A DNA stretch of 63,981 bases, filler included, from Basidiobolus ranarum (lineage: Eukaryota), in NCBI GenBank assembly GCA_040143965.1. It is 4 parts of 4 records of this genome, joined end to end, with 100 filler letters (N's around TTAATTAATTAA, not from the genome) between each part and the next. Parts side by side here need not be neighbours in the genome. Positions count along the whole stretch, not along the records: positions 1 to 16,096 come from JASJQH010000354.1; 3 more parts are not named here. One strand, given 5' to 3'. Position 1 is the first letter of the stretch; every line of letters begins with the position of its first letter. Shown here piece after piece: positions 1-63,981 of this stretch. A program made the translations under genes and the position numbers. The notes beneath the pieces are model-generated. The model saw only the letters and a program-made list of their open reading frames with translations. It was not told the DNA's origin and searched no databases.

Positions 1-1536
1 CGCGAGCCTACCTATCTCTACTACCTTTGCCTCTGCCGGAGAGGTGGGGCCAGCCTGGTTATATCCTGAGCTAGGAGAATTGAAAAGAATCAAAGTTAAA
101 CTCAATTACTATCGATAGCTTGTCCATTTTTTCCTTGATCCCGTTATCGTTGAGTCTTCTCCATAGTGTTTTTGTCCTGCAAAAGAGAAAGGAAATCAAT
201 GCCAATATCGGTATTATACAGGTGTTGTTAAACTTGTTTTTGGAAATGTATGAAAGATATTCTAATTCCAAACCATTGTAGCTCTCATTCGATGTGTTAG
301 CAAATAATCCTGAAATCATTTCGATATCAGTGCTTCTGCTGGGTTCCTATATTCTTTTCTGCGCCATTTGGTTGATTTTCTTCAGCAGAGTATTCCTCGT
401 CAAGAATTCCGATAACTTTGGGAATGAGGGTATTGCCACTACCATTCTAAAACCTAAAAAGTGTGCTCAATTTCTAACACTCCCTCATCTAGCGGTCATT
501 GAATCTCCAACTCAACACCTTACTGTTTTCTTTATCTTTGTCTTTTTCTGGACAACATCAGTATTTAACGGAGTTCATAGGTTTGAATGTTGACATCACT
601 GTTTGTATGTATATCGCATAATTGACTATTTTCAAAACTTTTAGAGCTACAGTTGCTGGTGTTGTTTCCCAATGGTATTTCCACCGGTAATTTCTAGCAA
701 TATATTCCCATTTTTTCCACTGTAGCTAACGTTGATCTTGATCTAGACATGAATTTGGAGCTGCACAGAAAGTGAATTCCACCTATAAATCTTTGAACAA
801 ATCACTTACTACCTCTTTGGGTTCGATCTGTCTTGGCGGTCTAATTATGTCCACAGCGCGTTTTTGGACGTACGCTTGCAGTTTTTTAAAGAGCGTATGA
901 GCAATTTGCAAATTTGATACTTATCAGTATAGCAAATCGCTTACACATATCTGTTTAGATGGTCAAAGATTCACGTAATACAATTCTAATAGCGCTTACA
1001 AGCTTATTGAATTTCTTGGTTGGAATACTGGATATATTTAACCGGTATACAATCACGTTTGTTGGGCTCACCGGTGAAGGTTTTTGCCCTTCAGCCCGAA
1101 TGACTACACAGATAATGCGAAGAAGCTTGACGCATAATTTAGTGAATGGTATGGTTACCTTAGAATTAGTATACATATTGGTTACTAATATACTCTGCCT
1201 GTAGGATTCCTATTGCGCATCTTGTTGTTGATGGGTTCGGGGAGTGTATCTTTTTTCTCCGGCTTCATTTGCTTCAATTTCGCGACTTTTAACTTGGAAT
1301 CGCCCAATGGTTATATTAGCGGCTTGGTGGGCTTTCTGATACCATTCTTCCTACTCCAATTTTTTTCGTACATAATGATCAATATGTGAGTATTATCTAA
1401 TGCTAACTCATTTGCAAATACCTTGGAGCTAATTCTTTTAATCAGTGCGGATGCTACGTTCCTATGTTACGCGGTTGATCTTGACTCTAATAGCTGCCAC
1501 TATGCACCAGCTAAAAAAGCTTTTGTAAGTAGTTAG
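1..1536 (+). CDS. Choline transporter-like (CTL/SLC44/Pns1) membrane protein, multi-exon, 5'-partial
   Basis: Hydrophobic exon ORFs (294-593, 959-1204) with family-like motifs FFWTTSVF, FNRYTITFVGLTGEGFCPSA and a final exon DATFLCYAVDLD...AFVSS ending at TAG 1534-1536; GT..AG introns lie between them. Confidence 0.7.
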
Positions 1537-2339
1537 AGAGTTTATCTTTCTTAGTTTAGTTCTACTACTGCGACTTTTCACTATAACATGGTTATAGCCA
1601 TCCTGACATCATCCACCTCCCTTAATCATTCTCCTAGTTCATTCTTGAGCCTCTTTTTCACACATCGAAAGCTCAACAAATTGGAGAAGACACTTAACTA
1701 TAAAGAACTTATACATGTTTGTAGAATATCTCTATCCTGTCTTCGATTTTGCTCTTAATATACATCGCTACAGTTTTAAATCGAATCCATTTGATATATA
1801 CAATCCCAAGATATTCTTAAATAATGCATGGATAAAGAAACTTAGTGACTGCCAATTTTCAATCAAGATCCATAGTTAACCATAGAAGTATTGTTCTTTC
1901 AATACTCTTGGAAATCATCCTAAGTTCTTGTATAGTGCTACTTGAGTTAATAGACCGGAATGCTCTGTGGTACAATGCTCATCTTAAAGGCTCTTCTACA
2001 GATACTGATAGAAACCAAAGATATAGAGAGTGGCCACAGTTAATAAATATTGTAATCAGAAGATGAGTTTAATAATTACAAAGGGTTACGATATCAACAA
2101 AAAAACAATTGATTGAAAACTCCATAATAATTGACTAGATTTGCGTGAGGGATGTTGATGAGGCTGATGGTGTGACGATTTGGAGAGAGGTTCACTAGTG
2201 AGATGAAAGAATTAAAAAAACCGTAAAAACTGAACAAAGGTGGGGTTCCAGACTAACGGATACGATTTTAGCTGGGAAAAGTCTTGAAATTGTATTGACC
2301 ATAAGGTCATAAGGAGTCGTAGTAAATAATAGTAGTCAC

Positions 2340-5300
2340 TTAATGGTGTTTTTCTCTCTTTTTCCCTTTTTTTCCTTTTCTCCCGCTTTTCACTGAAGTA
2401 TCTTTATGATGAAGCTTCTGCTTTTTACTCGCCCCTTGCGATCTGCGTGAAGATTTGATCGGTGACGAATTGCCAAGTTTCCCTTCATCGTCAGAATCGG
2501 AGAATGAATTGATATCCGAAAGTTCACTCAAAGAATCATTGCTACTGTATAGCGGCGACATTTTGCCACTTGACCTTTTGTGACGACTGGTGCGGGATTT
2601 GGAGTGTGACGAACTAGACCCAGATTTACGCTTCCGATGGCTATCAATACGTTTAGCCTTGCTTGATATTTTGTTGGTAGCTATTTCGAGCATTTCATCT
2701 GTATCTTCTGCACTATCATCCATGTCGCTATCGTGACTAAGTCGGTTCATTTTCAGAGTAATCTTGAGTCCTGATTTCTTTGACACTGAATAGTCAGTTG
2801 TAGGGGTCGAGGGAGAAGCAGATTTGGCCGACCGCTTAGGTCTTCTACTCTTGCTATGCAGTTGAGGATTAAGTACCAAATCAATGAGGTGATCGAGTCT
2901 CCGTGTAACTACAGATTCTTTCAGCCAGATACCGTTGGCACGGGCTCTGTGTTCTGCGTTGGCATCTTCCACCTCCGAGGCGCTACTATCATCATTCTTT
3001 TTGGTAGAAATGTCTCCCACATTACCATTGAGATTGTTCCGTAAATGCTCACCAAAAGGCAGGGAAGGATCTGCCATAATTAAATCCCCTTGGTTAAGGC
3101 CGTATTTTGCCACTGCTACAAGCAAAGGTTTATCATGAATTTTACGATCCCACCATTTCGGTAATCCGGGGGTAGATCGTGAATATGACAAATACTCGTC
3201 TAGTTGAGGGTCACTTAAGACTCGATCGCGAATGGCGCTCAGCATATCCACGCGCTTTAATAATCTTCTTGACCTTTCCATGGTAAGGACCACACCTTCA
3301 TTTTCCCCGGTGCTGGCAATGTCATTACTGTCACCATTAATAACAGACTCCGCGGTTTTAATCATATGAACAAATTGAGTATTCAACAAAGAATCCGGCT
3401 TTTTATAAAGAGTTGCCAAATCTCGGAATTTGTCCCAATTTCGAGAACCATCTGAATTGCTCTCAACGCCAAATGACATTAATGTCCGGTAGAAGTCAGC
3501 TCTGTCTTTTTTGCTCCAACGTAATGCTGCCTCTTCTTGTCTTACCCGCATTTTCTCTACTTGAAGTTCTTCTTTACGCTTCATTTTCTCAATGAGCTGC
3601 TGCTTCTTTTCCTTCTCCTTTTCTGAACTCCGGCTTTTACGCTGCTCGGCTTGGAGTTCTCGCTGGAAGGCAGCTATAATACGACGTAAGCGCACACCAA
3701 TATCCGCGCGGGATGGCCAGATGAGAGCCTGTGTATGATCACCTGGCTGATCAGCAGCATCAAGGACTTCGTTATTAGTATTCGTATCTTGACTGTTGGT
3801 TTGCTCCAACGGACCGTTCTGGTCGGGATCATTTCCCTCATCTTTATCGATAAACTTTCGGCCATAAAAGCATAACTCCGGGTCTTGTCGGAGCTCTCTG
3901 TACTGCTGATACCCATATTTACAAATACCAATAAGCAAATCACGGTCCTCGTCGACTCCCCACCAATCGGCAGGCAATGCTCCGTTAACCTTTGGAATTT
4001 TCACACTCTTCGTATCCTGAAGGTTCTGCTGCACAATCTTTTCTCGGATTGTATAGAGCATCTGAATACGAAGTAACAGGTTTCTTCCCTTTTTATCAAT
4101 ATGATCGAAATACTCTTGCGGTGCTTCGATCATGAACGTTTTGAACTCGGCAATTTGTCTTTTAGTAGCACCAGGATAAGGTATGAATTCGTCACTGTCA
4201 TCTTCCTCGGTTTTCTCAGTTTCAGCGTCCTCTGGTAATCCGGGAATGGGATCTTTTTGAAGAAGAGTATTGATATCTTCTATTAGTTTTACGTCTTCTT
4301 CCGATGTCTTCTCTACACTTTTAAGGACATGTTGTATCATAGAGCGAGTCACCGCTCGTAGATCTTTTTCACTCCGACGAGGGAATTGCTCTAGCATTTG
4401 TTCCCATTTACCATAACCGTATATCATTAGCTTACGCTCAAGTTTAATCTTTTCAGCAAAACTCCATATCCGAGGCCCTTCGGTAGACTTTCTTCTAGAG
4501 TTAGTATCTTCTGACTCTTCATATTCCGAATTGGGCTCAGAGATGTCCGAATTCTTCAGACTCCGAGTTCCAAAGCGTTGAACCTGACGTCGTAATCTTG
4601 GCTCATGAATGATCAGGGGATTGTCTAGTTCGTCCTCTTCAACATCCATATTTGCTTTCTTGGCCAGTTTGTCCCAGAAGTCTGGATCGTCGATATCGAC
4701 GTCGTCTGAATTACCTACACTAAAAGTAGCCTTGGAAAAGACGGAACCCTTTTCATTTGTCTCATGTTTGATGACAGTAGTACGGCGTTGAAGAATCTGG
4801 TCAATATCTTCTTCACAGAATTTAGCGCTCTCATGGTCATCACTCAGCAAAGCACCATACGCACCCTTTTTCAGCAATTCTTCAACTTCTTTCTTACTTA
4901 GGGAGGATGAGGGATTGGATATGTCGGTGTCATCACCATCTTGCATGGCGGAGGCGGCATCCATCTTTTGAAGTACTGCTTTATCTAACCCAAGTTTGAA
5001 CCCAGCCCTATCGAACATCTCTTTCTCGTAGGTATTGCGCGTGATCAGGCGATAAATCTGCACCGGCTTTGTTTGACCGATTCGATGGCAACGTGCTTGA
5101 GCTTGAAGGTCGTTTTGAGGATTCCAATCACTGTCATAGATGACACAGGTATCAGCTGCAGTCAGATTGATACCCACACCACCAGCGCGAGTACATAGCA
5201 AGAATACGAATGAATCGGGTGTGGTAGAGAACCTATCGATAGCTGCCTGACGTAATTCACCGCGAACTGACCCATCGATTCTTTCAAATCCATAATCTCT

Positions 5301-7735
5301 AGCACGCAAGTAATCAGCTAAAATGTCCAAGCAACGAGTCATCTGAGAGAAAATCAACACTTTATGGCCTCCGTCTTTTAACTTTTTGAGAAGCTTGTCA
5401 ACAAGCACCAGTTTACCAGATGCTTCAATCATGTACTTTAGATGATCTTCGCTAGAGGTAACCTTTAACTCTTGTAAAATCCGGTCTTCAGCTCCTTGAA
5501 TCAAATAAGGATGTATACAGCATTTCCTTAACTCCATCATTACGTTGATCAAAGAAGGTCCGCTGTAAGAGTTTCCCTTAGAGCCTTTCTTTAACCAGGT
5601 GAAATTCTTCTCTAAGATGGCACGATACCACTTCTTCTGTACACTAGTCAATTCAACTTCTATTACTGTCTCCTCTTTCATGGGAATACTGGTTTCGACA
5701 TCCTCTTTGAATCTACGCAACATCAAAGGCTTTAACAGCTTCTGAACTTTGTCAACCTCGCCGGATGTTTTCAAGGATCCATAGTCATTGATGAATGCCT
5801 TCTCATCATAGAATCGATCTGGTTGTAAAAAGTTCAATAAACTAAACAACTCGTGCATGGAGTTCTGCAGAGGCGTGCCAGTGAGTAATAGCCTATGCTC
5901 CAGATAGTAAGTCTTCAGCATCTCCAAGACTTTCGAGGTTTTGTTTTTAAGTCGATGTGCCTCATCAAACACCGTCACTCTCCATTTGATAGGACGTAGT
6001 TGGATGGATCCGGAAGTGATCATCTCGTAGGTAGTGATAACAACGTCAAACTTGTAGAAATTGGGAACAATCTCACCATTTGCATCTTTGTAGTAGAACT
6101 CCGAATCGACAATCAGGTTGCGAGCAGTCGCACTTCCATGAAATACGATGGCATTCATCTCTGTCCAGCCTCTAAATTCTCTCTCCCAATGTGGGATTGT
6201 CGACAGTGGAGCCACCACTAAAAAGGGCCCCTGCACATTGTAAGTTCTAAACACTTCATACAGAAAAGAGACCGATTGAACGGATTTTCCAAGACCCATT
6301 TCGTCAGCCATAATACATGATTGATGATTGAACCAGCAGAACAAAAGCCAATTGAGTCCTTCTAATTGGTAGGATCGGAGTTGGTTGCCGTGCTTGAAAA
6401 GCGGGGATTGTTTGAGCTGACCAAATCTACTTTTTACAGGGCGAGGGGTTGGCTTTTCGGGTCTAGTAGGGGGGAGCACACGGCGTTGGTGAAATTCTTC
6501 GATTTTCTGAGGGTCAATTTTCAAGACGTCTTCTTTCTTTTCCCAGGTGGATTGATCGTATGGAGTACCACACCACTTGACCAAGAAGTAGATACTCTCT
6601 TCATTTGCGTTTTCTAGAGATAACTCTCCCTCATCGATGATTCGATCGATTTTTAAGAAAGTGGGATTGAACGCTTGATCCTCTCCCCATTGAGTATCCC
6701 AGTTTTGTTTATCTAGAAACCTTTTTATCCGATTTTTGCCTAAATGCTCTTGCTCCACCCGCTCCCTAGCAACCCATTCAGCATGATAATAGCTCATATT
6801 CTATTACGTTTGTTAGCGTAACTCCACATATGTGAGGAAGATAAGTTTGCGTTACCTTGTACTTCACCATCAGCTCCTCCTTCGATGAGTCTAAAGGGGA
6901 GTATCTATGTGCCAGCAATTTCTCGACTGTCTACAAAACACTAAGACATGAGTCTTACTTGAACAAGGATAATAGAAAGAAGAGTCTTACCCGTTCGCCC
7001 ATGGGAATCACTACCGGATCGTATGGCACCGCCCACTTCGACTCGTGTTTAACTTTTGAAGGTTTGGCTTTCTTGCTTTTGTTTCTATTCCTCGATGGCC
7101 CATCTTCGTCACTGTATAGATCTGAAAGATCGCTTTCAGACTCTTCTTCTGACGTGGCTGATAAACCCTGGTTTGGTCCAAAAAGAAATTGATGTAAGTA
7201 AATGCTGAAATTCACCCAGTAGATATTGAGTCATATACCATATCAGAAGCCTCGGATTCTGAAGCGTTTGTGATTTTTGCTGAACTAAATATAAGCATTC
7301 ATTAGTACAAGCGGAGAGCTGCACATACCATATCACCATGTTAAATAATTACCTTCCAAAGATATCCGACTCTATCATCGAGTCAGTACCCAGCACAGAA
7401 GACTCAGATCTCATGGGAAATGACTTTATACGAGGTTGTTTCATGGCGACGAAGCCACTATCACTATCACTGCTGCTACTATTACTACTTTCTTCATTTT
7501 CGGATTTGGTGTTAGGAGAAAGCTCATGCTCTGAAAATGGTGAGGGTGCATCGAATATGTCCTCGCATAATTGGTTGACTTGGGGAGTTTCATTTGGAAC
7601 TCCATTTTCTTGATGGTTTTCAATTGGTATATTAGGATGGCTCGCTACTTGTGATATTTCATCTACTTCCATGTTATTTGTAGTATCATTCTCAAGAACC
7701 TTGTCATTAACTAGACTTCCAATCTGTCTCTCCAT
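2340..7735 (-). CDS. Chromodomain helicase DNA-binding remodeller, CHD6-9/Kismet type (multi-exon; large last exon 2340-~6800)
   Basis: Tandem chromodomains (YHAEW, FLVKWCGTPYDQSTWE); SNF2 motifs ADEMGLGKS, DEAHRLKN, LLLTGTPLQN, DSDWNPQNDLQAQARCHRIGQ; FCEEDIDQILQRRT and WW..DRDLLIG..KYGY segments typical of the CHD7-like C-terminus. The 5' exons and ATG 7735 are inferred from splice signals. Confidence 0.9.
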
Positions 7736-10180
7736 GCTTAAACTTTACAAGCAGAATACGAAAGTTTCGGGACTATTTCTCGGCAAGTATAAAGGTTGTG
7801 GGGGGATAAAATAAAGAGTCTCACTAAACACTTTATGAAGCCAGATGGAATAAATACTCGCGAAACTTTTCAACTTGACAAAGGTTCGACTGGCTGTTTC
7901 TTTTACGTGAGAATGGTTTACTATATCGAAGAAAATAGAACCTTGAACTTGTTTCGTATTTCCTAGATTGAAATAATCTTTGGTCCGATGAAGTTCAGCT
8001 ATTTCAAACTGGTGTAAGTAATACAATAGTTGGGCGTATCAATAGCTCCTGCTTTTCCGCTTTTCTTGTGGCGAGTAAACAAAGGAGTATATCTAAAGTG
8101 AGTGAGAGATAAAGGTTAGTTTTTTTCTTACTTTAAACCATCATCTTTCAAGAGTCATCGAAGATAGTTAGATGAATGGTTGCTATAAGCAGTAAGAATT
8201 GGACCTACTTTTTTTTTATAACAATGAGAAAGAATTTCTGAGTAACGACGCGGATCAAGTTACTTTTCCACACTTCTCTTCCCTATTTTCCAAAGTTGAA
8301 TATAGTTGACCCTCCCTAAAAAAATGAGGTTTTTAAAAATGCCCTTGGGGAAAAATTTCAATATTTTATTTAATAAGGGCCTAAAAAAGAATGAAATGAA
8401 AGTAAAAATCGAAATAGGTGCATTTTTCAAATACTCTAAACATACGTCTTGGTGGATTTAAGCAATGATGATTCCCTATATTCACCAATATTCATCTGAT
8501 TCTCACTTTTTTAACCGTACCACTGGTTTAGGTGTGTGCCAGGTTGAATGCATGCTTCTCTCAATATCCCTCGCTCAAGATATTATTACAACACAATTGG
8601 GTTGAGAAAGAATGAGGGTTCAGTTTGTTTGGAAAGGGTCCATTGCGTGATCGAATATGGTTGCAAGTGAGGAATACACTCGATACATGGTCAGCGTGCG
8701 ATTTCCATGACGAATATGCTGGAGTGATACACAGCTATAGTTACAGGAATCGATTGTTGGTGAAGAAATACATCGACCCAAACCCATGTATATTGTATAT
8801 ATAGATCAAGACTCACCAGCGATAGAAAGATTTATGTTTATAAAGAGAATGATCAGAAGCCCAGTCGAGATGCTCTCTTTTAGCATTCCCAACCTCACCA
8901 TTTATTGAAATTCTAATACATCCGAGTCTTTAATGACCGCTGGAACAACTGGACGAAACAACGTAGGAGTAACGGGAAATGGATTCAACAACATTTAAAT
9001 ATTAAAATAAGATGCGAGGATCTCGTGGATTTCATGGATAACATTATCTTGTCTACACGAAGCGTAAACAGTCACTACCAACATAGAAGTTGCCAAGCTT
9101 AGTAGGATCAGGCGTCAATACGAAGTTTTGGGAAAATAATCGAGGGACTGTCTCTTTGCCGTACTTCACCGACCCGGTGACATTTACCAAGATGCTGAAT
9201 GGGCCCTCGGTGGGTCCAGTAACTGCATAAAAAGTATTTAGTATAGATGCTCTACAATATCGTGATCATTTATGCCTATTATATTTGGTGCAGAGGTTCT
9301 ACTAAACATGTATATACTCACAAGGCAATGGATGACAGTCGAAAGCTTGTATTTCATGGACTGTGGAGGGTAATTTTTGATAAAATTCGGAAAATGGAGT
9401 TACGCCAGAGTATGCATTTCCTAAAAACACCCATAGCGAGGTTGATATGTATATCCTTCGAGAATCTTGTGAAATCAAATATATGAAGACGTACCATTCC
9501 AAACGATGGCCGAATTGTCACGGTAAAACTTTCCTAGAAGCTAATTAAGTAAACAGTTAAGGTTAGACTTGGAAAAAGCATGTATCAACCCGTAAGGGTA
9601 AATCGCACTATAACAAACAAGGTGAACTCCTTGCGGTACCTACGTGTCTTTGATCATCGTACAACTTATAATACAGGTCTACGAACTGCTCCGCACCTTT
9701 TGCTGAAACATCTACAAGTGCTTTGATATCCTAAATGTCGGTATGTAATATAGATCCACAACAAACAGTGCACACCAATAGAAGATACATTAGTCCATAA
9801 ACTAATTTCTCCTAACTTAAGATAATCATCGCTGCAATATAGCGGTTGAAAGCATTCCGACTTACCGCTGAAGACATATGTTGGATTTATACAATAATAG
9901 TGGGATATCAGTTCTTCGCTGATAGTAAGAAGTGAAGTTCGCGCGCCCTCAAGCCGCTGCCTTAAGAATATGAACTGACCAGATTTTTTTCCATGAGTTA
10001 ACTAACAGTCAATTCATATTTTGATTAGATTTGTTATTGTTCCTCACGACTTCATGCATTGGAAATCAAATGAGACAAAAAAAAGATTCACTCAATTTCG
10101 ATGATCGACAAATTTCAAGATATTCACAATACTCGATTTTAATGATGGGTGATTTTCAAGATACCAATAATGCTTTCATA

Positions 10181-11969
10181 CTATGGATTTTTTCTGGTTT
10201 TATGAACTGGGAAAGCAACACAAAATAAATCTTTACCTCTAATGATTAAGGAGTGGCCATCTGGACTCCATTCTAAACCAACTGCTTCAAACTTATCGGT
10301 GGTAATTTCAAAGGGCTCGCAACCAGTCTTTTCACACCATAAGTATATGTGATTGCCGCCGCACACGAACGCCACTTGATCTGGGTTGATGGGATTCCAT
10401 TGAACTGCTCGAATAGGGAATGCTTGCTGAATAGCACAGATCTGCCGAACATTAGGGATATCTATTAACCACAGGCAAGTAGGGATGCTCTCTAAAGTCA
10501 TTGTGTGAATAGATATAAATCGATAGAGATTATCCGAGACTCAAGGTTACCATTGATGACAGCTACCAAGCGACCATTTGGGTTAAACTTTATCATGCCG
10601 ACTCCCAACTTGGGTGAGGGCTTTCCAACTTCCGGCTTAACGGCAGGAATCATAGCTGGAGGATAGACAGGCTCGTCTGTAGACATACTTCTTAGTTGAG
10701 TTTTCACATGAACATTCGTTGAAAATATACATACAATGAATTTCCACCCGTCCTTTCGATTTTTCCAAGAAGTTTTGGCAATAAATAGGCTGGGAAGAGA
10801 GGAGAATAAGCAATAATGGTCAGAGGATATTTGTTCAACCACCCACTCACCATCTGGGGATTGTTCGGTAGATCATCACACGCAAACTCTATAAGAGGGC
10901 TCCATGTGTAATGATTTAAAAAACGTATCTGTATTCCTTTCTGTTAATACTTCTGACAAGTCAGGGCTCAGTGTACATGAAGCTTGCCTGTTGATCATAG
11001 CTTCCGATAGCTAGAAATTGACTTGACGGTGACCACTGAACTGATTTGATACCCAAACCAAACTCATAAGCGGTATAGGAACGCTGAAGTGAACCATCTG
11101 CTGTATATATCAGCAACTTGTACTATGCCAAAATCATTAAATTAGGTTCGAAGTGAACAGGGTAAGCAATCTAAACTACAAACATTCAAGGGAGTGTCCC
11201 AAACAGCTAAGTAGTGACCATTGGGTGACCATTCCAAGTTTTCTAAATCAATAGTTTCGGGTTGTATACGCTATACAAAGAAAATGAATCACTACAAGAT
11301 AAAATGACTATAATGTGATGATTCTTCTAACCTTACATACAGCCCAGGATTTACAGTCATAAATACTGATAATATCCTTACTGTCACGTTTCTCTACAAT
11401 AGCTACATAGCGTCCATCACTTTGAAAAGCCATTCCTAAATTTCAACCAAGATAAACCACTGATAGCTCCGCAAACGAGTAAAAATAAAGTACCTTTATC
11501 CGAATATTTAGGATATTGAATGGACATATGTTCTTCTCCTGTCAAAGACCAAATAGTCATTCTCATCTGAAACATAAAAGCACCATACTTTTAATACAAT
11601 ATCTTAGTCAACATATCTTCGCCGGTACTTTACCTGGAACTCGCTCACCGTTACGATATGTCTACTATCAAAAGCCCATCTTGCCGAAGTTAAACCAGCG
11701 TCACCTTCACTGATCTGCCCATGCCAATCTCTATCATCGATGTCGAAAACATCTACAGTACCGTGTTTATAGGAAGCGCATATAATCAAACGTGAATCGT
11801 TGGACCATTCCAATACGTTGATGGGTTTATCTAAATGGTGCATTCGAGTGATCTTCAACGTATGAACACTACGAATGACCAAGCGTTTTTCAAAAATGGC
11901 AGCAAGGAACTCACCATCGGGTGAAAATTTACAAAATCCTGATAGTTTGAAGAAATCCGTGAACTCCAT
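10181..11969 (-). CDS. WRAP73: WD40 protein, WRAP73/WDR8 homologue (multi-exon)
   Basis: N-terminus [33 protein letters not shown] resembles WRAP73/Wdr8; several WD repeats ([24 protein letters not shown]) across exon ORFs. Confidence 0.85.
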
Positions 11970-12325
11970 TAAAAATTATCCTCTTTTCTAAACGGTTTCT
12001 CAACTTCTCATGAAGGAAGATACGACTGAAAAGATGATGGTAACTTCAAAATAAATGACAAACAAGTTTACGGATATTGATCCAATAGCCATTGTTTCTT
12101 TCTTTTCACAGTAAACAAGTCATTCGTATCACATGATAACATTACTGTTGTTCATTACATAGGTTTTGGAAGTAAATCAAGTATAAAATTCAATGAAGGT
12201 ATTGTTAAGTATGTACATTTATTAATTTATTTTCAAGTGTCAACGAGACTCCAGAATATACCTGTAAGATTAACGGTCAGTACAAAGTTGCAAGGTGATA
12301 AATAGATTTGAAAGTGAAGATGAAA

Positions 12326-12389
12326 TCAGATGGTGATGCATGTTGTATAAAATAATCATGTTGTTCATACGAACGAGACAAATCATCAT
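12326..12389 (-). ncRNA. Box C/D snoRNA copy 1 (shortened variant), SNORD33/snR55-like
   Basis: ATGATGA...GTCTCGTTCGT-ATGA...TGATTA...CATGCATCACCAT-CTGA; both guides are complementary to conserved 18S rRNA. Confidence 0.85.
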
Positions 12390-12544
12390 TTAAAGAAAAA
12401 AAAAATCAATACGGGATTAAATACATACCAATAAGTAATTGGCCAGCTGGAATCTTGAATGGAATTGTCTAGTATGTAGACTAAAAGACATGTTAGATTT
12501 TGCAATATTTGGGATGAAGGCGTGGGGGTTATGAAAGTAAAGAA

Positions 12545-12618
12545 TCAGATGGTGATGCATGTTTGTATTGAAATAATCACAGAATTGGTTCATACGAACG
12601 AGACGGACAAATCATCAT
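12545..12618 (-). ncRNA. Box C/D snoRNA copy 2, SNORD33/snR55-like
   Basis: C box ATGATGA, D' ATGA, C' GTGATTA, D CTGA, with two 18S antisense elements. Confidence 0.9.
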
Positions 12619-12780
12619 GTAAGAGGAATGGAATTGGCTTATGGTGGAAATAGATAATTACCTGATGTATGTACAACGCTAGCATATTACAGATGTCAGA
12701 CGGGAACTGTGATCTACAAACTAAATTATGGTTAACATACGAAATATTTGGAGTCAAATAATAAGAATTCCTGAGTAAGA

Positions 12781-12854
12781 TCAGATGGTGATGCATGTTT
12801 GTATTGAAATAATCACAGAATTGGTTCATACGAACGAGACGGACAAATCATCAT
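12781..12854 (-). ncRNA. Box C/D snoRNA copy 3, SNORD33/snR55-like
   Basis: Same 74-nt C-to-D sequence as copy 2. Confidence 0.9.
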
Positions 12855-13026
12855 ATAAGAGTAATAGGGTAATGTAATAGAATAGAGTAGACATTTACCT
12901 TGTATGTAGATAACTGATATCTCATGTGTACACTCTGCATGCGTTAGCTGCGATCTAACATGAAAACTGAACTAACGTTAGTGATGATTCTTGAAAGCCA
13001 AACAATAAGCAGTAATGAGTGAAGAA

Positions 13027-13100
13027 TCAGATGGTGATGCATGTTTGTATGTAATAATCACAGAATTGGTTCATACGAACGAGACTGGACAAATCATCAT
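13027..13100 (-). ncRNA. Box C/D snoRNA copy 4, SNORD33/snR55-like
   Basis: Same boxes and guides; small indels outside the guides. Confidence 0.9.
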
Positions 13101-13254
13101 GTAAGAGAAAAAATAATAAGATTGAGAAATCAATTTACCTGTTACGTATATACAGGACGCGGACTAACAGGCCATGCGTTCTATTGATTTTCTAAGTAGC
13201 TTTGAATTAGTATTACTCTTTAATGACAATGATCTTGAGAATCAATGGTAAAGA

Positions 13255-13328
13255 TCAGATGGTGATGCATGTTTGTATGTAATAATCACAGAATTGGTTC
13301 ATACGAACGAGACTGGACAAATCATCAT
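13255..13328 (-). ncRNA. Box C/D snoRNA copy 5, SNORD33/snR55-like
   Basis: Same C-to-D sequence as copy 4. Confidence 0.9.
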
Positions 13329-13810
13329 GTAAAAAGAAAGGGATTGAAATATACTGTTACTGGTACTTACTTTTTTATCACGGTCCTGATAAGAATTGAA
13401 GGTGGGAATCTTCCATCATTTCGCACACCTTATATAATAAATCAAAGGTAGGGGTCCCCAGTTCGAAAAGAGAAATGGAAAGATAACTTGACTAGGATTG
13501 GCCATAAGACGGAGTAGCCTCCAGAGATACAAATTACCTGATACGGTATCTATGAACTTCGGATACGAGCTTAGACCCTGTCGAGGTTTGAACCTCATAT
13601 TATCTTTCACAGCTTCTTTATGCAGATTATTCAACATAATGGCTATACTTGGATCGTAGCTCCATGTAATCACTAGATTTCTTAACGTAGCAAGATATAC
13701 ACATGGTGATCAAAAGTTTTATTAAAAATCTACTCTAAATGAAAATTATACAGGTGCTTAAATACTTCAAAGTAAAAGGAATGCTTGTATATTAACTACT
13801 AAATAGCGAT

Positions 13811-14371
13811 CTATTCAGTCCTTGGAGCAATGAATAGTGCCTCTGAATCCGCTAAAACATTGCCTTTATGATCTTCCACTTGCCCTTTGACAAACCCTTT
13901 TCTACCTTCTATTTTAGATACTTCAGCTCTAACCACCACAAAGTGGTTGGCGAATGTTGGCCGGCGGTAGTTAAGGGAGAAGTTCGCAGTGAATCCGACA
14001 CCACCAGGTAAGTTTGGAATAATAGTTCTTCCCAATGCCTCATCCAACAAGGATGCAATCATACCTCCATGAATGATACCTTTATGGCCACAGAGCTTAG
14101 ATCCCAGATGGACGATTATAGCCACCTTCTGTCCGTCTGTGGAGCGGAAGATTAATGGCTCCAGGTCGATCTTTCCTTCACCACGTAGTGTATGCCAAAC
14201 TAAAGTATCAGTATGCTTAAAGGTTTCAGGGGTATCCACTGGAGATAGTTCCTCTTCACTATAGTCAGCATCATCGCGTAGTGCTTTGGTCACCTCTAAC
14301 AATTCCCGAGTCTCTAACAAGGAGTTATTTTCAACGTTATAAGGTTCGATCTGTACTTGACTAGATACCAT
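13811..14371 (-). CDS. PaaI/THEM4-like hot-dog-fold thioesterase
   Basis: LCGHKGIIHGGMIASLLDEALG motif and FTANFSLNYRRP; first in-frame ATG at 14371. Confidence 0.85.
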   Translation of the reverse strand: MVSSQVQIEPYNVENNSLLETRELLEVTKALRDDADYSEEELSPVDTPETFKHTDTLVWHTLRGEGKIDLEPLIFRSTDGQKVAIIVHLGSKLCGHKGIIHGGMIASLLDEALGRTIIPNLPGGVGFTANFSLNYRRPTFANHFVVVRAEVSKIEGRKGFVKGQVEDHKGNVLADSEALFIAPRTE

Positions 14372-14887
14372 GATATATAATGGAAATGTTGATGTTTGTT
14401 CACTGGTCACTTTGCATTATTTATACTAACCCATTAATCGACAATTTAAAGTTCATTGGTAGATTATGATGCTAACTCCTGTTTCTTCATTCACACTTCT
14501 CACATACTCCAATAGGAACCTTTGCCGACCGCCGACCATCACTCTGATTAGATCTGAGGAGATACAGAAATAAAGTCCCTAATTACTGCATTGCCAGCTA
14601 TCAGTTACCACGTACAAATAAAACCATATCTGACACTAAAACCACGTTGAGTTTCCAAAAGAGTCGTTGGCTGGTTCCAAGGAAGGAATGAAGTATGCAA
14701 TTCTGCTTACCTATTCATTTTGCCGTGGTATCCGAGTATCCCTATCGGAGATTTCGGAAGCCGAAAACGTGATGCGCGTGAGTTGAAGATTTTCATTACA
14801 TTGGGTAATAGGGTCCAAAACATCGTACAACGCTGTATCGACTCAATGTAGTTAGTCGTTCTCAAAGCTCTGGTGTGGATTCATATT

Positions 14888-15001
14888 TGATACTTTGAGC
14901 CATTATAAACATTAAACTTAATCAACAATGATACCTTGAGTTAAAGCACTGAATTTAATCAACAATGATACCTTGGGTTAAAACACTAAACTTAATCAAC
15001 A
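14888..15001. repeat. Tandem repeat, 3 x ~37 bp
   Basis: Unit TGATAC(C/T)TTG(A/G)G....AAACA(C/T)T(A/G)AA(C/T)TTAATCAACA repeated three times. Confidence 0.75.
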
Positions 15002-15305
15002 CTGGTCGAATGTATTTATATTCTTTACTTGAGTTACATTGATTATTATAGGTTTTCTTAAGCGTCTTGGGGTGTTTGTTTAATCACGTTGTAGTAGCTG
15101 AGGCATCTACAGGAGTGCTCATATGATCAGAAAAGTTCATGGAAAAGATTGGTTTATCGCTAAACTTTACAGAATATTCCCACTTCTATATCTTATGGTT
15201 TATTTAGTGGGGTTGTGAAATGTCTGCTTATAAAGTGTCGATCATTTGTAGATTAAGTGCAGTTGATATTTCATCCAAACAATTATTAAACTTATCTATA
15301 GTCAC

Positions 15306-15827
15306 TCAGCAAATAATACACCTAAAGCCTTCATTTTTTCGAAGTTCAACCAGCAGGCAGCCTCGATTTGGCGTGTCCACCGAATATGTAAGATTCTTCT
15401 GTCTCAGCCAAGTTTCAACTGCAGGCTTTAGTTTTTGGACCCCGTCCGCGGAGTGGTTTCCCATTCCTACTATGATGGTCAAGAAGTCCACATTCTTTTC
15501 TCGTTTACAGAGTTGTATACGCTCTTCCACCTTTAGAAGAGCTTCTTTCACATAAAGTCCATGTAAGTCAAGCTTATCCTTTGGTAAAGAGATATTATTA
15601 ACTTTAAACGTCAGCTCAACCGCTTTGTTGTTGGCCATATCCATCTTTCTACCATATTCCTTTCCTCTTTCTGACTCTTCCTTAGCCCCTTGTTTATCTC
15701 CACTTTGATAGAGCGCTTGGGACCTTGAAAAGCATTCGTTACGAAGTTTAGCGTATTTGTTGGCCTCTTGACGGTAACGCTCACCGCTAGCTTCTAATGA
15801 TTTTGGTGAGGATAATAAGTTTCCCAT
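15306..15827 (-). CDS. DUF1771 + Smr-domain protein (173 aa)
   Basis: Helical RNECFSRSQALYQSGDKQGAKEES (DUF1771-like); Smr motifs LDLHGLYVKEA, IIVGMGNHS, NRGCLLV; first ATG at 15827. Confidence 0.85.
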   Translation of the reverse strand: MGNLLSSPKSLEASGERYRQEANKYAKLRNECFSRSQALYQSGDKQGAKEESERGKEYGRKMDMANNKAVELTFKVNNISLPKDKLDLHGLYVKEALLKVEERIQLCKREKNVDFLTIIVGMGNHSADGVQKLKPAVETWLRQKNLTYSVDTPNRGCLLVELRKNEGFRCIIC

Positions 15828-16096
15828 TAATCTGTATGAGTTCTGAGTCAACCTTGAAAAAGGGTTACCTGATTCGATTATTTCATGGTAAGATTGGAAA
15901 GGGTCAGGGTTAAAAAATATTAATCCAAAAACATTGACACGTCATGATGGCAGATGCATGCAATGAAGCAGCAACAAAGAGATGGTATTCAGCAAAGATT
16001 TATTGTCTCGGACGTTGTTAGTAGAAAGCATCATTATCGATCTTAATTTTAAGATATCAAGGTTAAGTGGGGGGGGGTAGGTGGAGTAAGGAGGAG

Positions 16097-16196
16097 NNNN
16101 NNNNNNNNNNNNNNNNNNNNNNNNNNNNNNNNNNNNNNNNTTAATTAATTAANNNNNNNNNNNNNNNNNNNNNNNNNNNNNNNNNNNNNNNNNNNN
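16097..16196. other. Artificial contig linker (N-run + TTAATTAATTAA)
   Basis: 100-bp spacer with a six-frame-stop core, identical to the other two linkers. Confidence 0.95.
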
Positions 16197-17971
16197 ACGT
16201 TAGCGTAATGATGACAGAAGCATGGGGACGGCCTCAGTGGGCTGATACTTCGAGAAACTTCGCCTATAGTATTTTTGCTCTTGTATATATCTTCGAGATT
16301 ATGGCGAAGCTCTGTGGATTGGGATTCTACAGATGGGCTAAGAGCCGTTGGAACATTTATGATGCCTTAGTTACGACCGGAATCACCATTACCACCTTCC
16401 TGAGAATTTTCGAATTTGACTCGAACTTTCTCCTTCAAGTTCAGAAGTTTTTCTTGATTGGAATTGCTATTCGTGTATTCCATAAGATCGAAAGCCTGAA
16501 CACTCTCCTGCAAGCTTTAGTCTCGTCTTTGCCTTCAATCCTCACCATAACGGGACTTTATGGATTGGTTCTTGTCATATACTCTATTCTTTTTCAAGAA
16601 CTTTTTGGATTGACCAAGTTCGGTGAAGACACTACCCCCGATTCTAATTTCAGATCCTTTGGTAGTAGCATATTGATGGCAATTCGGATGACTACTGGTG
16701 AGAATTGGCATGTGGTTATGTTCGATATGATGGTGGAGCCTCCATATTGTGTACGCGGCAACGGAATATACCTTGATTCTGATTGTGGGAGTGTTGTATG
16801 GTCTCTCTTTCTATTCATTACGTTCTATGTTTTATGTACATATATCTTTTTAAATATGTTTATCGTGGTCGTTGTGGGTAGCTTCACCTATATATATAAC
16901 AGCAACGCAGCACTCGTGCTCGTATCCAAAGAGGACCTGGTCCATTGGAAACACACCTGGGCAGAATTTGACCCTCGCGCTACCGGTTATATATCTCCTG
17001 AGGATTTAGTACCCTTCTTTAATAAGTTGACTGGGAAATTTAGAATCAAAATTTATGATTCAGAGCACTCTCTCACACAACTACAGGAAGCCATCAACGA
17101 ACCTGATTTAAACCCTAGACCATATGAAGCTCGGCCAAATCAATTCCCTCAATACAACATTCGCTCTCTCAACCAGCACTTGAGTACTTTAAACTCAGAC
17201 ACGACAAGAGCGAGACGCCATCAGTTTAACCAACTCTACCAAGAAGCCATGATGATACGTGAACGTCGTGGTATCCCTTTTGCTGCATTACTCAAGACAT
17301 TCTCTTACCGCTTAATTGATGTTGAACAATACCTCGGTGTAGCCGAACTTTTGGAACGAAAAGAAATCTATCACTCTGTTCTTAGTATTTGGGCAATTGA
17401 GAAAGTTCGAGGAATACTGAGAACAATTGTTCAACGCCGTAAATTCATTCAAACAGAATTGAATACCTCACTTAATACACCAACATTCTCGAGGATTCCT
17501 CGAATTATCATTAACGAGGGTATTGCCTTAGCTAATAATGATGATTACTCACCAGTCAGTTCTGGCGGTAGCTCTCCTATATCTCCGGTATCTCCTTATG
17601 TGTCTCATTACCCATCATTCTCAGGTAGCTCTGGCCAACATGAACAACGACAGTCATTTGGCGATATGTCACCTTTATTCCCAGGTGTCGAGTAAGTACC
17701 TCGTCACAACTATATACCCAAACATTTGTTAATTCTGAGCTAACCATGTGTAATTAATGACAGTAGTAGCGTAGACTTCGATTCAACAAATCTCTCGCTA
17801 TCTCCCAATCAGGCCCATGCTATACTGATGTCAATGACTAACAACCACTGGTTCGGTAAGCTATTCTTACATTTTGAATTAGTCCAACTCGATTCCGCAG
17901 ACTAAATCTTCTTATGAGTAGGTCAAACCGAAGACAATTCTGACAATGAATCATTGGATGACGACGATTAA
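16197..17971 (+). CDS. CCH1: Cch1/NALCN-type four-domain Ca2+ channel: domain IV and C-terminus (5'-partial)
   Basis: TM helices, P-loop NFRSF...RMTTGENWHVVMFD, extracellular C...DCGS, S6 YIFLNMFIVVVVGSF, EF-hand-like WAEFDPRATGYI. Introns 17692-17763 and 17856-17921 give a stop at 17969-17971. Confidence 0.85.
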
Positions 17972-19568
17972 AACACATCTAGAGATAGAATGCTTTCGCG
18001 TCTGCTTAGCTTTCGTGATGGCACATTTTTCGCATAATATGTTTCTCCCCATATTACCCAACATTCATTCATTTGTACAAATTTCCTGTTATACGGGAAC
18101 TACTTCATATTTAGTTTGAATATCACTCATTTCTCTGTCACTTTACCTTCATTGTACAATATACGCTTAATTCTTTGTAACTGTTTGTGTAGCTTTACAT
18201 TTCATCACCACGCATTAACTTTGATTCTCATATTGAAGATTTTTATTCCCCGAATAATAAATGCGGAGCACAGGCTTTATTTGGTAGGTGAAAATAGCAG
18301 TAGAAAATACACTCGCTACCCTTTATCCCGGGATGATCACCTAGGTTATTTACGTATTTAATCGACGCACCATAGATCTGAATTCGGTAGGAATTCTTCG
18401 AGATTGAAAAACACCCCATATTTCAGAAAGTGGGGAGAGGATTGGGGAGCCTCAAGCCATTATTAACTAGCACGATTCCGGACACGGACAGACAAACAAT
18501 TCTGTTAGTAATTGTATTTATTCCACATGTCGCAATCACTATACAAATATTAATCAGCGTAAGCGATTATCACGAAGGTTTCAGCTTAGTGATGTATTGC
18601 TCATGGCTCAGATGATAACCATCATCGTGAATCTACCGGAATATTCGGCAATGTAATCTGCGTTGCCTGTAAACCGTAGCACACAATACAACACATCTTG
18701 ATTTTGATTCTATGTGCAGTTTTCAGATAAAACACATGCATCGATTTCAACAATCAGCTAGGAAACGTCTTACAAATCTTCATAAAAGCCTCCACTGCTG
18801 TTCAAGCATGACCAATTCCATGTGGAATAGTGGAATTCCTCCACCTAAACTTTCTCACTGCTCTCATCTCTCTCACTCCTCTTGCTGCCACGTGGTGAGA
18901 CAACGATACAAACATCTGTTTCGGTGGAAGTCTTACATCATCAAGTACACCCCCTTCAATCAACCTTGTTTCTTTTCCGTCGATTGTTTTCAACTGCGCA
19001 ATATACTTATCTATGCCAGCTCCTAGTAATAAACTTATTGATGCATACTAATGAATCGGGTGCTTGACAATCAGATAAAGGGCCTCATCAAGAGCTGTCC
19101 TATCATTCAACCGTAAAGAAGGCTGTAGTGCCAAACTAGTAGGCAATGGTCGGAATTTAGAATGTAAGCATTGTGGTACACTTATCCCGTATCAATAGTA
19201 TTTCCTAAAAATCTCAAGATAGAAAAAGAAAAAAATTTCAGCAGTCAATTCATACGACAATTGGTAACTTTCATCATTTACCGATAGCAATTATAATTTG
19301 AACAGATTATCCCAAGTGACACTTTTTATGATTTTACAATAGTGGATCAATATAGAGCCCCATTTAAGAGGAATTCCTATATTTATTCGAAACTTCAGCA
19401 TTCTGTATAGATCAATCAATCAACCCCAGTCACTGCTAATTTGGAAGGTTCGCCGTCTTGAGTTTATGATAAGCATTTTATTTATAAAGAGCAGATCATC
19501 GAGTTTGGCTTAATTCCAGTTTACTCTGAACGAAATTTTATTACTGTCGTTGTATCTGTTGAACGGAA

Positions 19569-21291
19569 ATGAACTTCTCCAGAAAATCCTTCCAATTATT
19601 TAATAACTCGGGTCTTGCTCGTGTTTCTCCCAGACGTGCATTTCACTTGAGTAGTACTCGTTTACTAAAAGCATGTACTCCCACACTACAAGCTTTACCC
19701 GCAGAGCAACTTAAATCTAGTGCTAACGGTAAAATACCTATATCCCCTTGTATTTTCGATTGACTTAACTAACCTCATTTGGAAAGTAGAGGAAAAACAA
19801 ACATCGAAGCCTGTTTCAAATTCTATATGGGACTTCTCTGTTACTTCTACCGAGCCTTGGCTCAACATATTGAAAGGCGCTAATCGTGATTCCTACCTTG
19901 ATTATGCACCACGTAAAGTCACCATGAAGCATATGAACGATTCTGCCGTCGAAGTATTTTTGCCTTTCAAATCAAACCCACAACTTGCGGAGCAGTATAT
20001 TAATACATACGGCGGTGTTAGGTAAGTTCAATCTTCAAAATACTCCTTAGATATGTTATTTCAGCAACTAAATCGTTGGTCAATACACATAAATCTATAA
20101 GAATTGGAAAAGTCCTTGAAGGTAGGCCTCATTAACACTCGAAATTACAGTTTATTGTTTAAGAAATACTAAAATTTCGTTTCAAAGATCTGGACAGACT
20201 TGCCGCTTCCGTTGCATACAAACATAACGATGACGGGTGTGGAGGCTGGCAGTCTTTGATTATCATGACTGCGGCTGTCGACAGAATTGAAATTTTGAAA
20301 CGCTTCGATACTAGACATGACTTCAAATTATCAGGCAAAGTTATTTATGTTGGTTACAGCTCCATGGAAAGTAAGTTTTTCAGGTTTATGTAGATATAAT
20401 TTTAGAAGAGGATTAATGGCTAATTATACTCTCTGTATTTCTCTTCTAGTCCTAATGAAAATCGAAACTGTGCCAAATAACCCCAAGGAAGGTAGTGATA
20501 CCATTCTTCTCGCGCGCTTCACTATGGTTTCTAGAGACAAGAAGACTTTGAAATCGGCTCAAGTCAATCCCCTAACAGTTACCAATGACGCTGAGAAAAA
20601 GCTTTTCCAAGCTGGAGAAGGTACGGGATTCTCCCATTTATCTGTATATGTTGATTTGAATACTTACTAATCATCATTTCCTTTCATAGAATTAAAATCT
20701 CGTAAACGTAGTTCTGCTGCCGAATCTCTTTTAAAAAGACCTCCAAATGCACAAGAACGTTTGGTCATCCATGACCTTCATCTGGAAGGGTTAAGATACG
20801 CTGAAAAAGGGATTAGACCCAAGGATATGGTCTGGATGAACGAGACACTCATTCAGTCTTATGTTTTCTGTCAACCACAAGATCGTAACATTCAAAACTC
20901 CATCTTTGGTGGTTATCTCATGCGTCTAGCATTTGAACTGGGCTACTCCAATGCTTGTCTTTTCACCAAGGGCCGTCCCCGGTTTTTGGCTTTGGACGAC
21001 ATTTCTTTCAAGAGTCCCGTCGCTGTTGGTTCGATCTTGAACCTCACCTCTAAGGTGGTGTATTCCCCAGGTGGTGATGATAAAGATTTCCAAGTTTCCG
21101 TAGTTGCTGATGTGTTGGATCATGAACAATCCAGTAAACGTACCACCAACGTATTCAATTTTACATTCACTGGCGAGCCCACAAGCCAAGTTCCTCGAAT
21201 TCTACCCAAAACATACGCCGAAGCGATGGAATACCTAGAGGGTAAGAAGCGTCAAGAAAATGGTGCCTATCATCGTCAGCTTGTAGCATGA
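19569..21291 (+). CDS. Mitochondrial double hot-dog acyl-CoA thioesterase (ACOT9-like), multi-exon
   Basis: Arg/Ser-rich presequence; YINTYGGVR-IGKVLE-DLDRLAASVAYKH, TAAVDRI, PQDRNIQNSIFGGYLMRLAFELG, DDISFKSPVAVGSIL. Confidence 0.85.
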
Positions 21292-22046
21292 TGCTTGAAT
21301 TTTCGACCTTTCCTTTTTAGAAAAATAGAGCCATTTTTGTACCCATAATACTATGATTTCCCCTCACTTTCCTTTAGATACCCAATTTTCAAACGCCACT
21401 TTCAGTTGAACTTGGGGGATGAATTGTTTTATCATCATGTATTAATTCGATGGTTAACAAAACCAATAGAACCTTAGTGTATACTGTCAAGCCAGATTGC
21501 AACCCATTCCCTTCCCTAAAAATCCTTATCAATAAGATTTATTTTGTGCCACCAACAACCTTCGTTATGGAAAGAAGCTAGGGTCAGTTCAATGAAGATC
21601 CATATTGTAAAGCCATTGTCATTGGACCAAGCATGTTTGGTTGAACTGAGCAGGCTGCGAGATCTCATCCACTTAAAAGATCGTCTACTAGCAATATATG
21701 GTATCTTCTGCAAGGAAAGAGGAATCACCAGTAAAATCGTGAATCCAAATGGAATTTCTCTTATCCAAGTATGAGCAAATGATCCGGTATCATCCAAAGA
21801 AGTATCGAAGTGAATCAATACGCAACATATACTGTCATACCTTAAGATCGTGCATCTATCGTCACATTATTCGTCAATGAGATCAAGCGATAGACAGAAC
21901 CAATTTGAAACAAGTGAGAGAGTGAAACTTGATTTGTTAGAAATTTAAGAATGGTTTGTTTACAAATGAGGATTCAAGGAAGTAGAAAAGGGAAAGGTTC
22001 GGGATCCCTTCATTCCGTCTCATCTCAACTCCCAGTTATCTCTGAT

Positions 22047-22808
22047 ATGTTGAAATCCTTCCTTTGCTCTCTCCTTTTGTCGATGTTGCTGTTATGTCAG
22101 GGGGCAGTGAGTATTCCTACAACGGAGGAAAGCTCCTCTGAAGCGATTGTCAAACGGGATTTATATGAGATGCAAATGTCGGAGCTCGATAGTGAGTTGC
22201 TGGGGTTGAATGCAGACAAGCTAAAAGTTATCTCTAGAATAGCCAAGCGGATGACTCCGATTATTTTACATATGACTGTGGGAGATATATTGGAGGCGGG
22301 AGGATTTATGGATACCAAGAAGAAGTTGGATCAATTCAGTGGGATAGAGAAGTCTGGCCTGGAAGAAGGCGATGAACATGTGAGCACTCTACTCAAACGG
22401 GATCTATCCGAGGAGGTTTACTCTCCAGAAGAGAGCAGTCTTCTTGACAGTAAACTATTAGAGATAGGATTGGAGGAAGACAAAGACGGGATCTTAGGGT
22501 TAGGGCGTATAACGAGGTTCGGGTTTAGGATCGTCAGTAGATTGGTTATTAGCACAGTTTTGAACAGACTGATCCCAGGCTATAAGAACATCACAGTTGG
22601 TGATCTATTGGGCAGATATTATGCACCAGAATTTACACCAGCCATCGTCAGCTTCCTAAACACTAAACTCCCCAAGATCTTCGAATATGACATTACCTTG
22701 TTGGGTCCAGGATTTGAGCGATTCAAGAGAATTTACAACAGTATTAGACTTAAGTCGAGATGGGGATATCTCAAATCTATTCTCTTTGGAACTCCTATAT
22801 GGGTGTAG
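22047..22808 (+). CDS. Secreted protein of unknown function with two KR-DL repeats (253 aa, intronless)
   Basis: Signal-peptide-like MLKSFLCSLLLSMLLLCQGAVS-IP from ATG 22047; internal duplication KRDL...LDSxLL...SR...TVGDxL. Confidence 0.7.
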   Translation: MLKSFLCSLLLSMLLLCQGAVSIPTTEESSSEAIVKRDLYEMQMSELDSELLGLNADKLKVISRIAKRMTPIILHMTVGDILEAGGFMDTKKKLDQFSGIEKSGLEEGDEHVSTLLKRDLSEEVYSPEESSLLDSKLLEIGLEEDKDGILGLGRITRFGFRIVSRLVISTVLNRLIPGYKNITVGDLLGRYYAPEFTPAIVSFLNTKLPKIFEYDITLLGPGFERFKRIYNSIRLKSRWGYLKSILFGTPIWV

Positions 22809-24308
22809 CTTCGTTGATTCTCGACGATTTCTTTGCTATCGATAAAATCAAAATAAATAAAAACCCGGGGATTTTTTAGTGAAATCCATGGCATAGACAC
22901 AAATCCAGTCCCATTATTATGCCCATATGATCTTTATTTTGATGATATCTTGCTCCTCCTATGCAACCATTCCATACGAGCTTAGATTCTCTTCGTTGTT
23001 AGCAGTCTGTTGTACGACTGATGGTACCACTGGGTATGACTGTGCCTAATGTATCAGTACCAAACATATTCTTCGGACTTTTCCTCGACGAATTTATCAC
23101 GTTTCTCTGGAAGCAGCTGCCAAGGTCTTGAATTTTACCTTTCTTCATCGAGTTACAAATTGCAGTCGCGTTCACAAGCATCAACAGTGAAATATCAGCA
23201 TAGTATCTAAAACCTCCATGCTGACCACCAAATTCGCAAGCTGTTGCCCTCAAGAGGTAATACGTCTGATTAATATGGGTGATTGTTCCAGAGAAAAGTT
23301 TTGCTGAGACAATGCCAATAAGGCTAGAATGAATAAACACAAATTTATTCCAAGCTGCATGGGATGATTGGTGAGAGAGGATGGTACATTATGACACCAA
23401 TTAATTTGCTAGACGACCACGGGGGGAGTTTTACTTCCCGCAATCAGTATCAATCTATTCACCTGACATCTTAGAAGGTATGAGCGACCCTTACAGATGA
23501 AACCTTGTGTAAAGTACGGCTTCAACTTTTCAATCTACAATTCAAGGGGATTAAGATGATATTATTTGGAACCAAACTTACCAGATTAGATACATTGAAA
23601 CTTCTCTTGGTCAAACGTTCGAAACATGCTCATACTCCACTCACAGCATATGAGCGCTTGAAGAACAATAAGGAATTGTTGGTATGGGGATGTACGGTAC
23701 ACTAGTATTCTTACCAGCCCGTAGATAGCAATAGATTATCTAATCATGCTTAAAGCCCGAGTCTACTGAAGTGTTCAAAATCGCGTATGGATGATGAATA
23801 GTCTCCAGGATAGTCCTAAAAATATATTTTTCTAATCGTCGAGTGTAACTAGTCTATTTAGGTCTCTATTGCAAAAAAGGTTGGTTCAATGATATTTGTG
23901 AAGAATAGCTCAACATTGAAATTATGTTGGATATCAGAAAAACGAAATGTATAGTAGGGGCGAACTGCAGGAGATGCATATATTTTACATGCAAAAAGAA
24001 ACATATATCCATTCACAGGTATCTTCTGGGCCTGAACTCAACCTCCAACCTTGGATCTACACACTAACTTTTTCAAGAGTATCATTATGGATGTTCCAAA
24101 TAGACGATTTCCAACTTCGAATAACGATCCATACTGACTAATTCATCCTCCTAAACGAGAGGCCCTATTTTCTCGTAGATTTAAATCATGGCTTCAGATT
24201 TAACTAGCTAACTTATGTTCAGGATCAAATTTAGGTTTATTCAAATACTTCGAGTGAGGATTCCATTTCAAAAAGAAAGTTCCTTCACATAAATTCAAAG
24301 CTTACAAT

Positions 24309-25877
24309 TTACTGCATAGCCTTGTGTTCCAACAACATCTCGTTCTGAGGAGGAAGGCCAACACAAGCACGGAATACATTTTCCATTGCCATACGCTGCT
24401 TGCTGAGAGCATTGACGACAGGAGTTCCTTTAGGGACAACGGGGGCTTTCAACAAGTAAGAGAGGATGGAGAGGACAGAGTGGAATGGCGCATACTCTTC
24501 CATATCACCTGTCTTGTACTCAATACGAGTCAACAATTCGGTGATAATAGCCAAGTCAATAATCAATGGAGAGGCCAAGAGCGAATCTTCACATGTATTA
24601 TACAATGAAATGGTATTACGACCATTCATGAAGATTTCACTAACATACTCATCCAAAGCACGCTTGGAATCAGAGACGGAAGGTACGTACTTGATGACGA
24701 CAACATGATCAGGATGCTCACCCTTCTTATAGAGGATATGATTAGCGGCAACCATATCATCCACAACGTTGCTCTTGGAGATCTCCTTGGAGCGAAATTG
24801 TTCAGGCGCACTGAGGTTCTTTCCATCATTGTTTCCAAGATGATTATAACTGGTGATAGCTACAGGCTTGATTCCAGCGTTAACCAAGAAATCAACCAAA
24901 ACAGACTTCACTTTAGTTTGGCCAGTTTTAAAGTCATCACCACCGATGTAAACACGATGTTTCTCTGCAAGTTCAATAACACCAGGAACCAAAGTGTTCT
25001 GAGGACTACCATTAATGAAAGGAGCATTTTCCAAGATGGATGCGATGGCAAAAAGAGTGGAAGGAGAAACTTCAGAGTGGCCTTCCTCCACGGATTTCAA
25101 TAGATTTTCCGCGGTATCATTTACACCATCAATAATTTCCGCGAAACGCTCAGTGTTAGCAGTCCATAATACGATAATCTTATCAAGATCGTTGTTAGAT
25201 TTGAAGTCACGGATGTTCTTTCTCAACTCCTCCAACTGTTCTTTCATAGATCCCTTAAGAACATTATCGGCACGGTCCTCTTGATTAGCAGCGATGAAAG
25301 AAGGAAAATAAACTGAAGGTAGAGGTTTCAATTCAGCGAGTTCGTCATAAAGTTGTCTTTGGAGATCAACTTCTAACACTTGGGATCTTTCCATCGCCTC
25401 TGCCATGTTGGCGGAGTTGATATCCCAACCACCAATAACAAAATTATTAGGGTGAGTCATGGGAAGGATATCATTGAAAGGGATGAAAACATCTTTGCCG
25501 GCCTCGTCGATACCAATCTTAAGGGTGGAGGAAAGCACAACAGAACCATAATAGTTGGGTGATTTAACACCCTCTTTAGTACGCCATTGAATATTACGAC
25601 GATTAGCGATGATACTAGCGGTAACAGTAGAACCGTTGTTACCACCCCAACCAACAAGCATTAAACCGACTTTGGGAATACGGTGGTCGGTCTTGAACTT
25701 GTAGTTGGTCTCGATAGGCTGAACAATCATCTCGCCCAATTCATTCTTGGTAACTCTCGTATTTTGGTAAACATAATCGGCCAAAATATGATTGTCAGTG
25801 TACTGAACGTTTGGTGCGTTGACGCGGAAAGCCTTGGTTTCAGGAGTAAGGGCGTAGCTGGGAGTAGCAGGAGGCAT
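24309..25877 (-). CDS. INO1: Myo-inositol-1-phosphate synthase (522 aa, intronless CDS)
   Basis: Signature motifs [33 protein letters not shown]; start MPPATPSY at 25877. Confidence 0.97.
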
Positions 25878-28389
25878 ATTAGTAACAGGTGAAGAAAAAG
25901 TAGTTTGACTGGAGTCGGCACTAGGGTGATTTTTTTGCTTTTGCGGAAACTCTTTTTCTGCCCCTATAACAATAAAATAGACATTATCTTTAGTACCATT
26001 CGATTGAAAACTAACATAGAAAGCAAGAAAGAAACATACCTGTGCGGATTGTGAAGAGAACTCAGAAGGTTGGCGAACGTGGTTGCTAACACTTACAGCG
26101 AGGTTGCTGTAATTTGAACTAGTGTGGTTGAAGAATGAAAAGATCTGGTAAGCAAGTAAGTACACGCAGAAGCTTATATAGATTTGAGACACAGGTGTAA
26201 TAATGGGGTGAGATCTGTAAAACGTGAAACCCAAGCACAACACAACAGGGTATCTTCTCATGAATTAGTCAGTATTGATAAGAATTCATGGAGAATCCAC
26301 AAAGTGGATAAAATCAGATCGACCAGGTTTCATGACGTGACTACGGTGGATAAATGTTCCGGATAGACTCAACTTTACAATGATAAAATATCATCACACC
26401 TTGGTTGAATTTCGGTTCCTGAAAAGTAAGTCAACTCACCTTCTACCTCAATAAGTGAATTTGTGATATGACTTGATCGAACACAATCAATTTAGTAAAA
26501 ACTGAATGCCATTTAAGAGCCACTTTAGTGTTAAGGGGTTTCCTAGAGGTGTGATCAGGAGATTGAATCTTCCTCACAGACACATGTCTAGTCCAGTAAA
26601 AGAGCAATGTAGGACAAATGATTTCTCGAGTCACTTAAGTAAGTACGAAGAGGCCACGCTAAATTACCATCTCTTGCCATCCAACAGATGTGTGCTGATT
26701 TATTAACCCGAAAGAGGCAGTCAGAAATGGAATGTTCGACAAGTCATCTCGCTTCTACTGGTTGCAAAACGTTTATTGGCACATTAGAGAAGCTATCGGG
26801 AATTAATCCTTTTCCATGGTTAATTACCTCAAAATGATATGGCTGTCGGGATTATTATTGCGGCTATGCTGGAGATTGATAATTGGTTTAAGGCCCAAGG
26901 CGAGGAGTTGCTTTTCACGTGGATTGACTATCTTTTCATTTCTCAAATCTCACCTGATGCTTTCGAGTAGCGATAGTTCATGGACTAGTATACGGGATAT
27001 GCCTGCCTAAAGATAGATTTCAATGCTGGAAATGAGTCAGCACTCGTTGATCTGGATCCAACATAAGCAAGTGAAAATACAACATTCCAAGGTGAGTTGA
27101 CAAAACAAAGTTTAAATGAGCATTGATTTGCTCGCAACTCCCACTGTTTACGCCAACCTATGAATCTGTGACTTTTGTTTACAACACTACGAGAACTGAT
27201 CCACTGATTCAAGTCAACTTGACATGATATATTTCTTATATGTTGATGTATATTTTCGTAGTGGATAGGCATTCCTTGTTTGTAAATCGCAATGATCCTT
27301 TCTTATTGAGATTTCTTGATGACATGTTGTTTACATGCCACTGTTGTTTAGTATTGGGATGGAGACGTAAGGTTGAGAATCCAGGCACATCAGCTTTCAT
27401 TCCCATTTGCCATTTTCAATCAAGCTTTTATTATATTTTGATGAATATCAGTGATATAGACCAGTTGATCCACACTGTGCAAGAGTAGTTCTAGCAAAGA
27501 TCTAAAGACTTTAGGAGATTCAAATGATGATAATTGTTAGCTGTAAAGGGTCAAGCATTTTAGTATGTGGTATACAAAAGCAGATCCCAGTCAAGCGGAG
27601 TTCTACTTCATATAGCATACCTATTTTGTATGTGGTAGAGGATTTGGCAGCTGTGAATCAACAATAGGCTTGAATCAGACTTACCAAACAACTGGTCACA
27701 ACAATACTCTCTTTTGATGCAAGCTACATAGCTCTATATTATAAGATAATCAATGGCAATAATCCCATAATCTTTTGGCTTAGGGCTTTTCACCTGCTGT
27801 AACTGTTGGAACAGTGAAAGTCAAGATTGGATGTTGTAAATCATAGTTCGTGCATTCAGAAACAATGGAATTCTATTTACGCTTGAAGCTACAGAGGTAA
27901 TTAGAGTACCGATAGAGTTGAATCAAATCTGTTTACACCGCTGTACATCTACCATTATTAAAGTCCATTCCAACAAGCTACCACACAAAGATCTCATTAG
28001 AAAGGAGGAGTAGAGTATTTAATATATGGATAATTTAATACTTGGACTAACAATCGAAGTTAAACTTCAGTCTAAATCATTCATACTTTGTCTCTAATCA
28101 TATTCCTCTAGAAAATACGATTGTTTTATGACTTCTAGGTTGTCAAATGGATAGAAATGTGTCTCAAGTGTTCAGTTCATAAGTACCACTTTTCTCTAGA
28201 CAGCCTCAACCAACGATCCAGCTCATGGTAAGGATCAGTATGCTTTTTTTTAGCATACCTAATTTAGTACATGAATCAAAAGTGATTCAATCTGTAATGA
28301 ATAAATAATCGACCAAAATCTTCGTAGCTTCCAAGAGAAAAAATAATAATTGACATAAAACTAAAGCATTTTTCAAGTAAAGTGCAGCA

Positions 28390-30240
28390 ATGAATGTTGC
28401 AGAAGTCAAAGGATTTTCAGAAGCCGAATGGTCGATATTAGATTATTTTGGTACTGAAGTCGTGCGTCTTGCGTTGAAGTTAGAAACAATTTCACTAGCT
28501 AAAGAGCGAGTTTGGGTCATTGAAGAGGCGTGTAAGTATGTACGAGACATTGAGGGTAAATGAGGAACTTTACTTTTTTACTTCACTGAAATCCCCATTA
28601 AAAGTTTCCTTCTTTAGGATTTTTAAACAACAGGGAAATGAATGATCCGTTCACCCTGTCCCACTATATTACTAATTTCTCTCCAAATTCACTTCAAACA
28701 CGAGTTTTCATACGTGTTATACTATCTGGGATTAGTCAAATCATTTTTCAAGAAGAGAAGTATCACGAGGAGACTTACAAAATGTTAGGTTCGATAGCTG
28801 ATATATACATTCCTTGTTTGTTAACCCATCAAAGTATGGATTCCAATGTGCTTCAGTTCATACTTGACTTAAAAACACAGGTTAATATAATTGATTTAAA
28901 TTTCCTATTTCACACTTGAATATCTTGAAGTAACCCGACTCTGATTGAATAGCTTGTAATATTTGGAGCTCGTTGCGGTGAAGATCTGAACCATTTAATC
29001 GACAGTAACTTCAAGACGAAAAAGAGATCGCTTACCAATTTGAATGGAATTAAAATCGAATCTCAATTACGAAAATCTCATAAACGTCTATTGAAATCAC
29101 GTCGTGCTGAAGTAAGGCATTACTATATATATGTAAGACATGCAGTGTCTGATATTTTCAAAGATTTTCTCCGTTAGTAGTGATATGTTAGTGAAGCGAT
29201 ATCCCTGGAGAGAGTTTGTCCATAATGCTCATGAGTTCCTTCATCAAATGTCGCAGCTAATCCCAAATTCCGTGCTGTTTGGTGTACGCTTGATGTTTTG
29301 ATTCATTTTGACTCCTTCTGTATACAGCCCTAAGTACTTTACCTTTTAGAGAAATAACCTTTCAGACCACTCTACCATGGAACTGCCTCCTAAAACGGGG
29401 CGTACTACGCACTTGTACGAGAGTGTAAATGAAGGAAACAAAAGACTACAACTGGGTAGACAATCTAATCCAGTTCTAGCAATCGTCAAAGATGAAGAAG
29501 CGTAAGTGATTTTCATAGTAAGCCTAGTCCATTAAAGATAATTCAGTTGTTAGTGGCGATGGCTTTCAATATCTTCAAGCCCGACAATTAATTTACCCCA
29601 TTCTTTGCATATTATAGAATATCAAACTTTATAAATCAGGATCAGCCACATTTCAATGAACCGATAGGAAGCGATCAACGTTTGACAAAGAAAAGGTAAT
29701 TTCATAGACCATGTAAAGCACCTTGTGGTATGACTGACAGAGTGCTTCTAGGAGACGTGCAAGTGATGAGCACTCTTCGTTGGGCAGCATTGGAGGAAGT
29801 TGCATTGCTTCGTCTAGTGAGGTGAATAGTATGCAAGATCGGCTGTTCTTTCGTGACAGTGTTTTTTCCAATTATAGCCAAGGTAAAAGCTTTTTTTCTA
29901 TTCAAAGCAAACTTTACCAACAATTAGCAATCTAGTTGATGATATATTGGAGTCATCGTTTCCGTATATGGACGAGATACGTTCGCTTTCTCAAACTGTT
30001 TCCCCAAGACGCGGAAAAATGCTATGGCGTGAAGAGGAACTAGATGCATTATCCAAGGGAATGCGAATGTTCGGTACGTCTTGGGCGACGATACTGATTC
30101 ACTTCGGAGAGAATGGCCTAATCAATGATGCGCTTAAGTCAAGAAGCCAAATACAGTTGAAGGACAAGGCTCGGAACGAAAAAAATCGAAGGCAGAAACT
30201 ATGCCTTCCTCTAGATGTGTTTGAGAATGCCTGTGATTAA
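28390..30240 (+). CDS. Telobox Myb-domain protein, Tbf1/TRF-like (multi-exon)
   Basis: C-terminal WREEELDALSKGMRMFGTSWATIL...RSQIQLKDKARNEK telobox Myb. Upstream exons include FILDLKTQ, like the fungal TRF/Tbf1 dimerisation region. Start codon is inferred. Confidence 0.75.
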
Positions 30241-32235
30241 GTTCGTAGTCAATGTACTAGTCTATAGCCATCGTAATAATTGCTCAGCCATAACTTGATG
30301 GCTCTTTTCTCCTGTAATTGATATCTCTATTTTGCTCAACCAAATTGCCTCTTCTATTAATGTAAATATGACGTACATCCCATAAAGATCGATTTATAAA
30401 TCATGCATTCAACAAGCAATTCCAGTCCCATATTGAATGCGTACAAGACATAGTGCAGTTTTCACCTCACAAAGATATGAGTATAGCTTGGATTGAAACC
30501 CTCGATCCAAACTACTGCCTGCCATGACACCAGGGTATTTGTCAAGAACAGGTTGTCATTATTTAACATAGACTGCGAACAATTACTGGTTTTAACAATC
30601 ACACCGCTATTCAACACAAGTTGTCCTGAAATCCCTGACTGCTACCAAATTTACATTATATATATTGCAAATGCCAGTCAGTTTGCAGAACGCTTTTAAC
30701 TGCATAGATATCCACAATATCGATGCCCTACTTGATCGTTTGACACCTTTTATCAAGTTCTCGTCACCTCCCGTTGAGCTCCTCATAATCGCCTGAAACG
30801 TTAGCGAGGGGCTACGTGCAATTGATGAGAGCAAGGATACAGGATAGATTACATTATCAATCACAACAATATATCCATAGCTGGTAAAGTTTTGTGTATT
30901 TACTACTCAAAATTCAATCAAACAGGACTAATGCTGTTGTAATAGACATATTATATCAATAGCTATGTTGTCTTCCGAAAAATACACCCCATGCATGAGT
31001 TCATCACAATTCTAGTCGCAAACCAGTATGCAACTGCTAACTTGTGCCGATCTGCTTGGTGGTATACTCCTTATAGGCCTGGGGCATCGATCACTACACT
31101 TTTGCGTTAAAGTATTGATGCCAAAATATCCAAACAGTTGAGCTACCTCTTACACTTAGGGATACGAATGAATAGACCACACAATACGGTATAGAGTATC
31201 AACCAAATCCGAAGCCATGGCAAACAACATGAACAGATCAGATGTAGCTTATTTCCGAATACTAATAGATGTATCCAAACATATGAGGCATCAGAAATAG
31301 CTGGCATTGGTATCTTTCAAGTCGAGCTCCAGCATCGCCTTTAAACAAAGGGCATCAATTCTTGAGTGGCCATTGCATATAGCGCTTGTTATGTATTTCT
31401 ATTAATCGAGCTCAATAGAGATCCGCTATCTTCTTTACTGGGATGCACAATCCTAATAACGATAGTACTCTATGTACTCTACTAGTAACCTTGCTCCAGC
31501 AAGAAGGACTTTTAGTCAGCCTGCTCTTTGAAGTCCGACTCATACGAACACTACTTACATTCTAATACTTATCACATTCCTACAAATTGGCGCAGTTATG
31601 AACAAGTCTAGAGGTTTCCACTTGATCCAGATGGATATACTTTTACATTATTAGATGATACTGATCGACAAAAAGTCAGTCAAAAGAAGGACTCTATTAA
31701 CATTTGAAGCCAAATGTGCACACATTCATCATGAAAAAAATGCGAAGCCAGCTTAGCCATACATCGTTTGATCAGTTCTATGCTCTTGGCTAAATTAAAA
31801 ATCCCCTTCTGAAATATAATCGGTATGTTCAGATCTACTCTTTCAAGCTACAACACAATGCCCAAGTGAATTATGAATATACGCTGCTTGGATTTGGTAC
31901 CGTTGAGCCCAATAAATAAACTCTGGACTGGTATCACCTTTTTTCATTTAATCTATGCAAGTCTAGTCAACTAAATTCAACACATCAAATCGATTGCTAT
32001 TGGAGGAAATCCAAACTGATCCGTTGGGTGGGACCCGCATCGCCTGTTAGTAGATTGCTAAGTAAAAGCAGCAGGTGGTGATCCGATTTATCAGGCGACT
32101 TCAATTTTATGATTGAATAGAGATTTGCCATCCGTTCACCCCAATTTTATAAAATTAATAGTATTTCCTGTTTACATAAATTGGTGTAACTTGTATAAGC
32201 ACCGTAAAGGCAAGCCCGGAATTGGCAACTTTGTT

Positions 32236-32335
32236 NNNNNNNNNNNNNNNNNNNNNNNNNNNNNNNNNNNNNNNNNNNNTTAATTAATTAANNNNNNNNN
32301 NNNNNNNNNNNNNNNNNNNNNNNNNNNNNNNNNNN
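32236..32335. other. Artificial contig linker
   Basis: N-run + TTAATTAATTAA. Confidence 0.95.
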
Positions 32336-32501
32336 TAAACCTACCCCAGTTGCATGCAAAGATGGTGCTTACCAATGCGCTGATTCTGGTAAATCCAACA
32401 AGTTCACCATCTGCTCTAATGGTAAATTAGTTCATCAAGCCTGTGCACCAGGTACTGTATGCAGAACTTTTGGCCAATCGATCATCTGTGATTGGGCATA
32501 A
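32336..32501 (+). CDS. 3' end of a third CBM19-like secreted mucin paralogue (5'-partial at contig edge)
   Basis: Encodes KPTPVACKDGAYQCADSGKSNKFTICSNGKLVHQACAPGTVCRTFGQSIICDWA*, identical to the C-terminus of the 35944 gene. Confidence 0.85.
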
Positions 32502-34057
32502 ATTCTCTAGATTTCAAATACTGTATCATTGTACAGCAGGTATATTTGATTGTGAATGTTGTTTCAATATGATTTCGTGTGTATTTAAGTTTTCAGTTAT
32601 CTTGAGAGTAGTAAATAAATGAATGAATGGTTTTTTTCACACCGATACTTTGCGAATGAGCGAATACTTAGTAACGATGTTAATAGGCTATAATATCTCT
32701 GCTATTGAATTCTCTTATCAATCTTCTCACACTGGCTATCGTTAAAAGAAAACAAGTACATAGGAAAAAGGAATATACTGATTAGATGTGATTTACAAAT
32801 TGCAAACCAATACTAAGAATCATGATGGCACACAACCTTTTACAGAATTCGATACGATGCTCATCTTTCTTTTTTGGTTGATAGGGAAGCTAATCATTAT
32901 TAGCCTAATTGAATCTCGACATGCTTGCGCAACTGTAAGCCACATGTGTTGTACAAGGAAACTAATCCCATGAATATTTTATAGCATTGATATTGGTATG
33001 AAGAAATTTCCTAAACCAACATTACTATATTCGGATTTTCGAAAATATTAATCCATTTAGAAATCTGATATTTCATAATTGATAGCGTGAATTCCTGGAA
33101 ATCAATGAAAAGCGAATCAACATGTGATTTCTGTATGCCAAATAACTAAGTGAGAGACATTATTGAATTTTGGTCTGACCGAAAGTTTACACTATACTGT
33201 GATCATTGACTCGTGATTCAAAAATTCAGTACTAGAATTCGACTAAGTCTTCGGGACTAAATTCAACGCCCTAGACAAAGTATCTAGGACATTGATGGCA
33301 TTACATATGAATCCGATCACTCTGAAACATGAACCATACTATGATATAATGAATACTCACTCTTTGGCAAGGAAAAAACCCATGATCATTTGTTGAACAC
33401 GCCACAGAATTTATTCTAAGCCATAAATGTATATATTGCTGCAAATCAGCGCTTAATGGCATGTGCAATTCTCGAACTTGTATATTCAGTAAATCTGATG
33501 GAAGCCTCTTTGAATAGATCATAATATCCAATGACTGACAGCAAAGCTGACCTTGTATAGGCTAGTAAGTGAGAAGAGTAGCTCTTTTCATGGACTCCAG
33601 CTAATGAAAATTTATACTGATCACCTTAAAGTATTGTAACATATTCCGCAATATCCTACTTACTAGTGAGCAAACTATACATCAAACTTTTATGTGATGA
33701 TAGTAACCGGACCTTATTATCACTTCTGAGTTTCACAGCTCTGCGCTTACTGTCACCTCAGTTTTCCTCACCGTCGATTCCCTACCTTTTTTGCCTTCAC
33801 TATCTCAATTCTTAGACTTTATACCACCCTAGCCCCTTCCTCTTTTCTACTTGGCTTATATATTTACTTGTGGTTACAAACACATTGATTCAGAACATCC
33901 TTAGAAATCAAAGGCCTCACAATAAGCTGTATATAAATATCTCTGTGTTTGCACCGAATACGAAATAGCTAGGGATCTATGTCTCACTGATGGTAACTGC
34001 GCATAAATTGGAATTCCTTCTTCACCATCTTTAGATTTGATTATAAAAGGTAGTTGT

Positions 34058-34506
34058 TGTTAAAGTATTTTGGGAGTTTGTTGGAAGTGGTTTGGAGAAC
34101 TAGAATAATTGATGCTTTCACATATTGATTTATTGAGCAGAAAGTTGACATTTATAGTTTTGTCACGATGTAAACAATGTTCAAGTATTTGGGAGCCTGT
34201 TGGAAGTGGATTGGATAGTTAGAGAAATTGGTGGTTTTCACTTATTGCTTTATTAAGTTGAAAGTTGACATTTAGAGTTTTGTCAAGATGTAAGCATGCT
34301 AATGTGTAGAATTGGCTAAAGAAGGCCCCAGGAACATGTGTGCAAAGTTTGGGGCTTCTAGCACAAGTTATCAAAATCTGTATATCTGAGAACTTCTAAG
34401 TAAATTCCTCATGAGAATAATGGGTAATATCTTAGTTCAATATAAGATAACTAAACACTAAGCTATATATGACTATATTGGTGTTTAGGCTATGCTAATT
34501 TCAACA
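34058..34506 (+). mobile_element. Solo-LTR-like repeat copy with tandem duplication of its first ~120 bp
   Basis: TGTTAAAG... start, second start TGTTCAAG at 34178, end ...TTTCAACA; flanks GTTGT/GTTGC (near 5-bp TSD). Confidence 0.7.
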
Positions 34507-35190
34507 GTTGCTCTCTAAGAATTATATATACATGCCTCAGCATCAATCCCTTCATCATAAAAATGTTTAAGTTTATCAAACATGCAGATTCAGTTTACAA
34601 AGTATGCATCTGAATGATACAATCATGATACCTAAATTTGCAATTTTTTTGGAAATTGATTTTTGTGATGGACTATTATTTTTCCCAGGGATCTTTATTC
34701 AGGATGTGATTAAACTTGATGGATATGAGAGGGAAAAAGATAAAGAGGCCGATGATTCTTGGTGTATACAGCTCTTGTAACAAGGTGCCTAATTCGTATG
34801 ACTCACAGGAGTAATTTCAAACATGAGCGCTTTGAGCATTTATCTCACATGTGATGTCTCTCTGAACTATTATTCACCACTCCGAGATTTCTGTGCGGCA
34901 ATGAAAGAGCACTCCCCCTCCCCCCCCCCAAAAAAAAAGTGAAACATATGAATGAGCTATATCCAACCAAGTGATTCGTTATATTCTATAAGCAAATATC
35001 TTGAAAGCAGCGTTAGCAAATCGGTTTGATCAGCCCGGATGTAGAATTATCTGTGAAGATTGAATGAAATTGCTTTTGTCCATAGATTAGTCTAGTTTAC
35101 TCAAAATCAACGAGTTAGTAAGCAGGGACGACCATAAGTTACTGATTGCCAGGATCTCTGACTTGAGCTGCATATCATGATATGATTGTG

Positions 35191-35895
35191 ACTTCTTGGA
35201 AACTGAGAAATCCAATACTATCAGGAAACCAGGGTGATTAAGTGTCTATGAATTAGATTCCACTAGGATCTTACCATAACACTTCAGCCATAAATGTCCT
35301 AAAAGGATATTATAGGCGCAGGAAGGCGTCTAAACATCTGGTTTTTACTACCCCTCGGGAATGTTCCGATTTCGACTTGATTAGAATTCCGAGAAAGAGG
35401 TTGGCATCGGTGAAGAGATTCTAAATAGTAGTAGATAATAGTTTACCTCGACCATACTGCTAATGTACAGAAACATGCTAAACTCTAAATACACCTCGCT
35501 GAAATTGTTGGCTACGAAGCTTCCGATTAAATCGTTAACTGGGTTTAACTGCTTCTCAGCTATAGATGAATGACTTTTTGGATAGTATCTGCTAATCGAG
35601 GATGAGTGACTATTATGGTTATCAAGCTGTCGGGAACTTTTGGTACTTACGGATTAGCTAATCTGTTCATCAACATCTGCTCTATACGAATTCCAAAATT
35701 AGAAAACTACTCGATTCAATATATTTCACATTTAAAGATGAAAATGAATGCAATATTATTTGCTTAGTGAGTAAGCATTCACTAATTTATCATTCCAGAA
35801 TTTTCGTAGAGCAATCAGTTACTTACTAAATATAGGGGGATTACAGTTCCTGAATAATATCCAATGTATCATTGATTTTGAAATTATATAAATAT
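35191..35895 (+). promoter_or_regulatory. Upstream region shared with the paralogue at 40810-41580; TATATAAA at 35885
   Basis: Collinear conserved blocks, e.g. TTTGGTACTTAC(G/A)GATTAG(C/T)TAATCTGTTCATCAACA and TTTTGAAATTATATAAATATT. Confidence 0.6.
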
Positions 35896-35943
35896 TTCAT
35901 CGAGTCCTGATGAAACCCATTAGCAAATTTTTCTTCGTAAACA

Positions 35944-38151
35944 ATGCTCTTTGCTAATAAAGTTCTGGTTGGTATTGCTGCCGTATCCGTGGTCTCCGCT
36001 TCTACTTTTCCTTCCTTGACGGTAGAGGCCGACGAATGTATTACTGCTTGTGCATTGAAAGCTGGTAAGAAATGTTGGTCAAAGTATACCCAAGATCAAA
36101 ACAGTCCCTATTTCGTTGAGTCATTGGCTTGCCTCTGTGGTGGTGGCGCTAAATCAGTTGCCTACAATACTGATAATTCTGAATGCCTTGTGGCATCGAA
36201 ATGCAATCAAGAAGATGTCACAGCATCAGAACAACTAGATCCTGCCATTTGTCAATGGTATGATGAAAATAAGCCTAAAGAGGTCAATACCCACATATCT
36301 ACTAAACCTGAGAGCTCTACTGAAGCACCCAGATCTACCGAAATTGCAAGTTCCACTGAGACTCAGAAGCATTCAAGCACTAAGCCTCATGAGACTCACA
36401 AAACCACCGAAACTGACAAGTCTACTGAGACTCATAAAGCTACCGAAACTGATAAGTCTATTGAAACTCATAAACTTTCTGAAACTAAGAAGTCTACCGA
36501 AACCGAAAAGTCTACCGAGACTCATAAATCTACTGAAATTTTCAAATCTAGTGAAAAACCTGCTGTGACTCATAAGTCTACTGAAACTCACAAATCCAGT
36601 GAATCCGAGAAATCTACTGAGGCTCATAAATCTAGTGAAACTGAAAAGTCTACCGAGACTCACAAGACTAGCGAAACTGAAAGGTCTACCGAGACTCACA
36701 AGACTAGCGAAATTCCAAAGTCTACTGAGACCCACAGACCTAGTGAAACTGAGAAATCTACTCAAATTCATAAGACCACCGAAACTGGCAAGTCCACTGA
36801 GATCCACAAATCTAGTGAAAAATCTACTGAGACTCATAAGCCTAGTGATGCTGAAAAGTCCACCGAGACTCACAAGACTAGCGAAATTGTAAAGTCTACT
36901 GAGACCCATAAACCCAGTAAAACTGAGAAATCCACCGAGACTCACAAATCTAGTGAAACTGATAAATCTACAAAGACTCACAATCACTCCCATACTGAGC
37001 CTCATAAGTCTTCCAAGACAACCGAATCCGACAAATCTACTGAGACTCATAAACCTAGTGAAACTGACAAATCTACAAAGACTCACAATCACTCCCATAC
37101 TGAGCCTCATAAGTCTTCCAAGACAACCGAAGCCGACAAATCTACTGAGGCTCATAAATCTAGTGAAACTAAAAAGTCCACCGAGACTCACAAGACTAGT
37201 GAAATTGTAAAGTCTACTGAGACCCATGAATCTAGTGAAGTTGTAAAGTCTACTGAGACCCGTAAATCTAGTGAAACTGAGAAACCCACCGAGGCTCACA
37301 AATCTAGTGAAACTGAGAAATCCACCGAGGCTCACAAATTTAGTGAAACTGAGAAATCTACAAAGACTCACAATCACCCTCATACTAAGCCTCATAAATC
37401 CTCCAAGACTGACAAAGTTACCGTTACTGATAAATCTACCGAGACCCATAATAGTGCCGTAAGTGATAAGTCCACGATTACCACTGTTACCGACAAGTCT
37501 ACCGTAACATACATAGCTACTGTAACTGATTTGACTACAGTATCCCAAAAACATACCACAACCCATAAGCCTATCGTAAGTAAGGAGTCTACTGTGACCC
37601 ACGTGGCCACTGTAACTGACAAGTCCACTGTAACCCAGATTGCTACCGTTACTGCCGAATCTACTAAAACTCACACACATATTACGACTCACAAGGTTTC
37701 TGAAACTGAAAAAGTTACCGTTAACGATAAGCCTACCGAAACTCAAAAGCATACTGAAACTTCTAAATCTACTGAGACTAAGAAGTCTACCAAAACTCAC
37801 AACCATCATCATACTAAGCCCCAAAAGTCTTCCAAGACCGACAAAGCTACCGTCACTGATGAATCTACTGAGACTCACAAGCACACCGTACCTCATAAGC
37901 CTACTAAAACTGAGAATCACAAGCCCACTATGACATGTGTACCTGTCACTGTTACCGTCACCAAAACTGTAACTGCTTCAGATGTTAAACCTACCCCTGT
38001 TGCATGCAAAGATGGTGCTTACCAATGTGCTGATTCCGGTAAATCCAACAAGTTCACCATCTGCTCTAACGGTAAATTAGTGCATCAAGCTTGTGCACCA
38101 GGTACTGTATGCAGAACTTTTGGTCAATCGATCATCTGTGATTGGGCATAA
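35944..38151 (+). CDS. Secreted protein: CFEM-like 8-Cys head, S/T/E/K/H repeat stalk, C-terminal CBM19-like domain (735 aa)
   Basis: Signal peptide; C-x3-C-x7-C...CLC...C-x5-C...C head; ~12-aa SSETEKSTETHK repeats; C..GAYQC...FTIC.NG......CAPGTVC tail. Confidence 0.85.
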   Translation: MLFANKVLVGIAAVSVVSASTFPSLTVEADECITACALKAGKKCWSKYTQDQNSPYFVESLACLCGGGAKSVAYNTDNSECLVASKCNQEDVTASEQLDPAICQWYDENKPKEVNTHISTKPESSTEAPRSTEIASSTETQKHSSTKPHETHKTTETDKSTETHKATETDKSIETHKLSETKKSTETEKSTETHKSTEIFKSSEKPAVTHKSTETHKSSESEKSTEAHKSSETEKSTETHKTSETERSTETHKTSEIPKSTETHRPSETEKSTQIHKTTETGKSTEIHKSSEKSTETHKPSDAEKSTETHKTSEIVKSTETHKPSKTEKSTETHKSSETDKSTKTHNHSHTEPHKSSKTTESDKSTETHKPSETDKSTKTHNHSHTEPHKSSKTTEADKSTEAHKSSETKKSTETHKTSEIVKSTETHESSEVVKSTETRKSSETEKPTEAHKSSETEKSTEAHKFSETEKSTKTHNHPHTKPHKSSKTDKVTVTDKSTETHNSAVSDKSTITTVTDKSTVTYIATVTDLTTVSQKHTTTHKPIVSKESTVTHVATVTDKSTVTQIATVTAESTKTHTHITTHKVSETEKVTVNDKPTETQKHTETSKSTETKKSTKTHNHHHTKPQKSSKTDKATVTDESTETHKHTVPHKPTKTENHKPTMTCVPVTVTVTKTVTASDVKPTPVACKDGAYQCADSGKSNKFTICSNGKLVHQACAPGTVCRTFGQSIICDWA

Positions 38152-39235
38152 ATTCACTAGATTTCAAATACTGTATCATTGTACAGCAGGTATATTTGAT
38201 TGTGAATGTTGTTTCAATACGATTTCGTGTGTATTTAAGTTTTCAGGTATCTCGAGAGAAGTAAATAAATGAATGAATAGTTTTTATCTATATATCAATG
38301 CATATGTATTTAGTGAAAATTTGCTAGTTGCAAAATGGTTTCATTCTTGGAGCAATAATATTATGCATCTTTATTACGTTACAATATACCATACACATTA
38401 CAGTAGGCTTCCCATTGTTTTTGATTTGGACGCTGACGTAGGTTAGCGCCAATTCTCTTTTTGTGTGAACGTACCCTAAATTGGTTAATCACCGGTTCTA
38501 AAGATTTTTATGTTAAGATAAGGATAACTCAGCATGTGATATACCTTCTTAAATGTGTAGTTCCATTTCAGGAATGCAAGTTTATCCATATAGAATAGTG
38601 AATCCCGATTGATAAAGATTGCAAAAATCCCAGAAACAAACAATGAACTTAAAAGAGGACTTTGCATGCGGAAATAGTAAATTATGTACATTTTATGATA
38701 TTTTTTAACATGACAAGAATGTAGAATTAGTGATACACATCAGTTAGCGGAATATGTACTACGGTGAAAAATATCCTAGTGATGTAACTCTATATTTTGC
38801 TGTTGGTTTAGTCGTTGCTGCTGCCATGTATTCTCCTACAGCAATCCAAATTCATGCAATGATCTATGCATTGCAGAATCATCAGAGTAATGTTAACCAG
38901 CTACACTAGAGATTACAGTGACTAGATATAATCTTCCTTTCAAGCCTTAATGATTCTGGTTATTCAGAGTACTGTCTTTGCGTTTTAGATACCAGCATGT
39001 CAAGTGAGGTTTCAGTTGTCAAATTTTTATGCGTATATAATGTTGAACTTTGCAGCCTTGTATTGCCTCACAAATCTCCAATTTGAAAGCACTTTACTCT
39101 ACAATACTTACTAACCTTTCTCTATTGCTATCACCATTTTCACTGAATACAGGGTATTTGAATTTTTATTGAATATCTCTTTAGCATTACTGGACCAGCA
39201 TTAAATGATATACAAAAATTTTTACTGTTGATATT

Positions 39236-39552
39236 TGTTGAAATCAGAATAGCCTAAACACCTATATAGTTATATATAGCTTAGTATTTAGAGTTACATA
39301 TTTCACCCATGTATCACCCACTATTCCCAAGAAGAATCTACCTAGTTTTCAGATATATAGATTTTCCAAAGAAGCCCCAAACTTTGCACACATGTTCCTG
39401 GGACCTTCCTCAACACATTCTACACGTTAGTTTGGTTTCATCTTGACAAAACTATAAATGTCAACTTTCTACTCAATAAATCAATAAGTGAAAACCACCG
39501 ATTCCTCTAATTCTCCAAACTGTTAAAGTATTTGGGAGCCTGTTGGAAGTGG
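39236..39552 (-). mobile_element. Solo-LTR-like repeat copy whose terminal ~31 bp is inverted
   Basis: Reverse-complement match to the family from TGTTGAAATCAG at 39236 to CTCCAAAC at 39520, followed directly by forward TGTTAAAGTATTTGGGAGCCTGTTGGAAGTGG. Confidence 0.7.
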
Positions 39553-39863
39553 TACCCTAACCCTAAGTTTTATGTAGCTTATTTTAGCTATTAGTTAATC
39601 TATATTTCATTAAGAAAACACTCACTATTCTCGGAAGGTATTTACTTGCAAGTGGGAAGATACATAGACTTTGGGAGCATGATAATCTGGTTTGATTAAT
39701 CAAGCTTTCACATGTTTGGAATTCTACATGAGTTCTCAATAGCATCCAAGTCAATTGCTGGATAATTCCTCATTAATTCTGCGACCTAGCTGCATTCTAG
39801 GTTTTCTGAATCTCCACCTGAATTATTGCAAAATCTTTATATAAACATCTCCCAAGTCAATTA

Positions 39864-40171
39864 TGTTGAAGTATTTTGGGAGCTTATTGGATATGGTTTG
39901 AAGAACTTATACAAATAGTAGTTTTCATTTATTGACATTTATGGTTTTATCACGAGGCAAGCCAATAAACATGTAGAACGCGTTAAGAAAGGTACCATAA
40001 GTATGTGTACAAAGTTTAGGGCTTCTAGCACAAGTTTGAAAAAGCTATATATCTGAGAACTTCCAAGTAAATCTTCTTGAGAATAGTGGAAAATATCTTG
40101 GTGAAATGTGGAATGTATAGATACTAAGCTATATATGACTATATAGATGTTTAGGCTATACTAATTTCAAA
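39864..40171 (+). mobile_element. Solo-LTR-like repeat copy
   Basis: TGTTGAAG...GGCTATACTAATTTCAAA; flanked by AATTA/AATTA. Confidence 0.7.
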
Positions 40172-40211
40172 AATTACCAAGTGTGACAGAATAGAAAATA
40201 TTGTAATAAAT

Positions 40212-40282
40212 GTTAAAGTATTTTGCGTTGGAAGTGGTTTGGAGAACTAGAGAAATTGGTGTTTTTCACTTGTTGATTTATT
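40212..40282 (+). mobile_element. 71-bp terminal fragment of the repeat family flanked by a 25-bp direct duplication
   Basis: CAGAATAGAAAATATTGTAATAAAT at both 40187-40211 and 40283-40307. Confidence 0.65.
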
Positions 40283-41626
40283 CAGAATAGAAAATATTGT
40301 AATAAATACGTTTAACTCGAGGATAAATGATTAAATACAATTTTTATTCCATTCATATGTTGTTCTGATATAATTGATGCATTTTATTTTTTCAATTCTC
40401 TGCTACAAATGAGATTTTGCTTGTTTTTTACTTCCCCAGTATCTCTCCCTGGTTGATTACCTTCTCCAGATTTTGGAGTATCAATAAGTAAGTTATTTTG
40501 ATATTAAAGGGGAAACATGAGGTGAAAATATTGTTTAGTGACCGTTTATTCCTCTTGAGTTATCTCTGATCAGGTGGCTTTATGGACATTTTTAAACTCA
40601 GGGGTATACCTTGAAAGTGGCTCTACTAAACCGATTTGATCGGTCCAAAAGGAGAATGGTAATTCTTTGGAGCTGTGCATACGTTGTTCCTGTCTCAGTG
40701 AACGCGATGCTTGAGCCAAAGATGAAGTAGTCTAGTTCCCTTTGATACCGACGAGTTAAAGGGAGTATTCATTTTGATGACAATGAATTACTACTTATTA
40801 GAATCTACAACTTCTTGAGAACTAGAAATTCAAACACTATCAGAGAATCCGGGTGATCAAATGTCTCTGAATTAGAATGAGCCATTAGATTTTACCACAG
40901 TTTTTTAGTCCTAAATGCCACAAAAGGATATAAATAGGCGTACAGAGGCGTCCAAATACATAGATCATGTTACAGTTGCTGAACGATATTCCGGTTAAGC
41001 TAGAATTCCAAGTAAGAAAATTAAGTGAGAGCCGGTGAAAGCGGTAAAGGTACGTACAAAAGCTTAGGAATTAGTTGAAAATGTAAGTCTATCTCAACGG
41101 TAGGTTTACTGAACAGAGTCGACATATTGAACTCTAAGTATGAGTTGCATAAACTGTGGATTGTGAGACTTCTAAATGAATCGGCCACTGGAGGTAAGTG
41201 CTTCTCTGAAATAGCCGAATAACTTTTTTGGAAGGTGCCTGCTAATTGAGAATGGGTATTTTGGTGGACCAATGGTTACTTCTTTAAATTTGTCTCTCTC
41301 GTGGTGAAGTTATCCAAAACGTTTGGTACTTACAGATTAGTTAATCTGTTCATCAACACCTGTTCTCTACGAATTCTAATATTAGATGGCTACTCGATAT
41401 ATCATATTTTTATATTAGGTGAGAAAATGAATGCATCTTATTCCTCTATTGAATATCGTTTACCATTTTATCATTCCAGAATTCTCTTCAAGAGACAGCT
41501 TTTCTCTACCAATGAGGGGAGTGAATCTATTTTCTAGGTAAGTTCTCATATACCGTATGTTTTGAAATTATATAAATATTCCCTAGAGCTTCAATCAAAT
41601 ACATTATCCCACCCTTCATCATAAAA

Positions 41627-43174
41627 ATGCATTTCGCTACTAAACTTCTTGCCGGCATTGCCGCCGCAGCTGTTGTTTCTGCTTCCGATAGTTTCCCTTA
41701 CCAATCTCCCAGTGATTGTGTGACATCCTGCACTGTACAGGCTGGTAAGAAGTGCTTTGCTCAATATACTCAAGACCCAACTAGTGCTGAGTTTGCTCAA
41801 TCTCTTGCCTGCCTCTGTGATGGTGACGCTAAGACCAGTGCCTTCCTAGAAAGTGTTTCCAAATGTTTCACAACATCAAAATGTACTGCTCAGGATATTG
41901 CAGCAGCCAAGAAACTCGAAACACCTGTTTGTACCTGGTATGATGCACATAAGAATGATCTCAAACCTACTGAGTCCAAGTCCGCTGCCAGCACCAGTGT
42001 CAAATTCTCCGAGTCCTCCAAACCCACTACTAGTGACAAGCCTACTGAATCTGCTAAGCCCACTGTAAGTGACAAATCTAGTGAGGCTCATAAGTCCACT
42101 GCCACCGACAAATCTACTGAAGCTCATAAGTCTACTGTTACCGACAAATCTAGTGAGGCTCATAAGTCCAGTGCCACTGACAAATCTACTGAGGCCCATA
42201 AGTCTACCGCTACCGACAAATCTAGTGAAGCTCATAAGTCCACTGCCACCGACAAATCTAGTGAAGCTCATAAGTCCACTGCCACCGACAAATCTACTGA
42301 AGCCCATAAGTCCACTGCTACTGACAAATCTACTGAAGCTCACAAGTCCACCGCTACCGATAAATCTAGTGAGGCTCATAAATCTACCGCTACTGACAAA
42401 TCTACTGAGGCCAATAAGTCTACCGCTACCGACAAATCTAGTGAAGCTCATAAGTCCACTGCTACTGACAAATCTAGTGAGACTCATAAGTCCACCGCTA
42501 CTGACAAATCTACCGAGACTGCTAAGCCCACTGTAAGCGACAAGTCCACTACCAGTGAAAAATCTACCGAGACTGCTAAGCCCACTGTAAGTGATAAATC
42601 TACTGAATCTGCCAAGTCTAGCAAGACCCACCATCACCATCATACAAAGACTCACAAGCCCGCTGAAATTACCAAAGTTACCATCACCGACAAATCCACT
42701 GTTACCCACATTACTACTGTAACTGATAAGTCTACCGTGATTAACAAGCATACTACTACTCATAAGCCTTCTGTCAGTGATAAGGTTACCGTTACCGATA
42801 AAGTCACCGTTACTGACAAATCTACCATGACTCACGTTGCTACCGTAACCGATAAATCTACTGAGACCCACAAGCACACCGTAACCCACAAGCCTGTTAA
42901 ACCTACCAAACCTACTAAGCCTACCAAACCCACTCACACTCACAAACCCGCTAACCCATGCGCGCCTGTCACTGTTACCGTCACCAAGACTGTAACTGCT
43001 TCTGATGTTAAACCTACCCCAGTTGCATGCAAAGATGGTGCTTACCAATGCGCTGATTCTGGTAAATCCAACAAGTTCACCATCTGCTCTAATGGTAAAT
43101 TAGTTCACGAAGCCTGCGCACCAGGTACTGTTTGCAGAACTCTTGGCCAATCGATCATCTGTGATTGGGCTTAA
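41627..43174 (+). CDS. Secreted protein: CFEM-like head, 12-aa repeat stalk, CBM19-like tail (515 aa); paralogue of 35944
   Basis: Same architecture; near-perfect STATDKS(S/T)EAHK repeats (36-bp unit), an HHHHH tract and KPT repeats. Confidence 0.85.
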   Translation: MHFATKLLAGIAAAAVVSASDSFPYQSPSDCVTSCTVQAGKKCFAQYTQDPTSAEFAQSLACLCDGDAKTSAFLESVSKCFTTSKCTAQDIAAAKKLETPVCTWYDAHKNDLKPTESKSAASTSVKFSESSKPTTSDKPTESAKPTVSDKSSEAHKSTATDKSTEAHKSTVTDKSSEAHKSSATDKSTEAHKSTATDKSSEAHKSTATDKSSEAHKSTATDKSTEAHKSTATDKSTEAHKSTATDKSSEAHKSTATDKSTEANKSTATDKSSEAHKSTATDKSSETHKSTATDKSTETAKPTVSDKSTTSEKSTETAKPTVSDKSTESAKSSKTHHHHHTKTHKPAEITKVTITDKSTVTHITTVTDKSTVINKHTTTHKPSVSDKVTVTDKVTVTDKSTMTHVATVTDKSTETHKHTVTHKPVKPTKPTKPTKPTHTHKPANPCAPVTVTVTKTVTASDVKPTPVACKDGAYQCADSGKSNKFTICSNGKLVHEACAPGTVCRTLGQSIICDWA

Positions 43175-45039
43175 ATTTTCTAGATTCCAAATACTATAGT
43201 ATTTTAGAGTAAATCGAATTTTGTCAATTGATTAAAATGATTGAATTTTCAATACAATTTCATGTAAAATGAATTTATCCATCATTGAATTTGAAGTAAA
43301 TATATGTTTAAATAAAGAATTAAAAAGTAGTTCATGTTGTTGTGAAAGATTCCCTGATAATTTACCACTCATAGATGATATGGTATTCAATATTTAGAAA
43401 CAGTAATACGTGGGTGGCTTAGTAATTAAATTTGTTGATCGTGGACTTGGATATTTCATCATGTGATTGAATTTCCTAAATCGGCATTATCTATTACCTG
43501 GAATCCAAAATCATCTCAAATGTCTTAATTAATTATGACTCCGGGAAAATTATAAACTAATCATTCTGCATGCTAAAAGACATAAACATGCCCAACCTGG
43601 GATGTGTCAATATGCAACCTGTAGCTTGAATTAAGATGAAAGTCGCTATGGAAAATAGTTGTAACGCAAAAAATGCTCCTCTTCACAATCATTCAAATCC
43701 TCAGTAAATAACAAGAGATCTGGTAATCCTCGGGACTTAAACTATACATCCCAATACCAAATGGGATTCTATCATTAAAAACGGATCAAGTTTCTTGTTA
43801 AAATATGAACCATCTTGTGGCAAAAAAGAACTTACCGTTCGGCACAAGTTGAACCAATGAGCGTTCGCAAATTTACCAAATTCGATCGAATCCCATATAT
43901 ATTCACATAGGATGGATGAGTATATATATACTTGAGTAGAAATTTCTGGACTGATCATTTACAACCAGTCCCACGCTTATTCAAACTCCACACACACTTT
44001 AGTCTCAAGTAAACATGATTACTCTAGTAGTTCGGACTAAATTCATGCGATCATGCAATAGTCGATTCTAGAACTGATGAAGAGTAAAATAGTGGGAGAC
44101 TATTTGGAATTCTATGATTTCTTTGCTTATCACGATTCTGAAACATTCAGGGATTACGGGGAATTGGTATGCCAAATGCCTTTATATATACCAATTGGTA
44201 GAAACAGTACACCTTTGATTATTTCTGACCAGCAAAGTGATCAGCATCTCGATAGTTGAATCGATAGGGTATAATGGACTTGTTCCCCTCTATTGCGCCA
44301 GATTGTGCTGTATAAAGAATATTGGATGGAGTATTCTAAAAACTATGCGGCACAATTTGGCACAATAAATTTCAATCATGATTACCCTATTGTATTGATT
44401 CAAAGCTCGATAACCCCTGGCCCAATGGAACAAGTCTAATGCAGCATATATCACATTCTATAACATCAAGAAACAACCATTTATAACAAGAGGTTACTGT
44501 ATTTTTGAAATATTGAGAATGTGAATATAGGAATGGGAGAGGGAGAGGGAAAAGAAGTGGATGGATGATGTTCTTATAACAGCTAGGCTGACTGACTGTT
44601 AAGTTAGTAAACCAGGATTCTTATGAAATTTACTAAAAGTAAGAGTAGTCATTGATTCCTCAGCCTTGGTATAAACAAGAATGTTGAACTTTACTATAAA
44701 ATATTATTTGTCCATCAGGCAGTTTCTGTCTTGTAATGCACGAAATAAGCAAATACACACCACTCTATGAATGCATCACTTTGGTCTTGTAAGAGTATCA
44801 ATTAACTACTCACGTATCTCAATATAGCATTCATCTCTAAGCAGTCATGTGGGTGCATTTTGGAAACAATTGCAATTATTAAGCATTACCAAATTCAATT
44901 CTGATCCTATTTCTATCTTTTGTTGAGAGGTCGTCTAATTTTTGAACTTCACTTACTTTACCATGCTGCTCACTTGAGGCTATACTGTTGAACTTGTGAT
45001 TAATGTTTATTTAGCTAAAATGAAATGTTGCTGCAACTT

Positions 45040-46164
45040 TTAATGTTTAAATTGCATCGAGTAATTTCCAGAGGCTGGATCTTTTTGCATTTGAAAATTA
45101 TCTGTTGAAAGACCGAACATCCCCAAGAACCGGTTTCCCAAATCCTTCACCTTATCTATATCAAGTAAAAGGATATTAATTCATGCTAATGTTGGTGAAC
45201 AAGTGGATATTCAGACTTACCCAACATCTCAGCTTTTTCAATCTCTTGTTGCTCCTCTATACGAGGCGGTAGGCGTCTAAGTGCCTGCTCACACTCACGA
45301 CGATAATTAGGTGCCAGATCATTCAATTTTTTATAATCTATATCGATTCAGTTAGCGGTTATCCTGAGTGTTCATAGCTCTTTAAACACAATTACCTTCC
45401 AGAGCCGAGCTTAAAGCCAAATATTTGCCAATTTTCTCATTTGCTTGAGCTCTTCGTACCAATGCTTTGATATAAGTAGAGTCCAACTCAAGTGCACTAT
45501 CACACGCATGAACGGCGTCATCCCAACGTTCCTAGAATCATGGAATATGTTATCATCATTAACTCTTCCAGAAACATTCATCAAGAAAATATACCAATTT
45601 CATATAAGAAGCAGCAATATTTCCATAAAATAATGCACGTAACGTCGGTCTTTCTTCAGGACATATGCCCAGTGCCTGGTTATACTTTTCGATGGCATTT
45701 TCGTATTCGCCAGTGGCAAAAAGTTGGTTTCCAGTAGCTTTATAACTCTCTGACTCTTTCACACGCTCCTAAACATTCAGTCAGATGATGGATACTACAC
45801 AAATGACCAAATATTCCATAAAATTACTTCAATCTCCGTTTCTGTAAGCGGTGTTGGAGGAATAATCTTTACCTCAGAAGTCTCATTATTTGATATTTCC
45901 TTGTTTTCATTTGAGACTTCTTGTACAGCTTCCTCCTCAACTACCTGCTTCGACTTTTCAGCATCATTTTCTTCCAGTGTCACTTTTTCTTCTGTTGTCT
46001 CTATATTGTCCCGTTTGATTTGATTGGTTTCCTCTATATATTCTAATGACTCGTGGAACTCATCTTCTGAGTCTATACTAACGTAAAATCGTCTATTACT
46101 TTTTGGAAAATTATTCTTAATGCTATAACTACTTACCACTTATTTCAGATATCTTTGGACTCAT
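45040..46164 (-). CDS. TPR protein, TTC1-like (multi-exon)
   Basis: Acidic N-terminus; [27 protein letters not shown]...YGNIAA; C-terminal [30 protein letters not shown] is characteristic of TTC1. Confidence 0.85.
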
Positions 46165-46606
46165 CCTTGTGTTAGTTTAGAGTATCTTGTGTGATAAGAT
46201 GATATATTTATTTGTCTTGGAAATAGTTGTAGAATTTATCAACCAGTGGACGTCATTTTCTAATCTCATCTAAATCAATCACGTTGATTTCATGCATAGC
46301 TTAACCACTTATTTAAACACTTATGTGATCCAGGAAAAAAAAAGAAAAATCAATTTACTCGCACCAATATTCATTGCAGTTTATGGTAGATCAATCAATA
46401 TACTCTTAAAAAAAGGAATTTTTTTCTTGTACTCCAATTCATGTGTTGAACTCACTAAAGTATCACTCAATTTTTTTTAAAAAAAAAAAGTTCATACAAT
46501 CATATTCGAAATTATTTACAAAACTAGTCAACTTTTAAATATTCACTATATCTACTGATAATTCTTCTTTTCTCATAACTTATATACCTTTGGTCTTATA
46601 ATAAAC

Positions 46607-47523
46607 ATGCCTAAATCCAAGAGACAGAAGATTGGTAATTTATTTACTCGCTTCTTATTTGGAAGTTCCATTCTTCATAGACTAAACTTCCATTTTCCTT
46701 CTAGTATCCTTGACCAAGACTGAAAGCAAAGGACGTGCCGATAAGGAAGCCCTTTTCGAACAGGTAACTTATAAGTTTTATTCCATCTCAAAATGGAGAA
46801 TAGAATACAACCAATTCACTCTCTTGACCTATTTCCCATTCATGTTTCTAACCAAGCTATTTTCACTCGATTAACATAGATTCGTACTTGTGCTGATGAA
46901 TTCAATAATATCTTCGTCTTCTCTGTCGAGAATATGCGTAATTATTATTTAAAAGATATTCGTAACGAGTGGAAGTCCAGCAGATTCTTCTTTGGTAAAA
47001 ATAAGGTTATGGCCAAGGCTTTGGGTAACACTGAAGAGGAGGAATATAAGGAGAAATTACATCATATCGCTGATGCTTTGATTGGTGATGTCGGTCTTTT
47101 ATTCACTAACAAATCCGTTGAGGAGGTTAAAAAGTAAGAAATCATTGAATTAATTAACGGGTTATAATCCATACTAATCATATCCCTTGATTGTGTAGAT
47201 TCTTTGAAGATTATAAGCAACAGGATTACCCACGTTCTGGATATGTTGCTACTGATGAAGTAGTCATCCCAAGTGGACCAGTTAAGCGTGGAGCTGAAGA
47301 TTCATTCCCTCACAACATGGAACCCCAACTCCGTGGTCTAGGCATGCCAACCATGTTGAAAAACGGTATTGTCACACTTCCAGTAGATTACACCATCTGC
47401 AAAGTAGGGGATACTTTGACACCCCACCAAGCACAGCTCTTGAAGTTGTTCTACATCCAAATGGCCGAATTCCAAGTGCAACTCAAGTGTGCTTGGACCA
47501 ATGGAGAATTCGAAGAGTTTTAA
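46607..47523 (+). CDS. MRT4: Ribosome assembly factor Mrt4 (P0-like), 4 exons
   Basis: MPKSKRQKI-VSLTKT, NMRNYYLKDIRNEWKSSRFFFGKNKVMAKALG, GDVGLLFTN, HNMEPQLRGLGMPT. Confidence 0.95.
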
Positions 47524-48362
47524 AGCAAGTTTTAGTAAACATTAGAGCAATGATGAATATCCACCTATATACTGACCCCCCTGACTCTCACCCACTTGAT
47601 TCATTGAATAATCTGCTTCACTTATTTGAATTCGTTTGTAGTAATATTAGATACTCCTTTTGAAATAAACCATACATGTTGCTTTTTTTCACCATTCAAG
47701 TTGCCGTTTCTTATAGCTATCCTTGACAAACCTCTTTAGAATCATGTTTCGTGACAGCCTTAATGGATGGATTGAATTCATTGCTTTCCGAACTACCTAC
47801 GGTACAATCACTGTTTTAGCTAAAATAATCTTGCTGCTTCCACATCACAGCATGGTTAATAAGTCACTGTAAGTTGGAACTATATGCGGAATTCATTTTT
47901 TCTCTTCTTTTACTTCCTATGGAATTTGATGTATTAGATTCAAATTGGAGATAATAGCTTGAATCATATTTGAATGGAGAATTGATGTGGTTTAATTCAG
48001 ACTAGTTGACAAACCATCGTGTATAATTCGATTTTAAATCAATTTAGGGAATTTTATGGGATGTTAAATTATTTTCTCATCTTAAAAATAATTTTTCAGT
48101 TTGATATCCATAAATGGTATACAAAGAAAGTATAAATAAGCCGGTTCTATCACTATTGATCCTCACGACTGTACTTTACAGGATTATGTATATAGTACAT
48201 TCCCAGTCTTTGTTTCCCAACAAAGACACTAATACCAAGCTGGTTGACGAGTGGTAGTGCGCTGTCCGTAAAGGGAAGTGTGGGATGTGTTCGATTAGCT
48301 CCTCGGAACTTCTGAACCTTCTCAGTTGATGATCTTGCCAGTCGATTATTCCAACGACTAGG

Positions 48363-48462
48363 NNNNNNNNNNNNNNNNNNNNNNNNNNNNNNNNNNNNNN
48401 NNNNNNTTAATTAATTAANNNNNNNNNNNNNNNNNNNNNNNNNNNNNNNNNNNNNNNNNNNN
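48363..48462. other. Artificial contig linker
   Basis: N-run + TTAATTAATTAA. Confidence 0.95.
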
Positions 48463-49674
<1,212 letters not shown>

Positions 49675-50431
49675 TGTATTATCTCCATATACTTGATATC
49701 CTTCTCCATCTTCATGTACATCTGTTCCATTCCTCAATCATAATTAGTTAATTTTTATCCCACAATCTTCTTATTACACATGAGGGCAATACTTTCTGTT
49801 TCTATCGCTACTGTTATCGGCTCCCATTTCCTCACTTATGGCGAAACAATGGTGTAAAGAGATCTATTGAATTCTTTTTTATTACAGTTCTCTCTGGCTC
49901 ATTGAATCACCAGATACTTTCCGAGAATACCTTTCTATTTATGATTTTATGTTTCCTTCTAATGGGTGGGCGCGGTAGTGCCATTTATTCTCATTGAATT
50001 GCTCTCTCGGATGACGGTCTTTTCTTATGACAAGAGAAACGCCATCTTCATTTTAGGATCACCCTATAATCCCTAGATCATTATTTTCGTACTGATTAGA
50101 ACACATACCGATAAATATAGATCATTGAGTTTAGCTATGTAGGATCATCTGGTCGATACCAAATCTAGCTAGTAGTTCTCCCAAAGTGAAATCGATCGTC
50201 TAGCCCAAATTTCTCTACAGCGACGATCACAATTCACTAGTAGGGTACAAGTGATGTTTATTCGATGTGCTTTTTGCTTGGCATAAATCATTTGGGAAAT
50301 AAGGCTTTTATAGAGCAAGTATATATATAATAGAGAGCCAGGTCACTAGCCATAGGATTTGGAAGTAAAAGCAAAATAACAAATACATTTGAATTGAGGC
50401 ATAAATTTCTCTACATCTGGCCCGGTCAATC

Positions 50432-50866
50432 TCAACGAGTTTCTCCACGAAGCCTCCTTGCCAAGTAGATATCTTTTGGCTGTATCGTAACTCGTTTGGC
50501 ATGAATGGCTGCCAAATTTGTATCCTCGAATAAGGTGACCAGATGTGCTTCAGTGGCCTCTTGTAGTGCGGCGATAGCAGAGCCTTGAAAGCGCAGGTCA
50601 GTTTTAAAACGACTGGCTATCTCGCGTACCAGTCTTTGAAACGGTAATTTACTGATCAGAAGCTCGGTAGTTTTCTGGTAACGTCGGATTTCTCTTAGGG
50701 CCACTGTACCGGGCTTATATCTATGAGGTCTTTTCCCGCTATACACTCTTTTACCTGACATGGGTACATTTGCACTCTTACCTTTACGAATATTTGGTGG
50801 GATAATATGCTTTCTAGGTGCCTTTCCACCGGTGGATTTGCGAGCGGTTTGTTTAGTTCTAGCCAT
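50432..50866 (-). CDS. Histone H3 variant (144 aa, intronless) with divergent distal tail
   Basis: [19 protein letters not shown]-terminus and an intact histone fold ([12 protein letters not shown]...[15 protein letters not shown]); the segment equivalent to residues 19-37 is replaced and 8 aa longer. Confidence 0.9.
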
Positions 50867-52887
50867 TTCTTTAATAAAGGGTAAAAGAATGGAGAAGACC
50901 CAAGGGTTGAAGGAGATTCAAACACTCTTAACACCCAACATCTCTCTACCATCTCTAGATCACCACCTCCACTAATTTGAAACGAATGATATTCATATGA
51001 TGGGTTACCCAATTTCCTATACATTTTAATAGTTTATTTTTATCTCGAATTATCCACCTTGCATTCAGGACACCTGATTGGATGGCTTCCATTGATATCT
51101 TGTTTGATGACATCCAAGACCCACCGGTTAGAATGAAGCTGTAGTGAGTGCTCGTCCTATGAGAAGGAAAGATATTAATAAGCTTCTACTTGTGGTCAAC
51201 AAGAGAGAGTAGCATCTGAGTAAACATCAGACTCCATCGCAATGATCGCCAGAGTGATTATGTTATGTCAACTAAATGAAATGATGGATTAAGTTTGATT
51301 AGTGAAAATCAACCACCACAGCGAAACCACTCTGTTTACACATGAAGTTAGATAGACGAGAAGTGAATGAATAGTTACATATCTATTCCAATACCCAATG
51401 AAATCACCTTACATCACTGCTTTAATCAGTTTGGTTTTCTATACAAACTATGAATCATGAATCTGTAGAATGGAATAGAAATTATCTCTGAATGTATTTC
51501 AATGACTGAGTGGAACGAGGGAAATTTCTATTCTTGCTACCGTTTCTATTTACTAACCATTCCTAGAATAACTGACTTTCATTTTTAAGTGAAGATATGA
51601 TAGAATGAGATACAGAAGAGGAGATACAAAGTGAATGCTCACACTCTCATCACTTCCCAATTATCTTTCAGCATATATATCGAGATCCAAGTCGAAACAT
51701 TCCATTGGGAAATGTTATGTGAGGTTCCAAATAAAAATAGTCTGGAAGAGATTTATTGACAACACTTATTAACCAGAAGAGTGATAAAGTAGAATAATTC
51801 AATCGGTGTTATTACATGTCATGATTAAATTTATCGAAGCTTCTTATACGGAAAATATGGTTGGTTTGCTTAAAGAGATGCCAATTTGTTGAACTGATGC
51901 TATGAAGTGTAAATCCCCTTTTTTAATGGGCATTTTGTTGCTTAGCCTTGGCTAGAAGGAGAGGGAGAGAGAGAGAGAGATTAGTCTGAAATTCTTTCGA
52001 TTCAAATAGGGTTGTTTCTTTATCACTTACCCAAGGGGTTACGAGGATCGTTGGCGTATTCAGGAGCTGTAGTAAATTAAGTAAAGCGTTAAAGAAAAGT
52101 CCTTCCTAACTAAAAGTCAACTTTCCTTTCCAACAAACCTTGGATCATAGCGTTCTGAAGTTTAGCAACCAAGAAGAAAGTGATAACTCCACCGGCGAAG
52201 AAAGGGAACATAGGACGGAATACGGGTGTAGACCAAGCACGAAGACCGAAGAAACTCATATTATTTGGTTGAAAATTATTCAAAGTGGGTAGTGTTAAGA
52301 AACGTGGTTGTTTTTCTAGACCAAGTCAAGTTTAAAGGTCGAATGGTTCAGCAAATGAGAAGGGATCCAATTTTCTCCAGTTATCCTAATACCTTACTCA
52401 ATTTCTGCTGCCCCACAGAATCCTATTTTCAATTATCTTTCTCCCCAATTTTTGAATTTGGGGTGGTTTTTTCACACATTATTTTCACCAATTCTCTCAT
52501 GGAAATTGCACCCCATGGATCACGTGCACGAGAGGGGGGTGATCGTTTAATCCAAAAAAAACCTCGGAGCCATTTAGGTTTAAACATATTGCTTTACTAG
52601 TATGTGTAGAAATTATAAAGAAAATCAAAGTGCGCATCGTATTATCCGAGTCAACCACAACATTGGAAGGCATATGGCCAACAACCGACTTACAAAGGCT
52701 CTTAATTTGACAGATACAAGGTTACATAAATCGTAATCAAAGAGTAATAAACACGAGTCATTGACGAATACTAAGACAAGGTACAAATACGTTTTCTGGT
52801 TCAATGTTAACGTTAGAAAGAGGGATGGCGAGAAGAGAAGGGAGTCTAGCTTTGTTAGCTAAAGTATGTATAGCATGTTGTGGCTGA

Positions 52888-54570
52888 TTAATCGTGATGC
52901 TTCTTATACGGGATAGACAGGCAATTAATTCCAAGATAAGTGCAGAATCGATCAATCACTAGCAAGGCCCAATGGCAATAGGCGGTCGCTGCAAACACAA
53001 AGAAAGCCACCAAGTAGTAATATTCGCTGGTCGGTGTATGGAGAGGTTTGCTAATGAAAAGAAATGGTGAGTGAAAATGGCTGGCAACAAAGAGAAACAT
53101 ATGAATACATACATATCAAACCAAACTGGAGCATTGACAATCAAGGCACCAATTATAATTGGTATAATCAATACGGTGAACATGGGAAATTCACTTTTGG
53201 TGACATGGGAAAGTATAATTTTAGTCGCCATACGTCCAAACACGATACCAACCGTGATAATAAAAAAGATCAAATGCTCTCTTAACATCACAGAATAAGG
53301 TGAGGCAAGCCAAAGATAAGTGCTCACAAGATAAACCACCATAGAGAAAAGTTGAAGAAGAGTTGAGGCGTAACTCTTATTCTTCTCTTGACAGGCTTTG
53401 TAGACTGCCTTGAAGCTAATGATAAATGTTGTATTCGAGTTAGAGATGTTACTAGATTTTGTTCAAAATAAACAAATGCTATACCATGCAGGTGAATGGA
53501 CAAAGACAATCACCGAGTACATAAAGACAAACATCAAGTCGAGCAAGTTTGTGCTTTGAGGAATGAATGGTAGCGTGAACCCTCCAAGGTAGTTCACCAC
53601 GGGAGTTCTCCAAAACTGCGGGCCTGCGAGAAGTTAATTACTATCTACATTCTCTTTTTTATGGCAGGATGTAACTACTAAACTTACCATAGAGCCCAGT
53701 CAAAATATTACAAACACATGACATGACGAGACCCTCAGTCGGTCCATTAAACACACCAAGATATAGTACACCTGTATGGTACTCTTCCCATGTAGAAAGG
53801 TAGAAGGGAATAATGGCTGAATTTGAAATAGCACTGTTATTTCCAGATACTTCTTACTAAACAGAACATTACAATACTTACTCATAGCAGTAATAAGTAC
53901 GGTATACCAACCAAACCCAAGACCCATTCCAGCAGCTTGAACAATACAGCCAATAGAACAGTTCAAAGCGTCACAACCATGATCGAATAGCTCGCCTAAG
54001 TCAATAGTTGAAACGGTAAAGATAGGGTTTCAAAGGAAAATATCCTACGGGCTTACACAAAAGACACATACCTAAAGGTGAAGAGCTTCCAGTACGACGA
54101 GCCTGTTTACCGTCAACATTGTCGAAAGTAGAGTATAGCCAGATACCAGCAGCAAAGCTAAGATAATATTCAAGGTGAATTTTGATAGTTACGGGACTAT
54201 ATAGATGAAATAGCTACCTATAATACAACCAAGGAGGAGCGTATGACTCCAGATCGGGAATGTAGTATAAGGCACAAAAGAAGTTAATCACCACAAAGCC
54301 AAGACCGCATAAGGTAATTAAGTTAGGTCTAATAACGTTAAAGTGTTAGGATGTAACCTTTGCAACGACAACGTCTTGATATGAAGAACAAACATAGAGT
54401 ACTAACGCCATCCAAAGTGGAAATAAGTTTACGCAAGCATTCCAATAATGACGAAGAATGTAATGGCTCAGGTAAGACTTGTCTATAGCAGCATATTTGT
54501 AGAGCCGCAAATTACTAAGTGCCTCGTCTGAGACATACTCTGATTTACTTGAGAGTCCAATAAAACCCAT
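52888..54570 (-). CDS. Choline/ethanolamine phosphotransferase (CPT1/EPT1 family), multi-exon
   Basis: LRLYKYAAIDKSYLSHYIL, PLWMA-PNLITL and the CDP-alcohol phosphotransferase motif [26 protein letters not shown]; ends LGINCLSIPYKKHHD*. Confidence 0.9.
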
Positions 54571-56247
54571 TGTTTATAGTTGATTGGAAAATTATACAAG
54601 TTACACTGAAAAATTAATGCGTTACTATCAAGAGACCGTTCAGAAGGGAGGGTTAGTAAGGATATTAAACGGCTATTCCTCTTGAAAGACTTGATAAAAG
54701 AGTAAAGCGAAACTAGCAGAGCAAGCCTATGTTGACTTTGAGTGCTCGTTTTAGATGTGTAGAATAATTTATGTAGTTGATTTACAAGATACATTCACTC
54801 TGAAGATATTAATTGGCCCATGTGAAGAGGAATATTTCATTCGTATCGCCCTTAAACACTAGCGCTTGGCGATTGGCTGTACCTGACTGTTTAAGCTTGA
54901 GCGCTCAAAAACTTCACGTTCGTTTTTGGAATGAATCGAACAAAACTGCATTTTGTCTTTAGCGAAGGTGAATACTTGTTCAGAAATGATTGGGCTAAGA
55001 AACATTGAATTGCAAAAACCCCGAGGAAATCACCACCAGTTGCTACATAGATGAGGTTAGAAGCAAATATAATTTGTACATAATCATCCAAATCACCACT
55101 ATGTAAAGCACCAAGGTTGTTGCACAAGGGATTGAATAAGGTAGAGACACGTATCAAATCTTAAGAAAGGAGAGATGTGCCTGATTATGAATGCTACGCT
55201 GCTGTAGATGTACTCTACAGAACCTCGGCAATTCGTACTCGGCAACCGTCAGCAATAACATCGATATTTAATCCTGGGCTTGGCAAGGTCATCATTGCGT
55301 ATGATAAACCTTGATTGCCCATAACGTATATATATGTAGGTTACCAGACATTTGTATAACATTGCTGTTGATCTGCCCAAACTCGCCAAATCACTTGGTC
55401 TGTTCAGCAAAAAGAGTAATAACTGTCAACAACACTGTAAATGATACGATGATAACACCAAGGTTCGTATACATATGACTGAGTACACTAAGGAGCAGAA
55501 GTAAGGAGCCAATCAATATCGAAGTTAATTTATACCTCTCCATTCACTCTTGCAATAGAGATAGTATTGGCATGTGACACCCAGATGTGGTTGTTATTTT
55601 CACTCATTGGCTCAAATCCAGCGCGGGAATCTGCATTACTTTAAGCACTTGCGCTACAAATGTACGCATTCAATATTCTCGAAATCCTGGTATCGTGATC
55701 AGTTGCATCAAGTAGAAGCATTTTAAAATGACATATGTATCATGATACAGCATATGAAGTATACTTCTTGGAGAAGGGTCTAGTAGTATTGGATTACAAC
55801 TGTAGTAAATTAAATGTCACATCGAGAAGTGAATGTGCTGTCCCCTGTAAACCAGGTTGTGTCAATAAATTACCATAATTAGCGGCGTTTTATAAATTTC
55901 TATAGTATTTTGCATTGAGATGGAAAGTGTAAGGAAATGGCATTCTTGTATATTTCAATGATGTTCAAGCAGATTGGAGTGCAACTGAGATGTCAATAAT
56001 CCAGAAAACATTGCCTTCTCAAAAGTGCGCATTATAATAATAACATAATTGCATACAACGTGACAATCATACTATGGGGGAAAATGCGCTTTGCATACAA
56101 GAATATTTTATGACTACTTGAATAGTTACTGAGACCCTAAAACCCTAATTTGTTTCATATTCTTCAAATCCAATCTTTTTAGTACTTCTTATATGATGCA
56201 CAATGTGTAATAGCTTAACAATCACCAGTACCCAAGTCTCTTGTAGT

Positions 56248-56619
56248 TGTTAAAGTATTTGGGAGCCTGTTGGAAGTGGTTTGGAGAATTGGAGAAATTA
56301 GTGGTTTTCACTTGTTGATTTATTGAGTAGAAAGTTGACATTTATACTTTTGTCAAGATGTAAGCAAACTAACATGTAGAATGTGCTAAGAAATGTCCCA
56401 GGAACATGTGTGCAACGTTTGGGCTTCTAGCACAAGTTTGAAAAATCTATATATCTGAGAACTTCATGGTGGGTAAAAATATTCTAAGTAAATTCCTCAT
56501 GAGAATAATGGATAATATCTTAGTGAATTATAAGATTACTAAGTACTAAGCTATATATGACTATGTATGTGTTTAGGCAAAGCCAAACCACTTCCAACAG
56601 GCTCCCAAATACTTTAACA
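56248..56619 (+). mobile_element. Repeat-family copy with a perfect 37-38-bp terminal inverted repeat (MITE-like structure)
   Basis: 56247-56284 is the exact reverse complement of 56583-56620; the interior matches the other family copies. Confidence 0.75.
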
Positions 56620-59600
56620 ATTTTGCAGCAATGAATATGCACCTGCTCTTGATAGATGAAATACCAGAGAATAGTAAAGAAAATTTTTTTAATTATACAA
56701 ATAAGTGATTCTTAATTCATATGGTCCTTTTATGAAATTGACTGCAGAAATCCCATTCAATGTAACTCTTAAGTGTTTCATGATTTAATCCTATTTTTTA
56801 TTTTGACTTGATGACTTTTAATCAGGATTATCTATATTCTATATCTGAAAAGAAAAACATATCTGTCACTATTGTGATCATACTCCAGCTTTTGGTATGC
56901 TCATGTCATACGTCTAGCTTATAACACATACTATTTAGTCAAGCTTGTAATTCTACTTTTCACTCCATCACTGTTACTCCCTATAGTACCAACGAAAGCT
57001 CTCTAACCATTTATATTGTGGAGTGTCTGGTATAATTAGAAGAAATTTATCAATTCCACTTGCTATATTGCATTAAAAAAACTAATTGAGTCTTTTCCCC
57101 AGACAAGATAGAATAATAACAAGCTTGTATTGCTAGGGTATTAAAGAGGTTGAGAAATAGCTTGAGGAGTTTCTGGTGAGTTACAAGTTGACTTAACACT
57201 TTTGAGATACATGAATATTTAGGTACATAACTCCAGTATTTCAACAGTTATCATAAATCATCTTTTGGCTTGCAATTCCGGTATATTCCATCATTCAATA
57301 GGGAAAATAATATTAGGTTTATTCTGATCAGAGCTACTGCACCAATTGCTAGAATGTGGTATTCATGTTATATTCATATTACATCTGACATGTGCTTGGC
57401 TATCTAGTAGCAAACGATGACTGCATTGAATTGTGACCAATCACTTGAGTTTATGTCTAGAAGCTTTCAGCGACACGGTGGCAGTCGAGCTTAAATGTTT
57501 ATTAACTGCAGAGTCTAGAATCCAGTTGAACAGTAGTGAACAGTAAGATATAAAGCATGTTGATAAGTTGAAGGTAGTTGGGGGCTTGATTACAGCTAGA
57601 TCCACCACCATACTTCTAGCCTTCGTAGCCATTGTTGTGACATTTTACAAATAGAGCGTTGCCACCTTTCTCCACTTTTGGATAAGATGTTCCCATTTTA
57701 ACACTGGGTAAGATTTAAAAATTTTCGATCCAGGGCTACAAATATAGGTGCAGATATACTGGAAATAACGTAATATCTTTTAATACTTGGAATATACGCA
57801 TTACCATATGCGTGTGCAACCAGACCTGACAGACAAGGTCTGGGATGGATGGGTAAAAAACCATCCGACTACTAAACAAGTTTGCAGATTAGCTTCTTAG
57901 GAGTAAAATTCTGTAGAATACGCCTCGTAATCGAGCAACTATTCATTGGCATTACCAACAAAACTACTGAGCTATCTCAAGGCCCACATACCGAGCAGGT
58001 GATGATCATCAAGCACCATTGAGACGCTAATCAAGTCAGTTGGATACGAATATGAATTTGTTTCGTGAGAAGAGCCAGAGCAATTTACTGTGGACTGACC
58101 CCAACACGATTGGACGATCGGTCAACATGTTGAGTTTTTTTCCACGGTTGCGAATTTTCGATTACCAAATCTATCTGCGAAAAATTTGTAATTTTAGGGA
58201 CCGTATTACGACTACCACCCCCTTTTCCTAATTGGGATTTTTCGGGATAATGGAAGGAGAAAATACTGATTAGGGTTCTGTTGGTGAATTCTTCCAAATT
58301 TGATAATCTCCGTTGGATAGCATCTCCCAGAATAATTTTAATGAAACCATAGAGGTGACAAATTCTAAATACAAGTAATCTGCTTCAAACAGTTACGAGA
58401 CTGAGAAACTAGACACAGAAAGCTTAAATCTACCATTCCATTTGGGAATCCCCCCGCTTGTAGCAAGTAGTAGCCAACCGTATTTCATTTCAAAACCACG
58501 TAGTTGTTGGGCTCCGTCATTCCAGAATAGTCTATATCAAGCCGGCATTTGTTCATGATGACTCTGGCAAGAATACGGCCAAGCATCTGGAAGCAGTTCG
58601 AGATAGAATTGAAGACTGATACAAGTGGCATTCATATTTTGTTGAGCTAACGTCGTATTTATGTCTCTACCTACATAGCCTCTATAGCGTTGCTACTAGC
58701 AACTTCAAAGTAACAGCCAATCGGAGGAGATAATTGCCACTGCTTCGAGAATTAGAATAATGCACTTCATGATCTGGAGGTGTTGAAGTAAACAACATCT
58801 CCCCAGCATTAAAGATGGACGGCAACTATCTATCGAATGGCACTTGATTGAAGCTGCTTGCGAATAGCAGCACTAACAATCCGATGTTACCTCACCTTAC
58901 CGCATGGATTGATGTAATCTTACTGATGCTCCGCCCTTTGTGGTTAGAATTCAATGATACACTTCTTGGGGCTGCGTTCCATCTTTCATCCGTAATAGTG
59001 TAACCATTTCCTTATGAATCGCTGCATGCTATCATTCTCAGCAGCCCCTGAATCAGAAACTCCTTAGCACCTAGTTGTCAATGGAATTAGCAATCAGTCT
59101 CTAGTTGGGAGGCTTCATTGCGCACGTTCATTGGAGGGTTTGTTTACCATCAGGGATTATCCAAACAAGCATGAGCGTGCGAAAATATCGTTCTAAATCC
59201 AGATTCTTGGTATCGAGAATCTAACTTCAATCGAACAATGTTGAAAGTTGGCGGAATTCAAATCGGTGTTAGTTGAATTCCTATTTGGGTTGGAAGGAAA
59301 ATTCATGCAAAAGGGCTCGAAATTGTCGCTAAGAAATCTCGGACTAAGAATGAGGAAGGTCCCGCTCTTGGACTTGACACTTTCATGGCCATAGGGCAGG
59401 TTTGATGAATATCCACGAATACGTTGTGCTTTTGACAGAAAGACACGACAACCCATTTGCCAAGTCGGTCTACTTGAGATCAGCGATTGTTGGCAGCAAT
59501 CTCTGGATTCGCCCTCAGGGGATAAAAAGGATCAAACTAATAATAGTTCGCTCCATAGAGCTAGAAACGTGTCGTCTGAATGCCAAAAGGAAATAAATTA

Positions 59601-60120
59601 ATCAGGTTCCTCAAACACCACTTTGATGGTACGAAGTGAAAAGAAACTTGCCAAATCTACGTTACCTAATACATCATTCATGAAGTTCTCTGGAATGATT
59701 GATGCTCTCATTCATACATGTTACTCACCATTTATAACTACTGCCCTACACAATACATACCCGAACAATTGTATCCACATCCGTAGCTTTTAGATCGATC
59801 TTACTTTAAGAAGAGTACTCCCCATATATCGGGGACAACTATTATACACTTCCAAATATAAATCTTCCATGCATTAATTTAATCTACTTATCACAGTGGG
59901 TTTTCGATATTATTTCTTGCAAATGGCATAATTGTATCCACCAATGGGACCTCGACTCTCAGCACCTGGACGCTCATTGAGCCAGATGGTGATTCCCAAA
60001 CATGGAACTGGGATCGAATATAGCTGCAGAATGTGGTCGTGTTGAGCACACCGAAAAACTATATAAGCTATTAGTTGGAAAAAGCACACATTGTCTAAAT
60101 CAACTATAGCGATCATTACA

Positions 60121-61260
60121 ATGAAACAAAACTTACTGGACATTACACTGCAAGATAAATTCCTCGTTTTGCATGGCTCCTCAACCGAAGCTGCCGGAGC
60201 AGTTTTAAGAGGTTGCGTGGTTCTTCGTTTGAAGGAGGCAATCAAGCTAAGATCCTTAAAACTTAACCTTAGAGGCAAAGTCGATGTCAAATGGGCTTCT
60301 GGTATGTATATAACTTACGTTTCCAAAATCTATTCTCCATAGATTACTGACCTTACTTCTTCTTTAGCTGCTGGTCCTAAACCTGATGTATATCATGTCA
60401 AAAAAACTATATTGAGTTCTTCTCTTACTATCTTAGAGGCTCAAGAACATGTTCACACAATTCCCGCCGGTGAAACTAAATATGAATTTGAGTTTCCATT
60501 CAACGGTGATCTCCCAGAAACAGTACACACGGATCAAGGTCATATCTACTACTCTCTCAAAGCTATAGCCGAGCGTTCTTTCTTGGTCAGAAACGTTGTT
60601 GCCAAAAAAGATGTATTGGTTAAGCGTTTTTCCTCTACAAACAATGTGGAAGACATTGAACCGCTCACTTTGATGCGTGTCTTCAATAGCGATGCCGCTT
60701 GCGATGTGTTCATTCCAAAGAAAGCTTATGGAATTGGTGAAACTTTCCCTATTCGATTCCAATTGACTCCCTTCATGGAATGCATACGCGTTACCAAAGT
60801 CAGCTGCAGACTCACACAGAAGGTCAGTTATGGCGATCCCAATTCGGAAAAGGTTCGTTCTGTCAAGAGATGGCGCCAAGTTGCCTCACAACAACTGGAC
60901 GGAAATGAGTTGATTCTTCCCGTCAAAATTCCTTCCCAAGGCATCTTCTTCCATGCCTGTAATACGGATTATATTCGCACTGAGCATGAGATGACCCTCA
61001 AGATTGATTTTTCCGTAAATGGAAAGCTTGAGATTGGTTATATTCGTTTTCCATTCACCATTGCTGCCGAGAGCAGTGACGAGTTTTTTGATGTACTTCC
61101 TCCCTATGCTTCATACGCTGCTAATCCAATGACTTTTGCCCTCCCACCCACCTATGGCGAACCTGGTGTTGTCGAGCGAGTTGCAAACGATCTACCCTCG
61201 TATGAAGCCATTTGTGAAACTGAGTCATCAGCCTGCGTGGTGTTACCTGTCAAAAACTAA
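60121..61260 (+). CDS. Alpha-arrestin (ART-type ubiquitin-ligase adaptor), 2 exons
   Basis: Arrestin_N LRGCVVLRL...LRGKVDVKW, YEFEFPFNGDLPETV..GHIYYSLKA; C-terminal PY motifs LPPY, PPTY, LPSY; intron 60302-60367. Confidence 0.85.
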
Positions 61261-63506
61261 GATGTTGCTTAATTTGCAATTGTGTACACACTTATACATA
61301 TTCATCATAATTTTATACATAGACATAAATGACCTGTATATATCATTTCTAAAATTAACCGTATTTCTATACGCTAACGCTTGCAAATAAACCCAAATAA
61401 TCGCTACTACTCCTTACCATATCTGCTTCTATTTGGCCTGCGTACGCGGTGCTCGTGTTAAACGATAGATAATGCTGAAACTATCCTACTTCCTAAATCG
61501 TGATCAGTGGCGCAATTTCAATCTGGACCCAAACTATTTAGTGTGTAATTTCACCAGGGCCCTCGGATGTAAAAATACCATTGGATCGAGTCAGCGCATT
61601 GCAACTAGTTGTGTTGAATAAGATTGTCATTGACAATGGTTGATCAACTTCTTCAACCTGTCTAGAGCTTAGCGTTGTATCAACCTATTTTTAAAAAGTA
61701 CCATTTGTTTCGGAACTCACAATGAGTAACCTGCACCTACGGCTGAGAGTATTATTATAGCCTGTCATTTAGCAAGCATTACTCATATTACGGGAGCTAA
61801 TCAAGGATGGTACATGTGTTATTTATAGGTATGCTCATTTGTCAAGTTTCAAGATCAAAGTCTGACTAAATATCGATGATAATGTAAATTCAGCAGACAT
61901 TTAACGGTTTGGTATTTGATTTTAAATCTACCGTCTAGAAAGACTTTGATCTCTGTAATTTTGAGCGTTATTTCTACTCTACCCATCGCCAACAGAATTC
62001 CTACAGAATTGCCTTTGTTCCCCGCAAACGATCTACTTAGTGTTATGGTTCCATTTTCTGATGGAATCTCGATCATTTTCCCACGGCCTGAAGGCGTATT
62101 TCCATCAATTAGCAAAATCCTACATTGTTGGCCACCCTAGTATAATTCAGCACGTTGTCTACATGGGTTGAAGTTGGCTTTCCTCATGTAAAGCCAGATT
62201 ACTGAAAAATTGTCCTATATTGAGATCTTACTTTCCTAACTAGTATCGTTACAAAGAGCCAAAGGCCATTTCAGATATAGGTGGCTTAAGATGATTCTTT
62301 TTTTTGCCGCATCTTAAGATCCGAATAACATTAATTTAGTTCAACACATAAAGGCATATCTTCCCGGCTCCCAAACCAGAATTTAATTTTTGTACACTGG
62401 TTTAGCATGCTATTATATGGAATGATAACAAGCAAATAAAATCTATAATCGAATGTGTATGATTGGTTATGGAAATATCAGTGCACCCACACTTCCGTAG
62501 AGGATTCGGTTTTCTTTTCGGTTTTTACCGAAATACTCTCCACTCGGTTATTGTTTTAATGATTAATTAATCACACAAGAGCCGTTGCGTTTCTTGGACC
62601 GATATTTTCAATGTTTTCCTAAACTGTATCCCATTAAAGTTGTATTGTAGTGATCTTTCCTTCATATTAGAGATGTCTATAGTGCCATCTCGTATCTCGT
62701 GTCAACTTCGTTATCTCATGGCTTCGGTTGATACGCTACTTTGAGCTTATTTAAAGTCTTCATCACTAGACTATATTTTAATACTACATAGAAGTGTTAA
62801 AATCAATGTAGTACACATTAACCGTATATTAATTGAATCAAATTTTATTGACAGATTGCAGTGCCGCAGCTTTATCCGAAGGCCACAAAGTGAGACCCAT
62901 ACATACTCTGGGCCAGCTAGCGCAAACCAATACCTCCTTTAATGTTTCCCCCACATAATCATCAGGATATTATGTTTTGTATTCCTATACTTCTCTAGCG
63001 AATAATACTTCCTAATTTCTCTAAAAGTTCTTACTTGCAATAAAGTGTATATTCAATACCTACTTCTTTAAGCGCATCACCAGAAACTTCTGCTTCTCTC
63101 AAACCCTATCACTCGTAAGTCTGGTATTACTAGAATGTTGGGAGCTTGATCAATAATTCTTTGATCTCAATATGTGTAACAGGACCAATAAAACCTTGTG
63201 GTTTGGGCAATAATTAACAAGTATCATATATGCTTGTTACATAATCTCTCAGATGATTATATTAGGAATATGCAAAAACACTCTATGCGGAGTTTTCTTT
63301 TTCAACCTCTCTTCCTTGAATTTACATTTCATCAAAGTTGTAAGATTGGGCATATGGAATACTTGTATCTAGATTGTATTGCATCTTTACTTTCTTACTT
63401 CATGCCTGGAAAGTTAACTACAGTGATTGCTTAACTCGTGATATCAGTTCTGCAACTAATAGTATATTTTGTATTAATACCTAGCTATAAGCATGTCCCA
63501 TGGATA

Positions 63507-63869
63507 TGTTGAAGGTAGTATAGCCTGAATATCTATATAGTCATATATAGCTTGGTATTTAGCTAATCCATATTTCACCAAGATATCACCCACTATTCTC
63601 AAGACGAAATTACTTAGAAATTTGAAGATATATAGATATTTTAAACTTGTGCTAGAAGCTCTAAACCTTGAACACATGTTCCTGAGACATTCCTTAACAC
63701 ATTCCACATGTTAGTTTGCTTACCTATTGATAAAATTAGAAATGTCCACTTTCTACTCGATAAATCAATAAGTGAAAACCACCAATTTCTCTAATTCTCC
63801 AAACTACTTCCAACAGGCTCCTAAAATGCTTTAACACCACTTCCAACAATCTCCCAAAATACTTCAACA
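63507..63869 (-). mobile_element. Solo-LTR-like repeat copy with a tandemly duplicated terminal ~33 bp
   Basis: Reverse-complement family match; ends ...GCTTTAACA-CCACTTCCAACAATCTCCCAAAATACTTCAACA; flanks GGATA/GGATT. Confidence 0.7.
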
Positions 63870-63981
63870 GGATTGTTGGATAATTAATCTTTATTCAACA
63901 TCATAGTTAACTTTAGTTATGATACATATATCAGAAACAGAAAGCAACATATCTATAGCCCCTATATTCTAAATAGGAATA

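What the first reader, a model, noticed from the sequence alone, without database searches (positions are those of the whole stretch)
12215..13440. Non-coding host gene made of five intron+snoRNA cassettes of a single snoRNA
Seen: five ~74-nt repeats at a ~220-245-bp period. On the minus strand each sits alone in an intron with canonical splice signals, separated by 52-56-nt exons with no evident ORF, with a TATA box upstream and AATAAA-like signals downstream. Established: non-coding hosts such as GAS5/UHG carry intronic C/D snoRNAs, usually of different families. Inference: the locus arose by repeated duplication of an intron-exon unit, amplifying the dose of one guide RNA. Exons 12662-12713 and 12899-12954 still resemble each other at their ends. 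Protein-centric annotation would miss this locus.
Basis: partly seen in the sequence, partly recalled or inferred. Interest (0 to 1): 0.8.

Follow-up and report, generated by a model that had tools for sequence, protein, structure and literature searches.

The report
Five-copy intronic snoRNA array, fungal host gene
A short non-coding gene in a Basidiobolus-like fungus appears to carry five copies of one ribosomal-RNA methylation guide, each in its own intron; this is a well-formed but ordinary example of a known way of making such guides.

Summary
Five minus-strand copies of one box C/D snoRNA lie at 12324-13332, spaced 228-246 bp start to start. Boxes C, D', C' and D and both guide elements are identical in 5 of 5 copies.

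Each copy sits between a GTA-type donor 34-40 nt upstream and a YTRAY branch site 47-51 nt downstream, followed by an AG. This leaves internal exons of 51-56 nt. The spliced product has stops in all frames, and its longest ATG ORF is 31 aa. The flanks are about as similar as shuffled sequence, yet the full splice layout is present in 4 of 4 spacers and in under 1% of shuffles.

The box D guide is the snR55/U33 guide for the 18S site equivalent to human U1326. The box D' guide is 11 nt of perfect complementarity to 18S, 57 nt downstream, which fits the human SNORD30 site A1383.

The usual fungal neighbours snR57 and snR61 are absent. Expression and splicing could not be tested, because no genome or read data were available.

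Non-coding one-snoRNA-per-intron hosts are known in fungi, and same-snoRNA intron arrays are known in mammals (SNORD115/116). I rate this a new member of a known kind, of modest interest.

The parts
13430..13436 (-). TATA-like element (TATATAA) upstream of the first donor; putative promoter of the host gene
   Evidence: It lies 60-66 nt upstream of the first donor. Function is inferred.
13371..13425 (-). Putative exon 1. The 5' end is unknown; only the 3' end at the donor is defined.
   Evidence: The start coordinate is arbitrary.
13191..13370 (-). Putative intron 1 (180 nt): GTAAGT donor, ACTAAT branch site, AG at 13192-13191 (alternative AG at 13181-13180)
13253..13332 (-). snoRNA copy 1 (box C/D, double guide)
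   Evidence: Rfam RF00472 34.7 bits; alignment
13139..13190 (-). Putative exon 2 (52 nt)
12955..13138 (-). Putative intron 2 (184 nt): GTAAAT donor, ACTAAC branch site, AG
13025..13104 (-). snoRNA copy 2
   Evidence: Rfam RF00472 35.4 bits; 99% identical to copy 1
12899..12954 (-). Putative exon 3 (56 nt)
12714..12898 (-). Putative intron 3 (185 nt): GTAAAT donor, GTTAAC branch site, AG
12779..12858 (-). snoRNA copy 3
   Evidence: Rfam RF00472 35.3 bits
12662..12713 (-). Putative exon 4 (52 nt)
12480..12661 (-). Putative intron 4 (182 nt): GTAATT donor, TCTAAC branch site, AG
12543..12622 (-). snoRNA copy 4
   Evidence: Rfam RF00472 35.3 bits
12429..12479 (-). Putative exon 5 (51 nt)
12261..12428 (-). 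Putative intron 5 (168 nt): GTATGT donor, ACTGAC branch site, AG
12324..12393 (-). snoRNA copy 5. It is the divergent copy (81-84% identical to the others) and is shorter in the non-guide spacers. All boxes and both guides are intact.
   Evidence: Rfam RF00472 32.8 bits; alignment
12215..12260 (-). Putative last exon, with two AATAAA signals (12231-12226 and 12223-12218). The 3' end is unknown.

Best explanation
The locus is a small RNA polymerase II gene on the minus strand whose product of value is in the introns, not the exons. A TATA-driven transcript of about 1.2 kb is spliced at five introns of 168-185 nt. Each intron carries one copy of the same roughly 74-nt box C/D snoRNA.

Steps inferred by analogy with known intronic snoRNAs:
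- The core snoRNP proteins assemble on the C/D and C'/D' motifs during splicing.
- The lariat is debranched and exonucleases trim it to the protein-protected snoRNA.
- The roughly 300-nt spliced exon RNA has no coding role and is probably short-lived.

The mature snoRNA has two guides for 18S rRNA. The 13-nt element before box D directs 2'-O-methylation of the U equivalent to yeast U1269, N. crassa U1265 and human U1326. The 11-nt element before box D' directs methylation of an A 57 nt downstream, equivalent to human A1383.

The five cassettes arose by repeated tandem duplication of an intron-plus-exon unit. They raise the yield of one guide per transcript.
For: Shown by sequence:
- Boxes C (AUGAUGA), D' (AUGA), C' (UGAUUA) and D (CUGA) and both guides are invariant in 5 of 5 copies. 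All differences fall in non-guide spacers.
- The snoRNA bodies are 94-99% identical among copies 1-4 and 81-84% identical to copy 5. Intron flanks and exons are 45-63% identical. The means for the two intron flanks are 0.545 and 0.581, against 0.515 and 0.539 for shuffled sequences. So selection or gene conversion acts on the snoRNA only.
- The architecture is kept despite that divergence. The donor lies 34-40 nt before the snoRNA and the branch A 47-51 nt after it in 5 of 5 copies. The layout is present in 4 of 4 spacers against under 1% of shuffles, and in 0 of 4 on the other strand.
- The spliced exons have stops in all three frames, and the longest ATG ORF is 31 aa.
- The box D guide is letter for letter the Rfam snR55/Z10 consensus.
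All 12 of the 12 loci I tested are eukaryotic SSU rRNA (550-754 bits). The two sites are separated by a 44-nt gap in 34 of the 35 loci, which puts the predicted Um and Am 57 nt apart.

From papers:
- A table passage in PMC2780460 equates snR55, N. crassa CD34, plant snoR34 and U33, with target 18S-Um1265, intronic.
- A table passage in PMC6466398 gives SNORD33A as the guide for 18S-U1326.
- Passages in PMC5027482, PMC7668251 and PMC5389715 give SNORD30 as the guide for 18S-A1383. 1383 minus 1326 is 57.
- Section 5 of PMC3596301 reports that fungal snoRNA clusters are hosted one per intron in poorly conserved, non-coding transcripts.
Against: - There is no RNA evidence of any kind.
- The Rfam score is below the family's gathering threshold (35.4 against 50), and nothing in the window reaches any gathering score.
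- No terminal stem flanks boxes C and D, and the folds are no more stable than shuffles (z 0.27 to 1.26).
- The splice-layout test used criteria chosen after I had seen the data.
- The five cassettes share ancestry, so they are not five independent observations.
- Orthologous loci in related genomes could not be examined.
- The start and end of the transcript are guesses.
Confidence: 0.75

Rival explanations
1. The five snoRNAs are released from one polycistronic precursor by endonuclease and exonuclease processing, without splicing. S. cerevisiae handles its snR57-snR55-snR61 cluster this way, and so do plants. On this reading the splice-like signals are relics or are used only inefficiently.
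For: - PMC3596301 section 5 says these clusters arise from unspliced transcripts in S. cerevisiae and close relatives.
- In the metagenome yeast-like locus L100, the spacers of a snR57-snR55-snR61 cluster keep TACTAAC motifs, but little or no exon lies between acceptor and donor. Partial loss of introns of this sort therefore occurs.
- No RNA data here prove splicing.
Against: - All five donors, branch motifs and acceptors are intact and correctly ordered, although the surrounding sequence has drifted to near-random similarity.
- The donors (GTAAGT, GTAAAT, GTAATT, GTATGT) look at least as strong as the four I read by eye in the neighbouring WD-repeat gene (GTAAAG, GTACTT, GTTAGA, GTTTGT).
- This genome is intron-rich: four introns lie within about 800 bp of that gene.
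Confidence: 0.12
2. The host is not a separate non-coding gene. The five introns belong to the 5' UTR of the WD-repeat protein gene whose ATG lies at 11969 on the same strand. A less likely version places them in a long 3' UTR of the thioesterase gene that ends at 13811.
For: - All three units are on the minus strand.
- Only 291 nt separate the last acceptor (12261) from the ATG at 11969.
- The flanking ORFs match Pfam WD40/beta-propeller families and 4HBT thioesterase.
- From recall: snoRNAs in UTR introns of protein genes are common.
Against: - Two AATAAA signals lie 30-40 nt into the last exon (12231 and 12223).
- Eight upstream ATGs lie between 12260 and 11970, in addition to those in the spliced exons.
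- A TATA element lies just before exon 1.
- An AATAAA at 13723, about 90 nt after the thioesterase stop codon, argues against the 3' UTR version.
Confidence: 0.08
3. The array is a silent or decaying duplicate, and the working copy of this snoRNA lies elsewhere in the genome.
For: - No expression data exist.
- The rest of the genome could not be searched.
- Copy 5 is shortened.
Against: - There are no substitutions in any box or guide across the five copies, while the flanks are randomised. That pattern is the opposite of neutral decay.
Confidence: 0.05

Closest known systems
Fungal snoRNA cluster II host gene (snR57-snR55-snR61), as described for Ascomycota, Basidiomycota and Rhizopus oryzae in PMC3596301
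   Same: - It contains a snR55-type snoRNA with the same box D guide.
- It has one snoRNA per intron of a short-exon host with no long ORF.
- Start-to-start spacing of about 190-215 bp in metagenome examples L100 and L004 is close to the 228-246 bp here.
   Different: - Here all five introns carry the same snoRNA.
- snR57 and snR61 were not found within 11900-13800 at E up to 10, nor anywhere in the window at E up to 0.1.
- The snoRNA has gained a second guide, before box D'.
Mammalian SNORD116/SNORD115 arrays and the rat RBII-36 locus (tandemly repeated introns of a non-coding host, one copy of the same snoRNA per intron)
   Same: - The array is made of one snoRNA family only.
- It was built by tandem duplication of an exon plus an intron with its snoRNA, in a non-coding host. 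This rests on the abstract starts of PMC9369261 and PMC4742849 in the search listing, and on a reference title in PMC11028025.
   Different: - From recall: the mammalian arrays are imprinted, brain-specific and much larger, and their snoRNAs have no rRNA target.
- Here there are five copies of a canonical 18S methylation guide in a fungus.
UHG/GAS5-type non-coding snoRNA hosts, and the five UHG-like clusters of Neurospora crassa (PMC2780460)
   Same: - The host is non-coding with only short ORFs, and the snoRNAs are intronic (passages).
   Different: - Those hosts carry different snoRNAs in different introns.
- The paper states that most N. crassa snoRNA genes are singletons (passage).
SNORD30 (U30), the vertebrate guide for 18S-A1383
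   Same: - The predicted target nucleotide of the box D' guide here lies 57 nt after the U33/snR55 site. That matches human U1326 and A1383.
   Different: - It is not the same RNA. Rfam snoU30 scores only 22.3 bits against a gathering score of 45.
- In human the site is assigned to the box D guide of SNORD30 (passage). Here the guide sits before box D' of a snR55-type snoRNA.

Membership tests
Box C/D snoRNA | Box C (RUGAUGA) near the 5' end and box D (CUGA) near the 3' end | tested here: met
   AUGAUGA and CUGA are invariant in 5 of 5 copies.
Box C/D snoRNA | A guide of at least 9-10 nt directly upstream of box D or D', complementary to rRNA, with the target opposite the fifth nucleotide | tested here: met
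   Box D guide: 13 pairs to 18S, 2 of them G-U. Box D' guide: 11 Watson-Crick pairs. Both were checked against 35 eukaryotic 18S fragments. The nine-pair rule is from a passage in PMC7668251.
Box C/D snoRNA | Short terminal stem bringing boxes C and D together | tested here: not met
   No 5'/3' pairing appears in the minimum-energy or centroid folds of any copy with 10-nt flanks. From recall: many intronic snoRNAs lack this stem.
Box C/D snoRNA | A stable 60-100-nt RNA bound by fibrillarin, Nop56, Nop58 and Snu13 | not testable with these tools
Rfam RF00472 snosnR55 (snR55/Z10) | Score at or above the curated gathering threshold (50 bits) | tested here: not met
   The five copies score 32.8-35.4 bits. 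The match is carried by box C and the box D guide. The 5' half differs because it holds another guide.
Rfam RF00472 snosnR55 (snR55/Z10) | Guide for the 18S U equivalent to yeast U1269, N. crassa U1265 and human U1326 | tested here: met
   The guide is identical to the model consensus and pairs with the conserved 18S motif. The family equivalence is from PMC2780460.
UHG-like non-coding snoRNA host gene | One snoRNA per intron, with canonical donor, branch site and acceptor | tested here: met
   Met in 5 of 5 introns. Shuffle control.
UHG-like non-coding snoRNA host gene | Spliced exons lack a long or conserved ORF | tested here: met
   Stops in all frames; longest ATG ORF 31 aa. Conservation across species was not testable.
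UHG-like non-coding snoRNA host gene | A spliced, polyadenylated transcript exists | not testable with these tools
Fungal cluster II (snR57-snR55-snR61) | snR57 upstream and snR61 downstream of snR55 in the same host | tested here: not met
   No snR57 or snR61 match within 11900-13800 at E up to 10, or in the whole window at E up to 0.1. As a positive control, the same models find all three snoRNAs in L100, two of the three in L004 and L016, and snR61 only in L009.
Rfam RF01283 snoU30 | Score at or above the gathering threshold (45 bits) | tested here: not met
   22.3 bits, E 0.026 on a 101-nt query. Only the target site appears to be shared.

The most novel reading that the evidence does not exclude
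In this Basidiobolus-like lineage the pan-fungal mixed host gene (snR57-snR55-snR61) has been remodelled into an array of a single snoRNA. That snoRNA is a fused double guide. It couples the universal snR55/U33 guide to a guide for the 18S adenosine that vertebrates methylate with SNORD30. No guide for that site is listed in the N. crassa set: the string '18S-Am13' occurs 0 times in PMC2780460. None of the 26 snR55/U33-type snoRNA matches recovered from metagenomes carries this guide. If this reading is right, the array is a lineage-specific route to high dosage of a newly combined guide, and the two sites 57 nt apart in one 18S domain may be modified, or chaperoned, by one particle.
Probability: 0.3. 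Interest if true: 0.4.

Novelty: new member of a known kind. Interest (0 to 1): 0.3.

Why it matters
The locus gives a clean, unannotated snoRNA gene model for an early-diverging fungus. My one search for snoRNA together with Basidiobolus found only an unrelated paper.

It shows two things in a fungal rRNA guide:
- The duplication of an exon plus an intron with its snoRNA, known from mammalian orphan snoRNA arrays, also operates here.
- Guide elements are recombined between snoRNA families, a theme already raised for fungi in PMC2780460.

It also predicts two testable 18S methylation sites. It does not open a new question, because the mechanism and the architecture are both established.

Tried and rejected
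- **Whole genome:** none is held for this window, so copy number elsewhere and the organism's own rDNA could not be examined.
- **Rfam at gathering thresholds:** 0 matches in the whole window. The family assignment rests on sub-threshold matches.
- **Decayed sixth copy:** I looked in the last exon, where AGTCTCGTT resembles the box D' guide, and upstream of exon 1. Local alignment scores were 16-21, against a shuffle mean of 16.8 and maximum of 24, so I rejected this.
- **Terminal stems:** none found.
- **Metagenome scan for the box D guide:**
  - 26 of the 121 matches have a box C at a plausible distance. The other 95 are probably chance 17-mers or truncated.
  - None of the 155 loci held carries the box D' guide.
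  - Among the exact 17-mer matches only L063 has two, 127 nt apart. Rfam also finds two SNORD33-family copies each in L067 and L117.
  - This gave no relative of the array itself.
- **Earlier findings of this scan:** nothing by place, by sequence or by words.
- **Literature search for snoRNA plus Basidiobolus:** 1 paper, unrelated.
- **Protein-coding reading of the repeats:** ORFs of 40-79 aa over the repeats are repeat-generated. They cross the snoRNA bodies, and I did not pursue them.
Full report
**Setting**

The window is four pieces joined by runs of N at 16097-16196, 32236-32335 and 48363-48462. The finding lies in the first piece, 1-16096. GC content is 38%.

The ORF just upstream on the same strand (13811-14371, 186 aa) is a 4HBT thioesterase. 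Its only database relatives are proteins of Basidiobolus ranarum (72% identity) and B. meristosporus (86% and 74%, partial). So the DNA comes from a Basidiobolus-like early-diverging fungus. This rests on a single protein.

Everything below is therefore sequence-level evidence.

The repeat finder gives four 86-nt copies spaced 236, 246 and 228 bp, plus a fifth 229 bp further on. Two motifs each occur exactly five times in the window, all on the minus strand. These are the 17-nt string that ends in box D and the 15-nt string that ends in box D'. Shuffles expect 0.21 and 0.12 matches.

The five copies are 13332-13253, 13104-13025, 12858-12779, 12622-12543 and 12393-12324.

**The repeats are box C/D snoRNAs**

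- **Rfam.** At gathering thresholds Rfam finds nothing in the window. With E-value reporting, all five copies match snosnR55 (snR55/Z10, RF00472) end to end at 32.8-35.4 bits. E is about 1e-3 over 1.9 kb and 6e-5 on a single copy. The gathering score is 50.
- **Why the score is low.** The match is driven by box C and by a box D guide that is letter for letter the family consensus. The 5' half of the RNA is different.
- **Conserved elements.** In the alignment of the five copies, AUGAUGA (box C), an 11-nt element plus AUGA (box D'), UGAUUA (box C') and a 13-nt element plus CUGA (box D) are all invariant.
- **Where the copies differ.** Every difference lies in the spacers between these elements. 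Copies 1 and 2 form one subtype, copies 3 and 4 another, and copy 5 is shortened.
- **Folding.** No terminal stem is present, and the folds are no more stable than shuffles. From recall, this is common for guide-rich intronic snoRNAs.

**Targets**

I built a pattern from the two guides alone, as reverse complements with R/Y where G-U pairing is possible and a variable gap between them. I scanned the prokaryote genome collection with it, hoping for eukaryotic contamination.

- I tested 12 of the 35 loci with Rfam. All 12 are eukaryotic SSU rRNA at 550-754 bits.
- In 34 of the 35 loci the gap between the two sites is 44 nt.

The box D guide forms 13 pairs, 2 of them G-U, and places the fifth-position target on the U of GUGG[U]GG. 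The box D' guide forms 11 Watson-Crick pairs and places it on the second A of ACGA[A]CGAGAC. The two predicted nucleotides are 57 nt apart.

Papers support the assignment:
- N. crassa CD34 = snR55 = plant snoR34 = U33, with target 18S-Um1265 (table passages in PMC2780460).
- SNORD33A guides 18S-U1326 (table passage in PMC6466398).
- SNORD30 guides 18S-A1383 (passages in PMC5027482, PMC7668251 and PMC5389715).

The human distance is also 57 nt. The box D' guide therefore most likely targets the A1383-equivalent site. This inference assumes there is no indel in the human sequence over that stretch.

The RNA is not a SNORD30 homologue, since snoU30 scores 22.3 bits against a threshold of 45. It is a snR55-type snoRNA that also carries a guide for the site served by U30.

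**Intron-exon architecture on the minus strand**

| Intron | Coordinates | Length (nt) | Donor | Branch motif |
|---|---|---|---|---|
| 1 | 13370-13191 | 180 | GTAAGT | ACTAAT |
| 2 | 13138-12955 | 184 | GTAAAT | ACTAAC |
| 3 | 12898-12714 | 185 | GTAAAT | GTTAAC |
| 4 | 12661-12480 | 182 | GTAATT | TCTAAC |
| 5 | 12428-12261 | 168 | GTATGT | ACTGAC |

- Each branch site is followed by an AG 12-22 nt downstream.
- The donor lies 34-40 nt before the snoRNA. The branch A lies 47-51 nt after its 3' end in 5 of 5 introns.
- Internal exons are 52, 56, 52 and 51 nt.
- From recall of work on mammalian intronic box C/D snoRNAs, a position about 50 nt upstream of the branch point is optimal for splicing-coupled snoRNP assembly. 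That would suit an RNA without a terminal stem. I did not check a paper for this.
- I read four introns of the neighbouring WD-repeat gene by eye. They are about 55-70 nt long with weaker donors (GTAAAG, GTACTT, GTTAGA, GTTTGT). The genome is therefore intron-rich, and the host donors are good by local standards.

**More than chance, and under selection**

- The snoRNA bodies are 94-99% identical among copies 1-4 and 81-84% identical to copy 5. The intron flanks and exons are 45-63% identical.
- The mean identity of the two intron flanks is 0.545 and 0.581, against 0.515 and 0.539 for dinucleotide-shuffled versions.
- The full layout is present in 4 of 4 internal spacers despite that drift. 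On the opposite strand it is present in 0 of 4. It occurs in 0.3-1.0% of 5000 shuffles per spacer.
- Two caveats apply. I chose the criteria after seeing the data, and the cassettes share ancestry.

**Non-coding host**

- Joining the exons gives about 312 nt with stops in every frame and a longest ATG ORF of 31 aa.
- A TATATAA lies at 13436-13430.
- AATAAA occurs at 12231 and 12223, 30-40 nt into the last exon.
- The next gene on the strand, a WD-repeat protein, starts at 11969. The 291 nt between the last acceptor and that ATG contain eight ATGs. This argues against the array being that gene's 5' UTR.
- An AATAAA at 13723, about 90 nt past the thioesterase stop codon, argues against a 3' UTR reading.

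**Comparison with what is known**

- PMC3596301 (section 5 read) describes three pan-fungal clusters. One of them is snR57-snR55-snR61. [quoted passage not shown]
- I gave 20 of the 25 loci holding those matches to Rfam.
  - Cluster II was recovered in fungal-type contigs: L100 has snR57, snR55 and snR61; L004 has snR55 and snR61; L016 has snR57 and snR61; L009 has snR61.
  - The Z194-Z195-Z196 arrangement was recovered in plant-type contigs (L018, L067).
- In the present window neither snR57 nor snR61 is detectable.
- None of the 26 snR55/U33-type matches, and none of the 155 loci held, carries the box D' guide.
- The N. crassa table holds no '18S-Am13' entry, and that paper says most N. crassa snoRNA genes are singletons.
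- Arrays of one snoRNA per intron of a non-coding host are well known in mammals. The evidence is the SNORD116/IPW-A exons (abstract starts of PMC9369261 and PMC4742849 in the search listing), SNORD115, and rat RBII-36 (a reference title in PMC11028025).
- From recall: Drosophila Uhg-type hosts also carry several isoforms of one guide in successive introns. I did not check a paper for this.

**Verdict**

The locus is best read as a UHG-like non-coding host with five cassettes of one double-guide 18S methylation snoRNA, formed by tandem duplication.

Both the architecture and the duplication mode have clear precedents. The locus is therefore a new member of a known kind with two local twists: an array of one snoRNA in place of the mixed fungal cluster, and a recombined guide pair. 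Expression, splicing, methylation and conservation in related genomes all remain untested.

Noticed in passing
window 48165-48362 (+): A U3 snoRNA gene. Rfam RF00012 gives 43.5 bits, above the gathering score of 34, at E 1.7e-8. The match covers model positions 1-194 of 219 and is cut at its 3' end by the end of the third piece of the window (the N run starts at 48363). In the whole-window scan it appeared only as a weak Fungi_U3 match.
   Followed up: partly
window 16097-16196, 32236-32335, 48363-48462: Three paired runs of N (44 + 12 bases + 44) divide the window into four pieces of about 16 kb. The window is therefore a join of separate contigs or masked stretches, and neighbourhood arguments hold only within a piece.
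   Followed up: no
L100:93-602 (-), metagenome contig: A yeast-like snR57-snR55-snR61 cluster. Its spacers keep TACTAAC about 56-57 nt after each snoRNA. After snR57 the acceptor AG overlaps the next GTATGT donor, and after snR55 no AG lies between the branch site and the donor. The exons are therefore vanishingly small or lost. This recalls the loss of intron status discussed in PMC3596301.
   Followed up: partly
L063:2001-2144 (-), L117:239-593 (+), L067:246-638 (+): Other eukaryotic metagenome contigs carry two U33/snR55-type copies close together. They are 127 nt apart in L063 and about 270-310 nt apart in L117 and L067. Local duplication of this snoRNA family is therefore not unique to the window.
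   Followed up: no
L121-L155 (prokaryote genome assemblies): At least 35 short contigs filed under bacterial and archaeal genome assemblies are eukaryotic 18S rDNA fragments, that is, contamination. All 12 of the 12 loci tested match SSU_rRNA_eukarya at 550-754 bits.
   Followed up: partly
window 13152-13147 (-): A second TATA-like motif (TATATA) lies inside putative exon 2, 48 nt upstream of snoRNA copy 2. It could be chance or an internal start site.
   Followed up: no
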